DNA of 64,000 nucleotides from Tubiluchus corallicola (Eukaryota; Animalia; Priapulida): assembly GCA_030141605.1 (NCBI GenBank), contig JAQGDQ010000447.1, positions 129,231 through 193,230 of the forward strand, given 5' to 3'. The notes under the pieces are model-generated. The model was not told the origin of the DNA and ran no database searches. It saw only the letters and a list, made by a program, of their open reading frames with translations. Positions within the stretch are counted from its first letter, which is position 1. Each line of letters starts with the position of its first letter. Made by a program: the position numbers and the translations under genes. Shown here piece after piece: positions 1-64,000 of the stretch.

Positions 1-186
1 ATGTAATTTTAAAATTCATTCTCAAGCTTATGTTACGTATGTATCTTTGCTGTTTGCAGTCATAGTGTAATGCTTGTACTTTTCACAGTTATCGTCTGCA
101 CTCTTCTAAGTGTTACACGTTTCATTGGCAAGAACATTTGTCGGTTGCAAAACTGTCTTGTTCTAGCCATATAGTAATACATGCAT

Positions 187-550
<364 letters not shown>

Positions 551-704
551 ATAGTAATACATGCTATTTAATGAAACATTGTTTAAACTAAATCTGCAAT
601 GTGTAATGTTGCCTTCAAGTCTTGCACACCTAAAATTCAAAATCATATGTGTTCTTGCGTAGCAAAAACCTCCATAATTAGTCGGCAGTTAAACTTTAAT
701 AGTT

Positions 705-1090
705 ATAGTAAAAATAATTCATTGTATAGTGGATAGTGCGTTGTATTGGTTGTGTGTAGCTGATTATTGGTGCTTTAGAAATGGCAAAGCTATGAAGAGT
801 GTGATTATAAAACGACACGTTTATTAAACATCGAACACAATAAATATAACAGATAGCAATTCCAAGCCCCCTGATCTAGCGGCTCTCTACGCTCCGGCTC
901 CCAGACTCAGTTTAATTCTAATTCCCTGAGCTGGACGCATCGCACGCCTTATATATCGTGCGCGGAGCCCCGGTACCTCTATTCTGAACGTGACACCACT
1001 CTTTAACTGGCTTCATACCAGCATTCATCAACACAATTATCTATCGTAATCTAATGCTTTTAACATAATTTAACAGGTTCTCTTTACTGT
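705..1090 (-). mobile_element. Dispersed LTR-like repeat, copy 1
   Basis: Its reverse complement aligns with 50783-51140 and 17813-17988. On the minus strand it has a TATA-like ATATATAAG followed by AATAAA. Confidence 0.6.
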
Positions 1091-1668
1091 TCTTCACATA
1101 TCCTAAATCTCCATTTCTTGAGAATCCGTTTGAAACCAAGTTCATTGTGTCTATGCTATGTCTAGATAAGTCTACTGACATAATAATCCAGGTTGAAGGA
1201 GAGGTGCAGGCTACACAATGAAAAAACACAACCTTGAGAAAATCACTGTTGGCGCGACCGCTCAAATGTTGATTGCACATTAAGTTATGTTTAAATCCAG
1301 TAGGTGGCTCTTTCAGACGAAGATCTGCCTTTTCAACAGAAAAAAACTGGAAGCAAAATGACTGCTTCAACGAGGTACTATCTGAGTTTGAAAATACAAG
1401 TTTTTTACAATTGCAGCACTAATTTTTAGCCAGAGAAGTGGGGGTTATAAAATGAATTTTTTAGTATTTTTTGAACATTTTTTCTGATGATTTGCTGCAT
1501 GAATATGAAAGTCTAATATATTTAGTGCTTGCTTTTATAAAAAACAAAAAAAATGACATTCGACCCAATTTTTGGTGCTTAATTCCTTCCTTCCATCATA
1601 ACCTAGTTTTACCCATGCCGACTTTTGGTTGGTTTTGTTTTGCAAGCAACCTAACATTACCTGATCAT

Positions 1669-2088
1669 TAGGGGTGAGCATTCTCTACCAGAAAGCGAAT
1701 TCAAATCGAACCGAATTTGTGACTTTCGAATTCGAATCGAACTGAACCTCAGTGTTTCGAATTCGAACCGAATTCGAATTCAGATTGAAAGATTTTCGAA
1801 CAAGTTTTCGAGCCACCATTAAAAATTAGTCTTACAAAGATCATGCATATCAATAGATTTTGTTCTGCAATAAGACGACTAGTAATTCTTTAAAATTGTG
1901 CGCAGAAATCACAGCTAAATTATGCTAATTGCGTGATGTTTCAATCGGTTTAGTGATAAAGAACATGTGTGATTGAAGTGCTGAATTATTGAATCTATAG
2001 TTTTGGATTCGAATCGAGTTCGAACTGAAAAAAACTCGTTCGAATTCGATTCGAACGTTCGAACTCGAACGTTCGATGCTCACCCCTA
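1669..2088 (+). mobile_element. hAT-type MITE (TTCGAA-rich), copy 1
   Basis: TIRs TAGGGGTGAGCAT...ATGCTCACCCCTA. Perfect 8-bp TSD CTGATCAT (1661-1668 and 2089-2096). A second copy lies at 55812-56187. Confidence 0.92.
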
Positions 2089-2142
2089 CTGATCATAACA
2101 TTTACCTGAACTACATTAATAAATAGTCTGGTTTGTTTTCAG

Positions 2143-2420
2143 CTAATCTTTTACATGGGGTGAAAGCTACAATCATGGAAACAATTATACAAATAAACAC
2201 GGACGACGTTTCTACGAGTAATCTCACTGATGGTGATGAAAATACCTGCACGTATCTACCAGAGAACCGCCTTGGTGACCACGCCCTGCCTCACCTGTTT
2301 TTCATTGCTTTTACTCTGCCGAGAGCAGTAGATAAATTTCACGTAGGAATTGCCACGAAAGACATGGGAGATGACTGCGGAAATAATGGAGGAAAATGTG
2401 GAGGAATATCTCTCCTACAG
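2143..2420 (+). CDS. Internal exon of a probable extracellular protein; divergent fucolectin (FTP)/F5-8-like domain, N-terminal half
   Basis: Acceptor TTTGTTTTCAG, donor CAG|GTAATA, open frame NLLHGVKA...SNLTDGDENTCTY...GISLLQ. It joins the exon at 4677 in phase 0. The domain call rests on motif resemblance only. Confidence 0.55.
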
Positions 2421-2421
2421 G

Positions 2422-2940
<519 letters not shown>

Positions 2941-2941
<1 letters not shown>

Positions 2942-3600
2942 CACTTTATTTTACAAACTCGAGTAGAATTAACAAATCACAAATTTAAATAAATAACGCT
3001 TACCGGAAAACATCCCTACGAATCCAGGGCTCTTTTTAAGGGAAGTTAATTAAAAAATACCATAATTTATAACAAACACATCTACATGAATATCGCAGTG
3101 CTGATTTAGTCTTTCCAAAATTTATTCATACCTCTTAATTTAGAATCACGTATAATTGAAATTTTATGCACATAGTTAACCAACAATTTCTTAACTTCCA
3201 CTTCTCCACTTTTGTTTAAATAAATAAACTTAACGATATCACACATGGAGGGGGAATTCTGGAAAAATATCTGATATCTGATTAAGAACGCAGTCCTTTC
3301 TTGACAATAAACATTGCATTGCATACTAAAGTGAAATTTATCTACCGTGATCCCATCCTTACGTAAAGTATATATTCTTATATCAAGAGGTGTTTTAGGT
3401 TTGGTATATCGAATAAGAGTTATCGATTAAACGATTCCTCTGATTGTGTGTTTTTTGCTGAAATGCGATTGTTTCGCCGATCAACAAAGCATCAATGTTC
3501 ACTGGATTTTTACGAATTGTGAAACAGATATTTAGTTTAAACATAATTTATTTAGGATTGGATCAGACAGTTTGTACAACATGATTTAAGATCCTCACCA
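2941..3600 (-). mobile_element. Degenerate 3' end of an L2/CR1-group LINE
   Basis: Minus-strand remnants RISAK and VDKFHFSMQCNVYCQER resemble the RISAH and EDExHFLLxCxxYxxxR C-terminal motifs. AATAAA and a (TTA)n tail follow. Confidence 0.6.
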
Positions 3601-4676
3601 CAACAGACTTTATACACTATTTACAAGAACATTTACAGTAAGAATAGACTATTCTTAGTTTTTAGTATACTTTAGTATACTAAAGTTTTACTACAGTGAT
3701 ACATTAGACATTAATAGCAAATGACGGTTAGTAAATATTAATGTACGAATATTTAAGACTGATGCATTTTATATCAGATAGAAACTACTGGAAGCGTTTA
3801 GTACGTAATATAAAGTCATGTATACATTGGAATATTTTACAGTTAGCAACATAGTTAAATTCATCTTTACCGAATAATAACAACTTCAACAGATCATTAG
3901 TTCCTAAGAAATTTCCGTGTAGTTCCTTCAGTATAATGCGTGACTAACGACAGCAGGATGATGTACTAATACACTAATTTAAACCAATGACCTTCATGGT
4001 CTTTCGAAGGACACTTTAGTCATTGTGGGATATTAGTGGTTTGGGACTATCGCATAAATCGTCACTCGCTAAACCGTCTGACATCATAATTATGGCCATC
4101 TCATTAGCTCGTGTTTATGAGTTCACTATGACCTCATGATTATAATGCTTCTATGACGTCATGCATATGAATAGATTATGAACTCAGTCTGACATCATGA
4201 GTTTGGCTGCCATATGACCTCATGCGTATGAGCCCAATATGACGTCATTATGTTCTCGTGATTATGACCTCATACTTATGAGTACTCTATGACATTATGA
4301 TGACATCAGAGCTTCGTCATTTTCATGATCTCATGCTTATGAGTCTAACATGAGCATTTTGTGACCACATGTTGAGCTCATGTCTTGACTGGGTAGACAA
4401 GTTATCAATCTTCTGGTAGAGATACCGACAACAGCAGGGCGATGCTTACGATATCTTAAGCCTAATCCTAATCCTAATCTTAATCCTAATCCTAACGTAA
4501 TTGCTTGTGTGGGGGAGAATTGTAAACTTTAGCCGTAATTTTTAAGCCATGTTTTGTGTAAATCTAATATCATACTAATAAATAGAAAAGGCATCTACAT
4601 GTTTCCTGTACAGTGAGAGGCGACCTCTACCATGGTGTAAAGTGAACTAACTGGTACTTTTTTGTCTACATAACAG

Positions 4677-4934
4677 ATACCAGAAGACTGCCCAGTAATG
4701 AACAGTAACGATCCATTTGTTGCCCTCAAGAATACAAGAGCTTGTGTGCCTTATAGCACTTTTGACATGCCAAAAGATTCGCGCTATTGCCAGTTTGAGT
4801 GCACTTTTGTCTCATCATCACCATGTCAGTACTTTTACTTAACACTGGCAGGAGCTTGGACAGGTGAAAAACGCAAACAAATATGTGAGGTAGGTAATGG
4901 TGTGCAAACAATTTTTTTTTTTTTTGTGGAATAA
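4677..4934 (+). CDS. Next (possibly terminal) exon of the fucolectin/F5-8-like gene
   Basis: Acceptor TAACAG, phase 0, reading IPEDCPVM...RYCQFECTF...PCQYFYLTL...QICEV, an LCEV-like domain end. The exon ends at a GT donor (4890 or 4894) or at the stop at 4934, which overlaps AATAAA. Confidence 0.55.
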   Translation: MPEDCPVMNSNDPFVALKNTRACVPYSTFDMPKDSRYCQFECTFVSSSPCQYFYLTLAGAWTGEKRKQICEVGNGVQTIFFFFVE

Positions 4935-4952
4935 AGAATGTGTCTTTTTTTG

Positions 4953-5094
<142 letters not shown>

Positions 5095-5378
5095 ATTGTA
5101 AGTAATTGTGTATAAGCAGATGCGCGTGTTATACAAGAATTGCAAACTTGCTACATAGGAACACGTAGTCATGCGTATAAATTGTCCTCAAATACCAGTA
5201 AAATCCACACTAAGTTTCGTTTATTAACAATCAGTATACAAATCAGTAACAACAGTATACAAACATGTTTAATATTAGCCTATATCGATTCGATTTTTTT
5301 ACTTTTCAAGAACGGTAGTGAACGAGTTAAAAAAAGACAAAAATTCGGATTTCCGTGATAAGTAATCTAGCTTGTCGC

Positions 5379-5602
5379 CTAGAATTCACAAATATACGGA
5401 AATTTTACTGTATCACACGAGAAGTCATTCCACGTGTTCCTATTTGCCCGCAAGATGGCGCAGCTTTCGCCATCGCCGTAATTATCTGGTTGGCCATCTG
5501 CTACATCCCAAGAAGTAAAAAGGGCAGGTCGACCTGTTGCAAACCACCTCCAGTCACCCTCCTCGTGTATGTCGGTTAAACCAATCCACAAATGCTCACC
5601 AG
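5379..5602 (-). CDS. C-type lectin domain, terminal exon (QPD/WND type)
   Basis: Acceptor TTTTTAATAAAG, then GEHLWIGLTD..EGDWRW..W..GQPDN..ESC..WNDFSC..YICEF*. Canonical CTLD WIGL, QPD, WND motifs and Cys pattern. Upstream exons were not securely located. Confidence 0.92.
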
Positions 5603-5758
5603 CTTTATTAAAAACAAAATATAATTAATATTAAATTTGGTTATTTACCATTATATTTTCATTTAATGTAACAATTATTTAACTTTTATACATTCCACAG
5701 CAATTATAACGTACTTTACCACTCCTGTTTATACATATGTACCTTACTGTTTATAAAC

Positions 5759-5759
<1 letters not shown>

Positions 5760-5854
<95 letters not shown>

Positions 5855-5981
5855 AGATTTAACTACAAACATAAGTTCATAATATAAATATATAAATTTA
5901 TAATATATATTATATATTATATTATTATATTATTATTATTATATTATTATATATATAATATATAAATTTATATATATAAAT

Positions 5982-6078
<97 letters not shown>

Positions 6079-6440
6079 AGTACACATACAGTAATGCAAG
6101 CCAAGCAAGCCATTTGCTAACAAAATTAGCAATATGCACCTCACACAGTTGTTGCTGTTGCTGTTGCTGTTGCTACTGTTGTTGTTGCTGTTGTTGTTGT
6201 TGCTGCTGTTGCGGTTGCTGCTGTTGTTGTTGTTGCTTGCTGTTGCTGTTGCTACTGTTGTTGTTGCAGCTGTTGCTGTTGCTACTGTTGTTGCTGCTGC
6301 TGTTGTTGTTACTGTTGTTGTTGCTGTTGTTGCTGCTTTTGCCGTTGCTACTGTTGTCATTACTGTTGTTGTTGCTGTTGTTGTTGCTGCTGTTGTTGCT
6401 GCTGCTGTTGTTGCGCTGCTGCTGCCCTGTTGGTATTGTT
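5760..6440. repeat. (GA)n, AT-rich and (GTT/GCT)n simple-repeat cluster
   Basis: Seen directly. Confidence 0.95.
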
Positions 6441-6723
6441 GTTCTTGTAGGAGATTACGTTTTTAAAAAGGCCGTCTTAATAATCTTTCTCACGACTATC
6501 AATTAAAAAATTTACTAGCGTTGTACCACCATTGTGCAAAGCTAGTTCTGACGTTTTTTAAAGTTAATTTTTCGTGCCGGGAGCCAGTAATTTATAAGAT
6601 GGACACCTAAGTAAGTCCTAAGAAAATTGTATGGCAGGTTAAGATCATTTGACATTTTGTCATTATTCTATATAATTTTTATATAAACCTAAATATTTTA
6701 AAAGGATTTCGAATGTAGACAAT

Positions 6724-7088
6724 AAGCCTTTTCACAGTTTCGTTGTGCGCACGCGCAGTTGCTGCACTACAGTAATGTCGCTCTAATTACAACCATCACG
6801 TGACATGAGTGCAGAGCAAAGTCGTTTGCCGCCTCAGTTCAGTAACTTTAGTAGTATTGCATAGACATTACTTAAGAATACATTAGTCTGTGCATAGAGT
6901 GATTTACTAGCAGGATCTTGCTTGGAAACAAAAAATGAACTAAGGTTCTAGCTAGCTGTTAAAACTGTTGCTATTACGACAGCATGGGCTACGAGGCATT
7001 ATCAAGTGTACACAAATGCGTTGTCTGGTACACTTAACCTTTGACCTTTTCACGATCATTGTTAATCACTGAAACTGTGGAAAGGCTT
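6724..7088 (+). mobile_element. MITE family B (TIR AAGCCTTTTCACAGTT, AT target duplication; PIF/Harbinger-ISL2EU-like)
   Basis: Flanks AAT|AAGCC...GGCTT|ATT. Eight related copies in the window. Superfamily is inferred from the AT TSD. Confidence 0.85.
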
Positions 7089-7146
7089 ATTGAAGGTTAT
7101 GAAACTCAAAGCTTGAATAGTTGTGGGTGGAAAAACAATGTACTTT

Positions 7147-7300
7147 AACAATGTATTAATTATGCTGTTAACAATGTATTAACAATGTATTAATTATTCT
7201 GTTAACAATGTATTAACAATGTATTAATTATGCTGTTAACAATGTATTAACAATATAATAATTATGCTATTAACAATGTATTATTTATGCTGTTAACAAT
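7147..7300. repeat. AT-rich minisatellite built from AACAATGTATT / AATTATGCTGTT units
   Basis: Seen directly. Confidence 0.85.
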
Positions 7301-7534
7301 ATGAGAAGACAAAGACAGCAGAACCTTCAGTCAGCTAATTTTTACTCTGATAGTCTGAAATTGAATAAAAGTAGAATATCTGAATAGAAATCCAAGCACG
7401 CAATAACGCAAATTATAAATAATAACATTACACTTCTACAGGCAATGAAGCAACAGAATTAATCGTGTGTGACAGTGTAATTATTAATTAATCTAAATAT
7501 TTCAATAAAAATAGCAGCTGTAATTATGTTCAAG

Positions 7535-7791
<257 letters not shown>

Positions 7792-8939
7792 TACCTTGTA
7801 AACATACCTTACAAAACACACAAACCAGCTCTTGTACGTTTTGCAAGCTCCATTAAAAACGTTCCTTAAAAGCTTAAATGATAAACGTCTCAACTTGTAT
7901 GCGAAAAACAAGAAAAAATGCAAGAAAACAAAAGAGAAATGCGACAATAAGCGCCTATAATTGTTTGTAGAACAACAATTTTTTCACATCTGATTAAACT
8001 GTAACAGTGAAATTATTTTGTATGTCCAGCTCTCAACGAATTTTTAGTAGTTCTAAACGATTTTATCTCACTGGCGTGAACGTACACGCTTATTTTTAAA
8101 GAATGTCACGTATAACAAAGATATTATTGTTGTTTTTATACTTTTCTAGGTTTTTGCATGGGAAATGATGATAGAAACATCGACATTGTTTAATTAAGGA
8201 CGTAAAATATACGAGATGGCGTTTCTGGAGGCTTGTTTGGGTTTTATGGAGACAAACAAAGTCATCATTTTTTGCTTAGCATAATAGATTATTGTTTGTA
8301 TACCATCATCACGTCACGTGCCCCTTAGTCATTTACTTCTTATCTGACACTGAGACGCCATTACACAAAATTATACATTTTATATCGTTGGCATTAAATC
8401 GTGAGTTACACAGAAACACGTCATCACTTGAACACATTTAAACTTGGATGACCGGAAATTGACCAGGTCGCAAATATTGAAGCCAGATGTCGCAACTTGT
8501 AGCTGTAAAACGCTATATTAAATTTAGCAAACAAAAATCCTTGACAAGGCTCTAAACTAGAAATTAGTGTTACACAATTTAAATCTTATTTTTAATTTTT
8601 GATGTGTTGTAATAGTGATGATATTTGGTATTCTTTAAAACTACTAACATTAGAGGTTTAACTAATACAAGAAGTTTCAATATTTTTAAATAATTTGATG
8701 TTTTTCGCTTTACAACGATAAGCTAAAATGCTATAACCTGGCTTCACTTGGTCTTGTTTTGTTTTTCTGCTGGAAGCCATGTTTGTTGTGGTAGCGTTTG
8801 CAAAAAAAAAAACAAAATAAAACTGGTGAAATAAAAATTTAAAGAATTTGTTTAGTTTATACAATTTAATAAAGCTGACATGCTCAGCTATGCAGTTATA
8901 ATAATCCTACTTTTACTCACAAGAGAATTAAGTGGCTTT

Positions 8940-9717
8940 GCCTAGTTCCGGACGCGTATACTTACCTAGTTCCAGGGATGCGTATGCTTACTTTGTTCCG
9001 GGGACGCGTATACTTACCTAGTTCCAGGGATGCGTATGCTTACTTTGTTCCGGGGATGCGTATGCTTACGTAGTTCCGGGGATGCGTATGCTTACCTAGT
9101 TCCGGGGATGCGTATGCTTACCTAGTTCCGGAGAAGCGTATGCTTACCTAGTTCCGGGGATGCGTATGCTTACCTAGTTCCGGGGATGCGTATGCTTACC
9201 AAGTTCCAGGGATGCGTATACTTACCTAGTTCCAGGGATGCGTATGCTTACTTTGTTCCGGGGATGCGTATACTTACCTATTTCCAGGGATGCGTATGCT
9301 TACTTTGTTCCGGGGATGCGTATGCTTACGTAGTTCCGGGGATGCGTATGCTTACCTAGTTCCGGGGATGCGTATGCTTACCTAGTTCCGGAGATGCGTA
9401 TGCTTACCTAGTTCCGGGGATGCGTATGCTTACCTAGTTCCGGGGATGCGTATGCTTACCAAGTTCCAGGGATGCGTATACTTACCTAGTTCCAGGGATG
9501 CGTATGCTTACTTTGTTCCGGGGACGCGTATACTTACCTAGTTCCAGGGATGCGTATGCTTACTTTGTTCCGGAGATGCGTATGCTTACCTAGTTCCGGG
9601 GATGCGTATGCTTACCTAGTTCCGGGGATGCGTATGCTTACCTAGTTCCGGAGATGCGTATGCTTACCTAGTTCCGGGGATGCGTACGCTTACCTAGTTC
9701 CGGGGATGCGTATACCT
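8940..9717. repeat. 26-bp minisatellite (CTTACCTAGTTCCGGGGATGCGTATG), about 30 copies
   Basis: Tandem units. Variant units recur at a 260-bp spacing. Confidence 0.95.
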
Positions 9718-10350
9718 ATGCGGAACAGCCTGTTGAAAAGCCTGCACAAAATAAACGAGGTATTTATATTCAATCTGGTTGTGATGGAATACTTTTCAAC
9801 TAACAAGGTTAAAAACAAAAAGCAAAGTCCCTGCGAGATCAATGAGGAATTTTCTCTTTGCTGCTGATGCATTCCTAACTGCCCGTAATCATGGTAGCAA
9901 TCAAAACATCACCTTCTCTTTTCTCAAACGCTGCTTCCCGTTTAAGGTTTACTATAGGCACTCCCAAAAAATCGAATTGCTATAGCAATTTGAACCAGGC
10001 TGCAATCTGACCAGCCTTATATTTAGAAGCCAAATACATTTACTGATATACCGAAAGAGTGAAAAATACAAAAGCAACTTTTTATGAAAACGTGAATAAA
10101 TTATTGCAGAAGAGTATATCTAGTCGGTAAAATGAATATTTAATATATCAAGCAGTATTTGGCTATTACCTACTGGAATTGTACTTCTAAGGTGTTTCTG
10201 AATTCTGGTAGAATTTCTGTGTTTTAGATGCCTTGAAAATGAACAGTTAATGTTCGAAAACCGTTGGGCAGTAAAATTTAATTTGAAAGAAAAAACAATA
10301 GCAAAACACTGTTCCTACTCATCTATGTTTCCAGAAGCGGACTAACTATA

Positions 10351-10882
10351 GGTTTTACACGTCAAATGTGGACACAGGAAAGTTCAAATGTGACTTAGGT
10401 AAGTCAAATGTAGACATAGGAATTTCCAATGTGTTTTGGTAACTCAAATGTGACTTAGGTAAGTCAAATGTAGATGCACTACTTTGAATAAATCAATAGT
10501 TAAGTTATTTAAGTGCAAATTAGAAAAAGATAAACCAAAGATAGTGCATCTATTAGTAGGCCTATAACGTTGTTTTAACTTAAAAGCAATTATTAAATAG
10601 AAATTAAAGAAGATTAAATTTAACATCCTTAAACTTTACCACCTATCCACATTTGAGATACCAATGTCACATTTGACTTGACATGTGTCTACATTTGACT
10701 TACCAAAAACGCTTAAGATTTGTTGAAAACCATTGTTGACACATTTGAACTACCTAAGTCTACATTTGAGTTACCAAGACACATTTGAACTACCTAAGTC
10801 TACATTTGAGTTACCAAGACACATTTGAATTACCTAAATCTACATTTGAGTTAACGCAGGTCTACATTTGACATGTAAAACC
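10351..10882 (+). mobile_element. MITE family A (TIR GGTTTTACAYGTCAAATGT, TATA on both flanks)
   Basis: TATA|GGTTTT...AAAACC|TATA. Eleven copies in the window. Subterminal repeats contain ACATTTGA. Confidence 0.9.
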
Positions 10883-11418
10883 TATATTAGGCTAATTACG
10901 TTGGATTCCAATACTTATTGTGTTGCACTGATGTATCGCGTCGTTTTCGTGGTTGTTGTTTGCAGTTATTTATCTGTGTGCTTGCATATTTGTTTTATTG
11001 ATAAAACTTCACGCACCTCTCATGTTTCTTGTTGTTGTGTGGCAAATGATTGTCCTCCTAAGAATGGCTAAGCAATGCTTTCACCGTGCTCGTTTCGGTA
11101 TCAGCTGAATAAGCATTAACAGAGTTTGTTGTTTGCAATTCTTCAATTTTGCTGTTTATGTGTTTGTACACACGATGTCTATTGACACGAAATTGCTCCA
11201 TCAGCATCCATTAGGGTACGTAATTTATACATTATGAAATGCATAACGTAGTTAGCTATATAGCCTCCAGTATATGTAGAGTGACTAAGCTGCTCAGTTA
11301 GAATATATTCTGGTTATGCAAAGCTTTATGTGAAAATAAACACGAGAACTTAGATTCAGAAAATTGATGGAAGTAAAAAAAGCTTGAATTCACTATATGC
11401 AAAATTCTCTGATATGTA

Positions 11419-12323
11419 ATGGAATCTCGGAATGAAAGCCAAGCAGAAGTAGTTGTGACGTTACACGGCTTAGTAATTCCAGCTGCACACATAACTGCAG
11501 TGTTTATAGAACTTTCTAATCTGCTAGTTATTGTGGCACTTGTGAAATATAAGCACCTGGAAGAATTCAAAAACTGGTACATATGCAGCTTAGCAGTTGC
11601 TGATTTGTTGACGGGAATACTGGCACATATTTTTACGTATGAACAGTCAAAGATTTACCAGCCTATACCAAGACACAAGTGCTTATTGCTAATATACCTC
11701 TCTCTTGTCTTTGGTATTCAATCAACAATAATGTTGTTAGCAGTTACAATAGACAGATATATTGTGATAGTTTATCCAATGCGATATGATCAATTAGTAA
11801 AGAAATGGATGGTGCAACTTACTCTTGCTGCTTCATGGATGTTCTCTTTTGGCATAAGCATTTCAATTTACTACAAAGACAGACCATCGGTTTATTGTTT
11901 TTTATGTATGTAGCCAGCTTGGAAATAATCACGCTAGTTTCCACTTTTTTCTGCATAAACGTAGTTCTCCTGCTTGCCATCAATACTAGCATCATGTTTA
12001 TTGCTCGAAGACACATGAGCAGAATTGAACCAAATGCTCGGAGATCGTACAAACGTAATTTAAAATCTGCCAAGGTAATTAGTTTGGTGGTTGGTACTTA
12101 CATCGTCTGCTTGCTTCCTTTCATTGTGCTTATCCTGACTGGTGTCCTCCAGAGTGGAATCACTATTCCTCCTTTTATTTTTTCACTCACCTTCCTCTTG
12201 TTTTACTGTAATTCATTTATGAATCCAATAATTTATGCCTGGAAAAATCAAGAGCTTCGAGCATCCTTCAAGAAAGTTCTTCAATGGGAAAAACACATAG
12301 GTCGCAAAACGTCAGTCAACTAG
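11419..12323 (+). pseudogene. Intronless class A (rhodopsin-family) GPCR, about 301 aa, with a 1-bp frameshift (pseudogene or sequencing error)
   Basis: SNLLVI (TM1), SLAVADLL (TM2), TIDRY..YPMRY (TM3), ASW (TM4), CLLPF (TM6), NSFMNPIIYAW (TM7). The two ORFs join if one T is added to the T6 run at 11898-11903. Confidence 0.9.
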
Positions 12324-13569
12324 CGGGGGTCCCCCTATTAGCTCTTCCTTTCTCTTGCCTCCTTCTTCGTTTGGGTTGCGGCTCACAAACTCGTGCAGAA
12401 ATTGCATTGAAATATACTGCGAGAGTTAAAGTCAAGTGGGTATTATTATTATTATTTTTTATTTCTGGAGTCATGCAAGATTTCTGCAACTAAAATTTGT
12501 CTAGTAGTAGTACAGAGACATTATAGTGTTGAAACATGATACTTGAGTAACAGTTATGTAGACGTATGGTACCTGGAAAGATTAAAAACAGTCAGATTCA
12601 TCAGTTTCTCCAAGCCAAAAACTCGAACAAATCTGCCACATCTTTCCCAGCTAGGTAGATAACATGAGCTGAGCCGAATTAATAAAAACGTTACCTGTCC
12701 TAAGGTAATTAGTTTCCTATTTTTTAATTAAAGCTTTTATGAAGTTACAAGAGATTGCCAAATGCTGCTATTGCATTAATCAACATTCAGCACTTGGCTG
12801 ACCTCTTAATTGTTATTCACAGTTTATTTGGGGTAATTAACTTTTATTGCTTTAACCCTAATATTGCTTATATAAGTCTTTAAGACTGATCATTCATAAT
12901 GTCTAATATGATCTTAAATCTATGATCATTTTGTAGATTTTATAAAAGATACTTTTTGGAACAATATTTTCATTCTACCAGTCAAACTTTTCCACTACTA
13001 AACTTTTCTAGCACCAAACCTGTTCGTGCCATTTTTACCTTGTACCGGATTTACTTGCTTGCCAAGCTTTGCCAGTACTGTATGAAATCTTCCCAGCACC
13101 ACATTTCCTGGCGACATTTTATAACTACAGTCTCAGCAAACTTAAAGTAGCTCACAATATTTCTAAACGCAAACTTTTCAACTACCAATATGATTATAGT
13201 TCTAGGACCATTTCAGTAGACCACGATGTTTTATACTTTGTTGTAATACATAAGAAAACTGCATACAGTCTATACAGTAGAGTAATGCAAAGCTCAAATC
13301 TTCTGATAAAGGCATTGAATAACAGTGACGCATTTTACACTTCAGACATAAGAGACCATGGAGGAAAGTGTTAGGTAGAAATTATGGGTGACGATTCAGG
13401 CTGGAAATATGATATTGTATATATATATATTGTACTGTTATTTTATTTATATATGTATTAATTTGTATGTGTTGAGAGGAGGGGTTATAATTATTGTATG
13501 TTATGTATGCTATGAAATAGTTCGAAATAAAGAGTTAAATTAAATCAATCATGTATCTTGTTAATACCT

Positions 13570-13835
13570 TTTCTGGTTAGTGAGTGATGCACCCTGAAGG
13601 TCAACGACACTTTACCAATTGGTGAAAACATTTTAAATAATCAATAATTTTCTTTTCTGGTTACATAAGTCTTTCAAGCAGGTAAGCGAAATTGTAAGTA
13701 ATATGACTTTGCACGGAAAGTTTTTTAAGACATAGTTTAACATTTCCGTTTCTTCCCCTGATTTACGTTGTGCGTATATGACGTCATGTAGTGGCGCAGT
13801 CGGAACAGTAAAATCCTTTCAACGCGAGTGCAAAA
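13570..13835 (+). mobile_element. Unclassified dispersed repeat family C
   Basis: Clearly similar to 18490-18780, and more weakly to 38900-39110 and to 62110-62850, which is split by a family A MITE. Confidence 0.6.
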
Positions 13836-14206
13836 TTGAAATTTTTTAGTTTGTAACATTATAAGTAACATAACATATACTAACCTACATTCGGAACGCC
13901 TTTTCTTGCTTTTAAACAAATTAACTTTCGCCCAAAAATGCCAAAAAAATCTAAATCACAAATCAAAAATCAAACTTACTTGAAACATGTAACTGATCAC
14001 TCAATCATGATTTGTTGTTTTTCACTTTCAAAAAACTTCCCCTCTAGTATAATAATATTTTTATTACTTCCTACCCGTATTTATATTTGTATATATTGTA
14101 ATATTGAATCTGTATATATTGTAATTTTTTTCGTAACTAATTCTAGTGGCCTACCATAAGCTAGCTTCTTAGGTCTCTAGCGCAGTATTCATGAATTGTA
14201 TCATAC

Positions 14207-14557
14207 TGTTACGGAGGCACCTGTGGCGGGTCAGGTGTAGGGCCCTCTACACGCCCTGCTTCCACGTAAGCAGCGACTCACCCCTTTCTTGTAGGTCCAG
14301 ACGTCTTGTTTGGGCCTACACGTGGTGTGAGAAGCCAGCTGACCTGGAATGCCAGTATAAAAGCGTGTAGAGGTCACTACAGCCCTGATTTCTGACACAG
14401 GTGCTCCTCGGGTGTAGTGCTCTTACTGAGTTAGTTAGTTATTTTTTGTGCACGTGTATTTTGGTCCCCTATTTTTTTATTAGTGCTGTTAATAAACTCT
14501 CTACAGTGCAGTTTTTGTGTATTTTATTTTATGAGAGTTAGATGACATGCTATAACA
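14207..14557 (+). mobile_element. Probable solo LTR
   Basis: TGTTA...TAACA termini, TATAAAA near 14357, AATAAA at 14491, GC-richer than its flanks. No TSD found. Confidence 0.6.
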
Positions 14558-15195
14558 GGTATATAGTACTAGTTTACAGACATTAATTTAGTTAATTAAC
14601 ATAGCATTTGTAATTAACATTAACATTTTTAATCAAGTATCGGTTACACAACGATTGTAAAATGGAACTTCATGATGCGAAATATCAAGACCGCCATGCC
14701 ATCTTGGAGTTCGACCCCCTGGGTCGAATTCAGTCCGATATTTTTGTATTAACAAAAACTGAATATCGATGCACATGTAATGTATATGTATATGTTTATT
14801 GTGAAATAAATCTATTAAATCTAAAAAAATTTGCTTATGATAATGTCCCTCCACTATCACACTGTCAGTGCAAACTGTAAAGGCACAAAATTTTGCTGGA
14901 GATAAAAATTATTTAAACGAATGAAATAAAAGTGTTATTTAATTTCATCGTCCATTTTGTTTTATAATTGCTACGATTATAATTCTAGCAGCGTGTTAAG
15001 TTTGACCCAGTACAATTATATGAACAATTGGCATGTAAAAGTACTTATTAAAAGTATTGTAGAATTAAAACATTACGGTCACTAACCAGGTTATAGCGTT
15101 TATAATGTGAATATATATATTCGCTTTCTATACACCGCCTACAGATATTCGTTCCAGCTTTTCTTATAAGGAAATAAAATTATAAAATTCTCAAG

Positions 15196-15202
15196 ATGAT
15201 GG
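15196..15202 (+). CDS. Exon 1 (coding part) of a novel secreted Arg-rich protein
   Basis: ATG ATG G|GTAAGT, a consensus donor in phase 1. TATA-like ATATATATAT at 15111. Confidence 0.6.
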
Positions 15203-15839
15203 GTAAGTGAAATTTTTGCATTTAATGGTTTTAGTCGGTGGCTTTTTGCAAAGAAAATGGAGAATCACCGGTTAATAAACTTGTAAGGTTTAATGTTGGT
15301 TCTGTAAAAATGTTTTTTTGTCGAACGTAGCAAAAATTAGACCCGCATTTTGCTCGTGTTTATGAAAAAGTGACAAATCAAATTTTCAAGCATCGCAGGA
15401 CTAAGTCTTGTAGGCCCCAGGACTCGACTTCCCAAGGTCTCTCCTAAAGCATACATAATAATATGTGAACTTCTCATGATTGGATAACCAATAAGTAATC
15501 AATAAGATGTAACCTATATGCTGTTGATGAGAATTGTTTTTAGTCATAATAAATTTGATTCGAATTTGAAATTTGATTTGTAAATTTAATGTGATTTTTG
15601 AAAAACTGAATCACTAAAGTTGTCAAAATTCACAAACATATTTTTCGTATTTCGGTTCAAAAAGGTCAAATTTGCCTATAGAATGGGATTGTGTAAGGTG
15701 TATTGTGATTTTGCAAAATAGTTATTCGTTTGTGATGTGAAAAATTTTGCGTGAAAAACTTAGGGCAGTTTGCTTTATGCTTTCAAAAATATATTTTAAT
15801 CGTTTATTTATGGCTGAGAGTTAGTACACTTACCCAGAA

Positions 15840-16110
15840 AGTCTTTTTCTCAGATTCGTTGTGCGCATGCGCAATTGCTGTAGGTCAAAGGTTAAGTGTA
15901 CCACAGCAACGCGTCTTAACTACAACCGTCGCATGGCAGGTGGGTAAAGCAAAGCTGTCTGTAAAGGCTCTAGCTAGTTGTTAAAACTGTTGCTATTACA
16001 ATACAATGGGCTGCGAGACGTTCTCAAGTGTACACAAATGCGTTGTCTGGTACACTTAACCTTTGACCTTTTCACGATCATCATCAATCGCTGAAAATGT
16101 GAAAAGCTTT
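15840..16110 (+). mobile_element. MITE family B, internally deleted and degraded copy
   Basis: Aligns with 54528-54898. Confidence 0.8.
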
Positions 16111-16375
16111 ATTGAGTTGAAATTTAACATGATGATTAGACACGGGATCCTTTGTTTATGGAGAAAAAATGTCGCAAATCGTTAATTAGCTAATTAATTA
16201 GTTGTTATGAACTTAATAAATTGGGAACGTAATTGTGAATTTAAATCTGGTTATTTACTAGAAAACTATTTATTAAATTAACGTTAACGAAGAGTTTTTA
16301 AAAGATGTAAAAATAAACTTCACGAAATTTCGAAAACTCTTAAGCCTTGCTATAGTAGCCGGAAGGCACCTTTGT

Positions 16376-16800
16376 TGGAATCCTTCTGTCTCGGAAGACA
16401 ATGGAGTGTGCGCCAAGAGAGTCAGTTATTGATCACATTGATGGAGCTGCAGCATTGACTGTGGCTGAGCAGTCCGATCCTTGAACGTCTCCAGGGCGCA
16501 CGCCTGGGCAAGGTGTATGGAGATCTTGAGTTGCCCAGACAACAGGGACCCCCTCTCTTCCTCCCTGGTGTAGTCCAAAGGAAAGCGGAGCGATACGTTT
16601 GGCACCAGGTTGGCTGCAGGAGTCAGTAAACACGCTGCACTGGTCCGCCTTCAGGGCTCCACTCTTGATTTGGAAGGTTTACTCCTCTACACATGGCCGT
16701 TGGGTCACTTGACCTCCTCCGCCCTCTAGACGTTGGCTGCTTGTGCAGCTCCTCCGCCTAGTGTCAAGATACAGTGTGGGCATCCCGCTAGCCTACTGTT
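16376..16800 (-). mobile_element. Degenerate LINE 3' fragment, inverted relative to 20810-21178
   Basis: Closely similar reverse complement of 20810-21178. The remnant TLETFKDR resembles the end of a LINE ORF2. Confidence 0.6.
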
Positions 16801-16957
16801 TTCAACGTGATTTGGCCGTAGTCAGATAATTTAGCACTTTTACGAGTATTGCTACGTGACAAATGGACGCTCATTCTGAAAGAGCCCACAAGCAGCTGTT
16901 CAATTAGATATGCCTGGGAAAATCTCTGAGGTTAATAAATCTTTATCTGTTGTTTAG

Positions 16958-17019
16958 GTGCCTTCGCAGAGAACTTATTCAGCTTCTTCCTTGTTGTTTG
17001 TGTTTGCTTAGCGAAGATG
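16958..17019 (+). CDS. Exon 2 of the secreted Arg-rich protein (signal peptide)
   Basis: Acceptor TGTTGTTTAG, (G)AFAENLFSFFLVVCVCLAKM, donor ATG|GTATGT. Phases 1 and 0. Confidence 0.7.
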
Positions 17020-17084
17020 GTATGTATAAAAATACAGACATACGTTCATTGTAATCCTGTGTTGTTGTAGAAAATTGTTTGTAA

Positions 17085-17518
17085 TTAACGAGCCTACTAT
17101 GGAACGAACTCTGTAATCAAACAAGCAATTCTACTTTGGAATTCTCTACCATTACAGGTTAAACAAATCAAGTCCCTATCAGCATTTAAAACAAAATTAA
17201 AATCACTAATATTAACCAGATATGAAATACCATCACACCAGCACGACAACATACACACTAATTCAGAATTCATATATCCACGGCCATATTAATTAAATCA
17301 TAGTTTTTTTTCATTTTTTGTGCATAGTTGTAAATATGTTTGATTTTATTCGTCGTTACTTTCCATTACTGCACAGTAGTTTAGATTGCACCGACGCATT
17401 TGCCTTTAGCAGTGTAAGTTTTTATTAACTAACACTGATTGATCATCTCTGTAAAGTTTTTATCAGTGATTATCAATTTATTTTAATGGCAAATAAAGAT
17501 TATTATATATATATATAT
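17085..17518 (+). mobile_element. L2/CR1-group LINE 3' end with (TA)n tail
   Basis: YGTNSVIKQAILLWNSLPLQVKQIKSLSAFKTKLK, then AATAAA and (TA)n. Near-identical to 27821-28465 (-). Confidence 0.85.
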
Positions 17519-17812
17519 GAAGCAAGTTTGAGAATGTTGTGGAGAACAAGAACAAAATCTGGCATCATGTCGAGAACGGATTTTAGTTCCTGGATCTCAC
17601 TTATTTCGTGTTTAGCTCAGAAAAGGTGGAAAAGTGGATGTATCAAACTAAATGTTTTATTCAAAAGGCTGTTCTCAAAATGTTTATTATTCATATTTGT
17701 TGCGCACTTTTGTGTTTCCTGTATGTCTTGTAAATGAATCTAACAAAAAATAAATTAAAACATCGTGATGTACTTATTTACATTCAATAACATAGCATAC
17801 ATAACGGCGTAG

Positions 17813-17988
17813 CAGTAAAGAGAACCTGTTAGACTATGTTAAAAGCATTAGGTTATGATAGATAATTATGTTGATGAATGCTGGTATGAAGCCAGTTAAG
17901 GAGTGGTGCCACCATTCGAGGTGTCGATGCTCCGCGCACGATATATAAGCCCTGTGATGCGCCCAGCTCAGGAGATGAGATTGAGCTG
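17813..17988 (+). mobile_element. Dispersed LTR-like repeat, partial copy 2
   Basis: Aligns with the copies at 705-1090 and 50783-51140. Confidence 0.6.
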
Positions 17989-18073
17989 CAAAAATACTGT
18001 TGTAAAAGTACTTCGTTCTTTACGGCTGCAAAAATAACGTTATAAAATGTTTATAGTTTTTTTTAAATTACAG

Positions 18074-18129
18074 GCATCTTCTGAAAAGGACAAGTATTAC
18101 AGGAACAAGAGCTACTTTCCGCTCAACCG
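18074..18129 (+). CDS. Exon 3 of the secreted Arg-rich protein
   Basis: Acceptor TTTTAAATTACAG, ASSEKDKYYRNKSYFPLN(R), donor CG|GTAATG. Phases 0 and 2. Confidence 0.7.
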
Positions 18130-18489
18130 GTAATGTGAGTTTAAGTATTAATAACAGCGGAAGGGACATTACTATGGTTGTGCGGGATTTTTAAAGCACA
18201 AGAAAACCCTCCACTTACATAAAGCTTACGTCTTGAAATTTTACACTGCTCACGTACTGCCTTTTTGCATGCAGGGCTTGCGTTGGCAGTAACGCTATAT
18301 AAAACCTGTAAATTTGAACTCCCTTGACGACCGTTAGACGCTCCATTTTGACGATAAATCGTTTGAAACAAGTTTAGATAACACTGTGTAGAGTTTGAAA
18401 AAATAATCAGAGCATTCGTGGCACACGTGCCACTAACTAAGTAAAATTTAAAATTACTGTATCTTTTCGATAGGATTAAAAATACGTTT

Positions 18490-18780
18490 TTGGTTAGTGA
18501 GTGGTGCACCCTGGAGAGTGAGTCAACGACATTTTACCATTTGATGAAAACATTTCAAATGATTATTAATTTTCTTTTTTAGTTATATAAGTCTTTCCGG
18601 ATAGTAAGCGAAAAGCTAAGCAATATAATTTTCCATAGAAAGTTTTTTGGGACATAGTTTAACATTTGCTTTTCTTCTCCTAATTTACATTGTGCGTATA
18701 TGACGTCATGTAATGGCGTGGTCGGAACAGTATTGCGGGAGATTTAAAATGAAAACAAACAAAAAATCCTTTCAACGCGG
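18490..18780 (+). mobile_element. Repeat family C copy
   Basis: Aligns with 13570-13835. Confidence 0.6.
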
Positions 18781-19155
18781 GTAAGATATACGCATAAAAT
18801 TGCTATAAAGTGATATAATTTTTAAAGCGATTTTTCTGAAACCTACTTCAGGTACCTCTTTTTCTTGTCCTTTAATGTTGTTTTTATTGTTGTTCAATAA
18901 TATTTGTTTTATTAATAATTGCTTGCTTGTATATAGTGTCATTATATTTCAAAATTGAAATTGTATATTGTGTCTCGTTTTTTGGTATATTTCAAAATTG
19001 AAATTGTATGTATGTCTTGTTTTTTTCTTGTATTGTATGTATTTTGACATTAATAAATAAACACCTAAATATCTAAATATCGGATGCACAATCTTAGCAA
19101 AGTATGAGTCATTAAATGTTTTATGTCTGGTTTCAATAAAGCTTGTTTTTTTAAG

Positions 19156-19492
19156 GGGACGAAAAATATCAAGATATGGTGTTGAGTACAACAAATATCT
19201 ACCTGTTAGAGAAATGGTGATAGGTGGCGCTGACTTCAGTAACTACATACCTGTTGACGAAGCAGTACCTGGAGAGATATTTTCACTTGAAAGCATAGTT
19301 GAAAAAGCTTTAGATGTCATCCCAAATAGAAGTGTTAATGCATTTGAGAAGCAACGTGTGAACAGGCCTCTTATTGCACCTCCTTTTGATGGTAGAAGAA
19401 GAAAGAGACACAGAAGAAGTAGAAGACGCAGCAGATACAAAAGGAAAAGAAGACGCAAACATGGAAAAAGACGATTCTCTATTTTGGATTAA
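19156..19492 (+). CDS. Exon 4 (terminal) of the secreted Arg-rich protein
   Basis: Acceptor TTGTTTTTTTAAG in phase 2, in frame with ORF 19214-19492. Ends DGRRRKRHRRSRRRSRYKRKRRRKHGKRRFSILD*. AATAAA at 19649 and 19749. Confidence 0.75.
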
Positions 19493-19630
19493 GATAAAAA
19501 AATGAAGCTGTAACACTTTCCAAATGAAATTAACCACTAATTATTTTTTGATTGATTTTAGTAACAAACTATTTTAAATGAGTTTATAATTGCTTACAGA
19601 TCATTTTATTTTGTTGCAGCAGCACTTCAA

Positions 19631-19840
19631 ACTAAAAATATATATATTAATAAACTTATAAATGCACACATCATGATTGCGCCGCTAATCTGCTTGTGCT
19701 GTCAGTAGTGCCATCCGCCGGCAGAAATTACTACTAAAAACTTATATTAATAAACTTATGAATGCAGAAATCATGATTGCGCCGCTAATCTGCTTGTGCT
19801 GCCAGTAGTGCCATCCGCCGGCAGAAATTACTACTAAAAA
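19631..19840. repeat. About 100-bp tandem duplication, each unit carrying AATAAA
   Basis: Two near-identical units. Confidence 0.9.
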
Positions 19841-20809
19841 TTACAAATTGATACTATTTGCCGTAGTATCAATTAGTGGCCTTTATAATGTCAAACCTGC
19901 TCCGAAATTCGTTGTTTGCAATGTTTGAACTGTATAATAAATAAAATAATATTTTAACACTGAAAGGTGCAAGCTGACGATAAGTTCACTTTCGTATCGT
20001 ACACTTGCGCCATCTATACAGCAAAGTAATAATCAAAGGTGCAATTAAAGAAAAGAACAAGTCACATACTATGTTGGGTTCAATTTACTGTTATCACTTT
20101 AACTTTTAAAAATATAATAAAGAAATTTGCAAAGAACTGTCTGTAAAGCATAAATTTAAAATACACTACATCTGAATAGAAATTTTCAGACGCGGTGGTT
20201 CCTGCCATTCACTTGTAAATCATGACGTAACTGGGAAACTTCGTGGCTTTTCGTAAGCGCATCGTGGCTTTCCGTGAGCGCGCGCTGCTTAAACTAATTC
20301 ATACTTCCGCAGCTTACTTAATATTTACCCCAAAAGCTTACAAAATAGTATCTAATTTTTTTAATCACTTTTTATACATTTGATGAAGATTGACGGTGTG
20401 CTACTTTTCTTCAAGACAAATGACGTCATTGGAAGAAGAATGGGTATTAAAAATGGAAACGCTCAAGCATGAAATGATCTCGACTTTAAATTAATTTTAC
20501 TAATTACACGAGGCGCTTATTGCAGTTTTTACTACTAAATCTTTCTAACATTTTTCGCGAACATTGAAATGAGCCTAAGTTCCTAGAAGGCTTGACTTTT
20601 CCTTTAAGTCAGGGAGTTTTTAGAAAGAAAACTGTGGTAGGAATATTATTATTACATGAACGATGACAGAGTGCTACGAAATGAACAACTTCAAACAACA
20701 TTCTAATATAAGCATTGAGAGGCACAAAAAATGATAGTCAGTTCTTTAGCAGAGGCAGATTTACTGGACAATGATGACGACACTGATAATACAGACGTTA
20801 CCAAGATAC

Positions 20810-21178
20810 AAGACGGCTAGAGGGCGGAGGAGGTCAAGTGATCCAACGGCCATGTGTAGAGGAGTAGACCTTCTAAATCAGGAGTGGAGCTCCGAAGGCG
20901 GACCAGTGCAGCATGCTCACTGACTCCGGCAGCTCCTGCTGCCAACCTGGTGCCAAACGTATCGCTCTGCTTTCCTTTGGACTACACCAGGGAGGAAGAG
21001 AAGGGGTTCCTGTTGTCTGGGCAACTCAGGATCTCCATGCACCTTGCCCAGGCGTGCACCCTGGAGACGTTCAAGGATCGCATTGCGCAGCCACAGTCGA
21101 CCCTGCAGCTCCATCAATGTGATCAATAACTGACTCTCTTGGCGCACAATCCATTGTCTTCCGAGACAGAAGGATGCC
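20810..21178 (+). mobile_element. Degenerate LINE 3' fragment
   Basis: Inverted partner of 16376-16800. Confidence 0.6.
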
Positions 21179-21814
21179 AACAACAACCAAGATACAGTCA
21201 AAACGAAAAAACACAAATGAAAGACCGACTGTGTATAACATGATTGCTACCCTCTCTTTAATGAAGCCAACTATCAAAGGCATATTGGTTTATCTTACGA
21301 TAAACGCCAAGGCATTGTTTATACGTTGCATTAACCCTGCTGCTTATTACAGCGCATCAACTGAAGTCATTAATCTTTAAGTGGAGTAGGAAACCACTTT
21401 GTCAGAATAGCGCACTTTGTATTTTATATGAAGTTTTATGCGAAGCGACTCTGCGGCGAAATTACTCAAAGCCGGAGAGCAGGGAAGCCAAAAGAGCAAG
21501 CTTGCAATGTTGAATTTGCTTTTCACAGGTATTTCGTCTTGGATTCCCAAGGGACGTACGCTGGCGTGGATGAAAAACCATAAGTTCGCCTTGCATTGAC
21601 CATTATCGTAGTTCAGTTTCAATGATATGAAAAAAGAAGCCATTTACAACTAGAAAAGAAGCCAACAAAAAAGAAGCCATTTACTACTAGAAAAAGAAGC
21701 CAACAAAAAAGAAGCCATTTACAGCTTGAAAAAATTATTTGTTATTGCATATACCTGTAGTCAAGATATCTTCTGTTAATAATGAGTGCTGAATAATTTA
21801 ATAATTAGGCCAAC

Positions 21815-22399
21815 GTTTACAATACCCCACACAAGCAAGAAATTAGAGTTAGGATTAGGATTAGGGTAAAGGGTTTGTTTGTGTGTTTGTTGTTTGTTTA
21901 CGTATTTCTTATCAACACAAATAGACAATTAATACATTAAAAGAAACAAAGTTATCAACAAACAGTAGGATACATAATAGGAAGCAAATTTTGGAAAAAA
22001 TAATTTAAACTGTCTTTAGACGTAGGTCAACCTATGGTAAACAACGTTATGTACAGGGTAGGGTTAGGGTTAAGTTAAGGTTAGGGTTAGGGTAGGGCTA
22101 GGGCTAGGGTTAGGGTAGGGTTAGGGTTAGGGTTAGGGTTAGGGTAGGGTTAGGGTTATGGTTAGGGTAGGGTTAAGTTAAGGTTAGGGTTATTGTTAGG
22201 GTTAGGGTTGCGTTAGGGTTAGGGTAGGATTATGGTTAGGGTTAGGGTAGGGTTAGGGTTAGGGTTAAGTTAAGGTTAGGGTTTGGGTTAGGGTAGGTTT
22301 AGGGTATCGTTAGGGTTACGGTTAGTGTTAGGGTTATGGTTGGGGTTTGGGTTAAGTTAAGGTTAGGGTATTGAAATTATGAGGGGAATTGCAAACTCC
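21815..22399 (+). mobile_element. TIR element carrying a degenerate (TTAGGG)n core
   Basis: GTTTACAATACCCCACA...TGAGGGGAATTGCAAAC inverted ends. Telomere-like repeats at 22057-22370. Relatives at 4455-4530 and 31635-32418. Confidence 0.65.
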
Positions 22400-22580
22400 T
22401 CCCAGAAATTAATTGAAAAAATAAAAATTCTTAATAAAAGACATTATAAAATCTTGTTATATGTTCTTCTAAGCAGTCCTACTGTGCTCATTAATTCCAT
22501 AGCATGGCTGTATCTACGAAGTTTTGCTACCCATTGTTACGTATAATCCTATTATTTTCACTAACTGGTTGGGTAATATA

Positions 22581-22844
22581 GGTTTTGCATGTCAAATGTA
22601 GACCTACGTTAAGTCAAATGTAGATTTAGGTAATTCAAATGTGTTAACAATGGCTTTCAACAAATCTTGAGCACTTTTGGTAAGTCAGATGTAGACACAT
22701 GTCAAGTCAGATGTCCTATGTCTACATTTGACTTACCCAAGTCACATTTGAGTTACCAAAACACATTCGAAATTCCTATGTCTACATTTGACTTACCTAA
22801 GTCACACTTGAATTTTCCCGTGTCTACATTTGACGTGTAAAACC
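22581..22844 (-). mobile_element. MITE family A, short copy
   Basis: Both TIRs present with TATA flanks. Confidence 0.9.
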
Positions 22845-23269
22845 TATAGTGGTACAGGTTCACGAATAAAATTTTTCGTAAACATCCTTCCTTGCAGTTT
22901 CTCTGGTTTCCATGAATTTCTACGACTCAATAAAAATATTTTCCACGGTTCAAGGCTTACAAGATGAGTTTAGAAATATGTGCTGAATTTCATAATACTT
23001 CCGTAAAAATTAGAACAATGCAGAAGCTAGTAAAGGTTTTACAAAACCTGAGAGGAACATTTTTGCTGTTTAAAAATATGTTTGTTTGTGACGTCATTAC
23101 TAGCTGCACTCGCCCGCCGTTAATTAAGTTTTTATCTTATTATTTAATTATGAGAAATGCTTTGGCGTTATTATATGTGTTAAAATGTATATTTTACCGT
23201 CCTTCAAAGCAGGATAGGATATGAAAAGTCGTCCTGTTTTGCTTTAACATTTGTCTCTTACAAATATTC

Positions 23270-24140
23270 TGTCAGGTTTCTATGGCTTGTTGAAGACCAT
23301 CAGGTAGACCACTGGACTATCATCAGGTAGTCTAAGCATATGTCCAATCCATCTTAAACGGCGTCTTTTTATTTTTCTTGTCCAAGGTTCTTCTTTTATT
23401 TTTTCATATAGATCTTTGTTTGAAATTTTCTTTGGCCATCTAATACCCAAAATGTTTCTGTAATTTCGCCTTTGAAACGCATCGATTTCAGCTTTATGAT
23501 TTGCTTTTAATGTCCAGAGCTTAGAATTATACAGAAATACAGTTTCAACTAAGGCTGAGAATATTCTAATTTTTGTTTCCAAAGATCATCATCTCTCGAG
23601 TCACACGTCGTTTGACATGACCCTCCTGATCACTTTACTCCATGCTGCCCTGTCACCCGCAACCTCCCTTGTCTCTGTATTTTTGATATCTAATGATGTG
23701 TTGATAAGATCTTTTTGGATGAAATTGATGTAAGTCAGCAGCTGTCCTCCTTGCGGTTTCTTCTCTTTCCGAAGAATCATCATCATCATCATACGCCCGT
23801 CACGTCTATTGTAGACATTGGGCAGTGTCATCATCCAATGAATCATACGTCCAAGGACATGATTCTGCGCACCTCCCTATGCCAGGACTCCCTACTCGCT
23901 GCATTTATTTCTAAGGATCAATGCTGAAGTGTTTAAATCTTTCCGTGCAAAATCTAAATATGTTAACATTTGTCCTCATGCAGGTTTGTTAGCTGGTTCC
24001 ATGGCTTGTTGAAGAGCTATTTTCACTGGAACATCATCAGGTAGTCTAAGCATATGTCTAATCCATCTTAAACGGCGTCTTTTTATTTTTGTCCAAGGTT
24101 CTTCTTTTATTTTTTCATATAGATCTTTGTTTGAAATATG
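23270..24140 (-). mobile_element. Rearranged fragments of an RTE-clade LINE 3' region
   Basis: KIRIFSALVETVFLYNSKLWTL...WIGHMLRLPDD, partly duplicated at 23955-24140. Also DRAAWSKV and an (ATG)n-tailed piece. Confidence 0.85.
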
Positions 24141-24609
24141 AAATTGGGCAGTGTACATCTACAGTGTAAAATGGCAATATGCATACTCTTTCCTCCATGT
24201 GAAATTTTCGAAGTTTATTGTTTACACTAATCCAATCCAATCCATCACAATACACGTGAGTCAAAAACACTTTCACGTGTTTGTTGTCTGGCAGTAAAAA
24301 GCTTATAGCGCTGTCTCTGAATTTGTCTAGTGTGCGTGCCTGCTAATAAACCTGTAATTACTCTTATACAAAAGACGAAAGCAGGGATTTGTACATGCTG
24401 CTAACACGAAAATGCTAACATGGAACCTATCTAGTTCTAACAAAAATACAACCACAGATCAATATGTATGACGCCATTAAAAGGTTTATATAAGTTCGTT
24501 ACTGTTATGTTATCAATCTTGCTACTTTTTATTAGAAGGTGCTATATATAGGTATATAAAAATTTCTAATTATAATGTATATTTTATGTGTGTAGAACTA
24601 ACCTAATAA

Positions 24610-25365
24610 ATGATGATGATGATGTTCGTCCTTCGAATCGAAGATGGCCATAGTGACAGGGATAAAAGGTCAGTTTGGGGGGGGGTGTCATTCCTTTGAT
24701 GAGCTCGAAGGTGACTGATTAGGCCAATTCTGACCTGGAAACTTCTTTGGCATTTGGCACAGGCGAGGCTGGGTGTTTGGACCTGTTGTTGGGCAGTGTC
24801 ACATGCCTTGCGTCTCCTGCGCTTCTCCTCTGCCTCCTCAATTCTTTTCGCCTCTGCTGTCTTAGCCCCTGTGGTGATGGCACTCCGCCATGCTGAGCGA
24901 TCTTGTGCAAGGGTTTCCACTGAGCGAATAGCCATGCTGAGCTCCTTGAGTGAGTCCTTCAAGCTGTCTTTGAAGCATTTCTCTGGTCGTCCAACCTTTC
25001 TCTTTCTAGACACAAGTTCTCCATAGAGCATCTTCTTTGGTATGCGGTTGTCTGGCATGCGAATCACATGTCCTGCCCACCGTGTTTTAAGGAGGAGTGT
25101 ATGGATGCTGGGGAGGTCAGCTCTTTTAAGTACCTCTGTGTCTGGCACCTTGTCCTGCCACTTGATGTGCAGGATTTTCCTCAGACAGCCCGTGTGAAAG
25201 TAGTTAAGCTGTTTTACGTGTCTCCTATATAATGTCCAGGATTCACTGGCATAGAGGAGAGTGGTGATGACGACAGCTCTATACAACTTCAATTTTCTTA
25301 TGGTTCTGATGCCTTTCCTGTCCCATACGTTGGAGTGGAGTCTTCCAAATGAACCACTAGCCTTA
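24610..25365 (-). mobile_element. RTE-BovB-like LINE, 5'-truncated 3' end
   Basis: KASGSFGRL...TTLLYASESWT...RWAGHVIRMPDNRIPKKMLYGEL...AQDRSAWR...CAKCQRSFQVRIGLISHLRAH, followed by an (ATC)n tail. Confidence 0.92.
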
Positions 25366-25725
25366 AAAAATAATAAATATATAACCTAATGAATATTACA
25401 TGCATAAAACACTATCGTCCGCATATGACATATTGTAATTTTCTGCCCGCTTTTTTTCGCGGTAAATTTTTTAACACTTTACCTCAACTGTCAGCCAAGG
25501 TGTATCACGTAATTGATTTTTCTGGAATTTTCTCTCCAGCTAATGTATTTAAAGAAACTTGGTGTGTTACTTATATAAATGAGAATTTTGCATGTTTACA
25601 TACGATTCTCCTTCACAATTTTCAATCCATGTTAAATAATAAACATTGGTGAATAATGCCCATGCACCTTTCTACGTCTTCTTTGCTTTTCAATAATAAA
25701 AGTCGATTAATTCGACCACCCACAT

Positions 25726-26001
25726 GGTCGCGTTCACATTTGCTGGGTCGCGTTCACATTTGCTGGGTCGCGTTCACATTTGCTGGGTCGCGTTCACATT
25801 TGCTGGGTCGCGTTCACATTTGCTGGGTCGTGTTCACATTTGCTGGGTCGCGTTCACATTTGCTGGGTCGCGTTCACATTTGCTGGGTCGTGTTCACATT
25901 TGCTGGGACGCGTTCACATTTGCTGGGTCGTGTTCACATTTGCTGGGTCGTGTTCACATTTGCTGGGTCGCGTTCACATTTGCTGGGTCGCGTTCACATT
26001 T
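25726..26001. repeat. 20-bp minisatellite GGTCGCGTTCACATTTGCTG, about 14 copies
   Basis: Seen directly. Confidence 0.95.
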
Positions 26002-26045
26002 AGTGAGGGTTGAGCTTTTCTGATGGAAAAGAGGCAAAAGACAAT

Positions 26046-27386
26046 AAGCATTTTCACAGTTTCGTTGTGCACATGCGCAGTTGCTACGGGTCAAAGGTTA
26101 AGTGCACCACAGCAATGCGTCTTAGCTACACGTGGCTAAAGCAAAGCCGTCTGCCGCGTTAGTTCACAGTAACTTCAGTTGTTTTACGTGGATTCTACTT
26201 AATTGTGCATTAGCTCACGCGCAAAGTGATTTATTAGCAGGACCTTGCTTGAAAACAAGAAACAAGCTAGCTGTTAAAACTGTTACTATTACAACAGCTT
26301 GGGCTGCGTAGCGTTGTCAAGTGTACACGAATGCGTTGTCAAGAGTACACAAACGCGTTGTCAAGTGTGCACAAACGCATTGTCAAGCGTACACAAACGC
26401 GTCGTCAAGTGTACACAAACGCGTCGTCAAGTGTACACAAACCCGTTGTCAAGTGTACACAAACGCGTTGTCAAGTGTGCACAAACGCATTGTCAAGTGT
26501 GCACAAAAGCATTGTCAAGTGTGCAAAAACGCATTGTCAAGCGTACACAAACGCGTCGTCAAGTGTGCACAAACGCGTCGTCAAGTGTACACAAACCCGT
26601 TGTCAAGTGTACACAAACGCATTGTCAAGTGTGCACAAACGCATTGTCAAGTGTACACAAACGTGTCGTCAAGTGTGCACAAACGCGTCGTCAAGTGTAC
26701 ACAAACCCGTTGTCAAGTGTACACAAACGCATTGTCAAGCGTACACAAACGTGTTGTCAAGAGTACACAAACGCGTTGTCAAGTGTGCACAAACGCGTCG
26801 TCAAGTGTACACAAACCCGCTGTCAAGTGTACACAAACGCGTCGTCAAGTGTACACAAACCCGTTGTCAAGTGTACACAAACGCATTGTCAAGCGTACAC
26901 AAACGTGTTGTCAAGAGTACACAAACGCGTTGTCAAGTGTGCACAAACGCATTGTCAAGCGTACACAAACGCGTCGTCAAGTGTACACAAACGCGTCGTC
27001 AAGTGTACACAAACGCGTTGTCAAGAGTACACAAACGCGTTGTCAAGTGTGCACAAACGCATTGTCAAGTGTACACAAACGCGTCGTCAAGTGTGCACAA
27101 ACGCGTCGTCAAGTGTACACAAACCCGTTGTCAAGTGTACACAAACGCGTTGTCAAGTGTGCACAAACGCGTTGTCAAGTGTACACAAACGTGTCGTCAA
27201 GTGTGCACAAACCCGTTGTCAAGTGTACACAAACGCATTGTCAAGTGTACACAAACGCGTTGTCAAGAGTACACAAACGCGTTGTCAAGAGTACACAACC
27301 TCGTTGTCAAGAGTACGCAAATGCTTTGTCTAGTTCACTTTGACCTTTTCACAATCATATCAATCACAGAAATTGTGAAAAGGCTT
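26046..27386 (+). mobile_element. MITE family B copy inflated by an internal 22-bp tandem array
   Basis: Both TIRs and AAT/ATT flanks are present. The array GCGTTGTCAAGTGTACACAAAC spans about 26311-27330. Confidence 0.9.
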
Positions 27387-27812
27387 ATTGTCCCACGTAC
27401 CTTTGGCTTGGCAGTACTGCAAGTAGCCCGTACCACTTCAGCACCCTACTTCGTAAGTGGAACGCAGAGGGTCGTTCCATGAACTAAGTTTCTGTAACTA
27501 ATTCCTTTCTCATTCACTTGGAGCTCGAACTAAATTCATTACACCAAAATGAAACTTAGCTGGAACTGGAACGTGTTCGTTTTTAAAAATTAGTTCCGTT
27601 TGTCAGTGAATGCCACGATGCCACGATGCGCTTATGTAGAGTCACGAAGTCCATAGTTACGTCATCATCTTCAAATGAATGGCGGCAACCACCGCGCCGC
27701 AAAATTTCTGTACATCAGCAGTATAAATAAACTTTATATGTAGTTTTTTTGCAAATTTCTTTGTTATTTTTTCTACGTTTAACTGACAACAGTAAAATAA
27801 ATTCAACATATT

Positions 27813-27820
<8 letters not shown>

Positions 27821-27888
<68 letters not shown>

Positions 27889-28465
27889 ATCTTTATTTGC
27901 CATTAAAATACATTGATAATCAGTGATAAAAACTTTACAGAGATGATCAATCAGAGTTAGTTAATAAAAACTTACACTGCTAAAGGCAAATGGGTCAGTG
28001 CAATCTAAACTACTGCGCAGTAATGACGAATAAAATCAAACATATTTACAACTATGCACAAAAAATGAAAAAATTATGATTTAATTAATATGGCCGTGGA
28101 TATATAAATTCTGAATTAGTGTGTATGTTGTCGTACTGGTGTGATGGTACTTCATATCTGGTTAATATTAGTGATTTTAATTTTGTTTTAAATGCTGATA
28201 GGGACTTGATTTGTTTAACCTGTAATGGTAGAGAATTCCAAAGTAGAATTGCTTGTTTGATTACAGAGTTCGTTCCATGGTGGGTATTTGTCCTAATTTG
28301 TTTTAGATTGCTTGTTCTGGAATTAATGATAGGATTTGGAGAAAAGGTAAATCTGTTATTCTGGAATAGTTTGCTGATGTTGTTAATGTATTTAAATATA
28401 AAAAGCAGAGTAAAATATTCTTTGTGTGCTTCAATGATTGGGAATTTTAACGTTTTCTCAGGTTA
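27821..28465 (-). mobile_element. L2/CR1-group LINE 3' end with (TA)n tail
   Basis: Minus strand reads ...LFIFKYINN...LWNSLP...AFKTKLK. Same family as 17085-17518. Confidence 0.85.
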
Positions 28466-28851
28466 GTTGTTGAAGCTTTGAATTTTTGTCCACCTGCCTT
28501 ACGTTAAGTCACTTGTTCTTTCCTTTAATCCAATGTGATACTTTAACCGATAATCCATCACACAGCCATGTCAACTCCCAAACCTCCTATGCGTGCAGCA
28601 ATTTGCTTAGCCGTATAATTAACAAACTCGTCTCACAACAGTAGGGCGTCCTGCTTTACGGCCTCCTGCCTGCGACGAAGACCTAGAAATTTCCTCGTAA
28701 ATTAGCCAAGAGCACGCTATAGCACGCCTTCTTCGACTTTGCCTGGCAGGTTCAGCTAGCAGAATGAAGCCAGCTACTCTAATGCAGAATAGATTAGCTT
28801 CTATATTATTAGTGCAAGTATTCAGGAGACATATCTTGGTCCTATAATATA

Positions 28852-29531
28852 GGTTTTACACGTCAAATGTAGACACAGGAAAGTTCAAATGTGACTTAGG
28901 TAAGTCAAATGTAGACATAGGAATTTCGAATGTGTTTTGGTAACTCAAATGTGACTTAGGTAAGTCAAATGTAGACAGGAATTTCGAATGTGTTTTGGTA
29001 ACTCAAATGTGACTCAGGTAAGTCAAATGTAGACATAGAATTCTACATTTTATTTGTCAACGTTTTACAAAAAATGTCGGCAGAAAAGAATAAATCGGTT
29101 CCCACTTCCCAATGAACAGTGAATCACTAATTAGTTTTTTAAGTAATGCATTAGCACTGCATTAATGAATTAGTTTCTCTCAAGAAACATTGTTTATTTT
29201 AAGAATGTATTGTTTTCTCTAACAGTTCCAATGGTATGTAAAGTTTACAGAATATTAGTGAACTATTAGTAGACCTATAAAGTTATTATTTTCACAGCAA
29301 TTATTAAATTAAGATTAAAGGAGATTAAATTTAACATCCTTAAGCTTTACCACCTATCCACATTTGAGACACCAATGTCACATTTGACTTACCAAAAACG
29401 CTTAAGATTTCTTGAAAACCATTGTTAACACATTTGAACTATCTAAGTCTACATTTGAGTTACCAGGACACATTTGAATTACCTAAGTCTACATTTGACT
29501 TAAGGTAGGTCTACATTTGACGTGTAAAACC
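28852..29531 (+). mobile_element. MITE family A
   Basis: TIRs with TATA flanks. Confidence 0.9.
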
Positions 29532-29783
29532 TATATAAGCGACAACTGTGACATTCAAAGCCAGATTAGCCTTTTTATGTACGGATTAATTCTTTAATAG
29601 GAGACTTTTCTGTGTTCAGATGATGCTATAATCACGCTATTTAAGAGTTACTGCTGCAACGTTTACTGTATGTCTTTATGGAGTAATTATAGTAATGGCG
29701 TGATAAATAGACTGCGTATTACATACATCAATGGCACCAGAAAACTGTTTCGCTTAAACTACGATTGCAGTGCTCTATATATA

Positions 29784-30479
29784 GGTTTTGCATGTCAAAT
29801 GTAGACCTGCGTTAACTCAAATGTAGATTTAGGTAATTCAAATATGGATAGGTGGTAAAGTTTAAGGATGTTAAATTTAATCTTCTTTAATTTCAATTTA
29901 ATAATTGCTCTTAAGTTAAAATAACAACTCTATAGGTTCACTAATATTCTGTAAACATTACGTACCATTGGAACTCTTAGAGAAAACAATACATTCTTAA
30001 AATAAACAATCCATCTTGAGAGAAACTAATTCATTAATGCAGTGCTAATGCATTACTTAAAAAACTAATTAGTGATTCACTGTTCATTGGGAAGTGGGAA
30101 CCGATTTATTCTTTTCTGCCGACATTTTTTGTAAAACATTGACAAATAAAATGTAGAATTGGTGTATATATTAATAATTGTATAATTGTTAACTTATTTA
30201 TGTACAACACTTTTAAGTGTTCTTATCAAATAAACATTTTCTTTACATTTGAAAAATTTATTAACGTCCATACAAATAGTTGCAAATTAATTAAATATAA
30301 TAAAAATTGATGCTGCCGATAGCACCATGACCATAAAATATAATTTTAGTTTGGTTTTATCTTTTTGTAATTTGCACTTAAATGAGTTAATTATCGATTT
30401 ATTCAAAGTACCGCATCTACATTTGACTTACCTAAGTCACATTTGAACTTTCCTGTGTCTACATTTGACGTGTAAAACC
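29784..30479 (-). mobile_element. MITE family A
   Basis: TIRs with TATA flanks. Confidence 0.9.
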
Positions 30480-30818
30480 TATATATTAATATATTGCCGT
30501 ATATTTTGTCAGTCGAGTTCTCTTTAGCAAGTCAGTAAGATGCGGCAAAGATGTAAGTTTGATTTCTTCATATTTCATATTATTATACATTTTCATTATA
30601 GCCGTTAATTATCTTTTTGACATTTGTTTAGCAGAAAATGTTTTTATTTGCTTCAGATAAAACGAAGTCGAGTCTCACATAATATGTCAGTCAGTCAGTC
30701 AAATATGTCATGATGTGATAGTGATTTTGAAATCAGACGATGATTGCCCATTTTGGACAATAAAAAATCATAAATTACATCTAAAAGACTGTTGGACTTG
30801 AATTTAGCGCATGTCGCG

Positions 30819-30999
<181 letters not shown>

Positions 31000-31634
31000 A
31001 TATTTTATAAAGCACACGTTCAAGCATAACGTTTTGAATGAAGCTGTACAGTAAAATGTTATTGTTACAATTGCACAATTAAGAAAATGTAACACTAAAG
31101 AAATTATTAAAATTTTTGCATAAAACACATAAATCGTTAGGGTGTCTAAATTGTGTGGATTTGTAAATTCGTTCGAAATCGGATACAAAGTACTTTAATG
31201 TGAAAATTATGAAAAGCTCAAGAATTCGCTGTACCTACAGATATAACATGAGATTGTACCAGCTCAGTAATTTTAATCATTCTTTGTCGGCTCAAAATTA
31301 ACAGTAGGGAGTTCAGTTAAATCCTGTTAATCCCCTTTTGATGAGTTTGACTGTAAAAGTTAACCATTCTGCTCTTGCGCATGCGCAGTGCGCTCCGCAG
31401 AGACGGATTGGCTTCGCGCACTTTCAGGATTTCCCAAACTTATAATAACAATACTGGTAATGATGAAGGCAGAATGAACGTAGAAGATGCGTTTGCTGGT
31501 TGTGTGAATTTTCGTAGCTACGCTGCATTGATTTTTCATTTGTTTGCGACTACAGTCTCTCATCATGGATCTAAGGTAAGATTTAAACGTTGCGTCACAA
31601 TGCATGTCAAACGTAGTACAGAAATCTTCGACTA

Positions 31635-31963
31635 AACTTTACAATTCCCCACGCACAAAAAATTTGTTCGTGAAGCTGATTAGGATTAGGATTAGACAGG
31701 GCCTATTTCAGCCTAGGCGAGGCCCGGGGAAGTGGGGCGTGTGAGGCACCATGGGGGGGGGGGGGGGGTAGAAGTGCCGGGGGCCGGGCGCTACCATGGT
31801 GGGCGCCCAGAAAATTTCTGAACTGCTAGAACGCCGGAGAAGCATTTTCGAAGAGAAAATATGGAGTTATACAGTTGTTAAATGAAAGAACAATTGAAAG
31901 AAAAACTGCTTTATTCTCAAGATCAGTCCTTAATGTCAAAAGTGGCAAACGGCGCGCGTGCGG

Positions 31964-32052
<89 letters not shown>

Positions 32053-32124
32053 GAAAGTAGAGTGAAAGAGAATTGAAAAGAAGAAGAGAAAGAGAGAGAT
32101 AGAGGGAAACAGAGAGAGAGAGAA

Positions 32125-32155
<31 letters not shown>

Positions 32156-32162
32156 CGCGAGA

Positions 32163-32212
<50 letters not shown>

Positions 32213-32418
32213 GCAGTATGTTCGCATAAAGCAAAAAAAATGTTACCTTGGCGCGAGGCCCCCTGTAGGGTGAGGCCCCGGCGAAGTATCCCCACTCCCC
32301 CCCTTGAAATAGGCCCTGGGATTAGGGTTAGTGTTGGCGTTAGGGTGACGGTCAGAGTTAGTTCTAGGGTCCAGGTTAGAGTTACGGTATTTAAATTTTG
32401 TGGGGAAATGTAAACTCC
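31635..32418 (+). mobile_element. Telomere-repeat-core TIR element, interrupted by a hAT MITE
   Basis: TTTACAATTCCCCAC...GTGGGGAAATGTAAAC ends, with TTAGGA/TTAGGG repeats on both sides of the insert. Confidence 0.65.
31697..32318 (+). mobile_element. hAT-type MITE with internal (GA)n
   Basis: 14-bp TIR CAGGGCCTATTTCA/TGAAATAGGCCCTG. 8-bp TSD GGATTAGA/GGATTAGG (7 of 8 match). Confidence 0.88.
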
Positions 32419-32554
32419 TTGCAAATCAACAAATTTCAAATTATTTATAAATTAAGAACTCATCATCTTTGGTACTTCCGTTGTGCACCACTCATAATTC
32501 GATCTGCTGTCAACTGTCTAGACTCTACGTTATTTAAATCAAGTGGAGTATTTA

Positions 32555-32915
32555 GTAAGTCTTTCTTCAGAGCATCTAAATGTGTGATCAGCTGTCCTCA
32601 TCTTGGTTTCTTCCCAGGTAATTAGTGCTTGATGTAATGCTGTAGTAAGAGGAGATTCCTGTGATTACATAACGGCAGGCCCAATCCATCTAAGCCAACA
32701 CACTCCTGTAACTTCTCTATAGCCTCACTCCCCCTTTCTTTCTTGTTCATTAAATTATATGGATCTTGATTTGATATTTTCTTTGGCCATTTTATACCCA
32801 CATCTTTCTGTACAGACGTCTTTCTGAAGACATTGATTTCATTTTTCTGAGCAACTTTGACTGTCCATAATTCAGAATTATACAAGAATACAGCTTCTAC
32901 AAGTGACGATAACAC
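32555..32915 (-). mobile_element. Degenerate RTE-clade LINE fragment (unamplified counterpart of 46120-47700)
   Basis: LVEAVFLYNSELWTV...IKWPKKISN. Aligns with 46120-47700. Confidence 0.85.
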
Positions 32916-33395
32916 TAATAGAATCTCTCCACCACTTTAAAAAGAAATTAAAAGAATATCAATATAACAGGTTTCAACTTCCACATTGTGCATCTGACAC
33001 TAATTACACAGAATCAACTTTCATCTACCCCCCCCCACCCCTGACTCCATATAACAATTAAAAATGTAAATTTTTTAAAAAAATTATGTAATGTAATACG
33101 TGTTATGTTAGTTTTGTAATGTCAAATGTATAAATAGTGTAAAATATGTCATGTAAAATTTAATGTACTTTTGTAATATTGTTTTGTAAAAATAGTTTAA
33201 TATGGTGTTTGTAAATATGTTCATTTATTGTAAATAATTAGGCCTTAGTTTTGCACTTTAGTTTTTTTAGTATGCACTGGACGCATTTGTCTTGAACAGT
33301 GTTATTCTAACATTACGCTGAGGCTTACTCAATTTTATTATAATGAGTGAACCATTTTAATGACAAATAAAGAATTAATATATATATATATATGT
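32916..33395 (+). mobile_element. Diverged LINE 3' end related to 17085-17518
   Basis: TFKKEIK remnant, shared 3' UTR motif GACGCATTTG..TT...CAGTGT, then AATAAA and (TA)n. Confidence 0.55.
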
Positions 33396-33659
33396 GTGTG
33401 TGTATATTTAGTTTAGTTTCTGTAGTGAGATTCGGACTTTCGAAGATGTCTGAAATCTTTACAAATTAAAAACTGGTTACGCAGAGTTGAGTAACCACTT
33501 AGTCAAAATTAGCTGTCTAATTAGCTGAAACAAGTAATCAGCTTGAAAGATTTCGATAATTTTGGCGAGGATTTGAGCCAGCAAATTATTGTTCTATCCA
33601 CGTATAGATTTTGATGCTGAAATTAAGTAACGTGGCTTCTAAGATTGGAGTATAATATA

Positions 33660-34531
33660 GGTTCTACACGTCAAATGTAGACACAGGAAAGTTCAAATGT
33701 GACTTAGGTAAGTCAAATGTAGACATAGGAATTTCGAATGTGTTTTGGTAACTCAAATGTGACTTAGGTAAGTCAAATGTAGACATAGGAATTTCGAATG
33801 TGTTTTGGTAACTCAAATGTCTTAGGTAAGTCAAATGTAGATGCGGTACTTTGAATAAATCGGTAATTAACTCATTTACGTGCAAATTACAAAAAGATAA
33901 ACCAAAGATAGTCATCACCTCTTTCGTAAAAAGCGTTGTTTATCCTCAAACTAAATTCTTTGATAAACCGTAACGTCGGTAGAAAAGTATAAATTGGTTC
34001 CCACTTCCCAACGAACAGTGAATCACTAATTAGTTTTTAAGTAATGCATTAGCACTGCATTAATAAATTAGTTTCTCTCAAGAAATAGTGTTTATTTTAA
34101 AATTGTATTGTTTTCTCTAACAGTTCCAATGGTTTGTAAAGTTTACAGAATATTAGTGAACTATTAGTAGACCTATAAAGTTATTATTTTCACAGCAATT
34201 ATTAAATTAAGATTAAAGGAGATTAAATTTAACATCCTTAAACTTTACCACCTATCCACATTTGAGATACCAATGTCACATTTGACTTGACATGTGTCTA
34301 CATTTGACTTACCAAAAACGCTTAAGAATTCTTGAAAACCATTGTTAACACATTTGAATTACCTAAGTCTACATTTGAGTTACCAAGACACATTTGAATT
34401 ACCTAAGTCTACATTTGAGTTACCAAGACACATTTGAATTACCTAAATCTACATTTGAGTTACCAAGACACATTTGAATTACCTAAATCTACATTTGAGT
34501 TAACATACGTCTACATTTGACATGTAAAACC
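33660..34531 (+). mobile_element. MITE family A, long copy
   Basis: TIRs present. Subterminal 60-bp and 38-bp repeats are expanded. Confidence 0.9.
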
Positions 34532-34539
34532 TGTATAAT

Positions 34540-35365
34540 GTTGAAGCTGACTTGAAACTGTTGATACTCAAACTTTTGGTTTTTAAGTTGAGTAATTTTA
34601 TGATCGAATTGAGTTGCGTCAGGCTCATAGTGAGTAAATTGGTGCCCAGCGTATGCTATAGTTACTCAGTTTGAGTAATAAACACGTTCACTCAAGGTGT
34701 ACGAACACACTCGTTTTCAAAACGTCCACTTTGAGTGGACGGTTTCGTTTTGTTTCACTTTTAAAATTTGTTACTAAGATTTGTATTAGATGTGAAAGAA
34801 GTAAAAATTGTTACCCTAAACACAAGTTAATGGAAAAGAGCGCGTGGAAAATGAGAGATAATGGTAACAACTCAGTGAGTTTACTACTCAGGCTGAGTAA
34901 CCTGTAGAAAATATGTTTTAGGGGCGAAAGACAGCAGTTTAAAAATTAATCGTTTTTGGTTGCTCAAATTGAGTAGCTTAATGTTCAAACTAAGTAAATT
35001 AATACTCAAATCTACTCATTTTGAGTATTAATTTACTCAGTTTGAGCAATAAGTTATTCGTGTTGAATGTGAAGTCACTCATTTTACCCATTAAGGCATT
35101 CTTTTTGAACATTAAGTTACTCATTTTAAACTTTAAGTTACCCTATTTTGAATGTTAAGTACTCATCTACAACTGTAAATTTACACAACATTACATTAAC
35201 AAAAGTTACGCAAATTTGTTGTTAACGTACTCAAATCTATGCAGTAATGCGAATTGAGTAGCTTACTGGACTCAGTTGCTATTTGCAGTAACGAATAACG
35301 TACTCGTGTTGAGTAGCTGTATTTTCGAGTGAGTTCGTAGTATCTTGGTGTAACTAATACTCAGT
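34540..35365. repeat. Old repeat rich in TTGAGTA/TACTCAA motifs (probable non-autonomous DNA element)
   Basis: Many motif copies in both orientations. No clear termini. Confidence 0.45.
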
Positions 35366-35944
35366 AAACGCGTCAGATGTCGCTTCATTAATTGCAATAA
35401 TTAATAAATTTGCTCGCTACATTTTATGGCGTTTTTAATTCTGATTCATCATCATATTGCAAAATGGCTGCCCGTTTCCATGACACTGTTTTTATCATTA
35501 AATTAGCGTTGTGATGCTGTGCATTAAGGCCCATTTGCGCGTTTCCCTTCCAACATAATTTGCATTTGATTGGCATTCTGCACCCTTGTACGTTGTCGAT
35601 CTTCTTCGTTCTTACGTTCCTCGTTCTTTCCCTTTCAAAATCCAATACTTTCCTTTTCTTTACGTAAACATGCTATTCGTAAGTGTATTTTACATGGTGC
35701 ATTTTGTTAAATAAATAACCTCTCGTGATAACATTGATTTGAATCGCGTGAGTTTTGCCAACCGAACTTGTTAGTAAAGATCAATTCAACAGACCAGATA
35801 GCTGCCGTGATTCAGAGATTGAGATTTTTTCTGTGACAACTATTGACGAATTTGGCCAGACGAAAAGAAACTGTAAATGGGCCAATTTAACTTTTCATCG
35901 GTAATTCCCTGCTATGGTAAATGCTGTTCTGACTCTTTCGTAGT

Positions 35945-35946
<2 letters not shown>

Positions 35947-36001
<55 letters not shown>

Positions 36002-36075
36002 GTCGTCATCATCATCATCATCATCGTCGTTGTCATATATATATTGTTGACAATATATCATCATCATCATCGTTG

Positions 36076-36151
<76 letters not shown>

Positions 36152-36162
36152 TATCATCGTTG

Positions 36163-36205
<43 letters not shown>

Positions 36206-36226
36206 TATCATCATCATCATGATCAC

Positions 36227-36259
<33 letters not shown>

Positions 36260-36336
36260 GATCACCACCACCACCATCATCATCATCATCGTTGTCGTTA
36301 TCGTCATCGTCGTCGTCACCAATGTCATCATCATCA
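35947..36336. repeat. (CAT)n microsatellite
   Basis: Seen directly. Confidence 0.97.
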
Positions 36337-36951
36337 CTACAATTCATGCTTTTGCAGTTGCGATACATAATTGATGCTTCCGGATGCAGCGGCTCGCAAT
36401 GTAATCTCCTGCAGACAATTCTACTAAAGTCAAAATTTCCAAACGTCACCCCTGAGAGATTCGACGTCGCTAGGTGCCCACAGAATCAATCCTTATCCAG
36501 CAAGCCCTGAAATTGCATCAGATTGTTGCTGGAAATTGAATATTTATGAGGTTGGTCCGATTTCAGTTGCTTAAAAGTAGATAGATGTTGGACGGTCACC
36601 TCTTTTGTCGATAGCTCTCAGACGAATTGTCTCCTCTTCTTTATTAAAACTGGTTTGACTTGAATTTTTACGTAGGTAAGCAGAAGCTGGTTGAAATGAA
36701 ACTTTCATTAGATAGAAATTCGTTGAAGATCACCTTGTGGTTTAAAACGCCTGCTAAAATTGCAGGAGACCTGGCTTCTCAAAATTTATGCCATGATAAT
36801 AAAAGTGATTACTGAATTTCGAGTCACTTAACTTACTCATAGTTGAGTTGTATTTTATTTTAATAGAAGTGAAGAACTTTAAAGAGATTATTTGAACGAA
36901 ATAACGTCAACTTGTTTTGAGTTTTGATCAAGTTACACCTTTTGATTTTTT

Positions 36952-37954
36952 TGTGACTTAGGTAAGTCAAATGTAGACATAGGAATTTCGAATGTGTTTT
37001 GGTAACTCAAATGTGACTTGGGTAAGTCAAATGTAGACATAGGAATTTCGAATGTGTTTTGGTAAATCAAATGTGACTTAGGTAAGTCAAATGTAGACAT
37101 AGGAATTTCGAATGTGTTTTGGCAACTCAAATGTGACTTAGGTAAGTCAAATGTAGACATGGGAATTTCGAATGTGTTTTGGTAAATCAAATGTGACTTA
37201 GGTAAGTCAAATGTAGACATAGGAATTTCGAATGTGTTTTGGCAACTCAAATGTGACTTAGGTAAGTCAAATGTAGACATGGGAATTTCGAATGTGTTTT
37301 GCCAACTCAAATGTGACTTAGGTAAGTCAAATGTAGACATGGGAATTTCGAATGTGTTTTGGTAAATCAAATGTGACTTAGGTAAGTCAAATGTAGACAT
37401 GGGAATTTCGAATGTGTTTTGGTAAATCAAATGTGACTTAGGTAAGTCAAATGTAGACATGGGAATTTCGAATGTGTTTTGGTAAATCAAATGTGACTTA
37501 GGTAAGTCAAATGTAGACATAGGAATTTCGAATGTGTTTTGGTAACTCAAATGTGACTTAGGTAAGTCAAATGTAGATATAGGAATTTCGAATGTATTTT
37601 GGTAAATCAAATGTGACTTAAGTAAGTCAAATGTAGATGCATTACTTTGAATAAATCGGTAATTAATTCATTTAAGTGAAAAAACAAAAATATAAAACCA
37701 AATAAAAATTATATTTTATGGTCATGGTGCTATCGGCAGCATCAATTTTGATTATATTTAATTAATTTGCAACTATTTGTATGGACGTTAATAAATTTTC
37801 CAAATGTAAAGAAAATGTTTATTTGATAAGAATACTTAAAAGTGTTGTACATAAATAAGTTAACAATTGACTTGACATGTATCTACATTTGACTTACCAA
37901 AAAAGCTTAAGATTTTTGAAAACCATTGTTAACACTTTTGAACTACCTGAGTCT
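36952..37954 (+). mobile_element. Truncated MITE family A copy with a 60-bp tandem array (about 11 units, 36952-37638)
   Basis: The unit TGTGACTTAGGTAAGTCAAATGTAGACATAGGAATTTCGAATGTGTTTTGGTAACTCAAA is the family A subterminal repeat. Confidence 0.9.
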
Positions 37955-37957
37955 ATA

Positions 37958-38772
37958 GGTTTTACACGTCAAATGTAGACCTGCTTTAACTCAAATGTAG
38001 ATTTAGGTAATTCAAATGTGTCTTGGTAACTCAAATGTAGACTTAGGTAGTTCAAATGTGTCTTGGTAACTCAAATGTAGACTTTGGTAGTTCAAATGTG
38101 TCTTGGTAACTCATATGTAGACTTGGGTAGTCCGAATGTGTTAACAATGGTTTTCAACAAATCTTAAGCGTTTTTGGTAAGTCAAATGTAGACACATGTC
38201 AAGTCAAAAGTGACATTGGTATCTCAAATGTGGATAGGTGGTAAAGTTCAAGGATGTTAAATTTAATCTTCTTTAATTTCAATTAACAATTAGTCTTAAG
38301 CTAAAATAACAACGTTATAGGTTCACTAATATTCTGCAAACTTTACATACCAACTGGAACTGTTAGAGAAAACAATACATTTTTAAAATAAACAATGTTT
38401 CTTGAGAGAAACTAATTCATTAATACAGTGCTAATGCATTACTTAAAAAACTAATTAGTGATTCACTGTTCATTGGGAAGTGGAAACCGATTTATTCTTT
38501 TCCGCCGACATTTTTTGTAAAACGTTGACAAATAAAATGTAGAATTGGTGTATATATTAATAATTGTATAATTGTTAACTTATTTATGTACAACACTTTT
38601 AAGTGTTCTTATCAAATAAACATTTTCTATACATTTCAAAGTACCGCATCTACATTTGACTTACATAAGTCACATTTGAGTTACCAAAACACATTCGAAA
38701 TTCCTATGTCTACATTTGACTTACCTAAGTCACATTTGAACTTTCCTATGTCTACATTTGACGTGTAAAACC
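37958..38772 (-). mobile_element. MITE family A, abutting or nested in the previous copy
   Basis: TIRs with TATA flanks. Confidence 0.9.
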
Positions 38773-39373
38773 TATATAAGTTTAGATAATATTGTTCAAC
38801 GTTTGAAAAAATAATCAGGTCATTTGTAACACACTTTTCCCTAACTAAGCTAAGTATATGTTATTTTGTCTTGTCGGCAAGATTTATAATAAGTGACATT
38901 CTGTGGTGCACACTGGGATAGTAAACCAGTGACGTTTTACCACTTTACCATTTTATATTACTAAGAATTTTCTTTTCTAGTTACATAAATCTTTCGAACA
39001 GGTATACATAAAACTAAGTGACACTACTTTTTACGGAAAGTTTTTACATACTATAAATTTGCATTTCCCCCCTGTAATTTAGATTGAGTATTATTACGTT
39101 CCGTGACATTTTCACCAGTGACAGACAATCTAATGCAAGCGCTAATGTGTACCAAATCTCATGGGTTTAAGAGATTTGCATTTGCTGAAGTTCTTAAACA
39201 TGGAGCAACAGAGTAAGCAATTCGAGTTGACAATTATCTGTCACGTAAATATAACAAAACTTCATTAATTATGACGAACTAACTAAAGTTGAGCACCGAC
39301 ATTACTCATGTCAAATTATTCATTTTGAGTATTAGTAGATTACAAATGGACATTGTCAAGCTACTCTTTTATA

Positions 39374-39736
39374 GGCTTTACACGTCAAATCTAGACACAG
39401 GAAAGTTCAAATGTGACTTAGGTAAGTCAAATGTAGACATAGGAATTTCGCATGCGTTTGGTAACTCAAATGTGACTCAGGTAAGTCAGATTTAGACATA
39501 GGAATTTCGAATGTGTTTTGGTAACTCACATGTAACTCAGGTAAGTCAAATTTAGACATAGGACATTTGACTTGACATGTGTCTACATTTGACTTACCAA
39601 AAACGCTTAAGATTTGTTGAAAACCATTGTTAACACATTTGAACTACCTAATTCTACATTTGAGTTACCAAGACACATTCGAATTACCTAAATCTATATT
39701 TGACTTAACGTAGGTCTACATTTGACGTGTAAAACC
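39374..39736 (+). mobile_element. MITE family A, short copy
   Basis: TIRs with TATA flanks. Confidence 0.9.
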
Positions 39737-39871
39737 TATAGTACCTAATTTTACCTTAGAATTAGCAACTAATCAAAATTGTATCTAACCTTCAAGTATC
39801 AGACAATTTAATAAACATCAGGCTACGTGAACCTGGGTAATACTAAACAGTAAAACCGATAATAATGCAAA

Positions 39872-40253
39872 AAATCACTATTTCAGCGATTGATGATGAT
39901 CGTGAAAAGGTCAAAGGTTAAATGTATCAGACAACGCATTTCAGTACACTTGACAACGCCTCGCAGCCCATGCTGTTGTAATTGTAACGTGTTTTAACTG
40001 CTAGCTAGAACCTTACCTAGTTCACTTTTTCTTGTCCCCAAGCAAGATCCAGCTCGTAAATCACTCTACGCACAGGCTAATGCATAACCAAGTAAAGTCA
40101 GCATCAACTGACGGTACTGAACTAATGCTGGCAGACGGCTTTGCTTTGCCCACATGCCACGCGACGGTTGTAGTTAAGACGCGTTACTGTGGCGCATTTA
40201 ACCTTTGACCTACAGCAACTGCACGTGCGCACAACGAAACTGTGAAAAGGCTT
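39872..40253 (-). mobile_element. MITE family B
   Basis: Reverse-oriented copy with one intact TIR. Confidence 0.85.
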
Positions 40254-40259
40254 ATTATA

Positions 40260-40795
40260 GGTTTTACATGTCAAATGTAGACCTGCGTTAACTCAAATGT
40301 ACACTTAGCTAGTTCAAATGTGTTAACAATGGTTTTCACGAAATCTTGAGCACTTTTGGTAAGTAAAATGTAGACACATGTCAAGTCAAATGTGGATAGA
40401 TGTTAAAGTTTAAGGATGTTAAATTTAATCTTCTTTAATTTCAATTTAATAATTGCTCTTAAGTTAAAATATCAGCGTTATAGGCCTACTAATAGATGCA
40501 CTATCTTTGGTGTATCTTTTTCTAATTTGCACTTAAATAACTTAATTACGGATTTATTCAAAGTAATGCATCTACATTTGACTTACCTAAGTCACATTTG
40601 AGTTACCAAAATGCATTCGAAATTCCTATGTCTACATTTGACTTACTTAAGTCACATTTGAACTTTCCTGTGTCTACATTTGACTTACCTAAGTCACATT
40701 TGAGTTACCAAAACACATTCGAAATTCCTATGTCTACATTTGACTTACCTAAGCACATTTGAACTTTCCTGTGTCTACATTTGACGTGTAAAACC
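40260..40795 (-). mobile_element. MITE family A
   Basis: TIRs with TATA flanks, 6 bp from the end of the family B copy. Confidence 0.9.
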
Positions 40796-41353
40796 TATAC
40801 AAGAGAAATCGAAATGTAACATACTTATATAGCACACGTGGATTAATAAATTCTTGCAGAATTATTTTTTTGCATTATTATTAGTTTCATTGTTCTTCAC
40901 ATTGTTTTTCACATTGTTGTAGGTTTTATTGCTTATAATTCGGACTAGATTTTCGCCCAGTAAAAATTTGTTGAGAGGTCGGATTTAACAGGCGCGTAAC
41001 TTTAACAGGGTTAAAACGATGTGATTTCTGTCCTATTTTGTCGGGAAAGTTCACCAGGAGAGCTCATATATCCCCAGGAATTCAAGCATTGAACAATATT
41101 AAACTTTCATCTCTGACAACTTTGTACCGTTTAAATGTAGCATTTGTTACATTTGCTTTGCGAAGACATCCAAGTGGCACAATTGATCACAATTTTCTTT
41201 CAGCCAGGACAGTTTTAATCACAAAATGTAGTTTTGCTATGGTTGCATGCTGTGGATTGTACGTAAACTTGTGGTTTCAATTGTTTACAAAATAAACAGC
41301 ATAAAGAAACAAAATACAAATCTTGCGTTTATTGTTACGTGTCGTAACCCTGT

Positions 41354-41815
<462 letters not shown>

Positions 41816-43625
41816 GTTTGAGTCACGTTTCTCAGCGTGAAGCGTGACTTCACATAGACTCACGAGTATTTCGTTCCGAGCAAACTATCATTTTTTTAAT
41901 AGTTTATCAAAAAGTTTTGTGACAAAACTTATAGTGTGACAATCGTAAAGTGGTGAACAATCCATTGGTGATATTTTCAACTGCAAAGAACCTGTAGACA
42001 GACAGAAATCTTGAGGTAAAGAAATAACTATTTGTTTAAAAATATTATTGCAACTATAGCCACTTGTACCTGCACTGGTTGGACTAGGTAATTAAGCCAG
42101 TCAACAACTTTGAATAGGCCAACAATCAGGCCTATTTGAGGCTCAGAAGCATGGCGGATTCAGACCAGCTTGCATCTCAAACACAACACAAAGCCAAAGA
42201 ACGCCGGAGCTGCGAAATATGTCGGTCTACCCAGAGACCAGTGCAACCTAAAAAGATTAGTGCAATTGTATGTGCTAAATGTGCTGCTAGCCATAGTTGT
42301 GATGAAAACCTTAGTCAGCAACGAATGAATCCGAAGAAAACAGCCTGCGATATTTGCAGAAAAACTGCATCGCCTATTTGGCCTACAAAACTTACTGCTG
42401 TCATCTGTAACCGCTGCTACACAAAACAGTCCGAAGCCTCTCAACGCTATAATAGCCAGCAAACAAATGAGCGTGGCGCCGCCCTCGATGGCAGCTGTAA
42501 ACGACGCTGACGGTGATTCTGACGTAGATAGTTATGATGGTGTTGATAACGATAATAATGACAGCATACAGGATGACAATAACAGCAGTACTAGCGAGGC
42601 AGATGACGCTGAATATAGCTCGGTCACAGAAATGAAAGCATTAGCTGTAAATTTAATCAAGAAGTCAAAAGATGTTGAAAAACTAAGGATATTCATAAAT
42701 GTTATGAGAGGACATGACAATTCGCAACAAACATTAGAAAAACTGGAAACAGTTAACAACTTGGTTGTAAACCTAGACAAAAGGATGTCACAAATAATAT
42801 CAGGCCAAACTGGCAAACCTTTATATGGCAATGCAGTCAGAAAAAACCTGCCAACGTCATTCTCTGAAACAGCCAAGACAAGTAACACTTCAAGTATCTC
42901 CTCGTCCATATATGACCCTGATAAAACTGTCATCGTAGAAAATGCGAGCGAAAAACATCTCGTCAGTTCCAACATTAACATTAAGAAGAATTTGTGTGCA
43001 GATTTTCCGAGAACGAAATTTGATATTGCCTTCAGAACATCCAGAGGGAAAATTCAATTACAAGTCCCAGATAAAACAACAGCAAACGATATGATAAAGA
43101 ACTGGAAGCCAGAATTTTTGGGAGGTGGTACTCGCGTAAGAAAGCCAGTATCTCCGCGTATAGGGATCTTGCGTGACTGTGATACGGCCTTGAGCAACGC
43201 AGAAATACGCGCTGATATTGAAAGATACTATGACATCATCCAGATTGACCCTTCAAAAGAAAAGATGGGAAAAACTTGCCATTAGTGAAAGTTACGTTCC
43301 AGACAGGAGACGATCTCACAAAAGCAGTCCAGGAAAGCATACCAATCGGTCAAATGATGTGCTCGGTAGAAGAGTTTGCTCCTAAGAGAAGACCACTCAG
43401 ATGTTTTAAGTGTCAGGGGTACAAACACATAGCGAAATGGTGTACTAGAGGCTCCAAATGTGGAAAATGCTCAGGAAAGCATGAATCAAACGAGTGTACT
43501 TCAGAACAGTTAAAGTGTGCAAACTGTGACGAATCGCACGCGGCATGGGACAGAAGTTGGGCACTTTACGTAAATGAAGCCAAACGACTAAGTGATTATC
43601 CATAAAATGGCAAATTTGCAAGACG
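41816..43625 (+). mobile_element. 5' part of a non-LTR retrotransposon: 5' UTR plus frameshifted gag-like ORF1 (42151-43605); ORF2 essentially absent
   Basis: The C-terminal segment RCFKCQGYKHIAKWC-CGKCSGKHESNEC-KCANCDESHAAWDRSW is the triple zinc knuckle typical of I/Jockey-group ORF1. A coiled-coil-like segment lies upstream. There are two frameshifts, and an ATG follows the stop at 43607. Confidence 0.88.
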
Positions 43626-43915
43626 TTAAAGTAAAAGTTACTACACGACTACAGAAAATTTGTATTTTGCAGAATAAACTAACATAGATATGGGAACGCA
43701 ACTTTGGTTTGAGCGTATACATTACACTATGTATTGAAAGCATCGATTAACAATTCATAATTGAGGTGACGTCTATTTCCACTAGACTGAAATTCATTGT
43801 AATTCACAGTATGTCTAATCTTTTACTGAAACTCGTCCATTATTCATTGCTTCAATCTTTCAGCACTAGATAGAGCCGCATTTGCGCGCCGAAACAACTG
43901 GGTTTTCAGATAAAT

Positions 43916-44274
43916 GAGCCTTTTCACAGTTCCAGCGATTGAAGATAAACTTGAAAAGGTCAAAGGTTAAGTGTATGAGACAACGCACTTGTGTACACTT
44001 GACAACGCCTCGCAGCCCAAGCAGTTGTAATAGTAACAGTTTTAACTAGAGCGTTACCTAGTTCATTTTTTCTTGTTCCTAAGCAAGATCCTATTAGTGA
44101 ATCACTCTATACAAGTCCACGTAAGACAACTGATCCTAATAAACTGATGCGGCAGAAGGCTTTGTTTTACACACATGTCACGTGACGGTTGTAGTTAAGA
44201 GGCGTTGCTGTTGTACACTTAACCTTTGACCTACAGCAACTGCGCGTGCTCATAGCGAAATTGTGAAAAGGCTT
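43916..44274 (-). mobile_element. MITE family B
   Basis: TIRs present, slightly mutated. Confidence 0.85.
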
Positions 44275-44447
44275 GTTGAGGTGTTGTCTATTTTCACTGG
44301 ACTAAAACTTAAAGTGCTGATGGATTTCACTGAAATACACAGTATACCTAATCTTTGAATGAAACTCGCCCATTATTCATTGCTTCAAACTTTCAACACG
44401 AGACAGTGCTGGATATCCGTAGGAAAACCACTAGATTTCAGCTAAAT

Positions 44448-44694
44448 AAACCTTTTCACAGTTTTGTAATGCGCACGCGCAGTTGCTGTAGATCAAAGGT
44501 TAAGTGTACCACCGCAATATGTCTCAACTGCAACCGTCATGTGAGATGTGCATAAAGCAAAGCCGTCTGCTGCGTGCTATTACAATAGCATTGGCTGCGA
44601 GGCGTTGTCAAGTGTACACAAATGTGTTGTTTGGTACACTTAACCTTTGACCTTTGCACGATCATCATCAATCGCTGGAACTGTGAAAAGGCTT
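44448..44694 (+). mobile_element. MITE family B, internally deleted
   Basis: TIRs with AAT/ATT flanks. Confidence 0.85.
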
Positions 44695-45468
44695 ATTGAA
44701 GTCACACTTCCAGAAAAAAATGTTCGTTTTTATACCAGCATCTTTGGCGTCATCATCTGCACCGGTCTCATCATTTGTTATTAGATTTTGGATATATATT
44801 TAGAATAAGTAAATCGTAATGCAAAATTGTCAGCTTGTTTAGTAAGAAATTTATTTAATGTACATAGTGCAAAGACTTATTTAACATTTTTGTAGTTTTG
44901 TGCCCTGCAAATAGAGGGCTTATTGTGTAATTTTCAATCAAGACTTTTAATAATTAATAATAATTTGTCCAAGGTGTAAGCGTGATCACATTTACATGGC
45001 TTGGGTCCAGCCTTGGTATGATTTAATTACTTGTTTATCACGGTTATAAGGAAACACCTATTACAACTTGTTTGGCTTCAGACATAAATTACATTCCTGC
45101 CGGCTGCTAGTTTGGTTATTAACACAAATGGAAACATTTCGTGATTCTTTCCCCTGACAGCAAACTCAATCAGATATTCGCAGGTGGCGAAGTGAGTGAT
45201 TAGCTAATTCAGAGTTTCTACCAACTGACGCGCGTTAATTACTCATATAAATTACTAAAAGTGCTCAGCTTAACTGATTTGTGCAAATGGCAGTTGTGCG
45301 TGAAGACTACGTACAATTCAGTACTTTGCTTGCGACCAGTTTAAAAGTTTTCTAACTTCGTACAGGTGGGGATTATAATGTGGCAACTCAACTGATGCTC
45401 ATGTAATTCTGAAAACAGTTTTGCGTGAGTTGACAACCTAAGTGTGAACAAAAGACAGTAGTTTGAAT

Positions 45469-45553
45469 AAGCCTTTTCACTGTTTCAGCGGTTGATGATG
45501 GTCATGGAAAGGTCAAATGTTAAGTGTAGCAGACAACAAATTTGTGTACAAAT
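45469..45553 (-). mobile_element. MITE family B, terminal fragment
   Basis: One TIR plus about 70 bp. Confidence 0.7.
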
Positions 45554-46119
45554 GTTCAGGAGAAAATATGCTAAGCTCATCTTTATCTAGCACTTTTGTT
45601 GATTGTGTGTACAGGTGTACTACAGGTGTACTACAGGTGTACAGTCGTTGATTGTAAATCTGTGATCAGTTTTGCGCTACAACGTAATTTGTCACTAAGA
45701 CAAAGTTCTAAGAAATACTCACTTTCAGGTTTTAAGCTGCAAAAGTCTGAAAAAGAATGTGCAATAATATTACAAATAAAGAACAGTGAAAAATGGCTGT
45801 TTTCACAATTCTGATCTGTGGGCAATCTTGAGCCAAAACATCTTCTGTCCACCTGATACAGACCTTCACATTCGACGACATTTGACGTTGATGTTAGTGG
45901 CCAACAGCAAACGCCCTGCCCAAGCTACCTATGATGTGATTTTCGGGACATCAGGCGATATATAAGCAAAGAAGGAACAACTAGTTTAAATTCCAGGAAG
46001 ATCTTAGTAACTCAATGGCAAAAACACTGGAGTTTCGTTACTCGCTCATCATCTTTTGGGCTTCCGTTATGCAACACAGCACCACTTATAATTTGATGTC
46101 ATGTTCCACATTCCACATG

Positions 46120-47700
46120 TAGTCTTTCTTCAGAACATCTAAATATGTGATCAGCTGTCCTCCTCCTGGTTTCCTCCCAGGTATTAGTGCTTGATGTAAT
46201 GCTGTAGTAAGTGGAGAATCTTGTGGTAATCTGATGACGTGTCCAATCCAGCTGTCCTCCTCTTGGTTTCCTCTCAGGTATTAGTGCTTGATGTAATGCT
46301 ATAGTAAGTGGAGAATCTTGTGGTAATCTGATGACATCTCCAATCCGGATGTCCTCCTCTTGGTTTCCTCCCAGGTATTAGTGCTTGATGTAATGCTGTA
46401 GTAAGTGGAGAATCCTGTGGTAGTCTGATGACATGTCCAATTCGGATGTCCTCCTCTTGGTTTCCTCCCAGGTATTAGTGCTTGATGTAGTGATGTAGTA
46501 AGTGGAGAATCCTGTGGTAATCTGATGACATCTCCAATCCGGATGTCCTCCTCTTGGTTTCCTCCCAGGTATTAGTGCTTGATGTAATGCTGTAGCAAGT
46601 GCAGAATCATGTGGTAGTCTGATGACATGTCCAATCCGGATGTCCTCCTCTTGGTTTCCTCCCAAGTATTAGTGCTTGATGTAATGCTGTAGTAAGTGGA
46701 GAATCTTGTGGTAATCTGATGACACGTCCAATCCGGATGTCCTTATCTTGGTTTCTTTCCAGGTAATTAGTGCTTGATGTAATGCTGTAGTAAGTGGAGA
46801 ATCATGTGGTAATTTGATGACATGTCCAATCCGGATGTCCTCATCTTGGTTTCCTCCCAGATATGATGTTGTAGTAAGTGGAGAATCTTGTGGTAATCTA
46901 ATGACAAGTCCAATCCGGATGTCCTCCTCTTGGTTTCTTCCCAGGTATTAGTGCTTGATGTAATGCTGTAGTAAGTGGAGAATCCTGTGGTAATCTGATG
47001 ACATGTCCAATCCAGATGTCCTCCTCTTGGTTTCCTCCCAGGTATTAGTGTTTGATGTGATGCTGTAGTAAGTGGAGAATCCTGTGGTAATCTGATGACA
47101 TGTCCAATCCAGATGTCCTCCTCTTGGTTTCCTCCCAGGTATTAGTGCTTGATCTAATGCTGTAGTAAGTGGAGAATCATGTGGTAATCTGATGACGTGT
47201 CCAATCCGGATGTCCTCATCTTGGTTTCCTCCCAGGTGTTAGTGCTTGATCTAATGCTGTAGTAAGTGGAGAATCATGTGGTAATCTGATGACGTGTCCA
47301 CTCCAGCTGTCCTCCTCTTGGTTTCCTCCCAGATATTAGTGCTTGATGTGATGCTGTAGTAAGTGGAGAATCCTGTGGTAATCTGATGACATGTCCACTC
47401 CAGCTGTCCTCCTCTTGGTTTCCTCCCAGGTATTAGTGCTTGATGTGATGCTGTAGTAAGTGCAGAATCTTGTGGTAATCTGATGACATGTCCAATCCAT
47501 CTAAGCCAACACACTCCTGTAACTTCTCTATAGCCTCACTCCCTTCTTTCTTGTTCATTAAATGATATGGATCTTGATTTGATATTTTCTTTGGCCATTT
47601 TAATCCCAACATCTTTCTGTACAGACGTCTTTCTGAAGGCATTGATTTCATTTTTCTGAGCAACTTTGACTTTATATAAGAATACAACTTCTACAATATC
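46120..47700 (-). mobile_element. RTE-clade LINE fragment containing a 97-bp tandem array (about 14 units, 46150-47500)
   Basis: The flanks align with 32555-32915. The unit encodes WIGHVIRLP.DS.LTTALHQALIPGRKPRGG. Confidence 0.9.
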
Positions 47701-48178
47701 AATACGCTGGAATATCAATAATATCAGCGTTCCACTGTTCCAATTTTAGGTTATTTCCTCTTTTCATAAGCAAGTTTTTTGGCCATACGCTTGTCACGAA
47801 ACTTATTAGTAACTTGATACGAATTTCATTCATTAAATATACATATCTGAAGTAATTTTATTTGGATTTATGGCCAGTATCAAGCGTTCTAAGTCTAACA
47901 ACTTCGGTATGAGCAAGTGTCATAACTGTTCTATCCAATGCATTTCATTTTCCACTCTCACAAACTTCTCATAAAAATTTTCTTCGAAAATCGAGTTGTC
48001 TGGAGAAGTCAGTCACGCAGCAACATTGAAAGTAGTTTTAAATTTGCATGTAAAATTCTGATCCGTTTCACATCAGTGCTTTAGTTGCACTGACGCTTGT
48101 TCAATCTTTAAATGACATTGACAAAATACCCTGCGTCGCATCAATTTTCAAATTGCAATGATGTGAGCGGTGCGATGA

Positions 48179-48192
48179 CTGCCATCTAGTGG
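48179..48192 (-). promoter_or_regulatory. CTCF-like core motif
   Basis: Minus strand CCACTAGATGGCAG matches the consensus CCASYAGRKGGCRS. Sequence match only. Confidence 0.4.
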
Positions 48193-49640
48193 TAACTAAA
48201 GTAGTTATTGGTTGTGAACCTAACTCTGCCCCACTTTTGCCATCGCAGAAGATCATGTTATGTTCGTTGCTGATTGGTTACTACTATACACTGGCAATAG
48301 TATTATAATTGCTATTGTTAATTCACCACATTGACTTGTCAGCTCTTGCTTTTTGTGAAATGAAACGAATTATTACGTAATTAGTCTCTATAATTCATAT
48401 AGCTCTTAATTGACTAGCCCTGTATATATGATTAATCTTGTAATTTATTTTATTTTATTTACTACTGTACTGTATTTAGTATTGTACTTCTATTTTACAT
48501 GATCTTAGTAACTGAAATAAAAATTAGAATTGAATTGAATTGAGTTCCTCGCATGGTTTTTAGTTCGTCATAAACTAACACATTTGAACTGAGAGGTACA
48601 GTACCTGTTTTTTGTGCAACGCTTTCCGAAATGCAGGCGCTAGTGTACGTCTAACTAGCAAATGGTTAAATACATGTAAGAACTAGTGGCGCGAACACAC
48701 CTTGTTGTGTGGTAATAACTATTTCACGTAAGTCATTTTTGAAAAAAATAATATGTCTCCTTTCAATATTTCAAAGAATAGGTTGTTTTAACCTACAGTT
48801 TAAGAATTTTAACACTTCACTCTGGCATTTGCAAAGGTTAATACGTTCTCCTGTTCAGGAACTTTTAAAAAATTAAAACAATTCTCAAATCTCAAATTGC
48901 TATTCATTAAGGATGTAAAGTCTACACAAGGGTGTCCATGTTTGCTTTCAATATTTTAAAGTTTAAATATTAATAATATATACCTTATTGCAGTACCTTA
49001 TTGCAGTAACACGTGCAACACGCTCTGGAGTATTTTTGCTGTTGAAAATTATGTTCCGTTCGTTTGCAGTGTCATCAATAGTTGGGCTAGACCGCTGTTA
49101 TTTATGATTTTAATCTATTATTTAATTACCAGAAACGTTTTTCTAAATGCGTTAGAATGCAAACTTTTTATCGGACTTGAAAATTGGCGATAACCGTTCG
49201 ACGCAGCCATTTTGACCTGCAGTTTAATATTGGGTCAGTTTTTGCTTTACGCGTCACGCCTCTATTTATTTTCTTATAAGTTTCGTTACAGTTACATGAT
49301 CGATCAAAATTTCTTTATCAGTATTATAGATTATAAGCGCAAACCTCACAAGTGCCAGAAGAGGGCGTGCTTCAAACACAGCTGCAGCCAGTTTAATGGG
49401 AAAGTTTAGTCAGAGTGCCAAGAGATACACAAAAGAAGCCAGTTTTCAATATCGTTTCATGTTTTTGAAAATAATGCAGCCGACACGCTGACTTGCACGA
49501 CTAAGTACAGTAGAGCTGCAAAGAAATCAGACCTAAATGAACTCCGTGTTTATGTCAGATTAGATTTGTTAATGAAAAGTCCCACAATTTAAGAAAAAAA
49601 TGAAAAAAATCGAATTATTTTATAATTGTGGTATTTTAGT

Positions 49641-49895
49641 CTAGATTGGATTGGATTAGATTAGATTAGATTAGATTAGATTAGATTAGATTAGATTAGA
49701 TTAGATTAGATTAGATTAGATTAGGTTAGGTTAGGTTAGGTTAGGTTAGGTTAGGTTAGGTTAGGTTAGGTTAGGTTAGGTTAGGTTAGGTTAGGTTAGG
49801 TTAGGTTAGGTTAGGTTAGGTTAGGTTAGGTTAGGTCAGGTCAGGTCAGGTCAGGTCAGGTCAGGTCAGGTCAGGTCAGGTCAGGTCAGATTAGA
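49641..49895. repeat. Compound pentanucleotide array (TTAGA)13(TTAGG)23(TCAGG)10
   Basis: Counted directly. Confidence 0.97.
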
Positions 49896-50349
49896 TCACT
49901 TTTCATTCTTTTTCACAGCATGTGTGGTCTATGCACCTATTTTTCCCTTTACAAAGATTGAAAAGCACAATGCAAAGGGTTCGAGACGCAGTGGGGGAGA
50001 AATTTTTTCAAACTCTAACTTAGTATTGCTTTCATGCGTTTATTGCATTGGAAGGTCAGTAAAAAACAATAATAAAAATGAATTGTAAAACCGATCGCTT
50101 CGAGTCACTTTATTAATAATAAAAAGAACTGAAATGAACTGTTTTACAAAATATAATTAGTTAGTTCTGCTGTTCATCCTTTCCACAACCAGTAGAAAGG
50201 TTTGCCGTGCTGCCACACATTTGCTAATGTATCGAGTCAGCAAACGGAAGTGGTGCTGACAAGCCACTGGCGTAGCAGTGTCTAGTTTTTTTGCTGGATT
50301 ACTGCTGCGTTTACCTGTCTGAAGGCAGATTTCTTTTATTTTAGAATTC

Positions 50350-50412
50350 TGCCTGCCCAATGTCTACAATAGACGTGACGGGCGCATGATGATGATGATG
50401 ATGATGATGATG
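50350..50412 (+). mobile_element. Retroposon 3' end with (ATG)n tail
   Basis: CTGCCCAATGTCTACAATAGACGTGACGGGCG followed by (ATG)n. The reverse complement occurs at 23777-23825. Confidence 0.7.
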
Positions 50413-50782
50413 AGCCAGCAAACTATAGAGATCTTTGGCAATTCTATCCCGGCAGTTACTGATACCATAAAGGACTCAAATTGCTATTGTCGTGCTGAAT
50501 CCACATCCAAGTGCAGGTTTCACAAAGCCGTCACAAACGTACATTCACTAAACTATTAATGACGACATCGTTAACTTAGTAATGGCTTTGTGCAACTCAC
50601 TAAGTCGGAAAGTCGACACTAAATTAACGACGTGGTCAGGGCCGTCTTAACACCATTGTAGGTCCCCGGGCAAAGCAGTGCACTGGGACCCCTACCACAC
50701 AACCACTCACAGGAATAACAATGTAAATGGTCGATAAAATTAAACATATATTTATTGTATTGGTACTTCCAACAAAACCAGA

Positions 50783-51140
50783 GTAAAGAGGACCTGTTAA
50801 ACTATGTTAAAAGTATTAGATTACGATAGATAATTATGTTGATGAATGCTGGTATGAAGCCAGTTAAGGAGTGGTGTCACGTGAGTAAGTGATTCAGAAT
50901 CGAGGCGTCGAAGCTCGGCGCACGATAGATAAGCCTAGTGATGTGCCTAGCTCAGGGGATTGAGTCTGGGAGCTGAAGGAGAGCAGGCTAGATCGGGGCT
51001 TGGCATTACTATCTGCTAAATTTATTGTGTTTGATGTTCAATAAACGTGTAGTTTTATAATCTGACTCTTCATAGTTTTGCCATCTCTAAAACACCAATA
51101 ATCAGCTGTACACAACTAATACAACGAATTATTTTACTAT
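50783..51140 (+). mobile_element. Dispersed LTR-like repeat, copy 3
   Basis: Aligns with 705-1090 (-). Confidence 0.6.
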
Positions 51141-51361
51141 CAGTGTTCAAACGTTAAAAAAACAGCAAAGATTAATCAATGCAGACGTTTGAATAATATA
51201 AAATACAGCTTTGCAAAACACAAGGATTTCAACGTATAAATAATACTCTATTAGTTACTCTCAGGAGAGTGTAGTGACGTTAATGTATATGCTTTCACGT
51301 TACGTGACGCATGAGAATCGTACTGCAGAGGTGACCGTGGTGCTAAATGAGAGACGAGTGC

Positions 51362-51495
51362 CAATGTTTACTTGTAGCACAATAAATATTATATATACTA
51401 GTATGGTATGGTATTGTAAGGTATGGTATGATATGGTATGGTATGGTATGGCATGGTATGGTATGGTATGGTATGGTATGGTATGGTATGGTATG
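51362..51495 (+). mobile_element. Tiny 5'-truncated retroposed insert with (TGGTA)n tail and 25-bp direct flanking repeat
   Basis: GTGGTGCTAAATGAGAGACGAGTGC at 51337-51361 and 51496-51520. AATAAA precedes the pentamer tail. Confidence 0.7.
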
Positions 51496-51713
51496 GTGGT
51501 GCTAAATGAGAGACGAGTGCATAATCTGTACCAGGATTGTGTTAGTTTAAGTTCCTATTTAAAATTTGTTTATTTTAATTGCACGTTTGTTATGTATTGT
51601 GCGATTGTGGGGAGAATTTATCTATCGGTTATGTGAAACTAGGGTCGGATTTTGATTTTGTTGGCCCCTGGACTGCAGCACATAAAGCCCACGCCTTAAT
51701 CCGGCAGCGTGCG

Positions 51714-52172
51714 AAACTGTCCGATTCGAGCCAATAAACTATATTAAAATAAATAAATAATACCCTCCGAAAAAAGACTGATATTCAAAGAGCAAAGCGA
51801 TCTTTGACCGCATTTCATTGGCAGTAAAAGCGATGGTCATTAGAGGAATAGCTAACAAAGAACATCATTCAAACTGTCCGATTCAAGCCAATAAACTATA
51901 TTAAAATAAATAAATAATACCCTTCGAAGGAAGATTCATATACTAAGAGCAAAGCGATCTTTGACCGCATTTCATTGGCAGTAAAACCGATGGTCATTAG
52001 AGGAATAGTTCACAAAAAACATCACTCAAACTGTCCGATTCATGCAAATAAACTATATTAAAATAAATAAATAATACCCTTCGAAAAAAGATTCATATAC
52101 AAAGAGCAAAGCGATCTTTGACCGCAGTAAAACCGATGGTCATTAGGGGAATAGCTCACAAAGAACATCATT
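51714..52172. repeat. About 157-bp tandem repeat, 3 copies
   Basis: Units start near 51714, 51871 and 52028. Confidence 0.92.
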
Positions 52173-52435
52173 GATAACTTTTCTTTATTAACTCTTTCAT
52201 TGACCTTCAAAGGCAAAGGGACATCTCGTCGTCAAAGATGTAATGAATCAACTGCTCTGTTTCTATTACACAATTCGACTGATTCAATTTAACGAAAGAC
52301 AAAGCGACTGGATTTATTCACATTCGAGACACACAGGAGACTTCGTCCATTGCAGTATCTAACGCACTGTGAATTTTTGAACTTATGTTTGCATAAGATC
52401 ATATATGTATTATAGGCATATATTCAAGTGACAGG

Positions 52436-53206
52436 CGTTGACTCAAATGTAGACTTAGGTAATTCAAATGTGTCTTGGTAACTCAAATGTAGACTTAGGT
52501 AGTTCAAATGTGTTAACAATGGTTTTCAAGAAATCTTTAGCATTTTTGGTTAGTCAAATGTAGACACATGTCAAGTCAAATGTGACATTGGTATCTCAAA
52601 TGTGGATAGGTGTTAAAGTTTAAGGATGTTAAATTTAATCTTCTTTGATCTTAACTTAATAATTGCTCTTAAGAATGTGAAAATAATAACTTTATAGGTC
52701 TACTAATAGTTCACTAATATTCTGTAAACTTTACATACCACTGGAACTGTTAGAGAAAACAATACATTCTTAAAATAAACAATGTTTCTTGAGAGAAACT
52801 AATTCATTAATGCAGTGCTAATGCATTACTTAAAAAACTAATTAGTGATTCACTGTTCATTGGAAAGTGGGAACCAATTTATTCTTTTCTACCAACGCTA
52901 TGATTTATCAAAGAATTTAGTTTGAGGATAAACAACGCATTTTTCAAAGTTATGAAAGAGGTGATGACTATCTTTGTAATTTGCACTTAAATAAGTTAAT
53001 TACCAATTTATTCAAAGTAATGCATCTATATTTGACTTACCTAAGTCACATTTGAGTTACCAAAACTCATTCGAAATTCCTTTGTCTATATTTGACTTAC
53101 CTAAGTCACATTTGAGTTACCAAAACTCATTCGAAATTCCTATGTCTACATTTGGCTTACCAAGGTCACATTTAGACTTTCCTGTGTCTACATTTGACGT
53201 GTAAAA
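52436..53206 (-). mobile_element. MITE family A with eroded ends
   Basis: Aligns with 33660-34531. Confidence 0.88.
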
Positions 53207-53475
53207 TATGTACATTATATGAAAATGAAAGTATACACATTTTCCGAGGAAAATAAGATTTTTTTCTAAGATATGACGCCCCCCCCCAAACTTTGGTGCC
53301 CTGAGGTATAACCTAGTTAGCCTATTGGTTAATACGCCCCCGATCCCAACATCTAGGGATCGATACTCGTTACACACAACCAATGCTCTGATTTTTTCGC
53401 AAACTAAAACCGTTTAATTTTATAAAAGTAATACAGACAGGTCTCAGCTAAATAATCCTAGCTAGACAGTTGCCT

Positions 53476-54354
53476 CTAAGCGGATCTGCCCAGTCTACTT
53501 TGCCCGAAACACCATTTCCTGGTGGCAAATAAGTAAGCGCAAGTCAAGATGATAAAAAGAAAACCACCCATCGCACCCGCAAGTGCCAGGTCTATTTTTA
53601 AAATGTCACCACTAAAAGCTTTTGGGTTGACGTTAACTCGAATCTGCTCTGACACGTCATTACCAAGGTAATTTTCAGCAGTACAAAAGTAGATGCCTCT
53701 ATCATCGCTGCGTACTGAGGAAATTTGAAGTGTTTTCTCTCTGTGAACAACACTTCCTAGAACAATTTTCCACTCAAAAAACGGTTCAGGATTGGCGTCT
53801 ACGTGGCAAGTGAGTTCTAATGAACGAAACTCATTCACAGTAACAATCTTTTCCTTAGGAGCAAAAACCACCGGTGGATATGTTACATTTAATTCGATTG
53901 AAATCGAATGATTTCTTGCTACTTGCAGCAACACCGCTGTCAGTCTAGTTCTGTGATCAGCTTTTCGCAGAGGTGGAATACTAACTGTACTTTCTGCAAG
54001 CTTCTCTTGGCCGTTGTAGCTGAAATTATACGAAGTTAATTCCACTGGCTTCTCTACTTCATTGTAAGGATAATTTAAACGATACCACTTAATATCACTT
54101 CTACTCGGAGGAGGTTCAGGACTTTCAAAAACACCTTTCAAGTAGAAATTCTTTCCAATCTCCTCAATCACTTGACGTCTATTTATTAGAACTATTCCGC
54201 TTGAGGTAATGAAATACTTTTTATGCAAGGATATCAAGAAAGACGTTTCACAAAGCAAATAACCAAAAGCTACTGATAAACCCACGAAACGCAACATGTT
54301 ATCCATGCTTGCGTGTTGATGTGAAAAACAGAACAATAGAATCGCGTTGGTCAT
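53476..54354 (-). CDS. Intronless type I membrane protein with two Ig-superfamily domains
   Basis: Hydrophobic N-terminal signal (likely start near 54306). I-set-like domain LELTCHVDANPEP..W..LQISSVRSDDRGIYFCTAENYLG. An upstream Ig-like domain ends LNVTYPP. TM segment LALAGAMGGFLFIILTCAYLF, then a short tail. Confidence 0.88.
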   Translation of the reverse strand: MTNAILLFCFSHQHASMDNMLRFVGLSVAFGYLLCETSFLISLHKKYFITSSGIVLINRRQVIEEIGKNFYLKGVFESPEPPPSRSDIKWYRLNYPYNEVEKPVELTSYNFSYNGQEKLAESTVSIPPLRKADHRTRLTAVLLQVARNHSISIELNVTYPPVVFAPKEKIVTVNEFRSLELTCHVDANPEPFFEWKIVLGSVVHREKTLQISSVRSDDRGIYFCTAENYLGNDVSEQIRVNVNPKAFSGDILKIDLALAGAMGGFLFIILTCAYLFATRKWCFGQSRLGRSA

Positions 54355-54527
54355 GATTGTTATCTACAGTGGCCTGTTTTCTACTTCCATTTTTGTACGT
54401 ATCTTCGAGTTTTTCATGACTTCGAACCGCACAATGTTAAAACCTGTAGAACCAATTGTTGACTTTTTCTATTATTCTAATGATCCTACATAGTAAACGA
54501 ATAATTATACTTCCAAAAAGTTTCAAT

Positions 54528-54898
54528 AAGCCTTTTCGTTGTGCGCACGCGCAGTTGCTGCAGGTTAAAGGTTAAGTGTACCACAGCAACGCTTCTTAAC
54601 TACAACCGTCACGTGACATGTGTGTATAACAAAGCCGTCGCGGTACAATTTCAGTAACTTCAGTTGTTTTACGTAAACTTTACTTAATTATACGTTAGTC
54701 CGTGATTTACTAGCAGGTTTTTGCTTGGGAACAAGAAAAATGAACTAGGTAAGGTTCTAGCTAGCTGTTAAAACTATCACTATTATAAACAGCACGGGCT
54801 GCGAGTCGTTGTCAAGTGTACACAAACGCGTTGTCTGGTTCACTTAACCTTTGACCTTTTCACGTTCATCATCAATCGCTGGAACAGTGAAAAGGCTT
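54528..54898 (+). mobile_element. MITE family B
   Basis: TIRs with AAT/ATT flanks, about 170 bp upstream of the Ig ORF. Confidence 0.88.
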
Positions 54899-55339
54899 AT
54901 TTATCTGAAAATCTAATGATTTCCCCCGCGTATGCAACGACATCTAGTGTTGAAAGATCGAAGCAATGAATAATGGGCGAGTTCCAGTCAAAGATATTGC
55001 GTCACAGATTAGACATCCTGTGAAATTCAGGGAAATGCATCAGCACTTTGATGAACGCTCACGTCACTCTAATCAGCGTCATTCACTCTCTTATTATTGC
55101 TGTTGTTGTTGTTGTTGTTGTTGTTGATGATGATGATGATGTTTCAATGTTGTTGGTGTTGCCACTGCTGCTGCAGCTGTTGGTGACTTATCATTGTATC
55201 ATGCTATTATTGTTGCTATTGTACTACTTCTTGTTCGTCGTTGTCACTGTCGTCGCTGCCGCTTCGTTGTTATTGTTAACTTTGTCGTCATCATTGTCAT
55301 CGCTGCTGTCGCTGCTGTTGTTGAACAAAGACAAACAAA

Positions 55340-55529
55340 TTCTGGCTGTCTATACAGACCTAGGGACGGTTTTAACGAACAACTTTATTCGTAAGGTCGT
55401 TCGTAACAAGTTTCTCGGCTGGCTTATGATGGAATTCACAAAAGTTTCGTGACCTAAAGTTAAGAAAAAAAATTCTTCGTAAGTTTCTTAAAAAAATTCT
55501 TACAAATGTGTTAATGAATCCGGCCCCAG
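55340..55529. mobile_element. Small TIR element (possible Harbinger-type MITE)
   Basis: Imperfect inverted ends CTAGGGACGGTTTT...AATCCGGCCCCAG. Confidence 0.45.
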
Positions 55530-55811
55530 AATTTTACCTGTTCTAAGCCGTATACTTGATATCAATCACTGATGACAGCTAGTAATTTCAAGGTTGATTG
55601 TGTAGCTAATAAGATACATGATTAGTCAGTTAGGCAAACAGAGTCTGAGCGAAGCGGGAAAAGTGAACCCAGTAATTCATTCTTCTTGGGGGCATGCTTT
55701 TCAATTTCGCATTCACCATGCGCCTAAAAAGCAAATTTTGTGCCAGGAGATTATTGCCAGGGTGTGCTCAATGTAAATAATTGTGGCACGACGTCAGTAT
55801 CAAATAAATAT

Positions 55812-56187
55812 TCGGGGTGAGCATCGAACCCTTGAATTCTATTCGAACGAGTTTTTTTAGTTCGAACTCGATTCGAATCCAAAACTATAGATTCGAATAA
55901 TTCAGCACTTCAATCACATATGTTCTTTATCACTAAAACGATTGAAACAGCATGCAATTAGTATAATTTAGTTGTGATTTCTGCACACAATTTTAAACAA
56001 ATTACTAGTCGTTTTATTGCAGAACAAAATCTAGTGATATGCATGATCTTTGTAAGACAAATTTTTGCTGGTGGTTCGAAAAATTGTTCGAAAATCTTTC
56101 GATCCCAATTCGAATTCGGTTCGAATTGGGAACACTGAAGTTCGGTTCGATTCGAATTCGCTTTCTGGTAGAGAATGCTCACCTCTA
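55812..56187 (-). mobile_element. hAT-type MITE (TTCGAA-rich), copy 2
   Basis: Reverse complement of 1669-2088. Perfect 8-bp TSD ATAAATAT. Confidence 0.92.
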
Positions 56188-56473
56188 ATAAATATCAGAA
56201 TAATAAACTAAGATGGAGAACTGAACGACCAAAGGTGTCTCAGCTACAATCAGTTATGCAATATATACGTCTATCTTCACTGGGAGAAACATCCACGAGC
56301 AGTGGCAGTGATAGTGAAACAACTCAGACCCTGGCAGTCCTCCATCCATTTGGTGACTAAGCTTGGCGTTCCTTACTTAGATTACTAAGATCCACTCGCC
56401 AAATCACCTGCCTGCAAAATCTTTAACATTTGTGAGTCAGATTTCATAAGTCAGGTTTCTATGAGTGTATTAT

Positions 56474-56773
56474 GAGTGTATCTATGAGCACTACGTGGGT
56501 GGTTAAAGTTTTGTAGTCATGAACGTATCTATGAGCCTTGAGTGTATCTATGAGCACTACGTGGGTGGTTAAAGTTTTGTAGTCATGAACGTATCTATGA
56601 GCCTTGAGTGTGTCTATGAGTACTACGTGGGTGGTTAAAGTTTTGTAGTCATGAACGTATCTATGAGCCTTGAGTGTATCTATGAGCACTACGTGGGTGG
56701 TTAAAGTTTTGTAGTCATGAACGTATCTGTGAGCCTTGAGTGTATCTATGAGCACTACATGGGCAGTTAAAGT
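56474..56773. repeat. 66-bp minisatellite, about 4.5 copies
   Basis: Seen directly. Confidence 0.95.
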
Positions 56774-57609
56774 GAAATTTTCAAATCTGGCATACAGTAA
56801 TCAACACGTTCGGTCCCAGAACGATCATTCTGAACTGTGAATGACATTGGAAGTGCTGATAAAGTCATAACATTAGCGCATAATGGCTCCTTTGCGTACC
56901 ATTTGCTTTTAACTAATTAAACGTTCTAATCTCGCCATCATTAGCTTGATCTATGGCATTAGATTTGCTTAAAATGCTAAAAAGGTTCTTGATCACTATA
57001 TAATGCATGTCCAACGACAACGTAAAAACCTTTTTTTTACACTTTTTTACGTTTTTCACACTGCAGCCATTATCTAGCACGAAACAACAGGACTTACTGA
57101 TAGTATTGATGATTGCAGCGGGACCAGCACATAGGTCATTAAACCTAATTCAATAGATACTGGGAAATCTTATCTTTACCAGAAACGTTAAGCATTAAAT
57201 ACGCCTCGTATAAAAGCATATTGAGCTTTGTTAGTCTGCTAATACATTAATGTAGTCAGAATTGAATCTGTAACATGGCAAAGAAACATATAAATTAAGT
57301 GAAATGAAAAAAAATACGTGTGCAAATGACTAATAGCTAAATATAATAGTCAGTTATAGATGTTATTGTACTAGTGAAACCACAGATACATACGTCATCT
57401 ATAAACAAATAGCTTATAGACAAAGACAAAGACAAACGGCTCCTCCCTCAAGGAGTAGGGCAGATGAAACCCTGAAACTGTTTTTTAGGTCGTCGCTCAT
57501 TAATTTACTTAGCAAACCGAGCATTGCTCAACTTCAATCGCTTAGCACACGCAAGGTCTATTATTCGGTCCATCTTTAAAACTGCTCGGTCTCTAACGTT
57601 TATTTCACC

Positions 57610-57936
57610 TTCTGGTCTCGAACCTTAGGGTCATGTGGTGGCCTCCAACGTCAGTTTCTCCTGCTGGTCTCCAACCTTAGGGTCATGTGCTAGTCTTCAA
57701 CCTTAGGGTCATGTGCTGGTCTTCACTGTTAATTTCATCTGCTGGCCTCCAAACTTAGGGTCATGTGCTGGTCTCCAACCTTAGGGTCATCTGCTGGCCT
57801 CCAAACTTAGGGTCATGTGCTGGTATTCACTGTTAATTTCATCTGCTGGCATTCAATCTTAGGGTCATGTGCTGGCCTCTAGCCTTAGGGTCATGTTGTT
57901 GTTGGTTTGTGTGCTGGCCTCCAGCGTTAGGGTCAT
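57610..57936. repeat. About 26-bp degenerate minisatellite (GCTGGTCTCCAACCTTAGGGTCATGT)
   Basis: About 12 units. Confidence 0.85.
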
Positions 57937-58208
57937 ATGAACGAAAATCAGTTCACAGTCCCTAATGTTCAATATTTCGAAAGTACACAAGCTAGCCTAG
58001 TGACATAAAGACTATGTCGGTGATACTTACATAGCAGCCTACAGTATCAGAACGGTTGCGTCAGTTAAACCTGAACCAAAAGTCGTAAACAGAGAAGTTC
58101 GTAATGGCTATTGAAGCCAAGCTGAGAGACAAACAAATGATGAAGGATTGTTGCCGTCAATTGTTACTTAGAGCTACATTTATTAGGGCTATTTTTTAAT
58201 ATGTAGCC

Positions 58209-58689
58209 GAGGGGTTTGCAAATTATCTGACTAGCCGGGCCACATTAAACTTTCCCGCAATTCCTGCCGGCCACAGGCAGTTTGATCAAGGAGCCAAGTA
58301 CAGAAAGGCCTAATAACGATTTCTTGCATTCGACCTGCGTACATCATTACTACTACACCCAAGAAACTATTTTAGAAGTTATTAAAATTTATATTACAAA
58401 CCATATATTTCTACTTTCAGGACAGATAGTGGTAATTTCATTACAATGCATATTAGTAATGTGTATCACACAGTCTGTGTAGTACAGTGTTATTAAGCTA
58501 CAACCATCTTGTAAAGGTTAATGGCATCCGATCTAGTAGAAAAAACTACCCACACTATCTTTGGGATCGTGGCACAGACTTCAGCTGGATACACTCAATT
58601 AATCGCCAGGGCCGCACTTTCATTAGGTTGACAAATCTCTTCGCGGGCCGCACAAATTATCTCGGCGGGCCGCAATTTGCACACCCCTG
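58209..58689. mobile_element. hAT (Charlie-like) MITE
   Basis: Ends GAGGGGTTTGCAAATT...AATTTGCACACCCCTG. Perfect 8-bp TSD ATGTAGCC. GCGGGCCGCA subterminal motifs. Confidence 0.9.
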
Positions 58690-59807
58690 ATGTAGCCTAT
58701 ATAATAGTAAACTATTAGGTTCATAATGAATGATACAGACTGAATATAAATATTAAATGTAAAAGAATAGTTAGATTTTTACAAAACTGGCATTTCTTGG
58801 ATTTGTTAAACCTTATAGGTCCCTAGCAGCTAAATTGTAACGGGCGCATTTTGCAGTGCAGTAAGTGTCAGTGAGGCTATAAAACAGAAGACATTAACAG
58901 CCACTCTATAGATCCTCGAGAGAAAACAGCATTTCTTTAGTTAAGCTTTTATAGTCGTATCATGTACATTAACAAAACTCCTGTGAATCACCGTAACATT
59001 TGTCAGCCTCTTGCAAAACTGGCGATTTCGTTCTGTTTCATGTTTTCCGTCGTCCCCATCAGTAACTGAGCCATTGTATTGATGTCCAAATTGCAATTTT
59101 TCACTTTGTTATCGCAACCGCTCATAAATAAACACGATAAATCGACGCAAGTTCATTTAAAATTCACACCTTTACTTCAAATGAATAGGCTTCTTACGTC
59201 CTTCTTAATAATAAGTCTTCGAGGAATCGATTTTTATTCGGGTGGATCCACGAATGGGGTGTTTTAACGCATTGCAACGATTATTAGCAACGATTGCTAG
59301 CATTATAGGATTTTTTCCAAACAACAACTGCAGTTTTCCTTAATTAATGTGGACATATCGCCATTTTGTAAACAGTGGACAGGCAACTGCTTTCAGAAAA
59401 GAAGCGTTGCATCTTGCATGTCTGTAAAACGCTCATCTTGTTGTTATGATCAAAATCGGAAGCTTACGATGTTTGCTTTAATCGTTTGCGTTAGCTTACT
59501 TCATATTTAATTAAGATCAACATCCTCTGCCGGATGAAAGGGTGGATAAGCCAGAAGAAAATTCATTTCATTAATCAATTGCGTGAAGTGTTTTGATTTG
59601 AAATTGTCACGCATTCTGAAAAACACGTGAGAGAGATGTGAGGTGTTTTGATTTGCTAATTAATTGGCAAAACATTTGAGAAATCAGTGCGAAGCGAAGT
59701 GGGAGGCTGAGAGAAGAAACGGGAGAATTGTGAGAGGAAGAAAGAGAGAAAGGGAAATTTGATTGATTTGATTTTCCACTTTTTTCAAACGTAATATTCA
59801 TAGCAAA

Positions 59808-60400
<593 letters not shown>

Positions 60401-61071
60401 CGAAGGGTGAGACTGAGCGAGATAATTCTGATGAACGAGATCATGAAAGATACAAAAAGCTGCCCTATATTATCTGCTAACCGTCTGAATGCAATAATTG
60501 ATCTGGCATAAGTGAGAAATTAGCTCAGCAAAGTTTACTTTACCTCCCCACATGTGTGAGACAGTGCAACGGATGAGGATGTTATATTATTCACAACCGA
60601 AGCTGATCAATTAAACTAGGGTGTTGATTAAACACCTAGTCGCAGATAGACAAACCTTTTAACGGCAACTTTAGATTTCCATGTGGACGTAGTGAAGTCG
60701 TAGCGCCGTTTCCAGAGAACAGAGTCCATCTTGCAGGTCACGTGAGACTGTATGAGACTGTGTCCGTTATTTCAAAAACGAGTGACCAAAGTGAATCTTT
60801 GAATTACGAACATTAAAAAGTGGTTTGAATTATTGTTTTGTCTGTGTCACTATCGATGTTTCTCGTACTAAAAGTAGTGAAATAAGGATCGGTGTTGTAG
60901 ATAAATATCGAAAAACAAGCGTGTTGTGTCTACCCAATGCGCAAACTATCGGAGATAATTAGGGATAACCGAAAACGTACGTACCTGAGTAGCTCTTTTA
61001 TCACAAAATAATGATGTAGTCAAGTTTGAATAGAAATAAAATATGAAATAAAAATTTTAAATACTTGGTTG

Positions 61072-61303
61072 CTTATTTACTTACTTACTTTTTAGTTACT
61101 TTCGTACTTACTTACTTACTTACTGCTTGCTTGCTTGCTTGCTCGCTCGCTCGCTCACTCACTCACTCACTCACTCACTCACTCACTCACTCACTCACTC
61201 ACTCACTCAGATACACACACACTCACTCGCTCACTCACTCAGTCACTCGCTTACTTACTTTAAGTTACTTACTTACAAACTTACTTGCTTGCTTGCCTGC
61301 TTG

Positions 61304-61334
<31 letters not shown>

Positions 61335-61410
61335 ACCTACCTACCTTCCTACCTACCTACCTAGACATAATAACCAACCACCCATCTCACTCACTCACTC
61401 ACTCACTCAC
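61072..61410. repeat. Compound tetranucleotide array (TTAC/TTGC/CTCG/CTCA/CCTG/CCTA)
   Basis: Seen directly. Confidence 0.95.
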
Positions 61411-62193
61411 ATTTTAAAACTTGTAAATTTAAAATTGCAAGATAACAGTTGGGCACAGCCATTTCAATAAGCAGTCTTTCAGTAAGAGGTTTCAGAAGCA
61501 AGTTCAGATACCCCTGCTTTCAGAAAAAACGTGAAGTTATCTCTCAGGCTAGCATGGGTACAGTGAAGCCAGATGTGTTGATTCTAGAGCGTCATTATTC
61601 ATTTTTGCATCACCTGTAGAGTTTGTTTGACATGTTTGGCCGTTCTTGTATGAGAGGTTAGATAGCCGTAGAATAGGGAAAAATCCTGTTTTAGTGATAT
61701 AGAGGCCAGTAGTTGTGTGGTCAGTATGCCACTGTTGTAAAATCAGTATGTCTCTGTTGATTGATTTATTTTTGTTTCACGTTCTTTCTTCTTCTTTCTA
61801 TTGCAGTTTCACCTTTTTTACAACGAGTGGAAAATAAAATCTGTAAAACAAATAGCCTGTTTTCTACAACAAAAAATGCAAACTCGAGTCATATCCTCTC
61901 CCATACACAAGGGCTTACTCGCTTTATAGGCTCTTGGAGGTGACACTTGTTGTTGTAAGCTCTTTTGTATATAAGTGTGTATATAGCTGTGTAAATAAAC
62001 CCAATTGTACTACCTATACGTTTGTACGACGCTTTGTTACAGTAGCGCACACTTCACTAACCGAGCAAAAGTGTGAATTTCTTTATCTTGCCAATAAAGT
62101 TAATAATGTTTCTTGGTGGGCCAGAGACATTTTCCGGTACACACCGCGACAGTGAAACAGTGACGTTTTACCAGGTGGCACGAACATTTTGTA

Positions 62194-62684
62194 GGTTTTA
62201 CATGTCAAATGCAGACCTGCTTAACTCAAATGTAGATTTAGGTAATTCAAATGTGTCTTGGTAACTCAAATGTAGACTTAGGTAGTTCAAATGTGTTAAC
62301 AATGGTTTTCAACAAATCTTGAGCGCTTTTGGTAAGTCAAATGTAGACACATGTCAAGTCAAATGTGACATTGGTATCTCAAATGTGGATAGGTGGTAAA
62401 GTTTAAGGATGTTAAATTTAATCTTCTTTAATTTCAATTTAATAATTGCCCTTAAGTTAAAATAACAACGTTATAGGCCTACTAATAGATGCACTATCTT
62501 TGGTTTATCTTTTTCTAATTTGCACTTAAATGAGTTAATTACCGATTTATTCAAAGTAATGCATCTACATTTGACTTATCTAAGTCACATTTGAGTTACC
62601 AAAACACATTCGAAATTCCTATGTCTACATTTGACTTACCTAAGTCACATTTGAACTTTCCTGTGTCTACATTTGACGTGTAAA
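62194..62684 (-). mobile_element. MITE family A inserted in a family C repeat
   Basis: One TIR is intact and the other is truncated. Confidence 0.88.
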
Positions 62685-63123
62685 TTATTAATTATTATCT
62701 TTAAATTTAAGTTCATTTCACACCATATAAAAAGTAAACAATGTACATTGTTTTTTTCTTATCACATAAATCTTTCAAACAGTTAAGCCTAATGCTAACT
62801 AATATAACTTTGTGCAGAAGTTTTTTTGAGACATAGTTTAAAATTCCCCATAAAGTAGGCGTCTTTGTGGAAAGAGCAATGTGGGTTTTTTCGTTTCCTG
62901 CGGGTGTATCGTAAGTCAATATTCACCTTACATTTATATACTTTTTTAACAAACAAAGTAAAATTTCTTGAAGAAAATTGCAACCGTTGACCTAAAACAT
63001 TTGGATTTTTTTCATATTTGATGAAAATCTGAAAGGAACTATTGTACCAGTAAGCTGTGCTATTTTCCATACCTTCTTCAGGGACTTCAAGAGTTTTAGC
63101 GGTCAGTCCAAGGGCAGGCCGGG

Positions 63124-63593
63124 TGTCGTGTAGTTTGGGCTTCCCGATTCACCCGCCGTAAAGAAGCCATTGTGAATTAATTTACGTATAGCTGTAGGAA
63201 CTGGTTCGAGGAGTTAACCTAGTTAAAATAGGAAGTTAGTTGTACAGTTGATATGGAAAAGTCACCACGACAATTGGTGATGAAACCCGGGATTGAACCA
63301 GGGACCTTTAGATCCGTTTATTAGAAAGCATTTCAAGTGCAAAATAAAGACTATTTGTCGTGGTGACTTTTGCGACGACAGTAAAACAAAAACGAGAACT
63401 TTTCCTTCTGCCATAACGCTAATTTTCTTTTTCGAAAGCGCAATATACAGGTTTTCTGTTCCATCTCAACTCAACAACTAACTTCCTATTTTAACTAGGT
63501 TAACTCCTCAAACCAGTTCCTACAGCTATACGTAAATTAATTCACAATGGCTTCTTTACAGCGGGTGAATCGTGAAGCCCAAACTTCACGACA
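63124..63593. mobile_element. Inverted-LTR retroelement with extended tRNA-Phe PBS and 5-bp TSD
   Basis: LTR1 at 63124-63272 (+) and LTR2 at 63356-63593 (-), each TGTCGTG...CACGACA. CCGGG flanks both outer ends. Confidence 0.8.
63275..63314 (-). other. Reverse-transcribed 3' half of mature tRNA-Phe(GAA) including CCA (extended primer-binding site; not a tRNA gene)
   Basis: Minus strand GATCTAAAGGTCCCTGGTTCAATCCCGGGTTTCATCACCA versus metazoan tRNA-Phe positions 37-76 GATCTAAAGGTCCCTGGTTCRATCCCGGGTTTCGGCACCA, recalled from memory. Confidence 0.88.
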
Positions 63594-64000
63594 CCGGGTA
63601 TCTTGCATTGAGAAAATGTCTCACAGTTCATGAGTGATGAGGCAGGGCTGCATTTTGTTGAAAAATCACGGTGCTCAAGATTTCCATAGAACTTCAGTTG
63701 GTGATCGAAAGACCTCATGCCAGGCTGATTCTGCACCTCATGCTACAGTCGTCACCATTACAATGGGGATTCCAAATAAAAAAAATAAAAAGAATTGCTA
63801 AAGGCTCCTCTTGATCCTTGCAGTTTTCTTGTTGAATTTGGAGGAAAATTTAAAAGGAAATTAGAAAACACAGCGCGCAGCGACTTTTGAGACACCCTGT
63901 ATAAGTTCCACATATATTTTCTGTACATGATTCCTGTGCCATTACGAAGCAAAATATGGAAAAAATGCTGGAAGACAACATGGAATCACCAGAACAAAAT

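What the first reader, a model, noticed from the sequence alone, without database searches (positions are those of the whole stretch)
63119..63598. 470-bp retroelement with two LTRs in inverted orientation, integrated as one unit
Seen: two copies of the same short LTR (TGTCGTG...AAAAGTCACCACGACA, 4 mismatches in the first ~120 bp) point towards each other across an 83-bp spacer. The left copy has an ~89-bp internal deletion. CCGGG is duplicated on both outer flanks, and removing the unit plus one CCGGG rejoins the host mariner remnant (..LNARYP|AC..). Established: LTR elements and TRIMs have direct LTRs, and their integrases make 4-6 bp TSDs at TG...CA ends. Inference: an integrase accepted a fold-back cDNA with two U3-type ends. 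This is either a one-off aberrant product or a non-autonomous family that looks like a MITE but moves as a retroelement.
Basis: partly seen in the sequence, partly recalled or inferred. Interest (0 to 1): 0.82.

Follow-up and report, generated by a model that had tools for sequence, protein, structure and literature searches.

The report
Retrotransposon fragment with two left ends
A 470-base insertion holds the start of a common retrotransposon (terminal repeat, tRNA-Phe primer site, short leader) joined to a second, back-to-front terminal repeat under one 5-base insertion scar; it is likely a copying accident that the element's integrase inserted by two identical left ends, and one partly seen contig suggests a second such unit in this genome.

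Summary
Observation confirmed: arms of 149 and 238 nt face each other across 83 nt, the left lacks 89 nt, and CCGGG flanks both sides. Relatives of the host transposon cross the site with the 31 letters expected of an empty site. The arm is a real, highly repeated LTR with variable flanks at both ends. The whole spacer is the parent family's primer site plus leader, cut exactly at the inverted arm's U5 end. Its tRNA-Phe complement is 40 nt long and stops at tRNA position 37/38. One contig from another locus also has two outward-facing U3 ends with a tRNA piece between; its scar was not visible. Best reading (0.5): an aberrant cDNA with two U3 ends, integrated in one step. Main rival (0.27): nested inverted insertion, then deletion through the LTR's 7-bp terminal repeat. 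A mobile MITE-like family is not shown (0.12). No listed contig bridges the inner or right junction, and no gag-pol parent was reachable. The scan has noted similar two-U3 insertions in other genomes (unchecked notes).

The parts
63119..63123 (.). left copy of the 5-bp target-site duplication CCGGG
   Evidence: host relatives hold one near-copy at this place (table 5c); X2 and X3 contigs read T at 63119
63124..63272 (+). 5'-type LTR, U3 end outward, with an 89-nt internal deletion (LTR positions 134-222; breakpoint can slide 2 nt)
   Evidence: left junction bridged in X1, X2, X3
63273..63274 (+). 2-nt gap between the LTR end and the primer site
63275..63314 (+). primer-binding site extended to 40 nt: complement of mature tRNA-Phe(GAA) from the CCA end to position 37; most family depth differs at 63314, so there it ends at position 38
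   Evidence: Rfam tRNA model 36-71, 5'-truncated, 18 bits, E=0.041, below the gathering score; 34 of 37 identical to positions 37-73 of an ARAGORN tRNA-Phe gene in L002, 0 of 7 over positions 30-36; 63314 C>G in 2311 of 2599 depth in X1
63315..63355 (+). first 41 nt of the parent family's leader behind the tRNA complement; the parent also matches the T at 63356 and then goes on into other sequence
   Evidence: 5 listed contigs in X2, X3, X4 cover 63257/8-63356 whole with 6-10 other letters and 4 gaps; two X3 contigs hold 538 and 599 further letters beyond 63356
63356..63593 (-). full-length 238-nt LTR, inverted; U5 terminus exactly at the inner junction, U3 end outward
   Evidence: variable loose flanks at 63355/63356 (8+8 X1 contigs, agreement about 0.5) and at 63593 (7 X1 contigs, agreement 0.5)
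63594..63598 (.). right copy of the 5-bp duplication CCGGG
63599..63902 (-). host DNA-transposon remnant, upstream part: TIR-like end with TA at 63885-63902 and a decayed transposase fragment ending ..FLNARYP; Tc1/mariner type by recalled motif
   Evidence: best phmmer hit P0001 carries the matching motif in tandem; Pfam gave no family; repeated in reads
63041..63118 (-). host remnant, downstream part, continuing in register (PACPWTDR); left limit approximate
   Evidence: contigs of relatives join 63041 or 63093 to 63598-63600

Best explanation
The unit is the 5' LTR, primer site and first leader bases of a repeated LTR element joined to the U5 terminus of a second, inverted LTR, and it was likely made as one aberrant cDNA with two U3 ends that the element's integrase likely inserted in a single step, leaving the 5-bp duplication. 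Shown: the anatomy, the family membership of arms and spacer, the empty site in host relatives. Inferred: inside the particle a plus strand that had passed the second transfer and stalled at leader base 83/84 was joined tail to tail to a free LTR-only plus strand ending at the U5 CA; each then served as the other's template, giving a duplex blunt at two U3 ends. An integrase-made joint (one-ended autointegration into the leader) is a variant that gives the same sequence. The 89-nt deletion and some substitutions likely came later or from slippage. With no polypurine tract or 3' direct LTR the unit is predicted to be a dead end for retrotransposition.
For: Both outer ends stop exactly at the U3 terminus, inside one 5-bp duplication, and host relatives show the empty site at the exact length. 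The inner joint falls exactly on a natural LTR terminus and shares 1 nt with the parent leader (63356), 2 nt if the base after CA is counted. X1 record 4 (721 nt, depth 169.8; its 63313>63515 joint also in X2) has two arms ending at the U3 terminus and facing outward, with tRNA-complement 63283-63313 between them and flanks that do not match the window: a second such unit needs two rare steps again under the nesting rival but one under this reading. Template switches that yield complex LTR elements inside one TSD are published for direct LTRs (PMC1950507, abstract and passages). Plus strands ending at the modified base 37 of the primer are a known minor HIV-1 product (PMC13191261, section 10), so this family's enzyme history includes irregular plus-strand ends (inference).
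Against: A joint exactly on the U5 CA is also what an ordinary nested insertion leaves. The arms differ at 7 of 133 sites, about as much as other family contigs differ from the right arm (2-6 in 73-105 nt among listed X1 pieces), so a common origin in one reaction is not shown; two of the differences are CpG-type changes on the right arm and one is absent from the X2 and X3 contigs. The overlap at the joint is only T or TT, whereas RT clamping in vitro needed 2 nt with at least one C or G (PMC3035444, abstract). Record 4's duplication and 210 of its 411 nt were not visible, and it could be a nest or two neighbouring insertions. No listed contig bridges the inner or right junction. The parent's integrase was not found.
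Confidence: 0.5

Rival explanations
1. Two ordinary steps in the chromosome: a second copy of the family inserted backwards into the leader of the first, 83 nt behind its 5' LTR; later a deletion ran from the U3 end of the inverted LTR to the U5 end of the first element's 3' LTR, using the 7-bp sequence that both ends share, which left the original CCGGG in place.
For: Each LTR end carries the same perfect 7-bp inverted repeat, so on the + strand an inverted LTR and a direct 3' LTR end in the same seven letters. The inner joint is a clean U5 terminus, as integrase makes. The family is abundant (summed X1 depth about 5,000-37,000 over the arm against 100-200 on unique flanks; not a copy number). 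Arms about 5% apart fit two separate copies.
Against: Needs two rare events; homologous recombination between the LTRs alone cannot bring a U3 end next to the right duplication (reasoning). A second outward-facing U3 pair at another locus (record 4) would need both events again. No intermediate was seen among listed contigs.
Confidence: 0.27
2. The unit belongs to a mobile non-autonomous family whose inverted LTRs serve as terminal inverted repeats, moved by a Ginger-like integrase/transposase or re-copied by the parent's enzymes.
For: Termini fit Ginger1's TGTNR pattern and the target contains CCGG, Ginger1's preferred site (PMC2836005, passages). The same paper proposes that Ginger1 TIRs came from two LTRs in opposite orientation. 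A second inverted unit exists, and its one arm is identical to this right arm over 91 nt.
Against: The duplication is 5 bp, not Ginger1's 4. The second unit differs in length and inner sequence. The U5 end has many different flanks, as solo and 3' LTRs do, and the parent leader continues past 63356 in other copies. No high-depth contig across the inner junction was listed, as a multi-copy unit would give. The variants shared with record 4 (63510, 63560) are CpG-type and can recur.
Confidence: 0.12
3. Assembly artefact: a fold-back read or a collapse of a longer repeat region.
For: No listed contig bridges the deletion joint, inner junction or right junction.
Against: The arms differ by 7 substitutions and 89 nt, both ends stop at exact LTR termini inside a duplication, host relatives confirm the register, and the left junction stands in runs of two studies.
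Confidence: 0.05
4. Two different cDNAs each gave one U3 end to a single integration complex, and host repair joined their trimmed inner ends.
For: Explains two U3 ends, one duplication and non-identical arms.
Against: Repair after trimming has no reason to stop exactly at the U5 terminus, and the right arm is not followed by a primer site as a 5' LTR would be.
Confidence: 0.06

Closest known systems
tRNA-primed LTR retrotransposons (Ty3/Gypsy, BEL or Copia; superfamily not determined) and their solo LTRs and TRIMs
   Same: TG...CA ends with short inverted repeats (PMC3601003, passages), primer site 2 nt behind the LTR, 5-bp duplication, free LTR ends with variable flanks
   Different: LTRs inverted, both U3 ends outward, no polypurine tract, tRNA complement of 39-40 nt where 18 is usual, no AATAAA or ATTAAA in the LTR
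Template-switch complex LTR elements of Triticeae (PMC1950507; abstract and passages)
   Same: An abnormal reverse-transcription product integrated as one unit with a normal 5-bp duplication
   Different: Those have three LTRs around two internal regions, and the word 'inverted' does not occur in that text; here two inverted LTRs and no coding region
Ginger1 DNA transposons (PMC2836005; passages)
   Same: TGTNR inverted termini of 40-270 bp, GC-rich target containing CCGG; proposed origin from two LTRs in opposite orientation
   Different: 4-bp duplication and a transposase there; 5 bp and no gene here; the arms here are whole LTRs that also occur free; no sign of excision or of multiple copies
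HIV-1 plus-strand read-through product P5 and the lentiviral primer over-extension sequence (PMC13191261; section 10)
   Same: tRNA copy that ends at the modified base 37; wybutosine sits at 37 in tRNA-Phe(GAA)
   Different: P5 is described as unable to serve as a template, and the over-extension sequence goes with stops at position 55; here the copy to 38 is fixed in a multi-copy family
DIRS-1 retrotransposons (search listing only)
   Same: Inverted terminal repeats on a retroelement
   Different: Tyrosine recombinase, and no duplication or tRNA primer site (recalled); this unit has integrase-type ends, a duplication and a primer site

Membership tests
LTR of a tRNA-primed LTR retrotransposon (the arm) | TG...CA ends with short inverted repeats | tested here: met
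   7-bp perfect repeat in both arms
LTR of a tRNA-primed LTR retrotransposon (the arm) | Primer site complementary to a tRNA 3' end just behind the 5' LTR | tested here: met
   an undeleted arm joined to the primer site in X1 and X2 (joint 63297/63355)
LTR of a tRNA-primed LTR retrotransposon (the arm) | Dispersed copies with sharp ends and variable flanks | tested here: met
   loose ends at 63355/63356 and 63593 in X1 and X3, agreement 0.48-0.65
LTR of a tRNA-primed LTR retrotransposon (the arm) | Direct LTR pair around gag-pol, polypurine tract before the 3' LTR | not testable with these tools
   no genome held; contig letters beyond 30 nt are not returned; collection scans found no relative
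LTR of a tRNA-primed LTR retrotransposon (the arm) | Polyadenylation signal inside the LTR | tested here: inconclusive
   no AATAAA or ATTAAA on either strand of the 238-nt arm; the U3/U5 orientation rests on the primer site
TRIM / intact LTR element (the unit) | Two LTRs in direct orientation | tested here: not met
TRIM / intact LTR element (the unit) | Polypurine tract before an LTR | tested here: not met
   both U3 ends abut host DNA
TRIM / intact LTR element (the unit) | 4-6-bp target-site duplication | tested here: met
   CCGGG on both sides, single in host relatives
Ginger1 | Terminal inverted repeats starting TGTNR | tested here: met
   both ends start TGTCG; pattern from PMC2836005
Ginger1 | 4-bp duplication CCGG or CCGT | tested here: not met
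   5-bp CCGGG; no symmetric 4-bp reading fits
Ginger1 | Integrase-like transposase, or a cognate autonomous partner | not testable with these tools
   none in the unit; no genome to search
MITE-like mobile family | Several loci with the same structure and different duplications | tested here: inconclusive
   none in the window; one differently built inverted unit, duplication unseen; lists cut
DIRS | Tyrosine-recombinase element without duplication or tRNA primer site (recalled) | tested here: not met
   duplication and primer site present

The most novel reading that the evidence does not exclude
This LTR family repeatedly throws off units with two U3 ends, and some are mobilised again as DNA elements: the LTR-to-TIR conversion proposed for the origin of Ginger1, caught in progress, in a family whose 39-nt tRNA-Phe complement is a fixed record of reverse transcriptase stopping at the modified base 37.
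Probability: 0.12. Interest if true: 0.8.

Novelty: new variant of a known kind. Interest (0 to 1): 0.5.

Why it matters
If right, an LTR integrase in an animal germ line can insert a cDNA by two U3 ends, which turns LTRs into terminal inverted repeats in one step. That is a direct route for the step that Bao et al. (PMC2836005) called unclear in the origin of Ginger1, and it can be tested by counting such units in one assembly. I found no paper describing such insertions in five full-text searches (0, 0, 2, 0 and 13 papers listed, only titles and abstract openings seen; subscription journals are mostly not held). Unchecked scan notes report the same layout in several other genomes, so this may be a recurring by-product and not a rarity. 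This copy alone is predicted to be dead. Separately, the parent family's long tRNA complement can show where reverse transcriptase stops on this animal's tRNA-Phe.

Tried and rejected
Metagenome scans: 0 hits for the LTR-end/primer-site pattern; 1 hit for an LTR pattern, a chance 22-nt match. Prokaryote genomes: 0 hits. Viral contigs: 20 loci with a 16-nt match, none extending beyond 28 nt. No RNA holder listed; no evidence either way. ARAGORN found no tRNA gene in the window, and Rfam on 62800-64000 gave only chance-level hits. My first idea, that the tRNA piece was copied afresh here and joined through GATC to flanking genomic DNA, was rejected: other copies carry the tRNA piece and the next 42 nt together. 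My recollection that Ginger1 elements keep tRNA relics was not confirmed: 'tRNA' occurs 0 times in PMC2836005 and PMC6839031 and not in that sense in the passages of PMC4455052 and PMC5753468; searches gave nothing on it. Two independent solo LTRs were rejected: there is no inner duplication, and the spacer is element sequence, not host sequence. The host fragment got no Pfam family and no hit in the word-indexed search; two of the three phmmer hits (P0002, P0003) are unrelated repeat proteins. Papers on Ty1 strong-stop DNA and autointegration were not held, so what I say about free LTR-only plus strands and autointegration is recalled. PMC8599865 (passages) concerns stops at positions 58 and 54 and was not used. 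Folding gave the expected long hairpin (-167 kcal/mol), which adds nothing. No supplementary files were consulted.

Full report
What is there. The window looks like animal DNA (about 36% GC, long microsatellites, a rhodopsin-type receptor gene and an immunoglobulin-domain frame). No whole genome is held. At 63124-63593 two copies of one repeat face each other: 149 nt on + and 238 nt on -, 83 nt apart, with CCGGG directly outside both. The arms differ at 7 of the first 133 positions, the left lacks 89 nt, and the last 16 nt are identical. Each arm begins and ends with a perfect 7-bp inverted repeat. No third copy lies in the window.

One insertion into a host transposon. The right flank reads on the minus strand as a decayed transposase fragment ending FLNARYP, and the left flank goes on as PACPWTDR (each side translated alone). 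A TIR-like end with TA lies at 63885-63902. The Tc1/mariner label is recalled from the motif; Pfam gave no family and the only relevant phmmer hit, P0001, is an unnamed protein with the same motif in tandem. Contigs of related host copies in X1 and X2 (one sample) join 63093 to 63600 with 31 letters between, the length expected after removing the unit and one CCGGG; by eye 20 of the 31 match, with a single near-copy of the target. Another relative has 30 letters where 29 are expected. The left junction is bridged in X1 with no difference in 181 nt, and in X2 and X3 with 5 differences each; X3 is from a second study. No listed contig bridges the deletion joint, the inner junction or the right junction. 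Both lists were cut and the tool filters records, so this is a gap in the evidence, not a result against.

The arm is a real LTR. Summed contig depth over the right arm in X1 is about 5,000-37,000 against 100-200 on unique flanks; the tool warns that this is no copy number, but the repeat is clearly abundant. Its inner end has different flanks in 8+8 X1 contigs and 3 X3 contigs, and its outer end in 7 X1 and 2 X3 contigs, with agreement 0.48-0.65 (12 of 54 loose-end rows shown). An undeleted arm is joined to the primer site in X1 and X2. That is the pattern of solo, 5' and 3' LTRs, and it fixes the orientation: both outer ends of the unit are U3 ends. No AATAAA was found in the arm, and no coding parent could be reached.

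The spacer is the parent's primer site and leader. Two bases behind the left LTR begins a 40-nt complement of mature tRNA-Phe(GAA), CCA included. Rfam places it at model positions 36-71 below the gathering score; it matches positions 37-73 of an ARAGORN-called tRNA-Phe gene in L002 at 34 of 37 and positions 30-36 at 0 of 7. The organism's own tRNA was not seen. Most family depth has another letter at 63314 (2311 of 2599 in X1), so the complement usually ends at position 38, next to the base that carries wybutosine in tRNA-Phe (PMC13191261, passages). HIV-1 makes a minor plus strand that stops at modified base 37 of its primer (same paper, section 10). Five listed contigs from X2, X3 and X4 cover 63257/8-63356 in one piece with 6-10 other letters and 4 gaps, and two X3 contigs hold 538 and 599 letters beyond it. 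So the long complement and the next 42 nt are fixed in a multi-copy family, and the window's copy is cut at leader base 83/84, exactly where the inverted LTR's U5 terminus begins. I infer that the long complement is a fossil read-through or an extended primer contact; which one is untested.

A second inverted unit. Two U3 ends thus face outward around about 411 nt at another locus. Its duplication and 210 inner letters were not visible. It is one contig from one sample.

How it likely arose. Any model must give two U3 ends inside one duplication and a joint on the U5 terminus. Best reading (0.5): a stalled plus strand (LTR, primer site, 83 nt) and an LTR-only plus strand were joined tail to tail in the particle, filled in, and integrated; an integrase-made joint is a variant. 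Free LTR-only plus strands and integration by two like ends are recalled, not read here. Abnormal template switches that integrate with a normal duplication are published for direct LTRs (PMC1950507). Against it: the overlap is only T or TT, weaker than the in vitro clamp rule (PMC3035444, abstract), and the arms are no closer to each other than to other family copies. Main rival (0.27): a nested inverted insertion, then a deletion between the two identical 7-bp ends; it uses ordinary steps but needs two, and twice over if record 4 is the same kind. A mobile Ginger- or MITE-like family (0.12) has the TGTNR ends and the CCGG-containing target for it (PMC2836005), and the 5-bp duplication, free LTR ends and lack of a second identical unit against it. 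Two-donor integration with host repair (0.06) and artefact (0.05) fit poorly. Before reading the scan's notes I put nesting at 45% and aberrant cDNA at 35%; the notes moved the order. They are unchecked and are not counted as evidence, which is why the best reading stays at 0.5.

Novelty and verdict. The unit is not a TRIM (LTRs inverted, no polypurine tract), not Ginger1 (5-bp duplication, no transposase) and not DIRS. It works like an integrated mis-copy of an LTR retrotransposon. Five full-text searches listed no paper whose title or abstract opening describes such insertions; I did not open the 15 papers listed, and most subscription journals are not held. The scan has noted similar units in other genomes. 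New variant of a known kind; interest 0.5.

Noticed in passing
run X2, contig joint 63313 back to 63282 (table 5c): One contig (depth 6.95) holds the tRNA-Phe complement twice in tandem, 33 letters apart, the first copy ending at tRNA position 38: a repeated primer-site-like unit or a tRNA-derived tandem repeat.
   Followed up: no
window 62201-62677 and 36952-37637: A fold-back-like element with two inward-facing arrays of a 20-nt sub-repeat; by eye its right arm matches the 60-bp unit of an 11.4-copy tandem array at 36952-37637, so satellite and fold-back element share one repeat.
   Followed up: partly
window 62735-62850: A very abundant short repeat (X1 depth about 30,000 at 62744-62831) with diverged copies at 13634, 18572 and 38970; probably the end of another DNA transposon.
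   Followed up: no
window 11413-12323 (+): An intronless rhodopsin-type receptor gene lies in two overlapping frames, both matching 7tm_1 (profile 2-122 and 153-260): a frameshifted pseudogene or a sequencing error.
   Followed up: partly
window 53476-54363 (-): Open frame of 295 codons with an immunoglobulin domain followed by a hydrophobic stretch.
   Followed up: partly
window 24603-25385 (-): A 260-codon frame resembling the 3' end of an RTE-type LINE (recalled), with a weak C2H2 finger hit.
   Followed up: no
run contigs over 63257-63356: At least two subfamilies carry the long tRNA complement with indels inside its first 23 nt, and some have a different LTR middle (joint 63257/63549), so the primer site does not look freshly reset from one tRNA in all copies.
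   Followed up: no
L002:265-337: A 5-kb contig in the viral collection holds a eukaryote-type tRNA-Phe gene; possibly host DNA.
   Followed up: no
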